A stretch of 63,977 bases of DNA, filler included, from Sandaracinaceae bacterium (lineage in GTDB: Bacteria; Myxococcota_A; Polyangia; Polyangiales; JADJQN01): NCBI GenBank assembly GCA_947483975.1. It is 13 parts of 13 records of this genome, joined end to end, with 100 filler letters (N's around TTAATTAATTAA, not from the genome) between each part and the next. Parts side by side here need not be neighbours in the genome. Positions count along the whole stretch, not along the records: positions 54,762 to 59,526 come from CANKOL010000394.1; 12 more parts are not named here. One strand, given 5' to 3'. Below are positions 1 to 63,977 of the stretch, in pieces (within the stretch, counting starts at the first letter, position 1; the number at the start of each line of letters is the position of its first letter). The translations under genes were made by a program, and so were the position numbers. The notes below the pieces were generated by a model. It was not told the DNA's origin, did no database searches, and was given only the letters and a program-made list of their open reading frames with translations.

Positions 1-1
1 G

Positions 2-523
2 CAGGCGGAGCGCGACCGGCTCGCCGCGGAGTTCGACGCGCGCGAGCGGTACGCGGCGGACGCGGAGCATCCGTGGCTCGCGCAGCTCGGCTTCTCGGCG
101 GCGGGGCTGGTCGCGTACGACGACAGCAGCCGACCGCCCTCGAGCACGGGCGGCGGCGCGTTCGGCGCGCTGGAGTTCCGCGTCGGCTACGGCGTCGCGT
201 CGGCGCGCGGCCTCGAGGTGCGCGGCGGGATGGACCTCGTCTTCGGCGTGACGAACGCCGTCGAGCTGACCGTCGGCGGCGTGTACCTCACGAGCCCGTT
301 CGCGTTCCCTCTGCACCTCGGCGGCGGCCTCGATCTCGGCGCCTTCCTCAACACGAGCGGCGCGCGCGAGCCGGGCTTCTTGGTGCGCGGCGGCGCGGTC
401 GCCGCGTATCGCCTCGCGCCCCGGCTCTACGTCGAGGCGGAGCTGCCGACGCTGTCGATCATCTCGTCGGGCGGCGGCATCGTCGCGCTCGGCGCGAGCG
501 CGCGCCTCGGCTATCGCTTCTAG
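2..523 (+). CDS. Outer-membrane beta-barrel-like protein, C-terminal part (5' truncated)
   Basis: Open frame from position 2 continues into ORF 218..523. Alternating hydrophobic/Gly strands; ends ...ARLGYRF with a terminal Phe (beta-signal-like). Confidence 0.55.
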   Translation, partial: QAERDRLAAEFDARERYAADAEHPWLAQLGFSAAGLVAYDDSSRPPSSTGGGAFGALEFRVGYGVASARGLEVRGGMDLVFGVTNAVELTVGGVYLTSPFAFPLHLGGGLDLGAFLNTSGAREPGFLVRGGAVAAYRLAPRLYVEAELPTLSIISSGGGIVALGASARLGYRF

Positions 524-2751
524 CGCGCCGGGGCGGGTGCTGGCGCGGTCGTCGGCGCAGCCGTCCTCGTCGTGCCCGCAGCGGGCAGCGCGAGCAGCTC
601 TTGCGCGAGCTCGAACTCGTAGAAGCTGACCATGTGCCCGCTGAGCACGCGGCCGAACGCGACCCGCGAGCCCGCGTCATCGCCTGCGCCGAGGAGCCGC
701 GCGCCCTCGTAAAAGTGCGCCTCGCTCTGCTCGCCGCGCCCAGACGCGGCGGCGAGGAGCGCGTCGTATGCGAGCCGACCTGCGCCGAAGCTCGCGAGGT
801 GCCCCGCCCAGCCCGGCGCCTCGGTCAACGCCGTCAGCGTGGTGTCGATGTCGGCGTCCGCCGTGCCGTGCGTGCGCGCGGCGAGCAGCTTCACCCAGAG
901 CGCGAAGTAGATCTTCCACTCCGCCGGGACCGTCAGCTGACGCTGCGCTTCGCGGAAGACCTCGGTCCCAAACGCCAGGTCCGCGTGCTCCGACGCGGCC
1001 AGGTGCGAGAGCAGCTTCGCGTAGATCTCCAGCTGACCCGCGCCCGCCTCCATCGCCCGGTGAAACGCGGCGACGGCCTCTTGCCGACGCCCGAGGCGGT
1101 CGAAGACCACTCCGCGCCGCAGCGCCACGACCGCGCGCGAGACCTCGGTCGTGCCCTCGCCCGCGCGGTCCCACGCCGCGAGCGACTCCGTGTACATGCG
1201 CTCGGCCTGCGCCGCGCTCCCCGAGGCGCGGAGCGCGTCCCCGAGCTGCTCGAGGAGCTCCGCGCGCAGCCCGCCCGCTTCGCGGGACGTCGCCGAGACG
1301 AGGTCGAGCGCCCGCCGATACTTGACCGCCGCGAGCGCAGGCTCCCCCGTGTGCTCGAGGAGCAGCCCGAGCTGTTGCAGCGCGTCGGTGGTCTCCCGCG
1401 CCTCGAGGCTGCGCTCGAAGTGACGGCGCGCGTCGGCCGCGTCGCCCGCGCCCATCTCCGACATCCCGATCGCGAGAAAGAGCTGCTCCGCGGGCACCGG
1501 CGGCGCCGGCGTCGGGAAGCGCCGCATACGCTCCTCGAGGATCTCCTCCGCCTGATGAGCGAGCGCCCGCGCGTCGCGCGAGCCGCCCTGCAGATAGCCG
1601 CGCCCGATCAGGTCGTTGAGCACCGAGAGCGCCTCGTCGTAGAGCCCGCGCTCCGTCGGAGCGAGCCGGATCGCCTCGGCGTAGTGCGCCGTCGCGTCCG
1701 CGTAGCGCTGCTCGATCGCCGCGATGCGCCCGAGACACTGCGGAAAGCGCGCGTCTTCGGGCGAGCGCCGCCGACCGAGCGTGCACAGGGTGCGCGAGAC
1801 GTCGGGCCGGCCGACCTCCTCCTCCATGTAGCCGCGCGAGAGCACGAGCAGCGCCTCGTCGCCCTCGCCGCCCGCCTGCCGCGCCTCGCGCAGCACGCCC
1901 GCGACCTGCGCCTCGGTCGGTGAGACCCCGCCGAGCGTCTGCACGCGCGCCTCCGCCGACGGGACGTCCCCGACCGCGAGGTAGACCGCCGCGACGTCGA
2001 GCGGCGCCCGCGCGACCGCGAGGTTGGCCATCCGGTAGTCCTCGAGCGACATCCCACCCGCGAACGGCCGCTCGCCGCCCGGCGTCAGCAGCCGCGTGAA
2101 GACGTCGCGGCGCTCGACGTAGAGGCGCGCGAGCAGATCGAGCACCGCGGGGGCCGGCGTGAGGCGCGCGTGCTCCTCCCAGATGCGCACTAGACCGTCG
2201 AGACGATCGGTCGTGCCCGGCAGATGCGCCCGCGCGTCGCGCCCCCACGCGACGAGCTCATCGTACGCGCGCGTGTGCTCAGCGCCGTCGGCGCTGGTCC
2301 GCGCGAGGACGTAGTGCGCCGCGAGCACGCGCGCCTCGTCGCCGCGCTGCGAGCCGCGGAGGAACAGCCACTCCGCGCTCGGCGCGAGCCCGCGAGAGAG
2401 CGGCCCGTGCTCGAGCTCGAGGCTGGTGTAGAGCGCCGTCAGCTGCGCGAAGCCGTCGACGACGGCGTCGTAGTCGCCCGCCTCCATCTGCTGCTCGTTG
2501 AGCTCCGCGAGGTGCGTGATCAGCCGCTCGCGCAGCACGCCGCGCGCGGGGTCATCCGTCGCGAGCTCGTCGAAGGCGCGGCGGCTATCGGCGAACGACT
2601 CTTCCGTCACGAGCACCGGCAGGGGACGCACCGGGCGCGCCGTGGTCGTGCCGCCCGTCGAGGCACCTCCGCACGCGACGACGACCGGAAGGCCCGCGAG
2701 CGCGAGCGCGAAGAGGAACGGTGCGCGTCGTGCGGAAGTCGTGCGAAGCAT
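520..2751 (-). CDS. TPR-repeat lipoprotein with NlpI-like C-terminus
   Basis: Signal peptide with lipobox-like VVAC and many TPR-like helices. C-terminal SEAHFYEG...VSFYEFELAQELL resembles the NlpI C-terminus. Start 2751 or 2763. Confidence 0.7.
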   Translation of the reverse strand: MLRTTSARRAPFLFALALAGLPVVVACGGASTGGTTTARPVRPLPVLVTEESFADSRRAFDELATDDPARGVLRERLITHLAELNEQQMEAGDYDAVVDGFAQLTALYTSLELEHGPLSRGLAPSAEWLFLRGSQRGDEARVLAAHYVLARTSADGAEHTRAYDELVAWGRDARAHLPGTTDRLDGLVRIWEEHARLTPAPAVLDLLARLYVERRDVFTRLLTPGGERPFAGGMSLEDYRMANLAVARAPLDVAAVYLAVGDVPSAEARVQTLGGVSPTEAQVAGVLREARQAGGEGDEALLVLSRGYMEEEVGRPDVSRTLCTLGRRRSPEDARFPQCLGRIAAIEQRYADATAHYAEAIRLAPTERGLYDEALSVLNDLIGRGYLQGGSRDARALAHQAEEILEERMRRFPTPAPPVPAEQLFLAIGMSEMGAGDAADARRHFERSLEARETTDALQQLGLLLEHTGEPALAAVKYRRALDLVSATSREAGGLRAELLEQLGDALRASGSAAQAERMYTESLAAWDRAGEGTTEVSRAVVALRRGVVFDRLGRRQEAVAAFHRAMEAGAGQLEIYAKLLSHLAASEHADLAFGTEVFREAQRQLTVPAEWKIYFALWVKLLAARTHGTADADIDTTLTALTEAPGWAGHLASFGAGRLAYDALLAAASGRGEQSEAHFYEGARLLGAGDDAGSRVAFGRVLSGHMVSFYEFELAQELLALPAAGTTRTAAPTTAPAPAPAR

Positions 2752-2878
2752 CGGCGGCAACATAGCAGGCGCGCGCCCCGGCGCCGGGTTGCGGCAAGCC
2801 TCCCGCGCCTCGCGGACGTCGCCCGCCGCGACCCGCGCGGGACGTTGCGCCTGCGCGACGCGCGCGTCAGAGAGCCGC

Positions 2879-3742
2879 GTGACCGACCCGCGCGACCCGC
2901 GCTCCGTCTCGCCGCTCGCCGCCGTCACGCTGACCGTCGTGGCCGTCGCGCTCACCTACGCGCTGTTTCAGGGCGCCGTCGCGCTGCAGTCCCTCGCGCG
3001 CGGGCTGTCCTGGGAGCTCGCCCGGGAGCGCGTCATCCGCGACGCCCTCGGCCTCGCGCTCGTGCAGGCGGCGGCCTTCGCGCTCGTGCTCTTCGGCGCG
3101 GTGCGCCTGCACGCGCGCGTCGACGAGCCGCTCCGCGAGACGCTCGGCCTCCGCGCGGTGCCGTTTCACACGGCGCTCCTCGCGCTCGTCGCGGGCGCCG
3201 CGCTGCAGCTCCCGCTCGCGGAGCTCTCGAACCTCGTGCACGTCTTCGCGCCGATGCCCGCGGACCTGATGCAGCAGCAGCAGCGGCTCCTCGACGCGAG
3301 CTCGCCGCTCGTCGCGCTGACGGCGTTCGTGTCGTTCGTCGTCGTCGCGCCCGTCACCGAGGAGCTGCTCTTTCGCGGGATCATCCTGCGCGGCGCGCGC
3401 GTCTCGAGCGGGACGCTCCCGGCGCTCGGCCTCTCGAGCGCGCTCTTCGCGCTCAGTCATCTCGGCGCCGTCTCGGCGATCGTCTACGCGCTCGTCGCCG
3501 GCCTCGTCCTCGGCGCCGTCGCGCTCCGCACCGGCTCGACGCTCGTCGCGATCGCGCTGCACGCCGGCGTCAACGCCGTGCCCGTGCTGCTGCCGGCGCG
3601 CCTCGTCCGCATCGCCGGCTTCAACACGCTCGCGCCCCACGTCTCGCCCGCCCTCGTGATAGGCTCCGCCCTCGTCGCGGCCGGCGCCCTCGCGCTCCTC
3701 TCGCGCACGGCTCCCGCCGCCGAAGACGAGGCCGATCGATGA
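2879..3742 (+). CDS. CPBP/Abi (CAAX prenyl protease-like) intramembrane metalloprotease
   Basis: Motifs PVTEELLFRG, LFALSH and ALHAGVN; multiple TM segments; GTG start inferred. Confidence 0.85.
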   Translation: MTDPRDPRSVSPLAAVTLTVVAVALTYALFQGAVALQSLARGLSWELARERVIRDALGLALVQAAAFALVLFGAVRLHARVDEPLRETLGLRAVPFHTALLALVAGAALQLPLAELSNLVHVFAPMPADLMQQQQRLLDASSPLVALTAFVSFVVVAPVTEELLFRGIILRGARVSSGTLPALGLSSALFALSHLGAVSAIVYALVAGLVLGAVALRTGSTLVAIALHAGVNAVPVLLPARLVRIAGFNTLAPHVSPALVIGSALVAAGALALLSRTAPAAEDEADR

Positions 3743-4830
3743 GCCCAGCACTTTCCCGAGAGAGACGCCTCGGACTTTCGCTCCCCGGAGGGGGCGTCAC
3801 CGGCGCGATGTATCAAGTCGGAGTCGTCGCCGCGCTCGAGGACGGGCTCGAGAACTTCCGCGCGTCGGACCTCGACGTCTTCGTCGGCTCCTCGACGGGC
3901 GCGACGGTCGCGACCTTCCTCGCGGCGGGCAACTCCGCCCAGCGCCTCTATCGCGCGCTCCTCGACCCGGCGGACACGTTCTTTCCGCTCAAGCGCCATC
4001 ATCTGATGCGCCTCGACGGCGCGGAGTGGCAGCGCGTCGGGCTGAGCACCGTCGCCGCCGCGCGCCGCCTGCTCTCGTCGGTCACCTCGCGCCCGCTCGA
4101 GGCGGACCTCTGGAACGAGCTCGACCGCTTCTGGGACTCGCTCCCGGCGGGCATCTTCACGCTCGACGGCTACGAGCACTTTCTCGCCGAGATCATGCTC
4201 CGCCGCGGCGTGCCCGACCGCTTCGCGGACATGCCCCGCAAGCTCGTCGTCGTCGCGATCGACCTCGATCAGGGGGCCCGCGCGCTCTTCGGCCTCGGCG
4301 CGCTCGCGCACGTGCCCGTCGCCCGCGCCGTCTGCGCCTCCGCCGCGACGCCGATCCTCTTCGCGCCCGTGCGCATCGAGGGGCGCGACTACGTCGAGGG
4401 CGGCCTCGGCGCCGTCGCGCACGCCGACGTCGCGCAGTCGCTCGGCTGCGACCTCGTCCTCGTCGTCAACCCGATGGTGCCGATCCAGACGGACCCCGCC
4501 GTGCGCGACATCCCGACCGGCCACGGCACGATGCAGCACGTCCGCGACAAGGGCGCGCTCTGGGTCTACAGCCAGTCTTGGCGCGTCCGCACCGAGTCGC
4601 GGATGCGCGAGGGCGTCGCGCGCTTTCACGCCGAGAACCCGAACACCCGCGTCGTGCTGATCGAGCCCGATCAGACCGACGCGACGATGTTCATGTACTC
4701 ACCGATGAACTTCGCGGCCCGCCGCCACATCCTCGAGGACGGCTACACCCAGACGATGAAGGCGCTCCGCACGCCCGAGTCCCCGCTGCGCTGCGCGCTC
4801 GAGTCGCGCGGCCTCGTCGCCAAGTCCTGA
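3739..4830 (+). CDS. Patatin-like phospholipase family protein
   Basis: GGGVTG oxyanion motif, GSSTG nucleophile motif, ASAA-P and YVEGG (DGG variant). ATGA overlap with the upstream gene. Confidence 0.85.
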   Translation: MSPALSRERRLGLSLPGGGVTGAMYQVGVVAALEDGLENFRASDLDVFVGSSTGATVATFLAAGNSAQRLYRALLDPADTFFPLKRHHLMRLDGAEWQRVGLSTVAAARRLLSSVTSRPLEADLWNELDRFWDSLPAGIFTLDGYEHFLAEIMLRRGVPDRFADMPRKLVVVAIDLDQGARALFGLGALAHVPVARAVCASAATPILFAPVRIEGRDYVEGGLGAVAHADVAQSLGCDLVLVVNPMVPIQTDPAVRDIPTGHGTMQHVRDKGALWVYSQSWRVRTESRMREGVARFHAENPNTRVVLIEPDQTDATMFMYSPMNFAARRHILEDGYTQTMKALRTPESPLRCALESRGLVAKS

Positions 4831-4846
4831 GGGCTGCCCCAATGAA

Positions 4847-4955
4847 CGCAGGCGCCGAATGACCGTCTCCGAAGCCAGCGCAGGCGCCGAATGACCGTCT
4901 CCGAAGCCAGCGCAGGCGCCGAATGACCGTCTCCGAAGCCAGCGCAGGCGCCGAA
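4847..4955. repeat. 32-bp perfect tandem repeat (CGCAGGCGCCGAATGACCGTCTCCGAAGCCAG), 3.4 copies, running into the contig end
   Basis: Units at 4847, 4879 and 4911 plus a partial unit at 4943-4955; no spacers. Confidence 0.95.
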
Positions 4956-5055
4956 NNNNNNNNNNNNNNNNNNNNNNNNNNNNNNNNNNNNNNNNNNNNT
5001 TAATTAATTAANNNNNNNNNNNNNNNNNNNNNNNNNNNNNNNNNNNNNNNNNNNN
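4956..5055. other. Artificial contig linker (first of 12)
   Basis: N44-TTAATTAATTAA-N44. Identical linkers at 10000-10099, 15038-15137, 20073-20172, 25075-25174, 30053-30152, 35024-35123, 39977-40076, 44877-44976, 49771-49870, 54662-54761 and 59527-59626. Confidence 0.99.
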
Positions 5056-5705
5056 GCGATGCGCTGCGCTGCCTCGCGGGACAAGCCCGACGGGGGAGCG
5101 ACGCTGTTGCCGCGCGAGAGCACGCCCGGCGGGAGGTTGGCGTGCCCGAGGCGCTCCGCGAACGACGGCGGCGAGGAGCGACGGACCGGCGGCGGGGGAG
5201 TCTGCGGGACCTCCGGGGCGGCGACGACGACGGGCTCGGGCGGCGGGGGCGCGATGGGCTCCGCGAAGACCTCGGCCATCGTCTGCACGGGCTCGGGGTT
5301 CGGCGGCGGAGGCGGAAGCTCGACGCGCGCGGCGGCGATCTCGGCGACCGGGGGAGGCGGCGGAGGCGGCGGAGGCAGCAAGACCTCCGTGCTCGGGGCG
5401 TCGACCCGCGGCGCGGCGGGCTTCAAGCGCGTCACGACCGGGGCCAGCTCGGGCTTGGCGGCGACGGGGGGCGGCGTCGGAGCGGCGACGGTGCGACGAC
5501 GGATGACCGTCGCGTTGATGCGCTCCTTGACCACCGAGCCGGTCTTCTCCTTCTCGATGGAGGACTTGAGACGTTCGATCTCTCCCTCCTCGAGCGAGCT
5601 CATGTGGTTCTTCACCTGAATGCCGAGGGTCGCCATCTTCTTGACGAGCTCCGCATTCTCGAGCCCCAGCTCGCGAGCGACCTCGTACACGCGCACCTTG
5701 ATCAT
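5056..5705 (-). CDS. infB: Translation initiation factor IF-2, N-terminal part (3' truncated)
   Basis: [14 protein letters not shown]...LGIQVKNHMSSLEE is the IF2_N domain, followed by a Pro-rich linker. Canonical position after nusA-ylxR. Confidence 0.9.
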
Positions 5706-6316
5706 TCCGCCTCCAGAAGTGCCAGAGCGCGCGCCGCCGCGCGCGTCAAAGCAGATGCGATTCCCGCGTCGAGCACCGCGGCGACACCGACCTCGTCCCG
5801 ACCAAAAAGCTGACCGAGCGACGCTTTCGTCCCGAGCACGACGCAGCGCTTTCCAAGCCGCTCCGCCGATTGCTCGAGCTCTTCGCGCCGCCCAGCGGCG
5901 TCCGCAGCGACGACCAGCGCCGCCACCTTGCCTTCGCGCAGCGCCTCGCGGACCGCGTCGGTCCCCACGGCGATGACGTTGGCCCGACGCGCCGCCACGA
6001 GGAGGGACTCCGCGCGGCGGGTGTACTGCTCTGCTGCGAGCCGTGCGAGCTCGTCCGTGCCGACGGGCACGGCGCGCTTGAGCACCTTCGCAAAACCTCC
6101 GCGGCGAACCGCGGCCTCGAGACACTTGCGCGTCGGATGAACCGACACGCCGCGCCCGCCGAGCTTGTCGCTGACGTCCGGGATGAGGAACGGCGGCACG
6201 GGCGCCACGACGAAGCGCAGCAGCCCAGCCTTCGCGTCGATGCCACGGCAGCCCGCGCACGTTCGCGCGGGGCTCGCCGTATGGCCCTCGTCACCGGTAG
6301 TCATCGCCAAGCTCAC
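5702..6316 (-). CDS. ylxR: YlxR/DUF448 (RnpM-like) fused to an L7Ae/YlxQ RNA-binding domain
   Basis: RTCAGCR...LLRFV...GGRGVSV (YlxR) followed by [12 protein letters not shown]...VVAADA...LGQLFGR (L7Ae); lies between nusA and infB. Confidence 0.85.
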
Positions 6317-6323
6317 GGGCGTT

Positions 6324-8042
<1,719 letters not shown>

Positions 8043-8051
8043 CAGTCCCGC

Positions 8052-8636
8052 CTACGCACGCGCCCGCAGGCGCGCCCAGTCGAAAACAAGGTTGGCTTTT
8101 ACGATCTCGGCGTGCGGAACGAGCACCTCGTGCCCGTCCTGCGTGAGCCGAACGTCGCGACCGGTGATCCCGAGCAGCTTGCCCTGCAACTTCCGACGCT
8201 CGCCCGCCGGAGTGGCGATGGGCATACGAGTCGTCATCTTCACGGTCTCGCCGGCGAACCGGACGAAATCGTTGAGCTTCACGAGCGGCCGGTCGACTCC
8301 TGGGGAGCTGACCTCGAGCCGGTAATTCCCGGAGAGCAGGCCGTGGCCGCCCTCCTCCGTCACGTCGAGCGCGGTGGATAGGTCGCGCGACACGTCCGTG
8401 CAGTCGTCGAGCGAGACGCCGCCCTCGTTCATCGGCACGCCGGGCGGACGCTCTCGGTCGATCAGCACACGCAGCACCGAACCGCCGGGCTCACGCGCGA
8501 TCCGCACATCGACCAGCTCGAGGCCGAGCGCACGACAGATCGGCAGCGCCAACGCCTCGAGCGAGGCGGGCGTATCCACGGACTGGGCGTCGAGGCTTTC
8601 GTCGGACGAGTCGGTGGGCGAGTCTTGGCTGGCCAT
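8052..8636 (-). CDS. rimP: Ribosome maturation factor RimP
   Basis: LRVLID...GVSLDDCTDVSR...YRLEVSSPGVDRPL; first gene of the nusA operon. Confidence 0.95.
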   Translation of the reverse strand: MASQDSPTDSSDESLDAQSVDTPASLEALALPICRALGLELVDVRIAREPGGSVLRVLIDRERPPGVPMNEGGVSLDDCTDVSRDLSTALDVTEEGGHGLLSGNYRLEVSSPGVDRPLVKLNDFVRFAGETVKMTTRMPIATPAGERRKLQGKLLGITGRDVRLTQDGHEVLVPHAEIVKANLVFDWARLRARA

Positions 8637-8753
8637 GGTCGCTGTGGGTTGCTCTGAGAACACGAGTGCTTTCGAGCAGTTGCGTGGGACTTCGGGGGAA
8701 CTTGGCGGAGCGAGCGGAGGCGCGAGCGGGGGACTTTTGGGCCAGAACGCAAC

Positions 8754-8779
8754 GAGGCGGACCTTGGAGGGCCCGCCTC
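8754..8779 (-). promoter_or_regulatory. Hairpin in the rimP 5' leader (rimP-leader-like)
   Basis: Minus strand GAGGCGGGCC-ctccaa-GGTCCGCCTC, ~120 nt upstream of rimP. An extended -10-like TGCTACTT lies ~30 nt further upstream. Confidence 0.5.
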
Positions 8780-8955
8780 GAGCACTTCCCCTCTGTGAGC
8801 GGCGCGCTAAGTAGCATGGGCGCCAGAGCAGAGCAAGGGGCGTAGCAGGCTGCCCCGGAGGGCCGCGTGGCGTGCTACGCCATGGGCCACGGCACGGGCG
8901 CCCGCGGTGGGCGGCGCGCGCATGGGGAGTCGGCAGTCACTTCTCGGGGGATAGC

Positions 8956-9999
8956 TTGATCAATCGCTCACGGATCCTAGTCGGTGCGGTGTTCGCTGTG
9001 GTCGCGATGATCGTCGGGCGGGGCGCCGTGGCGCACGCGCAGGTCACCGAGACGTTCGTCTTCCGCGACTCGATGGAGCCGACGGAGGGCGCGGGGAACG
9101 TGCTCGAGCCCGTCTACAACGCCGGCGGGAGCATCCTGACGAGCGGCGCCGGCTTCGTCGGCGGCTCGTACGTCACGCACACGATCAGCCCGACCGCGTG
9201 CGCGTCGACGCCGACGGTGCGCGCGTGGGCGTTCCCGGTGTCGGGCGGGCTGCGCCATCCGAACGTCGCGCCCGTCGTCGTCACCGGCTCGTACTCGATC
9301 TCGATGCTGATGCGGTACAACCCGATGGACGCGGGCTACGCGCGCCTCGTCGACTTCTCCGGCTCCACGAGCGACAGCGGCATCTACAAGCTCGGCGCGG
9401 GCGTGAGCTTCTATCCCGTCGGGACGTACGCGGCCGGCTCGTTCGTGGCGGACCAGGACGTGTTCGTCACGCTGACGCGCGACGCCGGGACGCAGCTGGT
9501 GTCGCTGTTCATCAACGGCGTCGCGTCCGGCACCTACGCCGACACGGCGAACCTGTATGTGCCGGTCGCCTCCGCGATGTACTTCCTGATGGACAACACG
9601 ACGGGCTCCGCGGCGATCAGCGAGACGGATCCCGGCGTCATCTCGTACCTGCAGGTGCGCAACACGCCGATGACGCCCGCGGAGGTGCTCGCGAGCCTCG
9701 CGCTGATCTGCGAGACGGTCGCTTGCGGTGACGGCATCGTCACCACCGGCGAGGCGTGCGACGACGGCGGCGTGCTCTCCGGGGACGGCTGCTCGAGCAA
9801 GTGCGAGATCGAGGCTGGCTTCGAGTGTGCGGGCAGCCCGAGCGTGTGCGTCGGGTTGCCGGACGCTGGCCCACCGGACGCAGGTCCCGCGGACGGCGGC
9901 ACGACCGACGCAGGCCCCGCCGACGCGGGGCTCGCAGATGGCGGAGTGAACGACGCGGGCGACGCGGACGGCGGGCTCGCCGACGCGGGGCTGGCGGAC
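8956..9999 (+). CDS. Secreted LamG/ConA-like domain protein with Myxococcus Cys-rich repeat and DAG repeats (3' truncated)
   Basis: Signal peptide ending AHA-Q, a beta-sandwich-like region, [15 protein letters not shown]...GDGCSSKC and a DAGP/DGG low-complexity tail. Confidence 0.75.
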
Positions 10000-10101
10000 N
10001 NNNNNNNNNNNNNNNNNNNNNNNNNNNNNNNNNNNNNNNNNNNTTAATTAATTAANNNNNNNNNNNNNNNNNNNNNNNNNNNNNNNNNNNNNNNNNNNNA
10101 C

Positions 10102-11301
10102 GACGACGGGCACTTCACCTCGGTGCAGCTCGCGGCCGACGGCACCCTCTACGCTGGCTCGGGCAAGGACGGGCGCATCTACCGCGTGCTCGCCGACGGC
10201 TCGACCGCGACGTGGATCGACGTCGACGAGCGGCAGGTGCTCGCCATCGACCTCCTCTCGAGCGATCCGCTCTTCGTCACGGCGGACGTCGCGGCGGTCT
10301 ACCGCGTCGTGCCCGGCACGCCGGCCAACGCCGAGTGGACGAGCAAGGTGCTCGACGCGGGCTTCCGCTCACGCTTCGGGCAGCTCGACTTCCGCGGCGA
10401 GGGCACGCTCTCGCTGATGACGCGCTCGGGCAACACCGAGCGCCCCGACACGACCTGGAGCGAGTGGTCCACCGCCGCGAGCGCGCCCGGCCCGGTGAGG
10501 AGCGCCGCCGCCCGCTTTTTGCAGGTGCGCGCGCGCCTCGAGACGAGCGCGTCGGTGCTCCGCAGCGTGACCGCTTATTACCTCCCGCAGAACCAGCGCG
10601 CGGTCGTGCGCGACGTCGAGATGGCGGCGCACCGCCCGGCGCCCGCGACGGGAGACGCCGCGGCGTCCGATGTGCCGACGCCGTCGACGCAGTACCGCGT
10701 CACCTGGAAGCTCGACAACGCGGACGGCGATCGCGTGCGCTTCCGGCTCGCCTTCCGCAGCGAGGCGGGCACGCCCGAGCAGAACGCGTGGCGCCCGATC
10801 TTGCGCGACAGCGAGGTGCTGACCCGCCTCGAGCACTCCTGGGAGACGAGCGGCGTGCCCGACGGCTGGTATCGGCTCCGCGTCCGCGCGACCGACGAGC
10901 TCTCGAACCCGACGCCGTACGCGCTCGAGCACACGGCCGAGTCGGGCCCAGTGCTCGTCGACAACCACGCCCCGCGCCTCGAGGCGCTCACGCAGTCGGG
11001 CAACACGCTGCGCGGTCGCGCGGTCGACGACGCCTCGCCGATCGCGAAGCTCGAGCTGAGCGTCGACGGCGGCGAGTGGCGGACGTTCTTCCCCGACGAC
11101 GATCTGCTCGACACGCGCAGCGAGTCGTTCGCCATCGACCTCGACGCCCTCGCCCTGCCCGCCGGGACGCACATCGTCGTCGTCCGCGCGACCGACAGCG
11201 GCGGCAACCCCGTCAGCGCGGACGCCACGGTGCGCGCGAGCACGCCCGCCGGAGCGCCCCCGGCGGCTCCGCAGACGCCCCGCACGCGCCCCGCGCGCTA
11301 G
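10102..11301 (+). CDS. Beta-propeller/Ig-like domain protein, C-terminal part (5' truncated)
   Basis: Propeller-like DGTLYAGSG, TRSGNT...WSEWS, VPDGWYRLRVRATD and VDNHAP Ig/FN3-like segments; GC3-biased codons. Confidence 0.7.
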   Translation, partial: DDGHFTSVQLAADGTLYAGSGKDGRIYRVLADGSTATWIDVDERQVLAIDLLSSDPLFVTADVAAVYRVVPGTPANAEWTSKVLDAGFRSRFGQLDFRGEGTLSLMTRSGNTERPDTTWSEWSTAASAPGPVRSAAARFLQVRARLETSASVLRSVTAYYLPQNQRAVVRDVEMAAHRPAPATGDAAASDVPTPSTQYRVTWKLDNADGDRVRFRLAFRSEAGTPEQNAWRPILRDSEVLTRLEHSWETSGVPDGWYRLRVRATDELSNPTPYALEHTAESGPVLVDNHAPRLEALTQSGNTLRGRAVDDASPIAKLELSVDGGEWRTFFPDDDLLDTRSESFAIDLDALALPAGTHIVVVRATDSGGNPVSADATVRASTPAGAPPAAPQTPRTRPAR

Positions 11302-11476
11302 TCCGCGGCGACGCGCCGCGTCAGAAGATCGGCCGGTCGCGCGCGCGTGGAGCGCTCCCCGCCGTGCTACTGTCAGCTTGCTTGAACGACCATCGCCGGA
11401 CGTGATACAAGGTTCCGCGCCCGACGGCACGGACCTCGGCATCATGGGCGGCAAAACTCAGGAGATAGGCAGGACT

Positions 11477-12430
11477 ATGAACTTCAAGAAGCTGCTCGTG
11501 TGTGCGGGTCTCGTCGGTGTGTCGGCGTTCGGTGTGGGCTGTGGAGGCGATGACACGACGCCCGTGACGCCAGACGGCGGCGGCCCGGTGTGCAACGCGG
11601 CGGCGCTCATGACGGGCACCACGCACACCTACGTCATCAACCTCCTCTCGATCGCGGGCCCCGAGGGCGACGCGGCTCCCTTCACCTCGGCGGGCTACAA
11701 CGTCGACCACGACGCGGTCGTCGCGTGCAACAGCCACGTCGTCGGCGAGACGGCTGAGTTCAACGGCCAGGCGCCGGACAACGGCTCGGGCATCGACAAC
11801 GCGCTCGGCGGCGACCTCGGCGGCCTCGCGAACGACTCCCTCCAGGGCAGCCTCGACGACGGCAGCGTGCTCCTCGTCGTCGAAGTCCGCGGCGTGGACG
11901 ACACCACGAACGACAGCTGCGTCGGCGTGACCTTCTACATCGGCAAGCTCCAGCCCGGCGTGACCGCGCCGATGGTCGACGGCATGGGCCACCTCGTCGC
12001 CGGTCAGACCTTCGACGTCACCACCGACTCCTTCGTCGACGGCGCCGGCGGGATGAACCCCGCCATCCGCTTCGACTCGTCGCGCATCGTCGGCGGCCGC
12101 CTCCAGGCGGGCCCGGCGAACTTCCCGCTCGCGCTCAACCTCCTCGGCGCCTCGCTCGCGCTCACGATCAAGGAGGCGCAGATCCGCTTCGACATCTCGC
12201 ACGAGACCATCTCGGCGGGCGTCCTCGGCGGCTACCTCAACACGCAGGAAGTCATCGACACCGTCAACGGCATCCCGAGCCTCGCGATGTACGCGGACGT
12301 CGTCGCCAGCACGCTGACCAGCCTCGCCGACATCGACGAGAACGCCAGCGCGGACAGCTGCGAGGCCGGCTCGATCGCGCTCAAGCTCAGCGGCGTCATG
12401 GCGACCCGCGGCAACGTCGTCGCCCCCTGA
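11477..12430 (+). CDS. Lipoprotein of unknown function
   Basis: RBS AGGA; MNFKKLLVCAGLVGVSAFGVGC lipoprotein signal followed by GGDD; strongly biased codons; downstream terminator. Confidence 0.85.
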   Translation: MNFKKLLVCAGLVGVSAFGVGCGGDDTTPVTPDGGGPVCNAAALMTGTTHTYVINLLSIAGPEGDAAPFTSAGYNVDHDAVVACNSHVVGETAEFNGQAPDNGSGIDNALGGDLGGLANDSLQGSLDDGSVLLVVEVRGVDDTTNDSCVGVTFYIGKLQPGVTAPMVDGMGHLVAGQTFDVTTDSFVDGAGGMNPAIRFDSSRIVGGRLQAGPANFPLALNLLGASLALTIKEAQIRFDISHETISAGVLGGYLNTQEVIDTVNGIPSLAMYADVVASTLTSLADIDENASADSCEAGSIALKLSGVMATRGNVVAP

Positions 12431-12489
12431 ACTGAGACGAGAGGCTCTGCCTCGACCCTCCGCGCCGGCGACGGCGTAGGGGACCAGCG

Positions 12490-12524
12490 AACGGGAGTCC
12501 CGCAAGGGGCTCCCGTTTTGCTTT
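12490..12524 (+). terminator. Intrinsic terminator
   Basis: AACGGGAGTCCC-GCAA-GGGGCTCCCGTT followed by TTGCTTT. Confidence 0.8.
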
Positions 12525-12691
12525 CCGTCGCGCGTGAAGCCGGGCCTCGAACGGGGGCTGCACACCGCGGCTCATCGGCCCCGATCTGTGGGCATCTGCG
12601 CCAATGCGCGCACCAAAGTGATCCCGAGAACCCAATTGACCGTTGCCACTCGGCATCGGAGCCCCGACAATCAGGCGCTCGGAGGCAGTGA

Positions 12692-15037
12692 ATGGGTATC
12701 CCGAGCCCCAGTGGGGGCGCGAAGCAACAGGGTGGCGGCGGTGGCGGACGTCCGCCGGAGCGCCTGATTCCGTTCGGCAAGTACCAGCTGCTCGAGCGCG
12801 TCAGCGTCGGCGGTATGGCGGAGGTCTTCAAGGCGAAGAGCTTCGGCATCGAGGGCTTCGAGAAGATCCTCGCGATCAAGCGAATCCTCCCCACGATGGC
12901 GGAGGACAACGACTTCATCGAGATGTTCATCGACGAGGCGAAGATCGCCGGTCAGCTGAACCACGCCAACATCTGCCCGATCTACGAGCTCGGGAAGGTC
13001 GGCGACTCGCACTACATCGCGATGGAGTTCGTCTGGGGCAAGGACCTGCTCCAGCTGATGAACCGCTTCCGCAAGATGCGAAAGCATATGCAGCCCGCGA
13101 TGGTCGCGTGGATCGGCGCGAAGGTCTGCGAGGGGCTCGACTACGCCCACAGAAAGCGCGATCGCAACGGCAACCCGATGAACATCATTCATCGGGATAT
13201 GTCGCCGCAGAACGTCCTCGTCTCGTACGAGGGGCAGGTCAAGGTCATCGACTTCGGCATCGCCAAGGCGGCCGCGCGCACGACCAAGACGCAGGCGGGC
13301 GTGCTCAAGGGCAAGTTCGGCTACATGAGCCCGGAGCAGGTGCGCGGGCTGCCTGTCGACGCGCGCAGTGACCTCTTCGCCATCGGCACTTGCTTGCACG
13401 AGATGTCGACGGGCGAGCGCCTGTTCCTCGGCGAGAGCGACTTCACGACGCTCGAGAAGGTGCGCAACGCGGACGTGCTGCCGCCGTCGCGCGCGATTCA
13501 GGATTTCCCGCCTGAGCTCGAGGCGATCATCATGAAGGCGCTGACGCTCGACGTCGCCGACCGCTGGACGAGCGCGGCGGAGATGCAGGAGGCGCTGCAG
13601 CGCTTCCTCGCAGCCCAGAAGCCGCCCTACGGCACCTCGAAGCTCGCCGCATGGATGAAGACCGCCTTCGCCGCGGAGCTCGCGACGGAGAAGGAGCGGA
13701 TGCAGGCGTATCAGACGGCGCCCGCCGCTGCGCCTGCGCCCGCCGCCCCTCGCCCCGCCGCTCCTCGCCCAGCGGCTGCACCGCCCGCTGCGGTGGCGCT
13801 CGGCCCGGACGGTCGCCCGCGCAAGTCGACCGCCCTCGGGCTCGGCGCGATGCCGGGGCCAAGCCCTGGACCGACGCTGCGACCGCCCTCGGCGAAGACG
13901 CCGTCGCCGAACAGCACGGCCGAGATCGACGCGTCCGACCTCGACTCCGTGGACGACGACGGCGCGGACGAGCTCGCCGGCGAGAAGACGATGGTCGGCT
14001 CGTCGCTGATGGACGAGATGGACGGCCCGCCGCCGCAGGAGCTGACCGAGCAGCCGACGCAGATCTTCTTCAGCGCCGACGAGCTCGAGGCCGAGTCGAT
14101 CGAGCCGATCCGGCCGGCGAACGCCACGGGCCCGCGGCCCGCGGTCAACTCGGGCGCCTCGGGGGTCGTCGTCTCGCAGTCCGCGGCGATCGGCTCGTCG
14201 CCGCAGCCGATGATGGCCACGCGGCAGCCGGTCTTCGGTGGGGCGTTGCCGCCGCCGAGGGCGTTGCCGCAGGGCGCACAGGCGCAGCCCGGCCAGCCCC
14301 AGTTCGGGCAGCCAGCCGCCGCGCAGCAGCAGTCCGGACAGCCGCAGTTCGGCCAGCCACCCGCCGCGCAGCAGCCCTACGGGCAGCCCCAGTTCGGCCA
14401 GCCACCCGCCGCGCAGCAGCCCTACGGGCAACCTCAGTTCGGCCAGCCCCAGGCGCCGCAACCTGCGTTCGGGCAGCCCCCGGCCGCACAGGCGCAGTTC
14501 GGGCAGCCCTCGGCGGGCGTGACCCCCGGCTTCGCGGCGCCTCCCTCGGCGACCGCGCAATACCCCGCACAGCCCGCGAAGCGCGGCTCCTCCGCGGGCA
14601 AGATGATCGGCCTCGGCCTCGTGGCCGTCGTGCTGCTCGCGGCGGGCGCGGGGCTCGCGGTCGCGGTGTTCGGTGGAACGCCCGCCGGAACCGTCGAGGT
14701 CCACACCGTCCCGACGGTCGCTGGCCAGATCTACGTCGACGGGACCCTGCGAGGGACGGCACCGCTGCGCCTCGACAACGTGCCCATCGGCGAGCACGCG
14801 ATCGAGGTCCGCGCGGACGGCTACTCGACCGCGGTGCGCAGCGTGACCGTCAGCGACGGCAACAGCGCCATGATGGAGATCGCCATGGTGGCGGCGAGCG
14901 CTCCGGCCGTCGCCGCTCAGCCGCTCGTCGCGCTCGCGGTCCCGGCCGCCCCGACGGGCGTCGTCGCTCCGCCCACGCCCGCACCGACGCCTGCCCCCAT
15001 CGCAGCCGCCATCGCCGCCGTCGTCCCGGCTCCTCCC
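12692..15037 (+). CDS. Membrane Ser/Thr protein kinase (Pkn type) with PEGA domain (3' truncated)
   Basis: GGMAEVF, AIK, HRDMSPQN, DFG, GKFGYMSPE; Pro/Gln linker; TM helix; PEGA-like IYVDG...G.H.IEVRADGY. Confidence 0.95.
14285..14510 (+). repeat. Coding repeat encoding (Q/A)FGQP/YGQP units, including a near-perfect 45-bp duplication
   Basis: 45-bp units at 14345-14389 and 14390-14434; 6 FGQP and 2 YGQP motifs. Confidence 0.9.
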
Positions 15038-15137
15038 NNNNNNNNNNNNNNNNNNNNNNNNNNNNNNNNNNNNNNNNNNNNTTAATTAATTAANNNNNNN
15101 NNNNNNNNNNNNNNNNNNNNNNNNNNNNNNNNNNNNN

Positions 15138-15338
15138 AATCCACGTCTCGTCGCCGATGCGCAGCGTGTTCTTGTAATAGCCCTTGAGGATCGTCTGATG
15201 GCCGACGTAGACGTTGCGCCCGAGGTGCACGTTCTCCGGGTGAAACACCAGGACGCCCTCCTCGAGCACGCAGTCCTCGCCGAGCGACGCGAAGTCCTCC
15301 GAGCGGACGCTGCCGGTCCCGTGCGTGCGATGGCGCAT
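15138..15338 (-). CDS. Hexapeptide-repeat acyltransferase, N-terminal part (3' truncated)
   Basis: LGEDCV, LGRNVY and IGDETW left-handed beta-helix repeats. Confidence 0.75.
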
Positions 15339-15420
15339 GGCGGGCGTTGTCGCACGAAACAGCGTCACCGTCAGCGGATGGTCCAGGCGGCCGACTCCGG
15401 TGTACGCTCCAGTCCACGAT

Positions 15421-18400
15421 ATGCTTCCAGCTCAGGTTCAAGATGCGCTGGCCGTGCTCTCGTCCGAACTGGCCGACGCCGAACCGGCTGGCGCGGGGGC
15501 TGTTCGCGGCGCGCTCCACGCCAGATGGCGGAGCCAGGTCAGCGGGGAAGGGGGGCCGCTCTCCGCGGGCGCGCGTGCGGCCGCAGACATCATCGACCGC
15601 GCGCTGCCGGCGCTGACTCGCTCGGCGAGCGGCGTGGGGGATCTCGGGCTGCTCTTCGGCGGGCCTCCGGGCGACGTCGTGTTCCTCTGGTGCGCCGCCA
15701 GCGTCGCGCGGCGTGACGCGCGCCTCGCTCGTTTGCTCGCGCTCGCCCTCGCCGCGGAGGAACCGAGCCTCCGCGATCGGGTGGTCGACGTCGTGCGCGA
15801 CCGGGTCGTGCAGGGTCCGCTGCAGGATGCGCTCGCGTGTGCGCCGCTCCTCGGCACGGGGGACCAGGTCGCGCTCCCGGAGAACGCGCAGGCCCGCGCG
15901 CGCCTGGAGATCTTGCTCTGGGAGGCGGGAGCCAGCGCGCTCGCCGTACCCGAGCTCGGCGCTTGGCTGTGGGGCTCCGAGAAGACCTTCGACGCCATGA
16001 TCGCCGGGCCCGCGCATGGCTCGCTGCGCGGTCGAGTGCTCGCCGCGCGCTGCCTCGAGGTCTGCGTGCGCGGGATGCCGCCGATGACGGATCCGCGGCT
16101 GAAGGGCCGCACTCTCCAGGTCTTGCAGCCGCTGCTGCTGCACCCTGAGCCGCTCGTCTGGGTGCACGCCGCGCGCGCGCTCGGCCGTATGACCGGCTCG
16201 ATGGAGGAGCTCGAGGGGATGTTGCTCGATTGGGTGCGTGGCGAGTCCCCGGTGCTGCGTCAGCGCGCGCTGACGGCGTTCGCCTCGCTGCCCGCCGAGC
16301 GCCTCAAGTTCTTCGGCAGCGAGCTCACCGCGATGCTCGACGCGCCGCACGCGGAGGCGTGGGTCCTCGCGGCTGCGGCTGCAGCGACGCCCTACCTCTT
16401 CTCCGAGAATCGGCCCGCGTGGGACCGCCTCGCGGCCCGCATCCTCCAGGGAGATGGCGGCGCCGTCTCCGCGCGCGCGCTGGCCCGCGGGCTCGCGACG
16501 CTGTGGCGGCGAGGGACGCAGCAGAGCACGGTCGAGGCGCCGATGAGGCAGCTGCGCGAGCTGGCCCGCCGCACGCGCGTCGACGCCTTCGACGAGTGTC
16601 GCCGCTGGCTCGAGGTCCTCGCCGTCACGGACCCGATCGACGGCGCCGAGCGCGACCCGCTCGACCTCGAGCTCGGGCTCGAGAACCTCGTGCGCCTCGC
16701 CGCGCAGTTCGACGACGAGGAGGCCGACGCGCGGGCGGCGCGCTTCGCCGATGCGCTCGGTCCGACGTTCGTCGAGGCGCGGCGAGTGGCGCTCGGTGGC
16801 GGCTCCCTGCGGCATCGCGCCGCGGCGCTCAACGCCTTCGAGGGCTGCGCGCGCGCGCTGGCGCTTCGCCTGTGGGGCCCGCTCCTCGACACTCGCCCCG
16901 AGGGCAATCCCGTCGAGCAGCCGAACCTCGACGAGACCTGGTCGCTCGTCGCGCGCGCGCCCGAGCTGCTGCTCGATGTGGTGCGTGAGCGGCGCCAGTC
17001 GGCGGACGCGAGCGCCCATGATCCGCAGGTCGAGCTCGCGCTCGAGGTCCTCGCGCTGCGGCTCGGCGGCTACGCGCTCGACGCGTGCGGCGAGGAGCCC
17101 GACTTCGGCCCGGGGCGAGGCCCTACCGCGCACGCGACCTGCCTCTGGCTGCGCAAGCTGGACGGGCTCGCGGACGGCTCGCGTGAGCTGCCGGAGCCCC
17201 TGAAGAACGCGTTGAGCGCGCTGTTTTGGCGCCTCGTCGACACGACGCGCGGCACGGCGCTCGGCGAGGTCGACGATGTGCGCTGGCTCGGCCCGTTCGC
17301 CGCTTGGTGGGCGCTCGTCATCGACCGCCCCGCGATGCTGCTCTCGATCGCGACGGCGCTGCCGATGATCACCGAGGGCGTGCTCGAGAAGTGCTGCGCG
17401 CAGGCGGAGGTCATCCGGACCACCGTCGCGTCGGGCGCAGCCGACGGCGCCTGGGGCGCTGCCGCAGAGGCCGCGCTGAAGGCGCTGCACGCCGACGACA
17501 CCGAGCTCGCGCAGGCGCTGAGCGGGCTCGCGACGGGGCTCGAGAAGTTCGGCGCGGTGGCCGGCTCCAAGCCGAACCTCGAGGCGATGTGCCTGCAGCT
17601 CGTGCTCGCCGCCGAGCGGGTGCAGGGAGCGCTCGCCGACCCGGTCAAGGCGCTCCATCCCGCGACGCGGCTCAGCGTCGAGGACTCGCTCTCTCGCGCC
17701 GCGACTGAAAACGCTCCGCGCATCGCGGCGCTGATCGCGCGCTCGATCCGCTCGCGCGAGCTCTCGATGCTCGAGGTGTGGTTCACCTCGCTCGGCCCGG
17801 TGTCCTCGGGCCTCGTCGAGGCGGCCGTGCTCGGGGCGGTGCGCCGCACGCCTCCGCCCCCGCCCGTCAAGAAGAAGCCCGTCCTTCAGCAGATCGAGGG
17901 CTACGAGCTCCTGAAGCCGATCGGCGAGGGCGGCATCGGCACCGTGTGGCTCGTCCGCAAGCCCGGCGCGGACCGCCTCTTCGTGCTCAAGATCCCGAAG
18001 GCCGACGCCCTCGAGCGCGCGACCGAGAGCGAGCGCGCGGGCATCCTCGCGTCGTTCGTCGAGGAGGCCAAGGCGCTCGCCGGGCTCTATCACCCGAACG
18101 TCGCCAACATCTTCGAGCGCGGCGTCTCGAACGGCGCGCCGTTCCTCGTGCTCGAGCTGCTGATCGGCGCGGATCTGCAGGAGTACGCGACGGCGCGCTT
18201 GATGTCGCTCTTCGAGCTGCGGCAGGTCGTGCTCGAGTCGTGCGCAGGGCTCGCCGCGCTGCACGGCGCCGGGCTCGTGCATCGCGACATCAAGCCCGCG
18301 AACCTCTGGCTGCGCCTGCCGCTCTCGGGCGGCGAGAAATTCGATCCTCAGAAGCACCGCGATCCTGCGCGCACGCCGCCGCTCGCGACGGTCGTCATCG

Positions 18401-18765
18401 ACTTCGGCATGGTCCGCGCGATGCGCGTCGCGGCAGACGCGTCGGGGCGCTTCGTCGCCGGCACGCCGGGCTTCATCGCGCCCGAGCAAGTGCTCGACCC
18501 GGTCGAGCTCGATGGGCGTGCGGACCTCTACGCGCTCGCGGGGACGATCTACGCGGTGACGACGGGGCGCAAATTCTTCGACGAGATCGAGTCGCCGCGC
18601 GACCGCATCATCGCGCACATGCACCGCGACCCGCTCGAGGACGCCGAGCGGCTCAAGTCCTATCCGGCGGCGCTCGTGAAGCTGATGCGCGCGGCGACCG
18701 AGCGGAACCCGAAGGACCGCCCATTCCCCCTGGAATTCGGCCGCGAATTCGTCGCAGCGCTATGA
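15421..18765 (+). CDS. Large Ser/Thr kinase with N-terminal helical (HEAT-like) region and C-terminal kinase domain
   Basis: GEGGIG, VLK, HRDIKPAN, DFG and GTPGFIAPE near the C-terminus; HEAT-like HPEPLVWVHAARALG and SPVLRQRALTAF upstream; no TM helix seen. Confidence 0.9.
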   Translation: MLPAQVQDALAVLSSELADAEPAGAGAVRGALHARWRSQVSGEGGPLSAGARAAADIIDRALPALTRSASGVGDLGLLFGGPPGDVVFLWCAASVARRDARLARLLALALAAEEPSLRDRVVDVVRDRVVQGPLQDALACAPLLGTGDQVALPENAQARARLEILLWEAGASALAVPELGAWLWGSEKTFDAMIAGPAHGSLRGRVLAARCLEVCVRGMPPMTDPRLKGRTLQVLQPLLLHPEPLVWVHAARALGRMTGSMEELEGMLLDWVRGESPVLRQRALTAFASLPAERLKFFGSELTAMLDAPHAEAWVLAAAAAATPYLFSENRPAWDRLAARILQGDGGAVSARALARGLATLWRRGTQQSTVEAPMRQLRELARRTRVDAFDECRRWLEVLAVTDPIDGAERDPLDLELGLENLVRLAAQFDDEEADARAARFADALGPTFVEARRVALGGGSLRHRAAALNAFEGCARALALRLWGPLLDTRPEGNPVEQPNLDETWSLVARAPELLLDVVRERRQSADASAHDPQVELALEVLALRLGGYALDACGEEPDFGPGRGPTAHATCLWLRKLDGLADGSRELPEPLKNALSALFWRLVDTTRGTALGEVDDVRWLGPFAAWWALVIDRPAMLLSIATALPMITEGVLEKCCAQAEVIRTTVASGAADGAWGAAAEAALKALHADDTELAQALSGLATGLEKFGAVAGSKPNLEAMCLQLVLAAERVQGALADPVKALHPATRLSVEDSLSRAATENAPRIAALIARSIRSRELSMLEVWFTSLGPVSSGLVEAAVLGAVRRTPPPPPVKKKPVLQQIEGYELLKPIGEGGIGTVWLVRKPGADRLFVLKIPKADALERATESERAGILASFVEEAKALAGLYHPNVANIFERGVSNGAPFLVLELLIGADLQEYATARLMSLFELRQVVLESCAGLAALHGAGLVHRDIKPANLWLRLPLSGGEKFDPQKHRDPARTPPLATVVIDFGMVRAMRVAADASGRFVAGTPGFIAPEQVLDPVELDGRADLYALAGTIYAVTTGRKFFDEIESPRDRIIAHMHRDPLEDAERLKSYPAALVKLMRAATERNPKDRPFPLEFGREFVAAL

Positions 18766-19739
18766 GCGCCGCGCGCCTCGACACGAGCCATCCGTCCATC
18801 GTCGAGATGCTCGGGCTCTCTCCGCCGCGGGCTCGCCTGCGGGAGGCGCTCATCGCGCTGCGCGGGGCGCCCGGCGTGCCGCCTTCGCGCTTCGACGTGA
18901 GCAGCTTGGCGATGCTCGATCCTCGCCTCGCGCTCCCGCTCTGGCGCGGGCGCTTCGCCGTGCCGCGCCGCGCGATCCTCACGCGCCTCTTCAACCATCG
19001 GCAGACGCCCGTCGAGGCGGGTTGGTCCGTGCGGCGTACTCAGGTCGAGGACTTCCGCGGGCGCGGGCTCACCTACGACAGCCACAACGGGACCGACTTC
19101 TGCGTGCCCGTCGGCACGGTGCTGCTCGCCGCCGCGTCGGGCGTCGTCGCGCGCGTCTGGACCGAGTTCAACCGCGGGGGACTCAAGGTCGCGATCGATC
19201 ACGGCGGCGGGCTCTTCACGGCGTCGGCCCACCTCGCTCGCGCGTTCGTGCGCGCGGGCGACGGGGTGCGGGCGGGCGACCCCGTGGCCCTCACGGGATA
19301 CAGCGGACTCGATGGCTTCTCGACGTTTCCCTGGGGCGTTCCGCACGTTCATTACAACGTCTGGCTCGACGGCGCCGCGGTGGACCCGTTCGCCCGCGCC
19401 GGTGAGGTGAGCCTCTGGCGCGGCGCGACGCCGAGCCCGTTCGACGCGCTGCGGGCGTCGGCCGACGACGGGCCGGCTCCGTCAGCCGACGACTTCGACG
19501 CCGCGCGCATCGACGCGGTGCTCGCGGCGTGCGTCCACGCGGAGACGCGCGCGCACGTCGAGGGGCTCGCCGGGCAGGAGCAGCGCGGGCGCTTCCTCGT
19601 CGCCGAGATGGCGTACTACCCGACGCGCTTCCCCGACCGACGTTCGATCTTCCGCGCTTCGCACGCGCGCAGCGAGCGCCTCTCGATGCCGTTCTCGGTG
19701 AGCGACTTCGACGGCGTCGTGTTTCGCGACGAGCTCTGA
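18762..19739 (+). CDS. M23 family metallopeptidase
   Basis: HNGTD (HxxxD) and PHVH (HxH) motifs; ATGA overlap with the kinase stop codon; no evident signal peptide. Confidence 0.9.
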   Translation: MSAARLDTSHPSIVEMLGLSPPRARLREALIALRGAPGVPPSRFDVSSLAMLDPRLALPLWRGRFAVPRRAILTRLFNHRQTPVEAGWSVRRTQVEDFRGRGLTYDSHNGTDFCVPVGTVLLAAASGVVARVWTEFNRGGLKVAIDHGGGLFTASAHLARAFVRAGDGVRAGDPVALTGYSGLDGFSTFPWGVPHVHYNVWLDGAAVDPFARAGEVSLWRGATPSPFDALRASADDGPAPSADDFDAARIDAVLAACVHAETRAHVEGLAGQEQRGRFLVAEMAYYPTRFPDRRSIFRASHARSERLSMPFSVSDFDGVVFRDEL

Positions 19740-19747
19740 GGCGCGGA

Positions 19748-20072
19748 CTACGGCCGCCCGCCGGCCTCTGGGAGGCCTAGCTCGGCGGCCTTCGCCGCGT
19801 AGGCGCGGGCCGCGTCGGGTGAGCCTGAGGCCTGCAGCAGGGCCCCCGCGAGAAAGAGCGCGCGCCGCGGGTCGCCGAGCGCGACCTGCGCGCGCCACTC
19901 CGGTAGCTCACCGCGGAGCGGCTCGGCCGAAGCGACCGCCCGTGGATCGACGCGCACCTGTCCGGGGCGCTGTGCCGGCGGGACGCCCGCGAGAAACGCG
20001 TGCAGCGCGGCCGCCGGGCGCCCGAGGCGCCAGAGGACCTCGCCGCGCGTGACGGCGACGTCGGCGAGCGCG
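19748..20072 (-). CDS. Hypothetical protein, C-terminal fragment (TPR-like)
   Basis: Open frame to the contig end; RALFLAGALLQASG...AARAYA helix pair. Confidence 0.4.
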
Positions 20073-20246
20073 NNNNNNNNNNNNNNNNNNNNNNNNNNNN
20101 NNNNNNNNNNNNNNNNTTAATTAATTAANNNNNNNNNNNNNNNNNNNNNNNNNNNNNNNNNNNNNNNNNNNNCGCCGCGCGCGCGAAGGCCGCGACCTCG
20201 CTGATGGCCAAGGGCATCTACGGCGGCGAGGCGGAGCCCGACTGAC

Positions 20247-20726
20247 TCAGGCGGCGCTGCGCGTCCGCAGCGCGAGCGCGCAGACGCCGAGCGAGCCGAG
20301 CCCGACGGCGACGAGCACCGGCAGCAGCGGCGCGCCGAACATGAAGGTGAAGGTCGCGAGCACGCACGGGATCTGCGGCACGCTCGCCGCGACCATGAAC
20401 GCGCTCAGCTCCGCGCGCTCCCGCTCGGCTGGCAGCGCGCGCCTCTCGGCCGGCAAGCGCGCGAGCGCCCGCGCCGCGAGCATCGCGTGCAGCGCCCAGC
20501 CGACGAGCGTCATCGCGAGCGCGAGCAGACCGAGGGCCCACGCGACGGGCGTCAGCAGCGGGCGCAGGAAGCCGCGCACGAGCTCGAAGTCGTCGCCCAT
20601 CAAGAGCGGAAACAGCAGCTTGCGAAACAGCGTCTCGAAGCCGAGCGCGAGCGGCGCGGCGAGGGTCGTCACCGCGACGAGGAAGCGCTTGCCTTGCCGA
20701 GCGGCACTTTGCGGCGGCGTGCTCAC
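20247..20726 (-). CDS. Hypothetical membrane protein
   Basis: About 4 hydrophobic segments, GC3-biased codons, divergent from gloB. Confidence 0.65.
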   Translation of the reverse strand: MSTPPQSAARQGKRFLVAVTTLAAPLALGFETLFRKLLFPLLMGDDFELVRGFLRPLLTPVAWALGLLALAMTLVGWALHAMLAARALARLPAERRALPAERERAELSAFMVAASVPQIPCVLATFTFMFGAPLLPVLVAVGLGSLGVCALALRTRSAA

Positions 20727-20757
20727 GCGGCGAGAGCTTACAGCGTATCGTTCGGGC

Positions 20758-21537
20758 ATGGCGCTTCATGTCGAGCCGTTGCCGCTCCACCACGACAACT
20801 ACGCGTACCTCCTGATCGACGACGTGCAGGCGCAGGCCGTCGTCCTCGATCCGACCGAGGGCGCGCCGGTGCTCGCCTCCCTGAGCGCGCGCGGGCTGCG
20901 GCTGACGGCGATCTGGTGCACGCACCATCACCCCGATCACGTCGGCGGCATCGACGCGCTCGCCGCAGCGGTGCCCCGCGTGGAGGTCGTCGCGAGCGTC
21001 CACGATCAGAAGGGAGCGCGCGTACCGCGGCAGACGCGCGCCGTCGACGAGGGCGACACGCTCGAGTTCGCGGACGTCGCGTTTCACGTGATGGCGGTGC
21101 CCGGGCACACGCTCGGCGCGCTCGCGTACGTCGGCGGCGGGCAGGCGTTCACGGGCGACACGCTGTTCCTCGGGGGCTGCGGGCGGCTCTTCGAGGGCAC
21201 GGCGGCGCAGCTGCTCGACTCGCTCGACGCGCTCGCCGCGCTGCCTGCCGCGACGCGGCTCTGGGTGGGGCACGAGTACACCGTGAGGAACCTGGAATTC
21301 GCGCGCCTCGTCGAGCCGAAGAACGCCATCATCGAGGCCCGCCTCGAGGCGGCGCGCGCGCTCCGCGACGCCGGGCACGCGTCGGTGCCGGGCACCCTCG
21401 CGGAGGAGCACGCGAGCAACCCGTTCTTGCGCACGCGCGCGGCCGAGGTGCGCGAGTTTGCCTCGAAGAACGGGGCCGAGAGCGACGCGCCCGCGCACAT
21501 CCTCGCCGCGCTCAGACGGGCGAAGGACCGGTTCTGA
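20758..21537 (+). CDS. gloB: Hydroxyacylglutathione hydrolase (glyoxalase II)
   Basis: DNYAYLL, THHHPDHVGG, PGHT, FTGDTLFLGGCGR, GHEYT and NPFLR. Confidence 0.95.
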   Translation: MALHVEPLPLHHDNYAYLLIDDVQAQAVVLDPTEGAPVLASLSARGLRLTAIWCTHHHPDHVGGIDALAAAVPRVEVVASVHDQKGARVPRQTRAVDEGDTLEFADVAFHVMAVPGHTLGALAYVGGGQAFTGDTLFLGGCGRLFEGTAAQLLDSLDALAALPAATRLWVGHEYTVRNLEFARLVEPKNAIIEARLEAARALRDAGHASVPGTLAEEHASNPFLRTRAAEVREFASKNGAESDAPAHILAALRRAKDRF

Positions 21538-22438
21538 AGGCGCTCCCGGGGCGCACGATGGAGCCCGCGCCAAGGCGCCAGTCGTAGGCGACCACGAGCG
21601 CGACGACGAGCGCCGTCGCCACCTGCCACGCGAGGCCGAGCGGACCGACGACGAGCGTCGCGCCGCCGCGCAGAAACAGCAGCGGCACGCCGGCGAGGGC
21701 GTTGAGCGTGCCGTGCGTGATCGCCGCCGCGATCGTCGAACCCGTGCGCGCGCGGACCCACGTGAAGAGCGGCGCGGCGAGCACGCACCACAGGACCGTC
21801 AGCGCGAGGTTCACGCCGACGTTCGGCGTGATGGCGTTGTGCCCGAGGAGCACGAGCGGCGTGTGCCACGCGCCCCAGAGCAGCCCCGTGACGAGCGAGG
21901 TGCGCCAGAACGAGCCCTCGAAGACGGCGTAGAGATAGCCGCGCCAGCCCGCCTCTTCGCCGAGGGCGGCGAGCGCGTTGACGGTCAGCCCCGCGAGGAG
22001 CGCCTGCCCCGTCGCGAGGAACCACGGCGGGAGCGCAGCCTCCGCGCGCTGCCGCTCGAACTCCGCGCGCTGCGCGGCGCTGAGCACCGGCGCCATGCGC
22101 TCGGCGAAGCCCGCCATGTCGAGCGAGAAGCCGACGCCGGGCACGCAGAGCGCGAGGGCGAGCGCGATGCCCGCCGCGAGCAGCGGCAGCAGCCACGCCG
22201 CGGCGTAGTAGCGATTCGGCCGAAAGCGCAGCGCGAGCACCGGCCGCACCGGCAGCCTCCAGCCCCACTTGGTCAGCGCCGCGCCGACGAGCAGCGGCGT
22301 CCACATGAACGTCACGCCGAGCACCAGCATCGCCGGGCCCTCGTAGCGCCCGCCGAGCAGCGCGAAGCCGAGCGCGAGCGAAGCGTCGAGCCCGAACGTA
22401 CCGAAGAGAAACAGCCCGAGGGCGTGCGCGCGCGGCAT
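21512..22438 (-). CDS. CPBP/Abi intramembrane metalloprotease
   Basis: ALGEEAGWRGY, LLWGAWH and AAITHGTLN. Confidence 0.9.
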   Translation of the reverse strand: MPRAHALGLFLFGTFGLDASLALGFALLGGRYEGPAMLVLGVTFMWTPLLVGAALTKWGWRLPVRPVLALRFRPNRYYAAAWLLPLLAAGIALALALCVPGVGFSLDMAGFAERMAPVLSAAQRAEFERQRAEAALPPWFLATGQALLAGLTVNALAALGEEAGWRGYLYAVFEGSFWRTSLVTGLLWGAWHTPLVLLGHNAITPNVGVNLALTVLWCVLAAPLFTWVRARTGSTIAAAITHGTLNALAGVPLLFLRGGATLVVGPLGLAWQVATALVVALVVAYDWRLGAGSIVRPGSAFRTGPSPV

Positions 22439-22453
22439 CGGAGGCGACGAGGC

Positions 22454-23209
22454 CTAAGTCTTACGCGAGCGCCACGCCTGGAGCTCCGTCTCTTGGCGCG
22501 CGGCGTAGAGCCCTTGCAGGCGCACGAGCTCGCCGTAGGTGCCCGGCATCTGCGGCGCGAGCGCGAGCAGCACGCGCCCCGCGGCTTCGGCGTCCGCGTC
22601 GGCGCGGTGCGCGTTATCGAGCGCGATGCCGAGACGCGCCGCGGCGTCCGTGAGCTTCTTGCCCTTCTCGTACTTCTGCAGCTCGCGCACCCAGACGAGC
22701 GGGTCGATCCACACGACGTCGGTGCGGAGCGCCGGCGGCTGCGCGAAGCCGGGCGCGCGCCCCGTGCGCGTGAACTCGGCGTGCAGAAACTTGCGGTCGA
22801 AGTCGGCGTTGTACGCGACCGGGAGGTGCCCCTCGAGCAGCGCGGAGAGCTCCGCGGCGAGGTCGCGGAACTTCGGCGCGTCCTTCACGTCGTCGTCGCT
22901 GATGCCGTGGACCGCCTGCGACTCGGCGGGGATCGGCATCTCCGGGTTGATCAGCCACTGGCGCCTGCTCGTGACGATGCCGCCCTCGAAGATGACGACG
23001 CCCATCTCGACGACGCGCTCTTTCTCGGCGTCGAGCCCCGTCGTCTCGAAGTCGATCACGCAGAACGACTGCGTGGCCCACACTCGGTCGGCGGCTAGCT
23101 CGCGCACGAGCCCCGCGACCTGCACGACGGTGCGCGCGAGGATGTCGGCGATGCCAGGGTAGTGACGGCCGGTCGGGAAGCAGCCACAGACATCGTCGAG
23201 ACCTTTCAT
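22454..23209 (-). CDS. DEDDh 3'-5' exonuclease (DnaQ/PolC-like)
   Basis: IDFETTG, VHGI, AYNADFD and AHRADADA. Confidence 0.9.
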   Translation of the reverse strand: MKGLDDVCGCFPTGRHYPGIADILARTVVQVAGLVRELAADRVWATQSFCVIDFETTGLDAEKERVVEMGVVIFEGGIVTSRRQWLINPEMPIPAESQAVHGISDDDVKDAPKFRDLAAELSALLEGHLPVAYNADFDRKFLHAEFTRTGRAPGFAQPPALRTDVVWIDPLVWVRELQKYEKGKKLTDAAARLGIALDNAHRADADAEAAGRVLLALAPQMPGTYGELVRLQGLYAARQETELQAWRSRKT

Positions 23210-23289
23210 CAGGCGGGAAGGAACCCACATACGGGGTCCAAACGCAACGCGGGAGTGGGGATGACGGACGAGCGAGCGTGGAGCCGGCG

Positions 23290-24252
23290 ATGACGCACGA
23301 GCGAGCGTGGGGCTATCGGGGACGCTTCGCGCCCTCACCGACCGGCGCGCTGCACCTCGGCAGCGCGCGCACCGCGCTCGTCGCGTGGCTGAGGGCGCGC
23401 GCGCAAGGCGGCGCGTTCGTGCTTCGCGTCGAAGACCTCGATGGCCCGCGCACCGTGCCCGGCGCGAGCGAGGCGATGCTGCACGACCTGCGCTGGCTAG
23501 GGCTCGACTGGGACGAGGGGCCCGACGTCGGCGGGCCTCACGCGCCGTACGTACAGAGCGCGCGCACGGCACGCTACGTCGCCGCGCTCGAGGCGCTGCG
23601 GAGCGCCGGGCACGTCTACGCGTGCACCTGCACGCGCAAGGAGATCGCCGCGATCGCGAGCGCGCCGCACGGCCTCGACGAGGAGGGTCCGCGCTATCCG
23701 GGCACCTGCCGCGAGGGGCCGACGCACCCCGGCCGCGCCGCGAGCTGGCGCTTTCGAATGCCCGAGCCTTTTGCCGGCTTCGAGGACGCGCTCGCCGGCA
23801 CGTTCGCGCCGGGCGCGCTCGGCGGCGGGGACTTCGTCGTCGCGCGCAGCGACGGCGCGACGAGCTATCAGCTCGCGGTCGTCGTCGACGATCTCGCGAT
23901 GCAGATCCGTGAGGTCGTGCGCGGCGACGATCTGCTCTCGTCGGTGCCGCGTCAGGTCGCGCTCGCGCGCGCGCTCGGCGGCGAGCCTCCCGCCTGGCTG
24001 CACGTCCCGCTCGTGCTCGCGGCGGACGGGCAGCGCCTCGGCAAGCGGCATGGCTCGGCGTCGCTCGCGTCGCTGCGCGAGCGCGGCGTCTCGGCGGAGC
24101 GCGTCGTCGGCAAGCTCGCAGAGACGCTCGGGCTCGCAGAGCCCGGCGAAGACCTCAGCGCGACGGCGCTCGTCGAGCGCTTCGACCTCGCCAAGCTGCC
24201 GCGCACGGCGACGACGCTCGGTGAGGACGACGGCGACGACGAACCGCGCTGA
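23290..24252 (+). CDS. gluQ: Glutamyl-queuosine tRNA(Asp) synthetase
   Basis: RFAPSPTGALHLGS, CTC zinc site, YPGTCR, YQLAVVVDD, VRGDDL and RLGKR; no anticodon-binding domain. Confidence 0.92.
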   Translation: MTHERAWGYRGRFAPSPTGALHLGSARTALVAWLRARAQGGAFVLRVEDLDGPRTVPGASEAMLHDLRWLGLDWDEGPDVGGPHAPYVQSARTARYVAALEALRSAGHVYACTCTRKEIAAIASAPHGLDEEGPRYPGTCREGPTHPGRAASWRFRMPEPFAGFEDALAGTFAPGALGGGDFVVARSDGATSYQLAVVVDDLAMQIREVVRGDDLLSSVPRQVALARALGGEPPAWLHVPLVLAADGQRLGKRHGSASLASLRERGVSAERVVGKLAETLGLAEPGEDLSATALVERFDLAKLPRTATTLGEDDGDDEPR

Positions 24253-24258
24253 TGAGCT

Positions 24259-25074
24259 TCAGGAATACCGCTCGAGGTACTCGCTGAGCTTCACCTTCTT
24301 GCGCGTGCTGTCGGAGCTCATCGAGCGCACGACGCCGTAGATCGCGCGCTCGGGCCACGGCCGATCGTAGCGGCCAAAGACCCAAGAAATACCTGCGTAG
24401 GAGCTCGGGTCGCGCCCGTCGAGCGCGTACTCGTCGTTGAGCGCGACGAGCGTCTCGAACGCCTCGCGCGGGCTCGCGGACCACTCGAGGACCTTCTTTC
24501 CCCAGAGCATCCGCAGGTAGTTGTGGATGCGCCCCTCGCGCAGCAGCTCGCGCTGCGCGGCGTTCCATACCGCGTCGTGCGTGTGCGCCGCCTCGAACGC
24601 GGCGCGCGGATAGACGTGCGGGCGCGCGTCCCGCGCGTGCTGCTCGAGCGTCGCGCGCGCCCAGCCGGGGAGCGCGTCGTAGTCGGCGTAGTCCGCGCGG
24701 AGAAACGCCGTGTGCAGGGCGAGCTCGCGCCAGGTGACGAGCTGGTCGAAGAACGACTCCGCCGCCTCGCTCATGCCCCAGAAGCCGCGCGCCTGCGCCG
24801 TCACGCGCGAGGCGATGCGCTCGGGCGACCAGTCCTCGTGCTCGGCGAGCGCTGCGAAGACCTCGTGCGCAGAGACGTGCCCGAAGTGCAGGTACGGCGA
24901 GAGCCCGCTCGCCGAGTCGGCGTCCGGGTGGTTGCGCTCGGCGTAGCGCGCGAGGCGTGACTCGAAGAACTGCCCGAGCCTCGCCCGCCCGGCGACCTCC
25001 CCGCCGCGGAGCGCGACGGGCGCGACCGCGTGCCGGATCGGCAGCGACGCGAGCGCGGCGGTCGGGTCGGCGAG
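24259..25074 (-). CDS. phr: Class II CPD-type DNA photolyase, C-terminal part (5' truncated)
   Basis: LSPYLHFGH, WNAAQ, HNYLRMLWGKK, LDGRDP and DRPWPER. Confidence 0.88.
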   Translation of the reverse strand, partial: LADPTAALASLPIRHAVAPVALRGGEVAGRARLGQFFESRLARYAERNHPDADSASGLSPYLHFGHVSAHEVFAALAEHEDWSPERIASRVTAQARGFWGMSEAAESFFDQLVTWRELALHTAFLRADYADYDALPGWARATLEQHARDARPHVYPRAAFEAAHTHDAVWNAAQRELLREGRIHNYLRMLWGKKVLEWSASPREAFETLVALNDEYALDGRDPSSYAGISWVFGRYDRPWPERAIYGVVRSMSSDSTRKKVKLSEYLERYS

Positions 25075-25174
25075 NNNNNNNNNNNNNNNNNNNNNNNNNN
25101 NNNNNNNNNNNNNNNNNNTTAATTAATTAANNNNNNNNNNNNNNNNNNNNNNNNNNNNNNNNNNNNNNNNNNNN

Positions 25175-25525
25175 GCCCATCCCCCGCTCGGTCTCTTCAG
25201 CGACGACGACGGCGAGGAGGGCGCGACCATGATCGCCCGCGTCCCCGAGGCGCTGATCAGCGCCTCTGCGACCGGACAGATGGGCGCGCTCACCCACGAC
25301 GCGGCCGACGAAGAGCTGCACTTCCAGAAGGTCTTCGAGGAATTCGTCGCCGCGAAGAAGCAGTGCGGCGAGCCGACGGCGGGCTTCACCTTCGAGAAGT
25401 TCGTGACGACGCTCCGCAAGAACAAGGAGCAGATCGTCACCAAGCACGGCGCCAAGGGCGTGCGCTTCACGGTCTACGTCAAGGACAACCGCGCCGCGCT
25501 CAAGGCGACGCCGATCAAGGACTGA
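25175..25525 (+). CDS. MXAN_5187-type C-terminal domain protein (5' truncated)
   Basis: HFQKVFEEFV..K..CGE....TFEKF...L...VRFTVYVKD.RAALKATP. Confidence 0.75.
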   Translation, partial: AHPPLGLFSDDDGEEGATMIARVPEALISASATGQMGALTHDAADEELHFQKVFEEFVAAKKQCGEPTAGFTFEKFVTTLRKNKEQIVTKHGAKGVRFTVYVKDNRAALKATPIKD

Positions 25526-25638
25526 GCTGTCTCAGGCGCGCCCGCTCGGGTGACGCGCGCGAAACGGGCGCGGGTCGGCTCGACACCGGGCGCAAGATCA
25601 GTACCCTTGCGCCTTCCACTTTCTCGGAGCCCCAAAAA

Positions 25639-26307
25639 ATGCGCAAGATCAGCTTCATTTGTTCGCTCGCCGCGCTGGCCTTCGTCGCCATCGGCTGTGG
25701 CGACGACGACGTGACCCCGACCCCCGTGACCGACGCGGGCCCGGCCGACCTCGGCCCGACCGACCTCGGCCAGGTCGATATGCACGTCACGCCGCCGGTC
25801 GACCTCGGCCCCGCGGACCCCTGCGTCGCCGCCGACAGCGCGGAGGCGCTCGCGTCCTTCGACTGCAACGGCATCCTCGCCGCTCTCCCGGCCGCGAATG
25901 ACCTCTTCGGCGGCTGCACGGAAGACGCGGACCCGATGACCAACCCGGCCGGCACGTGCACCGCGGGCGACGCCTGCTTCGGCGGCGCGGCGGGCTCGCC
26001 CTCCTCGGCGTTCTGCGTCAGCTTCTGCACCGGCCCCGGCGGCAACTACGCTCAGACCGGCGGCTGCCCGACGGGCTCGCGCTGCCTGACTGTGTTCGGC
26101 AGTGACACGGACGGCCTCTGCATCCCCAGCTGCGAAGCCGACTCCGACTGCGCCTCGGGTTACTGCGACCCGACCGACGGCTCCTGCTACTTCGCGGACC
26201 CCGTCCCCGACACCGACGCGGGCACCCCCGACGCTGGCACCGTGACCGACGCTGGCACCGCGACTGACGCGGGCGACGTCGACGCCGGCGTCGGCCTCCC
26301 CGGCTGA
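25639..26307 (+). CDS. Cys-rich lipoprotein with DAG/DLG repeats
   Basis: MRKISFICSLAALAFVAIGC-GDDD lipoprotein signal; multiple Cys; DAGT repeats. Confidence 0.85.
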   Translation: MRKISFICSLAALAFVAIGCGDDDVTPTPVTDAGPADLGPTDLGQVDMHVTPPVDLGPADPCVAADSAEALASFDCNGILAALPAANDLFGGCTEDADPMTNPAGTCTAGDACFGGAAGSPSSAFCVSFCTGPGGNYAQTGGCPTGSRCLTVFGSDTDGLCIPSCEADSDCASGYCDPTDGSCYFADPVPDTDAGTPDAGTVTDAGTATDAGDVDAGVGLPG

Positions 26308-26385
26308 GCGCACCCGCGCTCGCCCCTGAGACGCCGCGGAGGGCAACCTCTGCGGCGTTTCGCGTTCCGTCCCTCGACGCAGGGC

Positions 26386-26414
26386 TTGACCGTCTCGGCG
26401 CGTCTCTCTAGGGT
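26386..26414 (+). promoter_or_regulatory. Sigma70-type promoter for the 6S-like RNA
   Basis: TTGACC (26386-26391), 17-bp spacer, TAGGGT (26409-26414); predicted start near 26421. Confidence 0.65.
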
Positions 26415-26420
26415 GGTGCT

Positions 26421-26593
26421 GTCCCTCTGTCAGGAACCGACCGCCGATCAGACAAGAATCTCTAACGCCTTTCCAATCGGGAACGCATCTCTGCTCGTGG
26501 TGAGCCGACCCGACAAGCATCATCGGGTAGCCTGAAACGAGCGATACGCGTGCCCACCTAGCTGGCCAGCTAGGGGTTCATCCTGCCGGCGAC
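26421..26593 (+). ncRNA. ssrS: 6S RNA (SsrS)-like RNA
   Basis: Rod fold: CAGGAACC/GGTTCATCCTG, GGGAACGCATC/GATACGCGTGCCC, GCTCGT/ACGAGC and ACCCGA/TCGGGT. Central bubble with a 3'-side hairpin CCTAGCT-GGCC-AGCTAGG. 6S-typical GGTGAG, CCTGAAAC and ACC...GGTTCA motifs. Confidence 0.75.
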
Positions 26594-26628
26594 GCCCACG
26601 ATGGTACGGACACTTGAAGAGCCGGCTC

Positions 26629-26749
26629 CCAAAGAGTCGGCTCTTCGCCTTTCGGGCGGGCAAAAGAGTCGGCTCTTCGCCTTTCGGGCGGGCAAAAGAG
26701 TCGGCTCTTCGCCTTTCGGGCGGGCAAAAGAGTCGGCTCTTCGCCTTTC
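26629..26749. repeat. 32-bp tandem repeat (CAAAAGAGTCGGCTCTTCGCCTTTCGGGCGGG), ~3.8 copies, two hairpins per unit
   Basis: Units at 26629, 26661 and 26693 plus a partial unit at 26725-26749; AAGAG-TCGG-CTCTT and CGCC-TTTCG-GGCG. Confidence 0.95.
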
Positions 26750-26769
26750 CGTCGTTGGCTCGACGGCCG

Positions 26770-27351
26770 TCAGACGTTCTTCCCGCGCCCGATCCACGGC
26801 ACATCGCTGACGCCCGCGCGTCGGTTCGCGAGGCGCGCGAGCACGAAGAAGAGGTCGCTGAGGCGGTTGACGTACTGCAGCAGCTCCGGGCGAATCTGCT
26901 CGTGCGCGCCGAGGGCGACGATGGCGCGCTCCGCCCGGCGACACGCGGTGCGCGCGAGGTGCAGGTACGCGGCGGGCTGCGCGCCGCCCGGCAGCACGAA
27001 CGCCGTCAGCGGCGTCAGCTCGACCTCCGCGGCGTCGATCGCGCGCTCGATGCCCTCGACGTCCACCGCCGCGATCAGCGGGATGCCGAGGTCCTTGCCG
27101 TAGCTCGGCGAGGTCGCGAGCTCCGCGCCGACGTCGAAGAGCCGGCTCTGGATCTCGCGCAGCAGCTCGTCGATCGCGGGATCGACGGCGCCGTCCGAGT
27201 GCGTCAGCGGCGCCGTGCGGCACAGCCCGAGCACGCTGTTGAGCTCGTCGATCTCGCCATACGCCGCGACGCGCACGCTCGCCTTGGACACCGTGGTGCC
27301 GCCAAAGAGCCCGGTCTCACCGCCATCGCCGTGCTTCGTATAGATCTTCAC
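26770..27351 (-). CDS. pduO: Cob(I)alamin adenosyltransferase, PduO type
   Basis: KIYTKHGDGGETGL, AYGEIDELNS, FVLPGG, CRRAER and YVNRLSDLFF. Confidence 0.95.
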   Translation of the reverse strand: MKIYTKHGDGGETGLFGGTTVSKASVRVAAYGEIDELNSVLGLCRTAPLTHSDGAVDPAIDELLREIQSRLFDVGAELATSPSYGKDLGIPLIAAVDVEGIERAIDAAEVELTPLTAFVLPGGAQPAAYLHLARTACRRAERAIVALGAHEQIRPELLQYVNRLSDLFFVLARLANRRAGVSDVPWIGRGKNV

Positions 27352-28316
27352 GCTCGCTCCTCTTCGCGCTTCGGCGCGCCGAGCACCTCCCCCACTCGGA
27401 GCGCGCGCCCCGCGAGGTACTCGCCCGCCGTCATGCGCCGCTTACCCTCGGGCTGCACGGCGTCGAGCGCAACCGCCCCGCGCCCACATGCGACCACGAG
27501 CCCCTGCGCGCGGTCCGCGAAGAGCACCGTGCCGGGCGCGGCGTCGCTCGCGTGCTCGACGAGGTGCGTCGCGTGCACCTTGAGCGTCGCGCCCGCGGGG
27601 AGCCGCGTGTACGCGCCGGGCCAGGGCGTCATGCCGCGCACGAGGTCGTGCACCTGCTGCGCGCTCTGCTGCCAGTCGAGCGCGCCGTGCGTCTTCTCGA
27701 GGATGGGCGCGAGGGTCATGCGCGCGGCGTCCTGCGGCACAGCGACGAGCGCGCCTCCGAGGTAGCGCGGCAGCTCATCGGTCAGCAGCTGCGCGCCGAG
27801 CTTCGAGAGGCGCTCGGCGAGCTCCTCCGCCGTCTCGTTCGGGCCGATCGAGAGCGCGCGGCGCGCGAGCACGGGCCCGGTGTCGAGCCCGTCGTCCATC
27901 TGCATCAGGCACACGCCCGACTCGGCGTCGCCGCTCGTCACCGCCCACTGGATCGGCGCGGCGCCCCGCCAGCGCGGCAGGAGCGACGCGTGCACGTTGA
28001 GGCAGCCGAGCCGCGGCGCGTCGAGCACGGCGCGCGTGAGGATGCGCCCGTACGCGACGACGATCGCGACGTCCGCGTGCAAGGCGCGCAGCTCCGCCGC
28101 GAACTCCGGGGTGCGCACCTTCGTCGGCTGCAGCACCGGCAGCCCGAGCGCGAGCGCGCGCGCCTTGACCGGCGTCGGCAGCAGCTCGAGCCCGCGCCCC
28201 TTGGGTCGATCGGGCTGCGTGATGACGCAGACGACCTCCGCGAGCGCGGCGAGCGCGTCGAGGCAAGGCACGGCGAAGTCGGGCGTCCCGAAGAAGAGCG
28301 CGCGGGGGCGGGTCAC
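27348..28316 (-). CDS. fmt: Methionyl-tRNA formyltransferase
   Basis: FFGTPDFA, TQPDRPKGRG, NVHASLLPRWRGAAPIQ and LDTGP. Confidence 0.97.
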   Translation of the reverse strand: MTRPRALFFGTPDFAVPCLDALAALAEVVCVITQPDRPKGRGLELLPTPVKARALALGLPVLQPTKVRTPEFAAELRALHADVAIVVAYGRILTRAVLDAPRLGCLNVHASLLPRWRGAAPIQWAVTSGDAESGVCLMQMDDGLDTGPVLARRALSIGPNETAEELAERLSKLGAQLLTDELPRYLGGALVAVPQDAARMTLAPILEKTHGALDWQQSAQQVHDLVRGMTPWPGAYTRLPAGATLKVHATHLVEHASDAAPGTVLFADRAQGLVVACGRGAVALDAVQPEGKRRMTAGEYLAGRALRVGEVLGAPKREEERA

Positions 28317-28376
28317 GGAGCGCGTTGTAGCAGCAGCGAGCGAGGCTCTACGCGTTCGCGGGCCACGCGCGCCTCG

Positions 28377-28889
28377 TCAGAGGTTCGCCTCAGCCGCCTT
28401 CTTGCGCATCGCGCGGTCGATCATGCGGCGCTTGAGCATCCCCAGGTGATCGACCATCAGCTTGCCGTCGAGGTGATCGTTCTCGTGCTGGATCGCGATG
28501 GCGAGCAGCCCCTCCGCCTCGAGCACGAAGGACTTACCGTAGCGGTCCTGCGCATGAACCGTCACGCGCTCGGCGCGGACGATCTCCTCGGTGACGCCAG
28601 GGAACGAGAGGCAGCCCTCGTCCCAGCAGAGCTCCCCGACGGCCTCGACGATGCGCGGGTTCACGAAGACTTGAAGCTCGCTCGGCTCGTCGGAGCCGGC
28701 GATGTCGATGACGAAGAGGCGCACGGCGACGCCGATCTGCGGCGCGGCGAGCCCGACGCCGGGCGCGGCGTACATCGTCTCGGCCATGTCCTCGAAGAGC
28801 GCCTGAAACTCGGGACCGAAATCGCTGACGGAGACGCCCGGCGTGCGCAGCCGCTTGTCGGGATAATGCAGAATCGTGCGAATTGCCAT
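28377..28889 (-). CDS. def: Peptide deformylase
   Basis: GVGLAAPQIG, EGCLSFPG and QHENDHLDG. Confidence 0.97.
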   Translation of the reverse strand: MAIRTILHYPDKRLRTPGVSVSDFGPEFQALFEDMAETMYAAPGVGLAAPQIGVAVRLFVIDIAGSDEPSELQVFVNPRIVEAVGELCWDEGCLSFPGVTEEIVRAERVTVHAQDRYGKSFVLEAEGLLAIAIQHENDHLDGKLMVDHLGMLKRRMIDRAMRKKAAEANL

Positions 28890-28997
28890 GGTCCGTGCGG
28901 CCTCTTCCTCGGCGGACAGTCTGAGGACGGCGGTCGGATGGCGCAAGGGCCGCGCGTGGTCGGAGGCGCGCGCGGCAGTTCGTGATAGGAGGCGGGG

Positions 28998-29705
28998 ATG
29001 CGAGCAGAGACGTTCGGCGGACTCGACTGTGTGGTGACGGGCGGCAGCGATCGGCAGGGCGGCGGCGGCGGCCCGGTGGTCGTGCTGCTGCACGGTTTTG
29101 GCGCGCCGGGCACGGATCTCGTGGGGCTCTGGCGCGCGCTCGAGGTGCCGCCGGCGACGCGCTTCGTGTTCCCGGCGGCGCCGCTCGCGCTCGGCGGGAT
29201 GTACGGCGAGGGGCGCGCGTGGTGGACGATCGACATGGTCGCGCTCGACCGCGCGATGCAGCGCGGCGAGTTCCGCGAGCTCGCGAAGGACGACCCGAAG
29301 GAGCTCCCCGCGGCGCGCGCGCACCTCTCGGCGCTGCTCGATGAGGTGACGACGCGCCTCGCGCCGAAGGACGGGCGCGTGTTCCTCGGCGGCTTCTCGC
29401 AGGGCGCGATGCTCGCGTGCGAGGTCGCGCTGAGCGAGCCCGCGCGCCCGCTCGCCGGGCTGATCTTGCTGTCGGGGACGCTGCTCGCGGAGGCGCGCTG
29501 GAGCGCGCTGTTCGCCGGGCGCAAGGGGCTGCGCGTGCTGCAGAGCCACGGTCAGCAGGACCCGCTCCTGCCGTTCGCGATGGCCGAGCGCCTGCGCGAC
29601 GAGTTCACGCGCGCGGGCGCGGAGGTCGAGTTCCTGCCGTTCCGCGGCGGGCACGAGATCCCGATGCCGGTGTTGACGCGCCTCGCGGCGTTTCTGTCGG
29701 CGTAA
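28998..29705 (+). CDS. Phospholipase/carboxylesterase (alpha/beta hydrolase)
   Basis: LLHGFG, GGFSQG, HGQQDPL and GGHEIP. Confidence 0.9.
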   Translation: MRAETFGGLDCVVTGGSDRQGGGGGPVVVLLHGFGAPGTDLVGLWRALEVPPATRFVFPAAPLALGGMYGEGRAWWTIDMVALDRAMQRGEFRELAKDDPKELPAARAHLSALLDEVTTRLAPKDGRVFLGGFSQGAMLACEVALSEPARPLAGLILLSGTLLAEARWSALFAGRKGLRVLQSHGQQDPLLPFAMAERLRDEFTRAGAEVEFLPFRGGHEIPMPVLTRLAAFLSA

Positions 29706-29759
29706 GGGACTTCAGGCGTCGAGCGACGACACGCCTCAAGCGTCGAGCGACGACACGCT

Positions 29760-30052
29760 CTATGCGTCGAGCGCCTGCGTATAGCGGGCGCGGAGGCGCG
29801 CGTCGGCGAGCACGTCGAGGGCGTCGGCGAGGGCGACGAGGATCGCGTCGCGCGTCGGCTCGAGCGCCTCGAGGCCGAGCGCGGCGAGCGGCAGAGCGCG
29901 GAGCGCGCGGGTGCGCTCGACGTAGGCGGCGTGCAGGTCGCGCGGCTGGACGTCGCGTGGGACGCCGAGCACGGCGAAGTAGTCGGCGTCCTCAGTCACG
30001 GAGGCGAGCGCCGCGACCTCGCGACGGGCGCGCTCTGCGGCGGCGCCTGAGA
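29760..30052 (-). CDS. Protein with C-terminal J-domain-like fold lacking HPD (5' truncated)
   Basis: DYFAVLGV...AY...ALDVLAD...RARY. Confidence 0.55.
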
Positions 30053-30152
30053 NNNNNNNNNNNNNNNNNNNNNNNNNNNNNNNNNNNNNNNNNNNNTTAA
30101 TTAATTAANNNNNNNNNNNNNNNNNNNNNNNNNNNNNNNNNNNNNNNNNNNN

Positions 30153-30470
30153 GGCACGCTCGTCGAGGACGCCGAACTCGCCGCGCCGATGGCCGACGCG
30201 ACGCTCGCAGCGGCCCCAGGAGGCGGCGCCTTGCTCTTCGGGGGCCGCGACCCGTCCGGCGCGCCCACGGACGCCCAGTGGCTCGTGACGCTCGCCGCGA
30301 CCGCTCCACGCCTCGTCCTCAGCCGCCGCCTCCCGCTCGCAGCGCCACGCGCCTCCGCGGCCGCGCTCGTGTTGCCGTCCGGCGTCGTGTGGCTCCTCTC
30401 CGGCGCCGACGCGCGCGGCCCCCGCGACGACGTCGACATCTGCTTTCCCGACGCGCTCGCGCTCCCGTAG
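30153..30470 (+). CDS. Kelch-like repeat protein, C-terminal fragment
   Basis: ALLFGG and PRASAAALVLPSGVVWLLSG. Confidence 0.45.
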   Translation, partial: GTLVEDAELAAPMADATLAAAPGGGALLFGGRDPSGAPTDAQWLVTLAATAPRLVLSRRLPLAAPRASAAALVLPSGVVWLLSGADARGPRDDVDICFPDALALP

Positions 30471-30545
30471 CCGCGCCCCGCCGACGCGCTTGTGGTCGCG
30501 TTCCTCACTCCCTATCCTGCCGGACGGGAACCAACTGGCCGCACC

Positions 30546-32351
30546 GTGACGCTCCGCAAGCTCGAGAAGTACGAGATCGAGGAGGAGATCGGCCACGGCG
30601 GGATGGCTACGGTCTTCCGCGCTCGTGACACGCGCCTCGACCGCGCCGTCGCCGTGAAGATCATGCACCCGCACCTGCGCGGCGCGCACGAGGCGCGGGC
30701 CCGCTTCACGCGCGAGGCGAAGACCGTCGCGCGCCTCAAGCACCCCAACATCCTCGAGATCTACGACTACAGCGGCGAAGACTCGCCCGAGTCGTTCATC
30801 GCCACGGAGCTCCTCACCGGCCCGACGCTCAAGCACTTCGCCGACGAGCACGCCGAGATCCCCGCGGAGATCGCCGCGTGCTTCACCGTCGAGATCGCGC
30901 GCGCCCTCGGCGTCGCGCACGCGAACGGCATCGTGCACCGCGACGTGAAGCCGGAGAACGTGCTTCTCCACGAGAACCGCTGCATCAAGCTCACCGACTT
31001 CGGCATCGCGCAGATGGTCGACTCGCAGTCGATGACCGCGACGGGCCAAGTGCTCGGCTCCCCTGGGCATATGGCGCCCGAGCAAATCGAGGGGCGCGAC
31101 TGCGACGGTCGCACCGACCTCTTCTCGCTCGGCACGGTCCTCTACTACCTCGCCACGGGGCGCCTGCCGTTCACGGGCCGCAATCCCCACGCGATCCTCA
31201 AGAAGATCGTCGACGGTGACTACGCCGATCCGCTGCGCCTGCGCCCCACCATCGGCGTTCGCCTGCGCGGAATCATCCGCAAATTGCTCGAAAAAGACCC
31301 CGCCGCGCGCTACGCGGACGCCGCCGAAGTCGAGAGAGACCTCGCCGCCTTCGTCGCCGAGATCGGCATCGACGACCCGTCGGCGCAGCTCGTCGCATAC
31401 CTCGGCGATCCTGTCGGCGTCGCGGCCTCCCTGCGCCTGCGCGCCATCGAGAAGCTGACCGCGCTCGGGGAAGCGGCGCTCGACCGCCAACAGATGCACG
31501 TCGCGACGCAGTACCTCGATCGCGTGCTCGCGCTCGACGACGGCAACGCGCGCGTGCTCTCTTTGCTAGCCCGCGTCAGTCGGCGCGCACGCCTGCGAAA
31601 GGTCGCATTTTTCAGCGCTTGCGCGCTGCTCGCGCTCGCCGGCGTCCTGATGGGCGGCTACGCGCTGACCCTCTCCGGGGCCCAGCCCGCGCGCCCGCCC
31701 GTCGACCCTCCGGACCTCGGCGCTCGCCTCGCGCCTGAGCCCCTCGACGCTGCGCTCTGGGACGCGAACCGCCCTACCGATCTGGGCCCGCCCCTCGCCG
31801 TCGAGCCGCCGCACGACGCCGCAGTGCTCGCGCCCGGCACACCCTCGCGCTTCGCTCGCGTCAACGTCGAAGGCACTGTCGCCGCGAGCAACGAGAGGCT
31901 CGTTCTCTTCGCCCCGACGCCCGTCGATGTCGTGATCAGCGTCGACGGGCGACCATCGCGCCCGTTCGGCCCGAGCTACTCGAGCGAGACCCTCTCCGTA
32001 GGCCGTCATTCCTTCTCTTTCTCCAACGCAGCATGCTGCGTCGAGGAGCGCTTCGACGCGCTCGTGCCAGCCGGCGACACCCCGTTCCGCCTGGCCCGTG
32101 CGCTCCCCTACAAGCCCGCTCGTTTGCTCGTGCGCACCGTCGGCGTCGCCGATGCACAGGTCGCGATCGACGGTCAGCGCAGGGGCGTCGCGTGGGCGCT
32201 GATCGCCGTCCCCGTCACGTCCCTGGCCCCGCACGTCACGATCACCGTGACAGCCGAAGGCCATCGCGCCTATACAGGCGATGTGCAGCTCGAAGCAGGC
32301 CAGCCGAAAGAGGTCACGGTGACCTTGGAGGACGTCGGGAGCAGCCCTTGA
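30546..32351 (+). CDS. Membrane Ser/Thr protein kinase
   Basis: GHGGMATV, AVK, HRDVKPEN, DFG and MAPE; TM helix; PEGA-like C-terminus. Confidence 0.93.
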   Translation: MTLRKLEKYEIEEEIGHGGMATVFRARDTRLDRAVAVKIMHPHLRGAHEARARFTREAKTVARLKHPNILEIYDYSGEDSPESFIATELLTGPTLKHFADEHAEIPAEIAACFTVEIARALGVAHANGIVHRDVKPENVLLHENRCIKLTDFGIAQMVDSQSMTATGQVLGSPGHMAPEQIEGRDCDGRTDLFSLGTVLYYLATGRLPFTGRNPHAILKKIVDGDYADPLRLRPTIGVRLRGIIRKLLEKDPAARYADAAEVERDLAAFVAEIGIDDPSAQLVAYLGDPVGVAASLRLRAIEKLTALGEAALDRQQMHVATQYLDRVLALDDGNARVLSLLARVSRRARLRKVAFFSACALLALAGVLMGGYALTLSGAQPARPPVDPPDLGARLAPEPLDAALWDANRPTDLGPPLAVEPPHDAAVLAPGTPSRFARVNVEGTVAASNERLVLFAPTPVDVVISVDGRPSRPFGPSYSSETLSVGRHSFSFSNAACCVEERFDALVPAGDTPFRLARALPYKPARLLVRTVGVADAQVAIDGQRRGVAWALIAVPVTSLAPHVTITVTAEGHRAYTGDVQLEAGQPKEVTVTLEDVGSSP

Positions 32352-33277
32352 GCGCCCCGCGCTCGGCTGCGCTCGCCTTCCTCGTCGCGCTCTTCGCAGC
32401 GTCTGCGCCGACCTCTGCGCGCGCCGACGATCTCTCCGATTTCGAGCGTGCGAGGGCCTCCTATGACGCCCAGCGCTACGCCGAGGCGGTGCAGAAGCTC
32501 GAGCTCCTCGTCGGCGGCGAAACGCCGCGCCTGACGACCCGCGCGATCATCCTCGAAGCCCGTAAATACCTGGGCGCGAGCTATCTCTTCGTCGCGCGCC
32601 GCGCGGACGCCGAGCGCCAATTCACGCGGCTCCTCGGCGACGATCCGCAGTACCAGATCGACCCGACGACGTTCCCCGCCGAGGTGCGAGAGGTCTTCGC
32701 CACCGTGCGTGCTCGCCTCGAGGGAGAGGCCAGCGAGAGGGCGGCGGCCCACGCCCGCGAAGAGGCCGCTCGACGGGCCGAAGAGGCCGCCCGTCTGCTG
32801 CGCGACGCCGACCGCCTCGAGCACCTCCGCGTGCTCGCCGCGACCGAGACCTTCGTCGAGGAGCACGACCGCTGGATCGCCGCACTTCCCTTTGGAATAG
32901 GGCAATTTCAGAACGGCCACACCGGGCTCGGCATCGCCTTCGCCGTCGCGGAGGGCGCGCTCACCGCCACCGCGATCACGATGGCCTCGCTGCACTACGC
33001 CCTCCCGTCCTCGACCGGCTACATCGACTTCGAACACCCGACCCTCGACATGGCTGAAGTGCGCCGCCTCGAGGCCGCGTATTCCGTCACGAATTACCTC
33101 GCGATGGGCGTGCTCGCAGCCGTGCTGGTCGTCGGTCTCGTCGACGCAGAGCTGCGCTTCGTACCCAGCGTCACGCGCACTCGCCCACGCGCCGTGGCGC
33201 CCGCAGCGCAGCCAGAAACGCCCTCCGCGACCCTGAGCGTCGGGCCGGGCAGCGCGATCTTTCGCCTCCGATTCTGA
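32348..33277 (+). CDS. Secreted TPR-domain protein coupled to the kinase
   Basis: Signal peptide ending ARA-DD; TPR-like helices; PFGIGQFQNG hydrophobic region; terminal Phe; TTGA overlap. Confidence 0.7.
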   Translation: MSAPRSAALAFLVALFAASAPTSARADDLSDFERARASYDAQRYAEAVQKLELLVGGETPRLTTRAIILEARKYLGASYLFVARRADAERQFTRLLGDDPQYQIDPTTFPAEVREVFATVRARLEGEASERAAAHAREEAARRAEEAARLLRDADRLEHLRVLAATETFVEEHDRWIAALPFGIGQFQNGHTGLGIAFAVAEGALTATAITMASLHYALPSSTGYIDFEHPTLDMAEVRRLEAAYSVTNYLAMGVLAAVLVVGLVDAELRFVPSVTRTRPRAVAPAAQPETPSATLSVGPGSAIFRLRF

Positions 33278-33378
33278 CGATCACGCGTCGATGAGGTTGC
33301 GCGTCACCAACTGGCGATCCAGTGTCCGCCCCCCCCGCGAAGGTCGCAAAAGTGATCCCCGCAGAGGACGAATCTCGC

Positions 33379-33406
33379 TTGACAGTCTGGCGGCTGACAG
33401 TAGTCT
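33379..33406 (+). promoter_or_regulatory. Sigma70 promoter of rpsL
   Basis: TTGACA, 16-bp spacer, TAGTCT; about 63 bp upstream of the rpsL ATG. Confidence 0.7.
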
Positions 33407-33469
33407 TCCGCCCCTCTCAAGTCGCCCCGCCAGAGCTCTCAGCAGTGTCCCCCCAGGAAGCAAGCTAGA

Positions 33470-33868
33470 ATGCCGACGATCAATCAGCTCGTGCGCAAGG
33501 GACGGCAGGCCGTCCGGGTGAAGACGGCGTCGCCAGCGCTCCAGAGCTGCCCGCAGAAGCGTGGCGTTTGTGTCCGTGTTTACACGACCACGCCGAAGAA
33601 GCCGAACTCCGCTCTGCGCAAGGTTGCTCGCGTGCGCCTCTCGAATCAGATCGAGGTCACGACGTACATCCCCGGCGAGGGACACAACCTCCAGGAGCAC
33701 TCGGTCGTCCTCATTCGCGGCGGTCGCGTCAAGGACCTCCCGGGTTGCCGCTACCACGTCGTCCGTGGTCCCCACGATGCCTCGGGCGCCATTGGCCCGT
33801 CCAACACGAACAAGGCGAACCGCACGCAGGGTCGCTCGAAGTACGGCGTCAAGCGCCCGAAGAAGTGA
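33470..33868 (+). CDS. rpsL: 30S ribosomal protein S12
   Basis: [36 protein letters not shown] and RSKYG. Confidence 0.99.
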
Positions 33869-33877
33869 GCTGAGAAG

Positions 33878-34348
33878 ATGCCGCGTCGTCGCGAAGTCCC
33901 GAAGCGCAAGATCCTCCCCGACCCGAAGTACCGGGACCGGATGGTCGCGAAGTTCTGCAACATCCTCATGCTGGGCGGCAAGAAGTCGACCGCAGAGCAG
34001 ATCCTCTACGGCGCGTTCGACATCATCGTCGCCCGCTACAAGGAGGACCCGCTCGAGGTCTTCCGCAAGGCGCTCGACTCGGTGAAGCCGAAGGTCGAAG
34101 TCAAGAGCCGTCGTGTCGGCGGCGCGACCTACCAGGTCCCCGTCGAAGTGCGCCCCGAGCGCCGCGTCGCCTTGGCGATGCGCTGGCTGACCCAGTACTC
34201 GCGAGAGCGTGGCGAGAAGACGATGACCGAGCGGCTTGCCGCGGAGTTCGTCGACGCCGCCCAGAACCGCGGAAACGCGGTCAAGAAGCGCGAAGACATC
34301 CACAAGATGGCCGAGGCCAACAAGGCCTTCGCGCACTACCGCTGGTAG
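33878..34348 (+). CDS. rpsG: 30S ribosomal protein S7
   Basis: [18 protein letters not shown] and [13 protein letters not shown]. Confidence 0.99.
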
Positions 34349-34530
34349 CCACCCTCGCTCTCTTTCTCTCGACCACTGGATAGGTCGTCTCAGACGAAAC
34401 CCTCCGGACGGAGCCCTGAACTCGAAGCATGACGACGCACACATAAACGAGCCCAGCCCCTCGCCAGACGGGTCCTGCAACATGCCCAGCTATCGCTGAG
34501 CAGTCCCCAGGTCCGACCGAAGCTGTTCTC

Positions 34531-34595
34531 GAAACCCTCTCCGGGATATGCGCGATCCAATGGTGATCGCCTAGGTGGCCGGAGGGGGTTTTCTT
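34531..34595 (+). terminator. Terminator/attenuator-like hairpin upstream of tuf
   Basis: GAAACCCTCTCCGG...CCGGAGGGGGTTTTC outer stem, inner GCGATC/GATCGC hairpin, ending in TTTTCTT. Confidence 0.6.
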
Positions 34596-34671
34596 GCGTC
34601 TACCGCCCCGAGCATCAGCGCCCAACGAACTCCCCCCGCTTCCGCACAACAGCTCTCCGGAGACTCGACAC

Positions 34672-35023
34672 ATGGCCAAGGAAAAGTTCGTCCGTACCAA
34701 GCCCCACGTGAACGTCGGCACCATCGGTCACATCGACCATGGCAAAACGACGACCACCGCGGCGATCACGATGGTCGCGTCCAAGAAGTACGGCGGCAAG
34801 GCCGTTTCGTACGCCGACATCGCCAAGGGTGGCACGGTCCGCGACGCGTCCAAGATCGTGACGATCGCCGTCTCGCACGTCGAGTACGAGACGCCGAACC
34901 GCCACTACGCGCACGTCGACTGCCCTGGGCACGCCGACTTCATCAAGAACATGATCACCGGCGCCGCGCAGATGGACGGCGCGATCCTCGTGGTCTCCGC
35001 CCTCGACGGCCCGATGCCCCAGA
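34672..35023 (+). CDS. tuf: Elongation factor Tu, N-terminal part (3' truncated)
   Basis: [27 protein letters not shown] and [31 protein letters not shown]. Confidence 0.97.
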
Positions 35024-35123
35024 NNNNNNNNNNNNNNNNNNNNNNNNNNNNNNNNNNNNNNNNNNNNTTAATTAATTAANNNNNNNNNNNNNNNNNNNNN
35101 NNNNNNNNNNNNNNNNNNNNNNN

Positions 35124-35592
35124 CATCGCGCCGGTCGTGGTGCCGCCCGCCATCGCGGCGCAGCTCGTGGTGCCGCCCGCCATTGCGCCGCAGGTCGTGC
35201 CCCTGCCCGACGCAGTCGTGGCTGCGGACGACTCGCTGCCTGAAGCCCAGCTCCGCAGGCGTCGCGTCCCGTCGAACTCGGCGCCCGATACGCCGCCGCC
35301 GCCCGCGGTCGCCGACCCCGCCGCGCCGCCGACCGCGAGCGAGCTGATGATGGAGGCGCGGCGCGCCTTGGCCCGCGGCGAGCCTGAGGTCTGCACCGCG
35401 CTGGTCGAACGCGCGCTCACCTCGGGAGCGCCCGCGATCGCCCTGAAGCTGCAGGGCGACTGCTATCGACGCTCGAGCCGCGACGCCGACGCGCTGCGCT
35501 CGTATCAGCGCTTCTGTCGCCTCGCCCCCGACAACCCCGCGATCAGCGAAGTGCGCGCGCTCGCGGAGGTCCTCGGCGGGGCCTGCCCCTGA
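35124..35592 (+). CDS. C-terminal fragment with Pro-rich linker and TPR-like end (typical kinase tail)
   Basis: Pro/Ala-rich stretch followed by LQGDCYRR...ALRSYQRFCRLAP. Confidence 0.55.
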
Positions 35593-35596
35593 GCTT

Positions 35597-36466
35597 TCAG
35601 CGCGCTGCGAGCACGGCGCGCTCGAGCAGCGCCTGGGCGCTCGCCGCGGCGAAGTCCGGGTAGCACGCCGTCCCGATGCGCAGGCTCGGCGCTGGCACGA
35701 CCCGCGCGGCGAAGAGCGAGCCCGCGCGCTCCGCCTCGAGGAGGCGACCGATGACGACTCCCACGCCAGGCGCCCCGGTCTCGGGCAGCACGAGCGCGAG
35801 CTCGTCCTCTGACGCACGAAACAGCTGGTCGATGTCGCGCGTGCTCGCGCGCAGCCCCGCGGCGAGCCGTACGAGCGCCCCGTCCGCGGCGTCGTTCCCG
35901 CCGACCGCCGCGACGTCTCCGAGGTTCGTGATGCGCACGACGACCGCGCCGAGCGAGTGCCCGTAGCGGACGGCTCGCACGTACTCGTAATGGAGCGTGA
36001 TGAAGAGCTGCTGCGCCGTGCCCGCGCGCGTCAGCGGATCGATCAGCTCGACCTCGTGGGCGCGCCGCTCGGCGCTCGCCAGGGCGCTCTCGGCGCTCTT
36101 CACGCGGAGGGCGTTGCGCACTCGCTGCTGCACCTCGAAGACGCGGAACGGGCGCGAGACGTGGTCGTCGGCGCCGAGCGCCGTGCCGCGCGCGCGAGAG
36201 GCGTCGTCCGCGGCGTCGGTCACGAGGAGCACGGGAATCCCCGCGAGCTGTGGCTCAGCCTTCAGCACGCGCAGGACCTCCAGCCCGTCGAGGGACGGCA
36301 TCACGGCGTCGAGCAGCACGAGATCCGGGCGCGCCCGCGCGACGGCGTCGAGCACCGCGACCCCGTTCGCGGCGGTCACGACCTGATAGCCGGCGGCCTC
36401 GCACACCTCTTGAAGGAGGCGGAGCTGGAACGGGTCGTCGTCGGCGACGAGGACGACCGCGCTCAC
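35597..36466 (-). CDS. Response regulator with degenerate GGDEF domain
   Basis: REC motifs VADDD, LLDAVMP and SRPF; GGDEF fold (DPLT, YVRAVRYG) with RASEDEL at the active-site position. Confidence 0.85.
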   Translation of the reverse strand: MSAVVLVADDDPFQLRLLQEVCEAAGYQVVTAANGVAVLDAVARARPDLVLLDAVMPSLDGLEVLRVLKAEPQLAGIPVLLVTDAADDASRARGTALGADDHVSRPFRVFEVQQRVRNALRVKSAESALASAERRAHEVELIDPLTRAGTAQQLFITLHYEYVRAVRYGHSLGAVVVRITNLGDVAAVGGNDAADGALVRLAAGLRASTRDIDQLFRASEDELALVLPETGAPGVGVVIGRLLEAERAGSLFAARVVPAPSLRIGTACYPDFAAASAQALLERAVLAAR

Positions 36467-37575
36467 AGGTCCGCCTCCTGTTCGTCGTCGTCCGCCGCAC
36501 TCGCTCCGCCGCGCGGGCCTTCGAGGCCGAGCGCGTGCACCTTGCGGATGAGGTTCCGGCGGCTGATGCCGAGCGCGTCTGCGGCGCGGGTCTTGTTGCC
36601 GCGCGCGCGCGCCAAGCCGTCGACGATCATGCGGCGCTCGAGCGCCTCGACCGCCGCAGGCAGCTTCATCGCGAGCAGGTCCTCCGTCAGGGGCGCGCCT
36701 CCAACGCTCACCGACGCGGGCGCGGGCTCCGGCGCCCTGCGTGCGGCAGAGAGCGGCGCGCGCACAGCCCGCGCGATCGCCGCGGAGAGATGCTCCTCCG
36801 AGAGCACGCCGCTGTCGCCCGAGAGCACCCAGAGCCGCTCGATCTCGTTCTCGAGCTCGCGGACGTTCCCGGGCCAGGTGTGCGCGACGAGGCGCGCGAG
36901 CGTGCTCCCCGCGAGGACCTTCCTCTGCTGGTCCCGCTTCGCGAGCTTCGCGAGGAAGTGCTCGGCGAGCAGCGGGATGTCGGCGGCGCGCTCGCGGAGC
37001 GGCGGGACCCTCAGCTGGAACACGTTCAAGCGATAGTAGAGATCCTGGCGGAACGTCCCCCGCTCGACCATCGCCGAGAGCTCGCGGTTCGTCGCCGCGA
37101 TGATGCGGACGTCGACGCGCCGCGGCTCGGTCGCGCCCACGGGCAGGAACACTCCCTCTTGCAGCACGCGGAGCAGCTTCACCTGCAGCGCCGGCGACAT
37201 ATCGCCGACCTCGTCCATGAAGAACGTCCCGCCGTCCGCGACGTCGAAGAGCCCCGGCTTGTCGCTCCCGGCGCCGGTGAACGACCCGCGCTTGTGTCCG
37301 AAGAACTCGCTCTCGAGGAGGTTGTCGTTGAACGCGCCGCAGTTCGTCGCGACGAAGCGCTTGCCCGCGCGCGGGGAGTGATCGTGAATGGCGCGCGCGA
37401 CGAGCTCTTTTCCTGTGCCGTTCTCTCCGCTGACGACCACCGTCGCAGAGGTCGTGCGGATGCGCTCGAGCCACCGGACGAGCTCGCGCATCGGCGCGCT
37501 CCGACCGACGAGCCCACCGTACGCAGCCTCGTCGGTCGCGCTCACTTCCGGCGTCTGGCTCGTTCCCCCCGACAT
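36463..37575 (-). CDS. Sigma54 enhancer-binding protein (AAA+ and Fis-HTH only)
   Basis: GENGTGKE, GSFTGA, FMDEVG, FRQDLYYRL, WPGNVRELEN and C-terminal AADALGISRRNL; only ~20 aa precede the AAA+ domain. Confidence 0.93.
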   Translation of the reverse strand: MSGGTSQTPEVSATDEAAYGGLVGRSAPMRELVRWLERIRTTSATVVVSGENGTGKELVARAIHDHSPRAGKRFVATNCGAFNDNLLESEFFGHKRGSFTGAGSDKPGLFDVADGGTFFMDEVGDMSPALQVKLLRVLQEGVFLPVGATEPRRVDVRIIAATNRELSAMVERGTFRQDLYYRLNVFQLRVPPLRERAADIPLLAEHFLAKLAKRDQQRKVLAGSTLARLVAHTWPGNVRELENEIERLWVLSGDSGVLSEEHLSAAIARAVRAPLSAARRAPEPAPASVSVGGAPLTEDLLAMKLPAAVEALERRMIVDGLARARGNKTRAADALGISRRNLIRKVHALGLEGPRGGASAADDDEQEADL

Positions 37576-37661
37576 GGTGAGCCACGCTACCACGTCCCTC
37601 GGCGTCCATCCCCCGCTACCTCCGCTGACGAGCGACTGCTACGGTCGGCCGCGGAACGCAG

Positions 37662-39335
37662 ATGGACGTCGTCTATTTCATCGTCCTCGTCGGCGTGCTG
37701 GTCTTCGTGCACGAGCTCGGGCACTTCGTCTGGGCGAAGTTCTTCGGCGTCCACGTGCTGCGCTTCTCGCTCGGCTTCGGGCCACGCATCGCCGGCTTCA
37801 CCCGCGGCGGGACCGAGTACGTGCTCGCTGCCATCCCGCTGGGTGGCTATGTGCGGATGCTCGGTGAGGGCGCGCAGGACGTCGTCGCCGACGCCGACTC
37901 GGCGCGCTCCTTCGGCGCGCAGCCCATCTGGAAGCGCTTCGTCATCGTGGTCGCGGGACCACTGATGAACCTCGTCTTCCCGATCGTCCTGTATTTCGTC
38001 GTCGCCCTCGGCGACCAGTCGCTGCCGCCCGCGATCATCGGCATCGTGTTCCCGGACCGCCCGGCCGACGGCAAGCTGCTCCCCGGGGACCGTGTCCTCT
38101 CCATCGACGGCGACGAGGTCCTGACGTTCGTCGATCTCGTCGGCCTCGTCGAGGACCGCGCCGGCGACCCGCTCGAGTTCGTCGTCGACCGCGCGGGAAC
38201 TCAGGTGCACACGACGATCACTCCGATGTTGGTGACGCGCACGAAGGAGCCGCTCGACCTCGCCGAGAGCACCGGGCTGATCGGCGTGATGCCCATGCAC
38301 CCGGAGGCCGTCATCGGCGTCGCGAGCCCGTCGAGCCCGTCGGGCGCGGCGAGGCTGCAGACGTTCGACGTCGTCGTGGCCGCGCGCGGCCGCCCGATCC
38401 GTCGCTACCTCGACCTCGGCAGCGCGCTCGAGCACAACCGCGGCGAGCTGATCCCGCTCACCTATCTGCGGCCGCGCCGCATCGAGAGCGCGCTCGGCGG
38501 GCTGATCGACATCGACGTCTACGAGCCGCACGTCGCGACCGTCACGCCCGAACCCGGCGAGACGAGCGGCCTCATCCGCGCGGGCCTCGAGGCCGCGGAG
38601 CTCTACGTCAGCGAGGTGCAGGCGGGGTCCCCCGAGCACCGCATGGGGCTGCGTCCGGGCGACCGACTCGTGTCGCTCGACGGCCGCGCGATCCGCGTCT
38701 GGGCGACGTTTCTCGAGGATCTGCGCGTCGGTCGCGGGCGCGCGCACACGCTCGTGTGGCGTCGCGGCGAGCGCGAGTTCTCGGCCCGCTACGCCCTCAC
38801 GCACGAGCACGGCACGACGGAGTATGGGCAGCGCTACGACCGCTACGCGGTCTCCATGCGCAACTGGACGCCGGTGCGCTCGGACGCGCTCGTGCCGAAC
38901 CCGCATCGCTTCCTCTATGCCGTGCGCGCCGCGTTCACGAACACCGCCGAGGTCGTGAAGCTCACGGTGTTCTCGGTGGTGCGGCTGCTGCAAGGGCGGC
39001 TGACGGCCCGCTCGCTCGGCGGGCCGCTACAAATCTTCTCGTACGCGGGTGAAGCCGCGCGCGCGGGAACGCTCGACTATCTCAAGCTCATGGCCTTCAT
39101 CAGCATCAACCTGGGACTGATCAATCTCTTGCCCATTCCTCTGCTCGACGGTGGTCATCTGCTGTTCTTCACGCTCGAGACGGTCACGCGAAAGCCCGTG
39201 TCACGAAAGGTGCGGGAGTACGCGTCGATCGCCGGGCTCTCGGTGCTCATCCTCTTGATGATCTTCGCGTTCACCAACGACCTGCAGCGGCAATGGCCGA
39301 GCATCGTGGAGACGGTGAGCCGCGATGCCCGGTGA
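37662..39335 (+). CDS. rseP: RIP metalloprotease RseP with multiple PDZ domains
   Basis: HELGH, FSLGFG, PLGGYVRM, AGPLMN and NLLPIPLLDGG. Confidence 0.95.
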   Translation: MDVVYFIVLVGVLVFVHELGHFVWAKFFGVHVLRFSLGFGPRIAGFTRGGTEYVLAAIPLGGYVRMLGEGAQDVVADADSARSFGAQPIWKRFVIVVAGPLMNLVFPIVLYFVVALGDQSLPPAIIGIVFPDRPADGKLLPGDRVLSIDGDEVLTFVDLVGLVEDRAGDPLEFVVDRAGTQVHTTITPMLVTRTKEPLDLAESTGLIGVMPMHPEAVIGVASPSSPSGAARLQTFDVVVAARGRPIRRYLDLGSALEHNRGELIPLTYLRPRRIESALGGLIDIDVYEPHVATVTPEPGETSGLIRAGLEAAELYVSEVQAGSPEHRMGLRPGDRLVSLDGRAIRVWATFLEDLRVGRGRAHTLVWRRGEREFSARYALTHEHGTTEYGQRYDRYAVSMRNWTPVRSDALVPNPHRFLYAVRAAFTNTAEVVKLTVFSVVRLLQGRLTARSLGGPLQIFSYAGEAARAGTLDYLKLMAFISINLGLINLLPIPLLDGGHLLFFTLETVTRKPVSRKVREYASIAGLSVLILLMIFAFTNDLQRQWPSIVETVSRDAR

Positions 39336-39976
39336 TGGACGCCGCCAGAATCCGCCGCGCCCTGCGCAGCGTGAGTTCAACGCCCGCGAGCTCGCGACCT
39401 TCGTGCTCTTCCGCGTCGCCGAGGACAGCGCCTACGCCTCGCGCGTGCTCGACGCTGAGCTCTCTCGCGCGCGCCTAGACCCGCGCGACGCCGCGCTCGC
39501 GACCGAGATCGTCTACGGCACGCTGCGCACGCTGCCCGCGATGGACGCCGCGTACTCGGGCTTTCTGCGGCGCGCGCCCGAGACGCTCGATCCCATGGTG
39601 CGCGCTGCGCTGCGCACGGCCTGCTACCAGCTGCTGCACCTCGGGCGAGTGCCGCCGCACGCGATCGTCGACGGCGCGGTCGGGCTCGTCTCACACGAGC
39701 GCGGGCGCATCCTCGCGGGCGTCGTGAACGCGGTGCTGCGCAAGGTCGCCGCGACGCGCCCTGCCGAGCCGAAGCCGCCCCTCGCGCTCGTCGCGCCGGA
39801 CTGGTTCGGCGCCGCGCTAGTCGCGGGTCTAGGCGAGGCGCGCGCCACCGAGTTCCTCGCCGCGCGGAGGCTCCCGCCGCCCGTCGTGCTCCGCGTCGAG
39901 GACGAGGCGCCGGGCGCTCGCGAGGCGCTGATCGCCCAGATCGTCGCGGTGCGGGAGGGCGCGGAGGTCCTGCCGG
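39325..39976 (+). CDS. rsmB: 16S rRNA m5C967 methyltransferase RsmB/Sun, N-terminal NusB-like part (3' truncated)
   Basis: DAALATEIVYGTLR, YQLLHL.RVPPHA and VNAVLR. Confidence 0.8.
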
Positions 39977-40076
39977 NNNNNNNNNNNNNNNNNNNNNNNN
40001 NNNNNNNNNNNNNNNNNNNNTTAATTAATTAANNNNNNNNNNNNNNNNNNNNNNNNNNNNNNNNNNNNNNNNNNNN

Positions 40077-41243
40077 GCGCTCCTCGCGGCGCAGCTGCCG
40101 GTGACGCACGGTCGCGCGATCTCCGTGCCGTGGACGCTCGCCGCGCTGCTGATCACGGCGGTGAGCGTGGCCTACGGCGGGCTCGCGCTCGGCCTCCTCA
40201 CGGGCACGCTGCGACCCGCGTCCGCCGCGCTGCGCGCGCTCGCGGACGACGTCGCCGCGCGCGAGGGCGTGAAGCTCGCGCTCGTGCTGCGCCTGCCGAC
40301 GGGGGACACGCACTTCGCGAACGCCGCCGCGATCCCGTGGGCGCGCACGATGGTCGTCACCGATCGCCTCGCCGAGCGCCTGCCGACGGACGAGCTGCGC
40401 GCGGTGCTCGCGCACGAGGCGGGACATCTCAGCGAGGGCCCCGCGGCGGTGAGCGCGCGGCTCGGGGCGGCGACGCTGCTGGTGTTCACGCTGAACATCG
40501 GCAGCCAGCTCGCGTGGGCGGTGGGCACGGCGGGCTACGTCGCGTTCGGCGTCGCGCTGGCGCTCGGCCTCGCGGGGCTGCTGCGCGTGCGCAAGCTCGC
40601 GCGCGCGATGGAGGAGCGCGCCGACGCGCACGCTTGCGCGACGGCTGGCGCCGGTGCCTTGGCGCGCGCGCTCCGCACGATTCACGAGGACGCGGAGGCG
40701 CCGATGGTCACGAGCGAGCGGCGCGTTCACCCGGATCTGTGGGACCGCCTGCGCGCGTGCGGCGAGGACCCTGGCCCGCGCCCTGCCCCACCATCGAAGC
40801 GCGCGGGGAGGCTCGCCGCGCTGCTCGTCCTCGCGCTCTTGGCAGGTACGATCACGGCGCTCGAGCTCGGGACGGCCTTCGACGCCGACGACGCCGTCAC
40901 CGTGTCGAGCGAGCGCGCCGAGTGGCGCCTGCGCCTCGCCCCGCGCGACGCAGAGGCGATGCTCGCTGCCGCGTGGAGCGCGCGGCACGCGGACGATCTC
41001 GACACTGCGTGGCGCGGGCTGCGCTGGGCAGAGGCGCTCGACGTGGACGCGGCGCCCGCGAACGAGCTACGCGCGGAGCTCGCCGCGGCTCGAGGGGACT
41101 GCGCGACCGCGCGTGACGCCTTCGATCGTGCGCTCCGAGCGAGGGCGCGCGCGTCACTCGACGACCAGAGCGCGCCGCTCGCGCTCGGCGGCTACCGCCT
41201 GCCGCCGACGTTCTTGCGCCGCTGTGAGCCGCGCAGCCGCTGA
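40077..41243 (+). CDS. M48-family metalloprotease with C-terminal TPR-like region (5' truncated)
   Basis: ELRAVLAHEAGH, EERADAHA and HP...RL. Confidence 0.8.
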   Translation, partial: ALLAAQLPVTHGRAISVPWTLAALLITAVSVAYGGLALGLLTGTLRPASAALRALADDVAAREGVKLALVLRLPTGDTHFANAAAIPWARTMVVTDRLAERLPTDELRAVLAHEAGHLSEGPAAVSARLGAATLLVFTLNIGSQLAWAVGTAGYVAFGVALALGLAGLLRVRKLARAMEERADAHACATAGAGALARALRTIHEDAEAPMVTSERRVHPDLWDRLRACGEDPGPRPAPPSKRAGRLAALLVLALLAGTITALELGTAFDADDAVTVSSERAEWRLRLAPRDAEAMLAAAWSARHADDLDTAWRGLRWAEALDVDAAPANELRAELAAARGDCATARDAFDRALRARARASLDDQSAPLALGGYRLPPTFLRRCEPRSR

Positions 41244-41294
41244 GCGTGTTCGCTGACCGAAGACGCTCGGCGCGAGGGCTGAACCCCTTATTTT

Positions 41295-43274
41295 CTAAGG
41301 CGCTGCGTGCGCGAGCCCGGTCGCCAGATACGGGTCGAGAATCTCCGCGCTGCCAGCCGCCCAGTGCGTGTCGAGGAAGTGCAGCCACGCCGTCGCGCCC
41401 ACCTCGCTGTCGCCGAGGTTGTTGTGCGTCGCCTGCTCGACGCTGCCGTCCGCGCGCCGAATCACGTCGAATTGGAGCAGCCCTGCGGTCGTCGCGCCGC
41501 TGTCGAGGTTGCCCGAGAGCGGCGGCGCGCCCGTCTCGCCGAGCCCTGCCTCGGCGCGCAGCGTCGGCGGCACCACGTCGACGCCGACCGCGCGCGCGAG
41601 GGCGTAATTGGCGCTGTTGGGCACGGTGTCGTCGTCGAGCACCACGCCGAGCAGCACGTCGGGGATCCGCGTACCGGCAGCCGCGAGCCGGTCGTGGAGG
41701 ATGTGCGGCCCGTACGACGCCGCGTCGCCGCGCTCGAGCACGGTCTGCAGCACCGGGAAGAAGCGGTCGACGTCGCCCGCCGAGGTGCCGCGCGGGCGCA
41801 CGAGGTTGATGATCGGGCGGAACTGCGCGCTGTCGCTGATGATCGCCGAGACACGCCCGCCCGGCACGACGAGCACGACCGCGCCGTACGCGTCCGTGAG
41901 CGCCGCTAGCTCGCTGCCCATGATGCCGCCGAGCGACACGCCGAGATAGGCGAGCTTCGTGGCGTCTACGTCGTTGCTGCCGTCCCCGTCGACGTCCACA
42001 CCCGCGAGCAAGAGGCGCGTCAGCTGGAGCTTGTCCCAGGTCGACTGGCGGAAGTGGTCGCGCAGCTTGCGGCCGTCGATCGCGCGCGTCGCGCGGTCGC
42101 CGTCGAAGGTGAAGAACGCGAGGACCGTCTCGAACGCCGACGCGCTCGCGCCGAGCCCCGTCGGATGCTCGCTGTGTCGGACTGCGTCGATGGCGACCGT
42201 CGCGATACCGAGCGGGGCGGCGAACTCCGCGAGGCGCGCGCCCTGATCGCGGCCGCCGCCGAGCCCGTGCCCGTAGACGAGCGTCGGGAACGGCCCCGCA
42301 CCCGTGAACGGCAGCCAGAACGTCACGGGAACGCGGTAGGTGCGCTGCGGCGCCGCGGGCGCGCCGGGTGCGCGCGCAGGGAAATGGCCGTCCGCGTCGC
42401 GATAGTCGCCCGCGACGAACGCGGCCTCACACTGCCGCCAGCGCGCGCTCGCGTCGGGGGTGCAGACGGGCGCGCCGTCGAGCGCGAAGTCGCGCGTGAG
42501 CACGTCGGCGGCGACCGCCTCGGAGTCGGCGACGATGGACTGCGTCGGATACACGACCAGCGAGACGAGGTCGCTCGCGCTCGTGATGAGCCCGAGCGTC
42601 GTCAGCGCACCGAGGGCGCGTTGGTCCTCGGCGGAGGGCGAGGCGAGCCGCGCCGCCATCGCCGTCGAGGGCGCGAGGCAGCCGCGCGCCGCCGGGGTGA
42701 GGTCGCGCGTGACGAAGGCAGCGACCCAAGTCGCCTCGGGCAACGGATGCTGCGGCGCGAACAGCAGCGTCGCGCCATGGTCGGTCGTGCGGAGGACGGC
42801 CGGCTCGTAGCGCGGCGCGGGCTCGAGCACGACGAAGCCGACGCCGGCGTGGAGCCCGGCGGCGGCCGGTCCAGTCGGCAAGAGCGCCTCGTCGAACGGG
42901 CGCCCAAAGCGAAAGAAGACCTCCGCGTTGACGCCGAAGCCGTCGAGTTCGGAGAGGTCCTCGGTGAACACCGGTGCGTAGCCGCCGGCGGAAGCGAGCA
43001 GCGCGGTCCACTCGCTCGGCTCGACGTGCAGGCGCTTGCCCGTCGCCGTCGTCGCGTCGTCGACGAGCATGCGCGGCTCCGGCCAGACGTCGACGTCGTG
43101 CGTCGCGGGATCGTAGAGCCCGACGGTGCACGTCGGGCCCGCGTCGACGCCCGCGTCGAGCGGGGCGGGCGCGACCTCATCGCCGCAGGCCACCAACAGC
43201 CCGACGGCGGACAGCGCGAAGGCGAGCGAGGTCGCCGTGCGCGAGCGAGCGAGCGGCCGCGCCTCAGGCCCCAT
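41295..43274 (-). CDS. Lipoprotein alpha/beta-hydrolase (extracellular lipase-like)
   Basis: Lipobox LVAC-GDE; LDGFG, YGHGLGG, YLGVSLGG nucleophile elbow and DDTVPN. Confidence 0.8.
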   Translation of the reverse strand: MGPEARPLARSRTATSLAFALSAVGLLVACGDEVAPAPLDAGVDAGPTCTVGLYDPATHDVDVWPEPRMLVDDATTATGKRLHVEPSEWTALLASAGGYAPVFTEDLSELDGFGVNAEVFFRFGRPFDEALLPTGPAAAGLHAGVGFVVLEPAPRYEPAVLRTTDHGATLLFAPQHPLPEATWVAAFVTRDLTPAARGCLAPSTAMAARLASPSAEDQRALGALTTLGLITSASDLVSLVVYPTQSIVADSEAVAADVLTRDFALDGAPVCTPDASARWRQCEAAFVAGDYRDADGHFPARAPGAPAAPQRTYRVPVTFWLPFTGAGPFPTLVYGHGLGGGRDQGARLAEFAAPLGIATVAIDAVRHSEHPTGLGASASAFETVLAFFTFDGDRATRAIDGRKLRDHFRQSTWDKLQLTRLLLAGVDVDGDGSNDVDATKLAYLGVSLGGIMGSELAALTDAYGAVVLVVPGGRVSAIISDSAQFRPIINLVRPRGTSAGDVDRFFPVLQTVLERGDAASYGPHILHDRLAAAGTRIPDVLLGVVLDDDTVPNSANYALARAVGVDVVPPTLRAEAGLGETGAPPLSGNLDSGATTAGLLQFDVIRRADGSVEQATHNNLGDSEVGATAWLHFLDTHWAAGSAEILDPYLATGLAHAAP

Positions 43275-44457
43275 CGTCGTCCCGCACGAGCTCCGTCGAG
43301 GTCGAGCGACACACATAGCGGCGCAGGAACACGTCCGCGCCCTGCGGCGCCGCGACGAGGAGCGCCTCGCCGGTCCACACGGCGCGCGCGCCCGCCGGCG
43401 CGAGGCTCTCTGGGAGCAGCGCCTCGAGGCGGCTCTGCGGCGCCTCGAGCGACAGCGAGATCGTGACGCCGTCGCCCGTCGAGCGGAGCTGCGGGTGCCC
43501 GCCCACGCACGCCGTCGACAGCACCGAGCGCGTCGTCGTCGCGACCGCGCGCCCGTCCGTGCCGAGGTGCGCGACGTGCAGCCCTTCGGCGCAGCGCGAG
43601 ACCGAGGCCGCGCCCTCGTCGAGCGCGACGAGCCCGACCGGCAAACACCCCGCCGGCCCGTCGTCGTCTGCCGCGTACGGAGGCTCCGCGCGCAGCACGA
43701 ACACATGACCGTGCGCGCCGTCCGACGCGCTGCACACGCCGCTGTACCAGACGCCCTTGGTCCACACGGACCCCGGCAAGAACGGCTCACAGGGCACACG
43801 CACCTCGTTCGCCTCGGCGCGATGCGGCGCGGCGTCCGGTCGCCCGATGCGCCGATGCTCGTACCGCGCGCAGAGGCCTCCCTCCGACCCGCAGGGCCCC
43901 GCCGCATTGCGGAACGTCAGCGTCATCGCGCCGTCATCGCTCGCCGACATCGCGAGGCGCCCCCTCGCCCCGCGCGGCAGCACGACGCTCTCACCGAGCG
44001 CGGTCGGCGGCGCGAACGCCTCGGCCTCCGCGCCTCCGAAGGTGGCCAACACCACCGTCTTCTCTGGCGTCTCGTGCGCGACCCAGGCGACGCCGAGCCT
44101 GCCGCCCGCGGACGCCGCAGCGACCTCCGCGACGAGCAGCGGCAGCTCGTTCGGGGCGCGCGCGACGACGGTCAGCTCGGGCCCGCGAGCGCCGCCTCGA
44201 GGATCGAGCGGCACCGCCCGAAGCGCGCCGTCTTCGGACACCGGCCCGGCGAAGAACAGCACGGCGCCGGTGCCCGTCGCGACGAGGTCGAAGGACGCGC
44301 GGCTCGCCACGACGCGGGGCGCGGCGATCGGACCGAGCACAAAAGGCGGAGGCGCCGCGACGGGGACGGGAGTGTCGCTCTGGCCGCAGCGCGCGCTGCA
44401 CGCGGCGAGGGAGAGCGACAACGCGAGAAGCCAGGTGCACGACGGGCGGCGGCGCAT
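43264..44457 (-). CDS. Hypothetical lipoprotein
   Basis: LALSLSLAAC lipobox; overlaps the next gene's start; GC3 bias. Confidence 0.7.
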   Translation of the reverse strand: MRRRPSCTWLLALSLSLAACSARCGQSDTPVPVAAPPPFVLGPIAAPRVVASRASFDLVATGTGAVLFFAGPVSEDGALRAVPLDPRGGARGPELTVVARAPNELPLLVAEVAAASAGGRLGVAWVAHETPEKTVVLATFGGAEAEAFAPPTALGESVVLPRGARGRLAMSASDDGAMTLTFRNAAGPCGSEGGLCARYEHRRIGRPDAAPHRAEANEVRVPCEPFLPGSVWTKGVWYSGVCSASDGAHGHVFVLRAEPPYAADDDGPAGCLPVGLVALDEGAASVSRCAEGLHVAHLGTDGRAVATTTRSVLSTACVGGHPQLRSTGDGVTISLSLEAPQSRLEALLPESLAPAGARAVWTGEALLVAAPQGADVFLRRYVCRSTSTELVRDDDGA

Positions 44458-44511
44458 CGCGAGCGAGTGTAACCGAGGGCGCGCGGCGCGAGTGCTGGTA
44501 ACCTGCGGCGC

Positions 44512-44876
44512 GTGTCACCGTCCACTCCCCCCACTTCGTCCCTGCCGACGCTGCGCGAGCGCTCGAGCGGCGTGTTGCTCCACCTGACCTCGCTGCCGGG
44601 ACCACACGGCTCAGGCGACCTCGGACCGCAGGCGCTCGGCTTCGCTGACCTCCTGAGCGCCGCTGGACAGCGCTGGTGGCAAGTCCTGCCCGTGAACCCG
44701 CCGGGCGGAGGCGCTTCGCCTTATCAGACGCTGAGCGTCTTCGCTGGCAGCCCTGCGCTCGTCGCGCTCGAGCCGCTGGTCGCGCGCGGCTGGCTCGACG
44801 CGCGCGCCGTCGCAGAGGCCGCACCCCGCGGCGACGCGCAGCGCATCGACTGGAGCGCCACGGGCGCGTTCCGCGA
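44512..44876 (+). CDS. malQ: 4-alpha-glucanotransferase (amylomaltase), N-terminal part (3' truncated)
   Basis: RSSGVLLHLTSLPG..G.GDLG, WWQVLP and SPYQ..S.FAG.P. Confidence 0.9.
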
Positions 44877-44976
44877 NNNNNNNNNNNNNNNNNNNNNNNN
44901 NNNNNNNNNNNNNNNNNNNNTTAATTAATTAANNNNNNNNNNNNNNNNNNNNNNNNNNNNNNNNNNNNNNNNNNNN

Positions 44977-45171
44977 ATCGCGCAGGCGATCGACGTCGCG
45001 GGCGCGCTCCGCGAGCTGCACGACGGCGAAGCCGAGCAGCGCCGACGAGAGCAGGAACGCGACCGAGAGCGCGAGCAAGATCCGCGCGCGCAGGCCGAGG
45101 CTGCGCGCACCCTGCGCCGCCCCCCGGGGAGGCGCGGGCGCGAACGACTTAGGGGATGAGGCGCGCGCCAT
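44977..45171 (-). CDS. Probable membrane sensor (histidine-kinase-like), N-terminal fragment
   Basis: LGLRARILLAL followed by a TM helix; start overlaps the upstream gene's stop; truncated. Confidence 0.45.
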
Positions 45172-48100
45172 CAGCGATCGCCGTGCCCGCAGCGGAGTCG
45201 CCGCCCCACACGATCATCTCAGTCCCGGTCCACACCGCCGTGTGCGCCTGCCGCGCGGTCGGCGCGCCGGCCGCGGAGAGCATCGTCCAAGTGCCTGCGC
45301 CCGCGGGGTCGTAGGCTGCGCCATCGCCGAAGGCGCTCACCGCCGAGGCGCCCCCACCCCAGATCAACGTGGTCGTGCCAGCCGCCACCGCGGTGTGCCG
45401 CGCGCGCGCGGCGAGCGGCGAGCTCGCAGTCGCAGCCCAGGTGTCGGCGGCGACGTCGTAGCGACCACCGTCCGACCGCGGCGCGCCGAACACGCCCGCC
45501 GCGTCCCCATCGTCGCCGCCCCACACCACGAGATACGTGCCCGTCCAGACGGCCGTCTGCCGCGCGCGGGACGCCGGCGCGCTCGCCGCGGAGACGTTCG
45601 CCCAGGTCAGCGCGGTCGTGTCGTAGCGCTTGCCGTCCCCCTGCACGGTGCCGCCGCCGGTCTCGCCGCCCCACTCGACCATGCGTGTGCCGGCGAGCGT
45701 GCCCGTGTGCCAGCGGCGGTCAGTCGGCGCGTTCGTGGCGCTGAGCGCCGTCCAGGTGTTCGTCGCGGGGTTGTACGCAGCGCCGTCGCCCGCATCGCCG
45801 CTGCCGCCCGAGATCCAGCCGCCCCACACGATCATGCGGGTGCCGGTCCACACCGCGGTGTGCGCCGAGCGCGCGCTCGGGGCGCCCATCGTCGTCATCG
45901 CCGTCCAGGCGTTCATGGCCGGGTTGTAGCGAGCGCCCGTGTTGAGGAAGCCGGCCGTGCCCACGCCGCCCCAGACGATCATCTCGGCGCCAGTCCACAC
46001 CGCCGTGTGCCCGCGCCGCGCGACCGGAGCTCCCATGCTCGCCGTCGCAGCCCAGCTGTTCGTGGTCGGGGTGTAGCGGCTCCCGTCGCCGAGGGGCGTC
46101 CCGCCGCTCTCGCCGCCCCAGACGATCATCGTCGTCCCGGTCCAGACGGCGGTGTGATTCGCGCGCGCGCTCGGTGCGCCCGTCGCGCTGACCGGCGTCC
46201 AGCCCTTGCAGCTGCCGGCGACGCACGCCCGGCCAGCCGAACACGCGTTGCCGCACACGCCGCAGTCGGTCGGCGAGCTCGCGAGCAAGCTCTCACAGCC
46301 GGTCGCCGGGAGCGTGTCGCAGTCCGCGAAGCCCGCCGCGCAGGTAAAGCCGCAGGTGCTCGCGGCGCACGTCGTCGTCGCGTTCGCGCGCACCGCGCAC
46401 ACGTTGGAGCAGCCGCCACAGTTCAGGATGTCGGTCAGCGTGCTCCGCTCGCAGCCGTTCGCGTCGGACGCATCGCAGTCGCTGAAGCCCACGCTGCACG
46501 TGTAGCCGCAGCTGCTCGCCGCGCAGGACGGCGCGGCGTTCACCGGCGTCGCGCACACCACGCCGCACGTGCCGCAGTTCAGCAGATCCGTCTGCGTGTT
46601 GCGCTCGCAGCCGTTGCTCGCCATGCCGTCGCAGTCCTCGTAGGGCGCGATGCACGCGTAGCCGCAGCCGCTCGCGCCGCACGTCGGCGTCGCGTGCGCC
46701 GGGGTCGCGCACAGGGTGCCGCAGCCGCCGCAGTTGAGCGGGTCACTGCCGGGATCGCTCTCGCAGCCGTTGCTCGCGACCCCATCGCAATCGCTGAAGG
46801 GCGCGGTGCAGCTGTAGCCGCAGCCCGAGGCGGTGCAGGTCGAGGTCGCGCGCGAGCGGGCCGGGCAGACGTTCGGGCAGGTGCCGCAGTGCAGCGGGTC
46901 GGCGCTCGTGTCGGCCTCGCAGCCGTTGCCGGCGAGGCCGTCGCAGTCGGCAAACGGCGCGATGCAGTCGAAGCCGCAAGCGCGCGCCGCGCAGTGCGAG
47001 GTCGCGTGCGCGGGCGGCGTGCAGGCCGTCCCACAGCCGCCGCAGTTGGCGGTGCTCGTGCGGACGTCGACCTCGCAGCCGTTGGCCGCGACGAGGTCAC
47101 AGTCGCGGAAATCCGTCATGCAGCCGTAGGAGCAAGCGCTCGCGAGGCAGCTCGCCGTCGCCCCGGGGACGCTCGCGCACGCGGCGCACGAGCCGCAGTG
47201 CAGCGGGTCGGCCACCGGGTTGACCTCGCAGCCGTTCGCCAGGTTTCCGTCGCACTCGAGGAGCCCGCCCGCGCACGTCAGCGTGCAGACGCCGGACGTG
47301 CACGTCGCGACCGTGCCGGCCGTCCCCGTGCAGGGCACGCCGCAGCCGCCGCAGTTCAACTCGTCCGCCGCGATGTCGGTCTCGCAGCCGTTCATCGCGT
47401 TTCCGTCGCAGTCCTCGCGCCCGGAGTCGCAGCTGAAGCCGCAGGTCCCGCCCGGGCCACAAGCGGCGGTCGCGAAGGGAGCGGCAGAGCAGACATTCGC
47501 ACAAGAACCGCAGGTCGCGGGCCCGCTGAGATCCGCCTCACAGCCGTTGCTCGGGTCCCCGTCGCAGTCGTCCGTGCCGGGCGTGCAGGCGTAGACACAG
47601 ACGCTGTCGACGCACGACGCGACCGCGCTCGCGCGCCCCGGACACGCCGAGCATGAGCCGCAGTGGAGCGCATCGCCGGTCGTGTTCGTCTCGCAGCCGT
47701 TCGCCGCGTCGAGGTCGCAGTCCGAGAGGCCGCCGCCGCAGTCGTAGGTGCACGAGCCCCCCGTGCAGCGCGCGGTCGTACCGAAGCGCGTCGGGCAGGG
47801 GCGTCCGCAGCCGCCGCACGTCGCGGGGTCGCCGAGAGTGTCGGCCTCGCAGCCCGTCGCCGGGTCGGTGTCGCAGTCGACGAAGCCCGTCTCGCACGCG
47901 GAGCCGCACACGCTGTCGGTGCAGGTCGCGGTGGCGTGCGCGGCGACGGGACACGGGTCGCACGAGCCGCAGTGCGCGGGATCCGTCGCCGGATCGATGC
48001 AGTCGGCGCCGCACGCGAGCTCTCGCCCGGTGCACGCGCCGAGGTCCTCGACGGGCCCGCTGTCGAAGGCGTCAGCGACGTGCGCGTCGATGGGGCCCGC

Positions 48101-48199
48101 GTCGGCGGAGCTCGCGTCACCGGCGCCGAGTCCGCCTCGGTCGACCGAGCATGCGCCAACCCCGACCACGAGGAGCGCGAGCGACAAGCCCGCGCGCAC
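45149..48199 (-). CDS. Large lipoprotein with ~11 Cys-rich repeats and a 7-blade Kelch-like propeller
   Basis: Lipobox VGAC; 11 (D/E)CD-x5-GCE...CGxC repeats; 7 HTAVWTG...WGG-type repeats. Confidence 0.9.
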   Translation of the reverse strand: MRAGLSLALLVVGVGACSVDRGGLGAGDASSADAGPIDAHVADAFDSGPVEDLGACTGRELACGADCIDPATDPAHCGSCDPCPVAAHATATCTDSVCGSACETGFVDCDTDPATGCEADTLGDPATCGGCGRPCPTRFGTTARCTGGSCTYDCGGGLSDCDLDAANGCETNTTGDALHCGSCSACPGRASAVASCVDSVCVYACTPGTDDCDGDPSNGCEADLSGPATCGSCANVCSAAPFATAACGPGGTCGFSCDSGREDCDGNAMNGCETDIAADELNCGGCGVPCTGTAGTVATCTSGVCTLTCAGGLLECDGNLANGCEVNPVADPLHCGSCAACASVPGATASCLASACSYGCMTDFRDCDLVAANGCEVDVRTSTANCGGCGTACTPPAHATSHCAARACGFDCIAPFADCDGLAGNGCEADTSADPLHCGTCPNVCPARSRATSTCTASGCGYSCTAPFSDCDGVASNGCESDPGSDPLNCGGCGTLCATPAHATPTCGASGCGYACIAPYEDCDGMASNGCERNTQTDLLNCGTCGVVCATPVNAAPSCAASSCGYTCSVGFSDCDASDANGCERSTLTDILNCGGCSNVCAVRANATTTCAASTCGFTCAAGFADCDTLPATGCESLLASSPTDCGVCGNACSAGRACVAGSCKGWTPVSATGAPSARANHTAVWTGTTMIVWGGESGGTPLGDGSRYTPTTNSWAATASMGAPVARRGHTAVWTGAEMIVWGGVGTAGFLNTGARYNPAMNAWTAMTTMGAPSARSAHTAVWTGTRMIVWGGWISGGSGDAGDGAAYNPATNTWTALSATNAPTDRRWHTGTLAGTRMVEWGGETGGGTVQGDGKRYDTTALTWANVSAASAPASRARQTAVWTGTYLVVWGGDDGDAAGVFGAPRSDGGRYDVAADTWAATASSPLAARARHTAVAAGTTTLIWGGGASAVSAFGDGAAYDPAGAGTWTMLSAAGAPTARQAHTAVWTGTEMIVWGGDSAAGTAIADGARLIP

Positions 48200-48313
48200 A
48201 GTACGAGCCGACTGTAGTGAGACCACGCGGCATCCTACCAAAGCCCGGGCGACGAAGGATAGGAGCCTCGTGTACGCTGCTGTCCTCGAGGGCCATCGGC
48301 CGAAGGAGACGGG

Positions 48314-48847
48314 ATGGAGGACGCGACGAAGGCAATGGCCACTTGGCTCGGAGCGCTCGCGCGCACGGGGGTCGTGCACGGCGCCGACGCGAACGCGGGC
48401 GAAGACCTCGCGGCCTACGTCGTCGGCGCGGACAAGCTCGCGCAGCTCCACGCCTGGTTCGCCGGAGCCGCACCGAAGGACGTCGCGCGCGAGAAGACCG
48501 CCGCCATCGAGGTGTGCATCTGGATGGCCTACGCCGATCGCGAGCTCGACCCGGCGGAGGGCAATTTGCTCCTCGGGATCATCGACGCGAGCGGGCTCGA
48601 CGAGGACGCGAAGGGCGCGCTCCTCGCGGCGACGCACGAGCCGCCTTCGCTGAAGAACCTCGTCAAGCGCCTCACGCAGCCCGTGCTGCGAGAGCTCCTG
48701 CTCGCGCTCGCGTGGGAGCTCGCGCAGGCCGACGGGCGCATCTCACGCGCAGAAAACGACTTCTATCGCGGCCTCGCGCGCAAGCTCGAGGTCACCGAGG
48801 AGCGCGCCGAGGCGATCCGCGAGGCGGTGTCGCGCCGCCTCGGCTGA
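48314..48847 (+). CDS. TerB-family protein
   Basis: Two ADxxxxxxE motifs (MAYADRELDPAE, LAQADGRISRAE); RBS AAGGAG. Confidence 0.75.
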   Translation: MEDATKAMATWLGALARTGVVHGADANAGEDLAAYVVGADKLAQLHAWFAGAAPKDVAREKTAAIEVCIWMAYADRELDPAEGNLLLGIIDASGLDEDAKGALLAATHEPPSLKNLVKRLTQPVLRELLLALAWELAQADGRISRAENDFYRGLARKLEVTEERAEAIREAVSRRLG

Positions 48848-48856
48848 GCGGACGCG

Positions 48857-49267
48857 CTACGCCGCGATCGCGCGGACGGTCGCGGCGTAGTCGAGGCGCG
48901 TCGCGCGCTGCGGCAGCGGAGGCGGCAGCCCCGCGAGGCTCTCCCCGAGCACGCCCTGCAGGAGCGGCGTGAGCTGCTCGAAGCGCAGCCCGAGGCAGCG
49001 CCCATGATCGCCCGGACGCCGCCCCGCGACGATGCGCACGACCCGCGCCGTCGTGTCGATGAAGAGCCCGCTCTGCGGGGCGCGGAAGCTCACCAGCAGC
49101 TCGTCGCCGATCTGCGCGTCCGCGTCGCTCTCGAGCAGCATCCCGGCGGGGCTGAGGTCGAGCGCGCGGCGCCCAACGAGCCGAAACGCGTCCTCGCTGA
49201 CGACCTGACACGCGAGCCGGACCGCGCGACGAACGGTCCGACGATGGCTCTTCATCACGAACGACAT
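48857..49267 (-). CDS. PilZ-domain protein
   Basis: RRTVR (RxxxR) and DLSPAG (DxSxxG); GLRF. Confidence 0.85.
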   Translation of the reverse strand: MSFVMKSHRRTVRRAVRLACQVVSEDAFRLVGRRALDLSPAGMLLESDADAQIGDELLVSFRAPQSGLFIDTTARVVRIVAGRRPGDHGRCLGLRFEQLTPLLQGVLGESLAGLPPPLPQRATRLDYAATVRAIAA

Positions 49268-49391
49268 GGGCGCCTCCCGTGCCGCGCAACGGACGCGCAG
49301 CACATGTAGGCAATGGTAGGTGCAGGCGCCGCCCCGACCAAGAAAGCTGCGCGCGGGCGGGGACGCTCAGCGCGTGAGCGGGCGGGGACGC

Positions 49392-49770
49392 TCAGCGCGA
49401 GAAGGGCATCGCGAGCTCGAGCTCGCCGCCTGGCGGATCGGGCAGATCCCACGCGCGCACCTGCGCCACGAGGCAGCCCGCGAGGGCGTCGTCGCCGGTC
49501 GTGTTGCGCGTCGCGCGCGCCGCCGGGATCAGGCCATCTGCGGCGATCGTGAACGTGACGACGACCGTGCCGCGGATGCCCTCGTTGTTGCGGGACGCGT
49601 GATCGAAGCACGACTGCGCGCGCGTCGCGTAGTAGGTCCTGATGAAGCGGCGGACCTGCGTCGCGTAGAGATCGAGCATCAGGTCGCGCTCATCGACGGG
49701 GTCGTCCACCGGCACCGTGTTCGGCGGGTCGGTGCCCGCCGCCGCGCCCGCTGCCGGGTCGGTCGCGGGG
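49392..49770 (-). CDS. AgmX/PglI-TonB C-terminal-like domain protein (5' truncated)
   Basis: CF...GTVVVTFTI..DG...LAGCL...W.LP.P...MPF. Confidence 0.7.
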
Positions 49771-49911
49771 NNNNNNNNNNNNNNNNNNNNNNNNNNNNNN
49801 NNNNNNNNNNNNNNTTAATTAATTAANNNNNNNNNNNNNNNNNNNNNNNNNNNNNNNNNNNNNNNNNNNNCCGACGAACGTCGCGCGCACGTTCCCGCTC
49901 GGAGGTCGTCG

Positions 49912-50814
49912 ATGTTCACGCAGTCCGATGTATTCCTTCAAACGGCCCACAGCGCGCCCGCTCCCTACGGCCGCCCCACGAAGGAGGAGCACGCCCGACG
50001 CCTTCTGCGCAGCCTGCTCGACGGCGACGGTCTTTCGGTCGTCCATCAGCCCATCGTGCACCTCGTCACCGGGGAGGTCTTCGGCCACGAGGTGCTCGGG
50101 CGCGCGCCGGCGCTCGCCCACACGGGGCTCGACGCGCTCGGTCCGAGCGAGCTCCTCGACCTCGCGGTCGAGTCCGGCATGCTCCTCGAGCTCGACCACG
50201 CGTGGCGCCGCCTCGCGATCGAGTACGTCGCCCGCCACCACGCGGAGGACGGCACGGTCTTCTTCTTGAACATCGACACGCGCGTCGTCGAGGACCAGCG
50301 CTTCGCGCCCGGCTTCACCCGCAAGCTGCTCGACCAGCACCGGCTGTCGCCGAGCCGCTTCGTGCTCGAGCTCACCGAGCGAGACCCGCAGCTCGCCGAG
50401 GCGCGGATGGAGCGCTTGCTCCCGCACTACACCGCGCAGGGCTTCCGCATCGCGCTCGACGACGTGGGCGCAGGCTACGCGTCGCTGACCGCGCTCGTCC
50501 GGCTCCGACCGCAGCTGCTCAAGCTCGACAAGTCCATCGTCACCGGCCTCACCGACGACCCGGTCCGCGAGCACCTCGTCGCCGCGCTCGCTGAGTTCGG
50601 TCGCCGCTCCGGCATGCAGGTCATCGCCGAAGGGGTCGAGCGAATCGACGACCTCACGGCGCTCCAGAGGGCAGGCGTGCAGCTCGCGCAAGGCTGGCTG
50701 TTCGGGCTGCCGCGCGAGGTCGCCGCGCCTCTGACCGCCGAGGTCCGCGCCCTCGTGCTGCGCACGGCGCGCGAGGCGTCCTCGCCTCGGCACCAGACCG
50801 CCCCATCGACCTGA
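49912..50814 (+). CDS. Stand-alone EAL-domain protein
   Basis: HQPIV, EVLGR, FLN, LELTE, IALDDVGAG, KLDK, IAEGVE and QGW; RBS GGAGG. Confidence 0.9.
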   Translation: MFTQSDVFLQTAHSAPAPYGRPTKEEHARRLLRSLLDGDGLSVVHQPIVHLVTGEVFGHEVLGRAPALAHTGLDALGPSELLDLAVESGMLLELDHAWRRLAIEYVARHHAEDGTVFFLNIDTRVVEDQRFAPGFTRKLLDQHRLSPSRFVLELTERDPQLAEARMERLLPHYTAQGFRIALDDVGAGYASLTALVRLRPQLLKLDKSIVTGLTDDPVREHLVAALAEFGRRSGMQVIAEGVERIDDLTALQRAGVQLAQGWLFGLPREVAAPLTAEVRALVLRTAREASSPRHQTAPST

Positions 50815-50914
50815 CGCGGGCGGGCTCGCCGTGTCCAAACCGTCACACGCTCGTGCGAGTTCTGCCGCCGAGCGGCGTCCCGGTCGCGCGTAGCGTCACG
50901 GGATCGGAGGCCTC

Positions 50915-53440
50915 GTGAAACGCTTCGCACTCGCGCTCCTCGTCTCGCTCATGCTCGTCGGAGTCGGCTGCGGCGACGACGTGACTCCCCCCGCTTCGGA
51001 CGCCGGGCTCGACGCCGGTGCTGACGCTGCGCCGGTCGACGCGGGGAGCTGCCTCGCGACCGCCGCAGACTACCCCGCTCCCGTCACCGGCGCGTGCGAG
51101 GCGAACGTCGCCCTCCCCGGCGCGGCGCTGCCCGTCGGGGACGACGGCGCGGGAGGCTTCATCGTGCCCGGCGGGAGGCGCGTCACGCGCGTCGGGCGGC
51201 AGGTGCGACTGCCTGGCTTCCCGAGCTCCGTGCTGCCGATTCCTGGCACGCGCTTCGCGGTGGTCTCGGACGGCGGGCGTGACGACGAGTTGCTGCGCGT
51301 CATCGACGTCGAGTCGCTCGCCATCGTCGACTCCCGCACGTTTCACACGGGCGACAGCTCGAGCGAGGCGCTCTTTCTCGGGCTCGCCGTGAGCGCCGAT
51401 GGGCGACGACTCTGGGCCTCGGGCGGCGGCTCGAATCGCATCTTCGCGTACGACGTCGACCTCGCGACTGGCGCGCTCACCGAGGCGCCCGCGCGCTCGA
51501 TCACGCTCGCCGATGCTGCGCCGACGTCAGGACACTTCGCCGGGATCGCCCTCACTCCCGACGGGACGAAGCTCGTCGCGCCGATGCTCCTCGTCGGCGC
51601 CGTCGGCATCTACGATGCGGAGACTGGCGCGGAGCTGCGCCGCGTGGTGCTCGATCCAGACGCATATCCGTACGACGTCGCCATCTCGGCGGACGGAACC
51701 CGCGCCTATGTGTCGGAGATCGCGCTCGGCGCGGTGGTGCCCATCGAGGTCGCGACTGGCACCGTCGGGACTCCCATGCTCGTCGGCGCCGCGCCGCAAG
51801 GACTCGCGCTCTCACCCGAGGGCACCAAGCTCGTCGTCGCCGCCGCCAACTCCGATCAGCTCTCGATCATCGACGTCGCGCTCGGGGCCGTCACCTCGCA
51901 GATCGATGTTCATGGAGCGGGCGCGCCGCGCGGCGCGTCGCCCGTGTCGGTGTCCTTCGACGCGAGCGGGCGACTCTATGCGGTGAACGCGGGCGACAGC
52001 GCCGTCGCGGTCTTCGAGCCGTCCGGAGAGAGCTATCACAGCCTCGGGCGACTCCCGACGATGTGGTATCCGTCCGACGCCGCGCCGCTCCCCGACGGGC
52101 GCCTCCTCGTCCTCAGCGCGAAGCACGAGAGCACCGGCCCCAACCTCGATCCCTCCGTAGGGATCGTCGAGAGAACGGGGGGAAGCCTCGCCGTCGTCGA
52201 CGCCGCCGACCTCACGCCCGCACAGCTCGCCGTGTACGAGACGGAGGTCGCTTCGAACATCGCGCGCCCAAGCACGCTCGTGAACGTCAGCTGCCCGAGC
52301 GGCGCGCCATACGACTTCCCGGTCCCGCTCCCGGGGACGGGTCCGAGCACGAAGCTCGAGCACGTCATCATCATCGTCCGCGAGAACAAGACGTACGACG
52401 CGTACTTCGGCGCCTATCACGACGACGCGGGCGCCCCGCTCGGCAACGGCGATCCCGCGCTGACGCTCATCCCCGCCGCGGACATCGACCGCGCACTGCC
52501 CAACACCTTCGCGCTCGCGCGCCGATTCGGCATATCCGACAACTACTACTCGGACGCTGAACAATCGGTTCAAGGGCATATCTGGATGACGCAGGGGCGC
52601 ACGACCGACATCCTCGAGCGCGTCTGGCTCAACTCCACTGGATACGGGCGCAGCTACGTCGCGCCCAATCTGACGCTGATTCGCCCCGACGAGGGCAGCG
52701 CCTTCGACTACTTCAAGGCGCACGGCCTCTCGTTCGACAACTTCGGTGAGATCGTCGGCTCGTCGGAGAGCGGCGGCCCGCGGAGCGGCTATCCAGGCTT
52801 CATCTTCAGCCTCGACACGCAGGACACCGAGCGCGCCGCGTATCTTCGGCGTCGCTGGCAAGCCCAGTGTCGCCTCTCGACCTTCACGTTCGCGATCTTG
52901 CCGCGCGACCACACCTACGGCGGGTCGGGCGGGCGCCCGACGCCGGCGTCGATGATCGCTGAGAACGACGACGCCCTCGGCGACCTCGTGGACGCGGTCA
53001 GCCACAGCACTTGGTGGCCCACGACGGCCCTCTTCGTCGTGGAGGACGACCCGCAGGACGGCGGCGATCACGTGGACAACCACCGATCTCCGCTGCTCGT
53101 CATCTCTCCGTGGGCGAAGCGCGGCGCCATCTCGCACGTCAACACGCACGAGGCGTCCATCTACCGGACCATTCAGCTCATCCTCGGAATCGACGAACCG
53201 CTCAACGACTTCTGGCAGAACGCGGCGCCCCTCTACGACCTGTTCACCTCGACTCCAGACTACACGCCCTACGAGCACGTCGCGCGCGTCTGGCCGAACG
53301 AGAACAACCCGAGCGCGTCCACGTCCGCGCTGATGTGGGACGCCGTCGACTTCTCGGAGCCCGACGAGCAACCGGGGCTCTCCGAGTGGCTGTGGGGCCA
53401 CTTCCATCCGACGACTCCCGCGCCACCGCGCGCGCGCTGA
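50915..53440 (+). CDS. Lipoprotein with YVTN-type beta-propeller and phosphoesterase (alkaline phosphatase-like) domain
   Basis: GVGC-GDD lipobox; P.G.ALSP.G propeller repeats; HVIIIVRENKTYD, SDNYY and EDDPQDGGDHVD. Confidence 0.88.
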   Translation: MKRFALALLVSLMLVGVGCGDDVTPPASDAGLDAGADAAPVDAGSCLATAADYPAPVTGACEANVALPGAALPVGDDGAGGFIVPGGRRVTRVGRQVRLPGFPSSVLPIPGTRFAVVSDGGRDDELLRVIDVESLAIVDSRTFHTGDSSSEALFLGLAVSADGRRLWASGGGSNRIFAYDVDLATGALTEAPARSITLADAAPTSGHFAGIALTPDGTKLVAPMLLVGAVGIYDAETGAELRRVVLDPDAYPYDVAISADGTRAYVSEIALGAVVPIEVATGTVGTPMLVGAAPQGLALSPEGTKLVVAAANSDQLSIIDVALGAVTSQIDVHGAGAPRGASPVSVSFDASGRLYAVNAGDSAVAVFEPSGESYHSLGRLPTMWYPSDAAPLPDGRLLVLSAKHESTGPNLDPSVGIVERTGGSLAVVDAADLTPAQLAVYETEVASNIARPSTLVNVSCPSGAPYDFPVPLPGTGPSTKLEHVIIIVRENKTYDAYFGAYHDDAGAPLGNGDPALTLIPAADIDRALPNTFALARRFGISDNYYSDAEQSVQGHIWMTQGRTTDILERVWLNSTGYGRSYVAPNLTLIRPDEGSAFDYFKAHGLSFDNFGEIVGSSESGGPRSGYPGFIFSLDTQDTERAAYLRRRWQAQCRLSTFTFAILPRDHTYGGSGGRPTPASMIAENDDALGDLVDAVSHSTWWPTTALFVVEDDPQDGGDHVDNHRSPLLVISPWAKRGAISHVNTHEASIYRTIQLILGIDEPLNDFWQNAAPLYDLFTSTPDYTPYEHVARVWPNENNPSASTSALMWDAVDFSEPDEQPGLSEWLWGHFHPTTPAPPRAR

Positions 53441-53498
53441 CGCCGACGAAGTGACGTCCGCGCAACGCTACGGTGCCGACGGCTCCGGCGGGACGGCG

Positions 53499-54661
53499 AT
53501 GCGCTACACGCGAGCCGTGCCCTCGGCCTCGAAGCGCGCCTCGCTCGCACTCGCGCTCGCCGTCGCCGCGCTGCTCTCGGCAGACTGCGCCGTCGGCGAC
53601 GAGCGCTCGGACGTCGTCGTCTCGACGCTCACGCGCGCCGACCAGGTCCTCGCGCGCACACGCCCCGCGCTGCTGGCGGGCAAATACGCGCGCATGGCGC
53701 AGCGCCCGTACGACTTCTATCGCGGCACGTTCGCGCTGTTCGTAGAGGACGCGCGTGATCCACGGTCGGCGCTCGGCCGGACACGCTTCGCCGTGGACGG
53801 TCCGCTGCCGCTGGCGCTCGGCGACGCTCACCCCGAGAATTTCGGCGCTTTGATCGCGGGAGACGGGACGCTCGCGATCGAGCCGAATGACTTCGATGCC
53901 GCCGACCGCTGGCCGTATCACTGGGACCTACGGCGCCTCGTGACGGGCGTGCTCGTCGGCGCGCGCGAGTCTCGCGCGGGCGATCCCGCGGCGCTCGATG
54001 AGTGGCTGCGCGCAGAGCCCGACGTCGCCCGCTCCATCGCGCGGGCCTACGGCGACACGGTCACGGACTACGCGACCGGCGCGCCCCTCGCGCGGCTCGA
54101 GTCTGCGGGCGGCGAGCCCGTCCTCGACGACGTCTTCCGGCGCTCGGAGCGGGACCTCGCGGCGCGCGCGGAGCTCGGCGCGCTCACGGAGATCGACGCG
54201 AGCGGCGCGCGTCATCTGCTCCGCGGCGCCGTCGATCCGGCAGACCCGCAGTCGGTCTTCGCGGACCTGCCGCCCTTCGCGCGAGCCGCCATCGACGAGA
54301 CGATCAGCGCCTACCGAGGCACGCTGCTCGCCCCTCCGCCGGCGCGCGCGCTGCGGGTGCTCGACGCGGTCCGACAGTTCGGCAGCGGGGTGGCGAGCTG
54401 GCCGCGGCTGCGCGTGCTCGTGCTCGTCGCGGGCGCGACGGATGGCGCCGAGGACGACGAGGTGCTCGAGCTGAAAGAGCTCGGAGACTCGGGCGCGCGC
54501 GCTTGGTTTCCCCCTGGATTGTTGGCGCGCGACGTGACCGGGCGAATCCGCCGCACCTCACGCTCGGCCTGGTCTCGACCGGACGCGGAGGCGCGCTGGG
54601 GGACGTCCACTTGGCTCGGGCTCCCCGTGCAGGTGCGGCGCGAGTCCGAGGGTCAGAAGAA
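53499..54661 (+). CDS. DUF2252-family (kinase-like) protein with N-terminal signal sequence (3' truncated)
   Basis: KYARM...YDFYRGT, GDAHPENFG, NDFD, GSGVAS and LELKE. Confidence 0.75.
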
Positions 54662-54761
54662 NNNNNNNNNNNNNNNNNNNNNNNNNNNNNNNNNNNNNNN
54701 NNNNNTTAATTAATTAANNNNNNNNNNNNNNNNNNNNNNNNNNNNNNNNNNNNNNNNNNNN

Positions 54762-54934
54762 CCCGGCGCGCTCACCAGGGCGACGAGCGGCGCCCCGGCG
54801 TCACGTCCCTTCGACTCGAGCGCGCGCAACGGAGCCCGCCGCGCCGCGTCGACCGCGGGCGGTTGTGTCCCACACTCGGGGCAGCTCGGTTCGTCCTCGG
54901 GGAGCGTCCGACCACAGCGCTGACAGCTCTGCAT
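54762..54934 (-). CDS. Zinc-ribbon protein, N-terminal fragment
   Basis: CQRCG...CPECG. Confidence 0.55.
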
Positions 54935-55096
54935 GTGTGTCTAATCGCCCCCCCGCGGACAGCCTCGGGCGGGAACGCCGCAAGCATAGCCGAACGGCCG
55001 CGCTGTGGTCGTCCGCGCGAATAATTGGTGCGCGCTTGTGTGCGCTTGTACGAGCTTGCGCGCGCTCTCGCCGCGCAGCTAACATCGGCGCCCACC

Positions 55097-56431
55097 ATGA
55101 CTACCTGCCGCGAGCTTCGTGGAGACGCGGATGAGCGTCTCTTCGCCGGTGACTATCACGGCGCGCTTCACCGCTACGCCGCGCTCGTCACGCTGCAACC
55201 TCAGGATCTCGACGCGCGTCTCCGGGTCGCCGACACGCTCCTCTCGCTCGAGCAGGTGCAGCGCGCCGCGGTCGTCTACACGGCGCTCGCGCGGCACGCC
55301 GCGAACGGCGGATACCCGCTGCGAGCGCTCGTCGCGCTCAAGGTGCTGATGCGCCTCGAGCCGCAGCTCGCCGCGCTCCTCGCGCCCGTCGCGCAGCTCT
55401 ATGCGCTCGGCTCGCCGCGCCTCGGTCGCGCCGTGCGCCTCTCGCCCGGCAATCCCGAACAAGAGCTGCCGCCGACGCTCTCGTTCGCCGAGCAGAAGCC
55501 GCTCCAGGACCTCATCGAGTACGCCGAGCGGATGGCGTCCAACCTCGACCCGATCGGCGCGTACCCCGAGTTTCTCCCGGCGATCCCGCTCTTCAGCGAG
55601 CTGCCCGCCGACGCCTTCGCGGCCGTGCTCGGGGCGCTCAAGCTCAAACGCCCGCGTCCGGGCGAGACCATCATCGCGGAGGGCGAGCCGGGGCAGTCCT
55701 TCTACATGCTCGCGCGCGGCACCGTGCGCGTCACGCGGAAGGACCTCTCCGGCGCTGTGATCCCGCTCGCTTCGCTGCACGATGGCTCGATCTTCGGCGA
55801 GATGGCCCTCGTCAGCGCCTCACCGCGCACCGCGACCGTGACCGCGGAGACCGACTGCGACCTGCTCGAGTTCGACCGCGAGGCGCTGACGAGCATCGCG
55901 CGCGAGGCCGGCACGATCGCGCGCGCGCTCGACAAATTCACCCGCGAGCGGCTGCTCAACAACCTCTTGGCGACCTCCGCGCTGTTCAAGCCGCTCGACC
56001 GCAAGCAGCGCCTCGACCTCGTGCGCCGCTTCACCGCGCACGACGTCGCGCAGAGCGTCGAGGTGATCCGCGAGGGGCAGGCGGGGCGCGGCCTCTTCGT
56101 CGTACTCGCCGGCGAGCTCGACGTCTCCAAGGTCGACGGCACCGACCGCGTGCTGCTCGCGACGCTCCACCCCGGCGACGTCTTCGGTGAGATCAGCCTG
56201 CTCAACGACGGTCCGACGACCGCGAGCGTGACCGCCGCGCGCACCTCGACCGTGCTCTTCCTCGCCCGCGAGATCTTCCAGCGCCTGCTCGAGGCCGTGC
56301 CGGACATCCGCGCATACATCGAGTCGCTCAGCGAGGAGCGCATGATGGACACGCGCATCGTCCTCGAGGCGAGCCGCGAGGACGAAGACGAGGCCGTCGA
56401 CCTCGACGAAGACGACCTCATCCTGATCTAG
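55097..56431 (+). CDS. TPR plus tandem cyclic-nucleotide-binding domain protein
   Basis: IPLFSEL, IIAEGEPG, FGEMAL...PRTATV and a second domain IREGQAG, FGEISL...PTTASV. Confidence 0.9.
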   Translation: MTTCRELRGDADERLFAGDYHGALHRYAALVTLQPQDLDARLRVADTLLSLEQVQRAAVVYTALARHAANGGYPLRALVALKVLMRLEPQLAALLAPVAQLYALGSPRLGRAVRLSPGNPEQELPPTLSFAEQKPLQDLIEYAERMASNLDPIGAYPEFLPAIPLFSELPADAFAAVLGALKLKRPRPGETIIAEGEPGQSFYMLARGTVRVTRKDLSGAVIPLASLHDGSIFGEMALVSASPRTATVTAETDCDLLEFDREALTSIAREAGTIARALDKFTRERLLNNLLATSALFKPLDRKQRLDLVRRFTAHDVAQSVEVIREGQAGRGLFVVLAGELDVSKVDGTDRVLLATLHPGDVFGEISLLNDGPTTASVTAARTSTVLFLAREIFQRLLEAVPDIRAYIESLSEERMMDTRIVLEASREDEDEAVDLDEDDLILI

Positions 56432-56637
56432 CGGTCCGCCCTTCGGCGACCCCACAAGCCTCGCGGACGGCCACTCGGGTGCCGCTCGGACGGCGACCCG
56501 TGACACGGATGTCGCGCCTCGCCCGCGCGCCGACTCCGCGCGCCCACCCCTCAACCGACCAAGGTTGAGGCGCTGTCTGGGATTATTCCGGGGAAATTGC
56601 GAGATCGAGCGCCGCGCCGACGTCTCCGCCGGGCGCC

Positions 56638-56653
56638 TGGCACCCGTGTTGCA
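56638..56653 (+). promoter_or_regulatory. Sigma54 (-24/-12) promoter
   Basis: TGGCAC-CCGTG-TTGCA with exact GG-N10-GC spacing; predicted start near 56664. Confidence 0.75.
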
Positions 56654-56663
56654 CCACAAAGCC

Positions 56664-57050
56664 TCCGTAGGGACGGCGCCGGCCGGTCTCTGATTTCTTA
56701 GGGTCTCTCGTAGGGTGCTGGCTGCCCGGCTCGTCACCCGCCGCTGAGACGCTCGATCAGGCCGCTTTGCTTGCTTTCTTCGCCTAGCCGCTGCTTCGAC
56801 TCTACTTCTACTACGTCCGCGTTGCCGCTTTCCTGAATGTCGCTTCGTCTCGGGGACCCCTCGCGACCTTCGCCTCGCTTCGCATCCTCGCGCTTCGCCT
56901 TGCCTGTGCGCTCTACGCGTTGTGGCTGACTTCGAATCTACTGTTCCGCGCGCCCCGTTCGCAAGCACCCCTTCCTTTCTCTTACTTTGGCCGTCGGCAG
57001 GCTGCGTTTCGCAGTCTGTCTACCGAACGGGGCGCGCGGTTCTTTTCTTC
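56664..57050 (+). ncRNA. Candidate sigma54-dependent non-coding RNA (~390 nt)
   Basis: Bounded by the sigma54 promoter and a terminator; no credible ORF; C/T-rich core with 7 CTTCG motifs; nested 5' stems. Confidence 0.55.
56946..57050 (+). terminator. Branched intrinsic terminator-like structure
   Basis: Perfect 16-bp stem (56946-56961 with 57024-57039) enclosing an 11-bp hairpin (56996-57020), followed by TTCTTTTCTTC. Confidence 0.7.
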
Positions 57051-57089
57051 CGTGGTTCGCATTGCTCGCGGCCGATGTATCCTCCGCGC

Positions 57090-57542
57090 ATGAATCGCGT
57101 GATGACGCGCCGCTCGATCGGCCTCGCCTCCATTCTCGCCGTCCTTCTGCTCGGTGGCTGCGCCGCCCTGAAGGACGACATGCAGCAAGCGGAGTCCGCG
57201 TTCGACGCCGCGCAGTACGACGACTCGCTCGTCTGGCTGCAGGACCTCGAGCCCGACGCGACCGACATGGACGTCGACATGCGCGCGCGCTTCTACTACC
57301 TGCGCGGCATGACGGCCTATCGCCTCGGAAACCGCGCCGATGCGCTGCACTATCTCGCGCTCGCGCGTGAGGTCGCCGGCGAGCGCAACGACGGTCTCCG
57401 CCCCGAGTGGGGCACGGCGATGACGCGCACGATCACCGAGCTTGCGCCCGATGGCGCGGGCGGTGAGGAGTCGCGCGTCAACGCTCGGACGAGCGGCGGC
57501 GAGCAGCGCAACGCCGACAGCTCCGGCTCCCGCAACCGCTGA
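57090..57542 (+). CDS. Small TPR-like lipoprotein
   Basis: LLLGGC lipobox; RFYYLRGMTAYRLG...ALHYLALA. Confidence 0.8.
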   Translation: MNRVMTRRSIGLASILAVLLLGGCAALKDDMQQAESAFDAAQYDDSLVWLQDLEPDATDMDVDMRARFYYLRGMTAYRLGNRADALHYLALAREVAGERNDGLRPEWGTAMTRTITELAPDGAGGEESRVNARTSGGEQRNADSSGSRNR

Positions 57543-57546
57543 AACG

Positions 57547-57576
57547 GAAGAAGGCGCCCCGAAAGGCGCCTTCTTC
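57547..57576. terminator. Hairpin between convergent genes (probable bidirectional terminator)
   Basis: GAAGAAGGCGCC-CCGAAA-GGCGCCTTCTTC. Confidence 0.75.
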
Positions 57577-57635
57577 ATCGACTCTCAGCGAGCGGCTGTT
57601 ACCAGCGGCGGCCGTTGCTCAGCGGGCAGCGCGGC

Positions 57636-57836
57636 TCAGCAAGCCGCCCGACGCAGCTCGCTGATCGCGTCCTTCTTCGCCAGCTTCTTCTTCTTGAGCT
57701 CTTGCGCCTCACGCTGCTCGGCGGCGGTCAGCAGCACGCGACGGTCGAGCTCCGCCACGCGCTCCTTCAACTGTCGGTGTTCCTCTTCGAGCCGAGCGAT
57801 CGCCACCATCGGGTTGTCGTTCAGACGCTTGCTCAT
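57636..57836 (-). CDS. DUF465/YdcH-family small coiled-coil protein
   Basis: L.EEH..L...V.EL...LKKKKL..KD.I; strong RBS AGGAGG. Confidence 0.85.
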   Translation of the reverse strand: MSKRLNDNPMVAIARLEEEHRQLKERVAELDRRVLLTAAEQREAQELKKKKLAKKDAISELRRAAC

Positions 57837-58087
57837 GAACTTACCTCCTGCATCGTTGGACCGGGCACCCAGACCGAAGAACGGAAGCAAGCACCAGAGG
57901 CGTCCATGCTAGATCCCGCCCGTCCTTCGGCGCAAGTGCGCCTCCCGGGAAACATCGGCGCGACGGCTCCATTCCCGGTGCGCCCGTCGTCCGCGCGAAT
58001 CTCGAGGTCCGCCGGGACGTTCTCGACAGAATAGATGTTCGCGCTCTGGTGTCCGAACGAGAGCAGCCCGCAGGAGAGAAACGCGCC

Positions 58088-58840
58088 ATGACCGCCCGCT
58101 CGCCGTCCGCTTCGCCTCGCTTCACCAGCCGCCGTGTCGTTCGCTCGCTCGCCTTCGTCTCGGTCGCGCTCGCGGCGCTCGTCGCCTCGGCGAGCAGCGT
58201 CGTCGTGTCGCACAGCGAAGCGCAGCAGGCGCCCACGGCGCTCCAAGTCGCCGCGCGCGTGCAGCACTTCTACGATCAGGTCCCGGTCGTGCGGATGCGC
58301 TTCTTTCAGACCTACTACGTCAAGCTCCACAACCGCTACGAGCGCTCGAGCGGCACCGTCACGTTCAAGAAGCCGGGCAAGATGTTCTGGCGCTACGACG
58401 CGCCAAACCTGAAGATCCTCGTCTCGGACGGCACGCACATTCAGCTCTTCGAGCCGGGCAGCGCTGGCGAGCCTGGGCAGGTCGTCGAGACCGCCGTCGC
58501 CGACAGCGAGCTTCCGCAGGCGCTCTCGTTCCTCACGGGGCAGGGTCGGCTCGAGGAGCAGTACGCGTTTCGCCTCGTCGACCCGCGCACGCAGGGCTTC
58601 GACGTCCCCGGTGGGCAGGTGCTCGAGCTTCGACCGCGCCGCACGAACCCCAACTACGAGCGGCTGCTGCTCTACGTGACGAACGGCAGCATGGTCGTGC
58701 GCGTGCTGGTCATCGCACACGACGGCAACCGCAACCGCTTCGACTTCAGCCACGTCGAGGTCGCGCGCGTCAACGCGCCGGACAGCGACTTCGTGTGGCA
58801 TCCGCCGGCAGGCACGCGGCGCGTCACGACCGCGAACTGA
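58088..58840 (+). CDS. lolA: Outer-membrane lipoprotein carrier LolA
   Basis: Signal peptide; F.Q...SSG.V.FKKPGKMFWRY..P....VSDG. Confidence 0.85.
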   Translation: MTARSPSASPRFTSRRVVRSLAFVSVALAALVASASSVVVSHSEAQQAPTALQVAARVQHFYDQVPVVRMRFFQTYYVKLHNRYERSSGTVTFKKPGKMFWRYDAPNLKILVSDGTHIQLFEPGSAGEPGQVVETAVADSELPQALSFLTGQGRLEEQYAFRLVDPRTQGFDVPGGQVLELRPRRTNPNYERLLLYVTNGSMVVRVLVIAHDGNRNRFDFSHVEVARVNAPDSDFVWHPPAGTRRVTTAN

Positions 58841-58849
58841 GCGCGGGAA

Positions 58850-59526
58850 TCACTCGGCGCGCAGGAGGGCGTCGAGGTGAGGCGCGAGCGCGGGCCAGGT
58901 GTAGAGCGCGGCGGTCTTGCTCGCCGCGCGGGAGAGTTTGCGGCGCAGCGCGGGCTCCGTCCGGACGCGCTCGAGGGCGCGCGTCAGCGCGGGCACATCG
59001 CCGGGGGCGACGAGCAAGCCGTTGCGCTCGTGCGCGACGACTGACGCGACGCCTCCGACGCTCGTCGCCACGACGGGCAGGCCCGCCGCCATCGCCTCGA
59101 GCAGCGCGGTCGGCGTGCCCTCGGTGCGCCCCGAGGGCAGCACGCGGGACGCGAGCACGAAGGCGTCCGCCGCGGCGAAGAGATCGCGCTTTGCCTGTCC
59201 GGTGACGAGCCCGAGAAAGCGCGCGCGCGCCCCGCAGCCCTCGGCGAGCCGAGCGAGGTTCGCGCGCTCGGGCCCATCGCCCGCGACCAGCAGCGAGGTC
59301 TCGTCGAGCGGCGCGACGGCGCGCACTGCGTCGTCGGTGCCCTTCACCGGCACGAGGCGCCCGAGGGAGAGCACGCTGAAGTCGTCGAGCGCCTGCGCCC
59401 GCCGCAGCGCGCGCCGCGGCGCCGAGGGCTCCGTCAGCGGGTCGATGCCCATCGGCGAGACATGGCAGCGCCCGGCGACGGCGGCGCGCGGCACGGGCGC
59501 GAGGAGCCCGAGGAAGGTGTCGCGGA
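58850..59526 (-). CDS. GT4 glycosyltransferase, C-terminal part (5' truncated)
   Basis: LGRLVPVKG, AGDGPER and TEGTPTALLEAMAAGLPVVAT.VGG. Confidence 0.9.
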
Positions 59527-59626
59527 NNNNNNNNNNNNNNNNNNNNNNNNNNNNNNNNNNNNNNNNNNNNTTAATTAATTAANNNNNNNNNNNNNNNNNN
59601 NNNNNNNNNNNNNNNNNNNNNNNNNN

Positions 59627-60559
59627 CGCCGAGCCGATGTCGAACGTCAGCGGCGCGCCGCTGCTCGACACGGCGCCCGTGTCGCGCGCGAGCGCGCGCA
59701 GATGCGGCAGCGACGACGGGCGCTCGCTGTCCGTCGCGCCCAGCCCGAGCACGAGCACGCCGCGCGCGGCGAGCGCCTCGAGCAGCTGCTCGTAGGTGTG
59801 CGGCTGCGCGAGCGGCGCTGCGATCTCATAGGGGGCGATGGGCTCGATGCCCGGCGGACCGTCGTGCATCGGCGCGTCGGTGATCAGCACGACGACCGGC
59901 AGCGCGCTCTCGCGGAAGCACGCCCCGCCCTCGCCGCCCATCGCGCACCCGCTCGACGGCGGCACCCACTCGCCGAGACCCTCGCCGGTCGCGACCTGAT
60001 AGAGCGCCTCGACCTGCGCCTCGGGGTCGTCGAAGTTGCCCCACACCGGCGCGCTCGTCAGCGCCGACTCGAGCCGCCGCGAGTCGCTCGTCATCGGCAC
60101 GCTCAGCGTGTACGGCAGCACCTCCGGCGGGCCGTACGGCTCGAGCGGGAATTCACCGAGAAAACCGAGCCCGAACCACGCGTCCGGGATCACCGCGCGG
60201 ACGCCTGGCACGACGCGCTCGCTCAGCCCCGCGCGGATGTTCTCGATCTCGTCGCTCATGCTCCCCGTCGCGTCGACGAGGAAGAACACGTCCACCATCG
60301 CGAGCGCGACGGGCGTCGTCAGCGCGGCGCGGACCGGCCCGGCGTCGAGCGGCACCTCGAGGCAGAGCGGCGGCACGCCCGCGTCGAGCTCCGCGACGCG
60401 CGCCGCGTCCGGGACCTCGAGCCCGCTCTTCGCGCCGCAGCCCACGACGGCCGCCGCGAGCGCGAGCAACGCTGAAGTGAACACGAGCGCGAACCGGGAC
60501 AGCAGCGCGAACCGGGACAGCAGCGCGAGCCTGGACATCCGGGCGAACGCGGACCTCAC
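59627..60559 (-). CDS. vWA/MIDAS-domain lipoprotein (3' truncated), paralogue 2
   Basis: VVGC-GAKSGL; DVFFLVDATGSM; EAQVEALYQ; LITDA. Confidence 0.8.
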
Positions 60560-61905
60560 GGCGAGCCAGACGTCAGCGCGCCGAGCGTCACGACGCCGGC
60601 GTCCACGTCGCCCTCGCAGCCACGCCCGTCGAGCGCGGGGATCACGATGCGCACCCGCCGCACGCCGAGGTTCGAGCGCCCGTCGCCGCGGAACTGCACG
60701 TCGAGCAGGAATTCCTGCGGCTCCGTCGTCGGGCGCACGACGCCCGTGCGCACCCGCAGCTGAAAGATCACCTGCGTGCCCGCGCGCACCGCGAGGAAGC
60801 TGTTGCTGACGGGGTCGATGCCGCCGATGCCGTCCATCGGCTCCGCGCGCAGCGGCACGATCGCGTCGACGAGCGTGCGCACATCGAAGCCGTCGTCCGG
60901 CGTCGGATCGAGCGGCACCGCGTCGATGTCGAGCACGATGCCATCGGCGAAGTCCTGCATCGCCTCGACGACGCGCGAGTCGAGGCGCTCGCCGCTGCCG
61001 CCGATGTCGAAGACGAGCGGCGAGCCATCGCGGCGCGTCGCCTCGGTGTCGAGCGCGACCTGTCGCAGGTCCGCGATGCCCTCTTCCGTGCCGCCGGACC
61101 AGAAGCCGATCACGCGAATCCCGTTGTCGCGGAGCGCCGTGACCGCTTGAGGGTAGGTCGCGGGCACCGTGCCCGGGAGGTCAGCGCTCGGCAGATACGG
61201 CCAGGTATCGGCCGGACCGTTGTGAAACGCGGCGTCCGTGAAGAGGAAGATCACCGGCAGCGCGTCGTCGCGGAAGCACGGATAGCCGAAGCCGCCGCGC
61301 GGACAGCCGAGCGACGCGGGCACCCACGTCACCTCGCGCCCGAGTCCGTCGACGCCGAAGCGTCCGTCCCCCGTCGCCGCCTGATAGAGCGCCTCGACCT
61401 GCGCCTCCTGCGTGTCGTTGCCGTTGCCGAGCGTCACATCGCCCATCGCCGACTGCACGCGAGAGAGGTCGGGAGACATCGGCAGAAACAGCGTGAACGG
61501 CACATCGCCGTCGCCGCCGAACGAGCCCGCGGCGAAGTCGGCGAGGGTCGCGACGCCGAACTGCGTGTCCGGCACCTGCGCGTAAATCGCGGGCGCGAGC
61601 CGGTCCCGCAGTCGCTCACGGATCTGCACGAGCTCGTCGCCCATCGAGCCGGTGACGTCGATCAGGAAGAGCACGTCCGCGCGCTCGAGGCGCGCCTCGG
61701 TCGAGAGCGGGAGCTCGATCGGCGGCCCGGCGTCGAGGTCCGTCGGGATCTCGATGCAAGGCAGCGCCGCATCGACGCCGAGATCCGGCCCGCCGTCGGG
61801 CACCTCGAGCCCCGTCTTCGCGCCGCAGCCAGCGACGAACGCCGCCGCGAGCAGCAGCGCGGCGAGGCGACGAGCGTCGAGACGGGTGCGCGCAGAGAGG
61901 GTCAT
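60556..61905 (-). CDS. vWA/MIDAS-domain lipoprotein, paralogue 1
   Basis: VAGC-GAKTGL; DVLFLIDVTGSM; EAQVEALYQ; LFTDA. Confidence 0.85.
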   Translation of the reverse strand: MTLSARTRLDARRLAALLLAAAFVAGCGAKTGLEVPDGGPDLGVDAALPCIEIPTDLDAGPPIELPLSTEARLERADVLFLIDVTGSMGDELVQIRERLRDRLAPAIYAQVPDTQFGVATLADFAAGSFGGDGDVPFTLFLPMSPDLSRVQSAMGDVTLGNGNDTQEAQVEALYQAATGDGRFGVDGLGREVTWVPASLGCPRGGFGYPCFRDDALPVIFLFTDAAFHNGPADTWPYLPSADLPGTVPATYPQAVTALRDNGIRVIGFWSGGTEEGIADLRQVALDTEATRRDGSPLVFDIGGSGERLDSRVVEAMQDFADGIVLDIDAVPLDPTPDDGFDVRTLVDAIVPLRAEPMDGIGGIDPVSNSFLAVRAGTQVIFQLRVRTGVVRPTTEPQEFLLDVQFRGDGRSNLGVRRVRIVIPALDGRGCEGDVDAGVVTLGALTSGSP

Positions 61906-62082
61906 GGGAAGCAGTCGGTGGAGCCCCTCGCGCGCGACAGAAACTGCGCGCGATGAACAGAAGTTAGCACGGGGCCCGCGCGGCTCCGAAGCCGCAGCCC
62001 CGCGCAGAGGTCGTCCCGGCGCGCACGCTCGCCGTCCGGTCGGCCCGGCCTTCGACGGACATCCCGCTCGAGCAGCGCGCCC

Positions 62083-63117
62083 TCAGCCCCGCGAAGCGCG
62101 CCGCCTCGCCGCGAGCGCGCGGGCGTGATCGCGGGTGTGGAGCGCGGCGTAGTCGATGACGGGGAGCTCCATCGGCGCAGGCTCGGCGAAGCCCGGCAGC
62201 ACGCCCGGGAGCCGCTCGAGCAAGGTGCGCAGCACGGGCGTCGCGGACGCGAAGCGCGCGGCCTCCAAGCGGGCCCCCGCCTCGAGCAGCAGCGTGCCGG
62301 CGCGCGGCCCCGCGTAGCCACGGCGCACGACGTCCTCGTAGCTCGCGAGGAGCGCGTCGGCCGTGAAGGCGTGCGAGACGACGAGCTCGGCGGCGACGCG
62401 GAGCGCCGCGTCTGCCCCGATCGCGCCCTGCTCGAGCAGCACCAGCGCGGGCTGGAAGTAGTTGTAGAACGGGCACACGCGGGGCCCGAGCTCGGCGAAG
62501 GCGTCGGGCGACGACATCCGGTCGAGGTGGATGAAGATGCGCCGCACGCAGTCGCGCCGCGGCAGATCGGCGGCCATGCGCAGGAGGCGCGGCAGCGCGT
62601 CGGGGTAGACGCGCGCGCGCTCGAGCACGGCGTGCAGCATGTCGTTGCCGATGCGCCCGGCGCAGAGGTCGGCGTAGAGCGAGTAGATGAACGCGTCGGC
62701 CTCCGCGTCGTCCCCGAAGCAGACCTCGTCGAACTCGCCCGTCCCCGACGCGCGCGACGCGAGCAGCGCCGCGAGCTTGTAGCCGACCTGATCGCGCAAG
62801 AAGCGGAACTTGCCGCGCAGGAGCATCGCGACGCTCGGCTTCAGCGTGAACGAGTCCCACTGGATCCCGTCGAGGCGCAGCTTCGCCTCGAGGACCTTGC
62901 GCATCTGCTCCGGGCTGCCCGAGAGGATGAAGATGCCGCCCGGCTTGGTCGCGCGCAGCTCCCGCAGGAGCGCGCCCGCGCCGGGGACCGTCTGCTTCTC
63001 GGCGGCGGGCTCGAACGCCGTGCGGATCAGGTCCCGCACGGTGTCGAACTCCGTGCGCAAGTAGGTCTTGTCGAGGTCCCAGCGGTAGAGCAGCCGGCGC
63101 TGATCGTCGGTCGTCAC
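62083..63117 (-). CDS. HAD-like phosphatase (App1/DUF2183-like)
   Basis: WDLDKT (DxD), ILSGSP, GYK and FGDDAE.D motifs. Confidence 0.75.
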   Translation of the reverse strand: MTTDDQRRLLYRWDLDKTYLRTEFDTVRDLIRTAFEPAAEKQTVPGAGALLRELRATKPGGIFILSGSPEQMRKVLEAKLRLDGIQWDSFTLKPSVAMLLRGKFRFLRDQVGYKLAALLASRASGTGEFDEVCFGDDAEADAFIYSLYADLCAGRIGNDMLHAVLERARVYPDALPRLLRMAADLPRRDCVRRIFIHLDRMSSPDAFAELGPRVCPFYNYFQPALVLLEQGAIGADAALRVAAELVVSHAFTADALLASYEDVVRRGYAGPRAGTLLLEAGARLEAARFASATPVLRTLLERLPGVLPGFAEPAPMELPVIDYAALHTRDHARALAARRRASRG

Positions 63118-63180
63118 GCGAGGCGGAGCGTAGCAGGCGACGGCCACCAGGCGCGCATCCTCTGCTAGGCTCGCGTCCCC

Positions 63181-63870
63181 ATGCAGTCCGTCCCACCTCC
63201 GCGCGTCGATGTGTTGGTCGTCGCCGCTCACGCCCCCGAGCTCGTCGGGCTGCGCCCGATGCTCACCGACAAGCTCGACGGCACGATCCGCGGGCTCCGC
63301 GTCGTCGGCAAGACGCTCGGCATCGGGCTGCCCGTCGCGGGCAGCGGCATGGCGAACCGCCTCACGCAGCTGGCGCCGCGCTGCGTGATCTTGCTCGGCA
63401 GCTGCGGCGTCTACGCGGGCGTCGCCGACTACCGCCCGAACGACGTGCTCGTCGCGAGCCGCATCGTGCTCTTCGATCACGCCGTCGCGGCGGGGCGCGC
63501 GGCGTTCCCCGACCCGATGACGACGACGGTCGACACGCACGCGCTCTTGACGGCGGGGCTCGGCACCGGGCCGCGCACGCGCGTCGCGCAGGTCGCGACG
63601 ACGCTGTCGATCACGACCGACGACGCGCTCGCGAGCACCGTGCATCGCGCGTCGGGCTGCGAGGGCGAGAACCTCGAGGCGTTCGCCGTCGCGCTCGCGT
63701 GTCACGCGGCGACCGTGCCCTTCGCGGCGGTGCTCGGCGTCACCAACGTCGTCGGCTCACGCGGGCGCGAAGACTGGCGCACCTACCAGCGCTCCGCGGC
63801 GAGCACCGCGGCGGACTGCGTCGTCGCGTGGATGCAGCAGGGCGCGCAGGGCCTGCCGCACGGCGGCTGA
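63181..63870 (+). CDS. Nucleoside phosphorylase-fold protein (futalosine hydrolase MqnB-like)
   Basis: GIG, LLGSCG.Y, ENLEAFAVA.AC and GVTN.VG. Confidence 0.7.
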   Translation: MQSVPPPRVDVLVVAAHAPELVGLRPMLTDKLDGTIRGLRVVGKTLGIGLPVAGSGMANRLTQLAPRCVILLGSCGVYAGVADYRPNDVLVASRIVLFDHAVAAGRAAFPDPMTTTVDTHALLTAGLGTGPRTRVAQVATTLSITTDDALASTVHRASGCEGENLEAFAVALACHAATVPFAAVLGVTNVVGSRGREDWRTYQRSAASTAADCVVAWMQQGAQGLPHGG

Positions 63871-63977
63871 GGATGCGGCTCCGTACGCCTGCGCTCACGA
63901 CCGGGCGGCTCACTGCCGCGCGGCTCACTGCCGCACGACTCACGGCGGCGCTGCTCGCGCTCCTCGCTCCGACGACG

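Follow-up and report, generated by a model that had tools for sequence, protein, structure and literature searches.

CrcZ and CrcY of Pseudomonas are RNAs, dependent on sigma-54 and CbrB, that sequester Hfq/Crc by means of an A-rich motif, and CsrB and RsmX, RsmY, and RsmZ are CsrA/RsmA sponges, controlled by GacA/UvrY and sigma-70, whose hairpin loops present GGA motifs. GlmY works as a structural mimic of GlmZ, and the GlrR site at its promoter is TGTC-N10-GACA. It is an enterobacterial decoy sRNA that depends on sigma-54 and GlrR and sequesters RapZ (in part PMC7073468). In Myxococcus xanthus, the developmental sRNA Pxr is thought to be transcribed by sigma-54; it is ~108 nt long, folds into three stem-loops, and lies between nla19 and a NADH dehydrogenase gene (PMC5568312). 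A literature search on myxobacterial regulatory RNAs found Pxr alone, and it comes from a different class than the genome considered here.

The window, by which we mean the whole 63,977-nt stretch of Sandaracinaceae DNA that was analysed, contains a locus that a first-pass annotation had read as an unannotated, terminator-bounded, sigma-54-type ncRNA gene with a repeated pyrimidine motif. That reading is supported, and the comparisons given below show the predicted locus to be a real gene, one of a family that recurs in many related myxobacteria. A -24/-12 promoter matching the consensus TGGCAC-N5-TTGCA (TGGCACCCGTGTTGCA) occupies 56638–56653 on the + strand; 136 nt 5' of its -24 element is a candidate enhancer (UAS), the palindrome TGACACGGATGTCG (GACA-N4-TGTC; 56501–56514, assigned to neither strand). 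The predicted ncRNA of ~386 nt extends over 56664–57049 (+), with its limits taken from the promoter (start, at the usual spacing past the -12 element) and from the terminator (end, at the U-tract). Reading the sequence, a small 5' hairpin, CCGU-AGGG-ACGG, lies at 56665–56676, followed at 56690–56760 by a nested 5' stem-loop made from the stem halves CTGAT/ATCAG (56690/56756), GTCTC/GAGAC (56703/56746), and GGGTG/CACCC (56713/56735), with the apex CUGGCUGCCCGGCUCG and UGCCCGG at 56723–56729. The A-poor, C/U-rich core (56760–56945) is predicted to be mostly single-stranded and carries seven CUUCG (CTTCG at 56778, 56794, 56843, 56868, 56878, 56893, and 56930), together with CUUGCUU and CUUCGCC variants and CUAC. 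The centroid fold and the sequence together give a branched intrinsic terminator with an inner hairpin at 56946–57049, whose outer stem of 16 perfect base pairs joins 56946–56961 to 57024–57039 and is followed by TTCTTTTCTT (U-tract 57040–57049). All of these features but the palindrome are on the + strand. The coordinates given in the first-pass annotation were all exact, and the small hairpin, the three nested stem pairs, the CTTCG and CTAC motifs, and the branched terminator with its perfect stem and U-tract were each found again where it had placed them. The neighbours of the RNA locus are a cNMP-binding gene and a gene for a small TPR-like lipoprotein of 150 amino acids (57090–57542, +); a -10-like box, TATCCT (57078–57083, +), stands 6 nt 5' of the lipoprotein ATG, and both box and gene are outside the RNA.

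The resemblance to CrcZ is in the sigma-54 promoter with an activator site, the ncRNA of a few hundred nucleotides, the repeated single-stranded motif, and the terminator, and also in the proposed logic, an inducible RNA that would titrate an RNA-binding regulator. However, the RNA here is A-poor and its motif is CUU(C/G)G rather than the A-rich Hfq/Crc motif; it is from another phylum, its enhancer is GACA-N4-TGTC, and its candidate activator is an FHA-GAF protein rather than a response regulator. As with CsrB and the Rsm RNAs, only motif and copy number persist while length and sequence drift fast, but the promoter here is of the sigma-54 type, and the GGA (ANGGA) array of that family is absent. 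GlmY is likewise a sigma-54-controlled decoy tied to cell-envelope physiology with a short inverted repeat of the GACA/TGTC type; it differs in mimicking GlmZ without a motif array, and the site here is GACA-N4-TGTC. Pxr is also a myxobacterial sRNA with a putative sigma-54 promoter, but it differs from the RNAs of the present family, which are 70–700 nt, motif-rich, in another context, and in the class Polyangia; the RNA in the window is ~390 nt, with one 5' stem-loop domain plus the branched terminator, and has the cNMP and lipoprotein genes as neighbours. None of CrcZ, CsrB/Rsm, or GlmY gave an Rfam match. The annotation had recognized no family for the RNA, and Rfam 15 agreed: nothing in the whole window reached a gathering threshold, and 56400–57150 gave no match at E values up to 10; across 20 homologous loci, there was one chance-level match (ctRNA_pGA1, 29 bits versus a threshold of 45, E 0.098). 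A literature search likewise found no description of such an RNA. Because no described RNA family fits, a previously unknown regulatory circuit is indicated.

When 41 relatives were searched at the DNA level with the region, the matches were short, chance-like, and confined to the 40 nt next to the promoter. BLAST cannot follow an RNA body this divergent, and relatives were therefore anchored by the flanking proteins. The cNMP-domain gene, which the annotation had named as one flank of the region, was dropped as an anchor: just two families, one of them that of the window, have the RNA 3' of it, and the link is incidental. The lipoprotein gene is present in 104 of the 151 genomes of the order. 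Conservation in relatives was among the refutation tests that the annotation had set for itself, and the module (palindrome, sigma-54 promoter, motif-rich body, and usually a terminator) was present in 65/101 lipoprotein-gene loci, from 14 of 19 families; it is this conservation that lifts the observation above chance. Beside the lipoprotein gene, it was not found in two families (0/13 and 0/9). A pattern search of five genomes from module-less families left one f17 genome and the f11 genome without a match, and the matches in two f17 genomes were rejected as running into protein-coding genes; in family f11, the clusters of motifs close to the lipoprotein gene are Pro/Lys/Tyr-rich coding repeats. 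Class-wide, the composite pattern matched 34 of 301 genomes, versus no match for the reversed control pattern, and it was not found in 98 genomes from other classes of the phylum; the carriers that have names go under Polyangiales, Polyangiaceae, or Myxococcales. In this order, the RNA nearly always stands next to the lipoprotein gene, a constancy of place that could mean a local, cis role; elsewhere, it accompanies other genes. A search of the genome for a paralogue found no cluster of the strict motif at three or more per 300 nt. Twelve looser clusters were inspected and rejected, 11 of them lying in long stop-free frames that are mostly repeat-rich and coding-like and one being a terminator run, and none had a sigma-54 match (≤1 mismatch) in the surroundings scanned.

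The sigma-54 match at 56638–56653 is perfect, with the -24 GG and -12 GC at the TGGCAC-N5-TTGC spacing, and it is the sole match within the window. By itself it would not stand out, with 0.5 matches expected at ≤1 mismatch and 40 of 100 shuffles containing at least one. An equivalent promoter (≤1 mismatch, GG and GC retained) was found on the same strand 5' of the lipoprotein gene in 53/101 related loci; it is strongly biased in strand and position, with 56 forward matches in 128 kb as against 9 in the opposite orientation and 6 over 365 kb of downstream sequence. GACA-N4-TGTC precedes the promoter by 78–167 nt in 50 of these 53 loci, the ~80–200 nt being a distance typical of an enhancer-like site. 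Upstream of the lipoprotein gene it occurs in 68/101 loci versus 6 times in 183 kb of control sequence, and the whole 5.3-Mb genome contains 21 copies. These comparisons show 56638–56653 to be a conserved, predicted sigma-54 promoter, and they show GACA-N4-TGTC to be a conserved candidate enhancer for a sigma-54 activator. The probable activator is a conserved FHA-GAF enhancer-binding protein, because the same palindrome and a sigma-54-like element are found just 3' of its gene (5–200 nt, in 20/30 loci). In this genome (G000), the gene, which encodes the domains FHA-GAF-AAA+-HTH_8, is on contig C65 at 1077–2909, and it is single-copy in 40 of 41 genomes.

The core at 56760–56945 consists of 8% A, 32% T, 37% C, and 23% G; the annotation had called it unlike its surroundings, and the flanking genes indeed contain 14–16% A. 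Related RNA bodies of ~70–700 nt are also A-poor (8–12% A in the family RNAs) and are packed with CUUCGCUU, CUUGGCUU, and CUUGCUU, their top motifs being CUU-based. Family-wide, CTTCGCTT was observed 68 times versus 1.1 expected from composition (60-fold) and CTTGGCTT 31 times versus 0.9 (34-fold), and the CTT-to-CTT spacing has a period of 4–5 nt with a peak at 5 nt (203 versus 22). The CUUCG motif of the annotation is real and belongs to a broader one shared by the family, CUU(C/G)GCUU or CUUGCUU. The window RNA does not contain the strict 8-mer CTTSGCTT. Its seven CTTCG in 160 nt are the densest + strand cluster of the window, the runner-up having four. Copy number per RNA ranges from a few to more than 30 and RNA length varies approximately ten-fold among relatives; the sequence turns over fast, whereas motif and composition persist. 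The nested 5' hairpin and the branched terminator are both present in the centroid fold, with an open core between them, and the whole RNA is no more stable than shuffles (z = -1.33). Unpaired probability at motif positions is 0.52 versus 0.42, a modest gap, with the bias present in 45 of 58 RNAs. The comparisons show a predicted motif array conserved in the family, and what was found, many short motif copies, mostly single-stranded and conserved while the rest drifts, is what a sponge-type RNA would look like. A metatranscriptome contig of 204 nt covers 56733–56936, inside the RNA, with no mismatches and at a depth of 2.8 (contigs show no ends), and it hints that 56664–57049 is transcribed; DNA carry-over could explain it, since neighbouring genes have similar depth. 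The lipoprotein gene had no metatranscriptome contig, and coverage in run X20 was confined to 57634–57700, outside the RNA.

We favour, at a little short of an even chance, the reading that the locus is a stand-alone sigma-54 ncRNA whose motif array sequesters a single-strand RNA-binding protein in trans; action in trans, and the titration of a protein, are most likely. An activator bound at the enhancer palindrome would direct sigma-54 transcription from the promoter, and transcription would halt at the intrinsic terminator. The product would have a structured 5' stem-loop and then an A-poor body, unstructured over most of its length, that presents CUU(C/G)G (CUU(C/G)GCUU in the wider family) many times over. 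When the activator fired, the RNA would accumulate and its array would sequester the protein, and the normal targets of that protein would be released or re-programmed. As for the partner, the annotation had suggested that a decoy of this kind could bind cold-shock-domain or RRM proteins, or Rho; RRM genes are found in 149 of the 151 genomes of the order, RNA-less ones included, and being near-universal they do not discriminate among candidates; CsrA is present in the genome, and the RNA is without GGA arrays.

In exact reverse complement, CUUCGC reads GCG-AAG and CUUGGC reads GCC-AAG, both common codon pairs, and mRNA base pairing therefore fits this feature equally well. The RNA would then be a trans-acting, base-pairing regulator with many redundant seeds, in which either the motifs or the apical loop CUGCUUGCCCGGCAUG pair with purine-rich mRNA sites: AAG-rich GCG-AAG/GCC-AAG (Ala-Lys) repeats, Lys/Arg-rich signal-peptide starts, or GGAG-type ribosome-binding sites through G-U wobble; alternatively, another RNA would be sponged. 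Several other genomic motif clusters read as the antisense of Lys/Ala-rich repeat coding regions, and multi-site complementarity to a class of mRNAs thus exists. Sequences read by eye (uncounted) have a hairpin soon after the predicted start in many relatives. UGCCCGG occurs 29–99 nt past that start in 10 of ~60 loci, in five of them within CUGCUUGCCCGGCAUG, and folds read by eye put it at or near the hairpin apex in 8–9 of the 10, with differing stem sequences. From the 5' hairpins as aligned by MAFFT, RNAalifold retrieved a 4-bp apical helix only and not the outer stems; the single-sequence folds are more informative here. A conserved single-stranded element atop a hairpin that covaries, as judged from those folds, is seed-like, and a sigma-54 promoter, 5' hairpin, and terminator are the usual build of an sRNA. 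However, base-pairing sRNAs normally keep one fixed seed and a near-constant length, unlike the ten-fold range and the variable number of motif copies seen here; in addition, the apical element is limited to ~10/60 loci, and Hfq was not found in the genome (81% complete). We consider regulation by base pairing the main rival, though an unlikely one.

The very low sequence conservation of the body is also what would be expected if the transcript itself did nothing and the effect came from sigma-54 transcribing the region, or from the DNA as such (its pyrimidine tract, or direct repeats bound by a DNA-binding protein), by insulating or interfering with neighbouring promoters; short-period direct repeats could in principle be protein sites on DNA. 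Yet the motifs are specific to one strand, always downstream of the promoter and ahead of the terminator on that same strand, and the A-poor composition and the motif are kept across orders despite different neighbours; further, the conserved hairpin with its covarying stems (again in folds read by eye) points to selection at the RNA level. A functionless transcript is accordingly quite improbable.

The RNA could instead be a cis-acting leader, with sigma-54 driving the lipoprotein gene and the C/U stretch and terminator serving as a conditional attenuator responsive to a cold-shock protein or Rho; the annotation had itself raised the prospect that its RNA was just the 5' UTR of the gene at 57090. 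The module is indeed directly 5' of the lipoprotein gene and on the same strand in 60/101 loci, with a variable upstream neighbour. However, five loci of a single genus have the complete module facing away from that gene. The class-wide search supplied a further 12 loci, 11 of them from other orders, and the lipoprotein gene was absent from all 12; in at least six of eight RNA-like loci from that search, the next ORF is convergent. Furthermore, TAnnnT occurs 5–9 nt before an in-frame lipoprotein start in 69/101 loci versus 20 of 558 internal control codons, and it is there with the RNA module (46/65) or without it (23/36); no Shine-Dalgarno sequence precedes the ATG in the window. With a -10 box 6 nt before the ATG, the lipoprotein gene thus has its own leaderless-type promoter. 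Its product gave only weak TPR matches, all under Pfam cut-offs. With a GC skew of -0.22 to -0.33 over the core, the body has an excess of C over G reminiscent of a Rho loading site, but such sites are C-rich and G-poor, and G still makes up 23–27% of the body. The terminator detector was simple, over-calling in T-rich sequence and missing the branched terminator of the window, and counts are therefore given at both thresholds, with controls. A terminator-like hairpin plus T-tail was detected before the gene in 48/60 loci versus 7/60 on the reverse strand and 14/60 in coding controls, and a strong one (dG -20 or lower) between promoter and lipoprotein gene in 33/60; the remaining 27/60, in which this detector found no strong terminator, would favour a leader. 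The counts show that a predicted intrinsic terminator is conserved in the family. The RNA has its own promoter and terminator and a position and orientation independent of the next gene, as a stand-alone sRNA would have, and the comparisons show it, at the level of predicted features, to be independent of the neighbouring lipoprotein gene and not its leader; a cis-acting role as an attenuator is very improbable.

Lastly, the 30-codon ATG frame at 56837–56929, or a frame on the opposite strand, which is stop-poor because of composition, might encode a small protein, but this is extremely unlikely: no ribosome-binding site precedes 56837, the frame has no counterpart in relatives (the annotation had seen no credible ORF), 92 of the 103 indels that separate related copies have lengths not divisible by three, and the longest ATG frame in 60 homologous regions has a median of 9.5 codons, which together show the predicted RNA to be non-coding.

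Regulatory RNAs of myxobacteria are almost unexplored, and the RNA family described here is defined by features that can be searched for: the palindrome, the sigma-54 promoter, the CUU(C/G)G array, and the terminator. It is present in many genomes of the Polyangia, a class known for large genomes and natural products. Besides a candidate activator, two co-regulated transcription units can be proposed, and the whole would form a signalling branch leading from a kinase through the FHA-GAF activator and sigma-54 to the RNA. Should the RNA titrate a protein, as we favour, a new RNA-binding regulator would come to light, and with it a new recognition motif; should AAG-rich mRNAs be what it pairs with, the RNA would count as an unusual regulator with multiple seeds. 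A bolder and more doubtful proposal is that the RNA is the inducible antagonist of an undescribed global post-transcriptional regulator of the Polyangia, a protein that binds CUU(C/G)G pentamers in single-stranded RNA, the circuit being wired through the FHA-GAF activator to Ser/Thr-kinase signalling. If that were true, the FHA-GAF activator would also control envelope and PilZ genes, and the circuit would rank with Csr/Rsm and Crc/Hfq, with a new motif and a new protein.

The window sequence, when re-read, contains every feature that the first-pass annotation had listed for a sigma-54-driven CUUCG-repeat RNA on the plus strand. The -24/-12 match TGGCACCCGTGTTGCA lies at 56638-56653, and the predicted RNA (56664-57049) would begin with a small hairpin (56665-56676), pass through three stem pairs nested within 56690-56760 and seven CTTCG motifs between 56778 and 56934, and end in TTCTTTTCTT, preceded by a perfect stem of 16 bp that pairs 56946-56961 with 57024-57039. 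The core (56760-56945) is 8% A and 32% T, as against 14-16% A in the flanking genes. The centroid fold has an open core between the 5' stem-loop and the branched terminator, both of which it retains; the whole fold is no more stable than shuffled sequences (z = -1.33). Nor is the promoter match significant by itself, as at least one match (up to one mismatch) was found in 40 of 100 shuffles, and CTTCG clusters are present elsewhere in this genome too; 11 of the 12 others inspected lie in long stop-free stretches, mostly repeat-rich and coding-like, and the remaining one is a terminator run. Significance must therefore rest on comparison with relatives. The earlier failure to recognize a family is borne out by Rfam, which at gathering thresholds has no match anywhere in the window and at E values up to 10 none in 56400-57150; none of its families matches 20 homologous loci.

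The locus occupies a short contig (window 54762-59526) of a fragmented assembly (524 contigs, 81% complete). The N runs at both of its ends (54662-54761 and 59527-59626) are joins of short contigs, and genes on opposite sides of them are thus not true neighbours. The gene upstream of the RNA encodes a 468-amino acid protein that has two cNMP-binding domains and matches TPR weakly; the one downstream (57090-57542) encodes a 150-amino acid protein that has a lipoprotein-type signal and weak TPR-like matches, all below Pfam cut-offs. Beyond it lie an opposite-strand DUF465 gene and genes for a LolA-like protein and a glycosyltransferase. BLAST with the RNA region, proposed earlier as a check, returned only itself, and the flanking proteins were therefore taken as anchors. 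The proposed cNMP-lipoprotein synteny holds in two families, one of them that of the window, and does not extend beyond those two. Of 151 genomes of the order, 104 have one copy of the lipoprotein gene (a tally that counts one unpublished genome, G122), and 101 of these loci were examined, omitting G122 and two genomes with the gene at a contig end (G068 and G145). In 65 of the 101, from 14 of 19 families, the gene is accompanied by what we call the module: a palindrome GACA-N4-TGTC, a sigma-54 promoter, and a motif-rich, A-poor RNA body, usually with a terminator. The module was not found beside the gene in families f17 (0/13) or f11 (0/9). Two further loci, cut by contig ends (L059 and L073), have the motif-rich body and lack the promoter region, and one locus (L068) has a variant promoter.

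Promoters were sought in the 1300 nt upstream of the gene, on its own strand, allowing one mismatch but keeping GG and GC, and 53 of the 101 loci have one. There were 56 matches in 128 kb on that strand, nine on the opposite strand, and six in 365 kb of downstream sequence. In 50 of the 53 promoter-bearing loci, the -24 element is preceded at a distance of 78-167 nt by the palindrome, usually (T/C)GACA-N3-ATGTCA; overall the palindrome precedes the lipoprotein gene in 68 of 101 loci, compared with six occurrences in 183 kb of control sequence. The window copy, TGACACGGATGTCG, is at 56501-56514, and the whole genome holds only 21 copies. With up to two promoter mismatches, palindrome and promoter occur together in forward orientation at 60 loci.

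The body at the 53 strict-promoter loci is 12% A, 34% C, 27% G, and 27% T, and is strongly enriched over composition in CTTCGCTT (68 observed, 1.1 expected; 36 of 53 loci), CTTGGCTT (31 against 0.9), and CTTGCTT (39 against 3.3). Spacing between successive CTTs (60 loci) is most often 5 nt (203 against 22 expected) or 4 nt (141 against 22). Enrichment and spacing together identify the CUUCG motif first noticed in the window as the core of a family-wide CUU(C/G)G; the window RNA itself uses the degenerate forms CUUCGCC and CUUGCUU and has no strict CTTSGCTT. Motifs are somewhat more often unpaired than the rest of the RNA, with a mean probability of 0.52 as opposed to 0.42 and a higher value in 45 of 58 RNAs. 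A hairpin with a T-tail lies between promoter and gene in 48 of 60 loci; the reverse strand gave one in 7 of 60, and coding controls in 14 of 60. The terminator is strong (dG -20 or lower) in 33 of 60 loci, where its end is a median of 89 nt from the ATG downstream. The detector failed to call the window's branched terminator, which folding shows. RNA lengths taken from these limits run from ~70 to 700 nt (median ~330). Elsewhere in the window's genome, three to four tandem terminator-like hairpins with T-tails (contig C11, minus strand, ~1600-1900) follow the apparent 3' end of a 5S rRNA gene.

Ten loci from several families, the window included, carry UGCCCGG 29-99 nt past the predicted start, extended to CUGCUUGCCCGGCAUG in five. 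It sits at or near a hairpin apex in eight or nine of the ten, in folds read by eye, and the stem sequences all differ, which indicates covariation in the modelled hairpins; automatic alignment of the 5' hairpins did not recover the outer stems. Three short RNAs of ~130 nt (L061, L062, and L067) start instead with a G-rich GGUUGGUUGGU(G/A)UGAGG with four GG runs, an element not in the window's RNA that could fold into either a hairpin loop or a two-tier G-quadruplex. Another body (L057) has four tandem copies of CTGTCTTT(A/G)TCGCTTC, whose unit GUCUUUG resembles the preferred site of a Bacillus cold-shock protein.

That the RNA is only the 5' UTR of the 57090 gene, an option raised at the outset, is contradicted by divergent modules, by other neighbours elsewhere, and by the gene's own -10-like box. 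At five loci in one genus, a complete module with palindrome, promoter, 9-19 motif matches, and terminator adjoins the lipoprotein gene but faces away from it; the total of 65 includes these five. A TAnnnT box lies 5-9 nt before the in-frame start at 69 of 101 loci, compared with 20 of 558 internal control codons, both with the module (46/65) and without it (23/36). In the window this is TATCCT (57078-57083), 6 nt before an ATG that lacks a Shine-Dalgarno sequence. The conserved layout suggests that the lipoprotein gene would have its own promoter and a leaderless mRNA. A strict pattern combining palindrome, promoter, and a CTTSGCTT no more than 200 nt further on was found in 34 of 301 genomes of the class, families of other orders among them, in none of 98 genomes sampled from the phylum's other classes, and not once in a reversed control. 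Of 12 loci retrieved from the search across the class, ten had the four or more motifs that a filter required; two of the ten run into coding sequence and eight are RNA-like with terminators, the next ORF being convergent in at least six of the eight. The lipoprotein gene is at none of the 12. The region is, on the evidence of indel phase and short ATG frames, non-coding: 92 of 103 indels in eight alignable pairs of related copies are not multiples of three, and the longest ATG frame has a median of 9.5 codons (60 regions).

The window stretch is found in lake and freshwater metagenomes. One metatranscriptome run (X14) has a 204-nt contig matching 56733-56936, inside the predicted RNA, with no mismatches, at a low depth (2.8) and with ends and strand not given by contigs. 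Other contigs of this run map to the DUF465 gene and to the end of the cNMP gene; the lipoprotein gene has none. As evidence of transcription this is weak, the alternative being DNA carry-over.

A candidate activator is suggested by the shared palindrome and by adjacency. On contig C65 of the window's genome, the palindrome TGACAGCGATGTCA (~2975) lies 68 nt past the stop of a gene (1077-2909) for a 610-amino acid FHA-GAF-Sigma54_activat-HTH_8 protein, and is followed by a sigma-54-like element, a lipoprotein gene (ORF from ~3072), and a CarboxypepD_reg-domain gene (3542-5329). This protein, which may activate the RNA gene, is single-copy in 40 of 41 genomes (43-90% identity) and matches NCBIfam named activators below every cut-off. 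At 20 of 30 loci its gene is followed after 5-200 nt by the palindrome, and then, 54-80 nt beyond the palindrome, by a sigma-54-like element. On contig C88, a palindrome (~3001), with a sigma-54 promoter CGGCACGCAGGTTGC 66 nt past it, precedes a PilZ-domain gene (3034-3657) that may belong to the same regulon.

Comparison thus shows a conserved, sigma-54- and enhancer-controlled transcription unit predicted to yield a non-coding motif-array RNA, and a stand-alone sigma-54 RNA gene is very probable. Length, sequence, and neighbours vary among copies; promoter, enhancer, A-poor composition, and the pentamer array persist. Protein-titrating RNAs such as CsrB/RsmZ and CrcZ evolve in this way, the motif array persisting while the rest drifts, whereas most base-pairing sRNAs keep one seed. 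This mode of evolution is, in our analysis, the strongest functional clue, and because of it we tentatively favour, at a little under even confidence for the statement as a whole, a stand-alone RNA whose array would titrate a single-strand RNA-binding protein. The main rival, which we rate as less likely, is multi-site base pairing of the array. The reverse complements of CUUCGC and CUUGGC are the codon pairs GCG-AAG and GCC-AAG, and the sense strands of several Lys/Ala-repeat genes in this genome are predicted to pair with the array. Apparently coding repeats at C169:4050-4400, C101:8500-8800, C105:9970-10250, C186:6365-7000, C261:3475-3709, and C77:11127-11377 are Lys- and Ala-rich on the opposite strand (e.g., AAGAAGGCSGCS repeats); their antisense strands mimic the RNA motifs, and their mRNAs would complement the RNA. 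As to a partner for titration, CsrA is encoded but its GGA sites are absent from the RNA, a search of this genome (81% complete) did not find Hfq, and RRM proteins are encoded but ubiquitous across the order. Cold-shock proteins are plausible, since they prefer pyrimidine-rich single strands.

Among abstracts retrieved by full-text search, none described such an RNA in Polyangia, and Pxr, as described in PMC5568312, is unlike the window RNA in its size and structure as well as in its genomic context and taxon. The RNA is best classed with inducible, sigma-54-controlled regulatory RNAs that carry a motif array.
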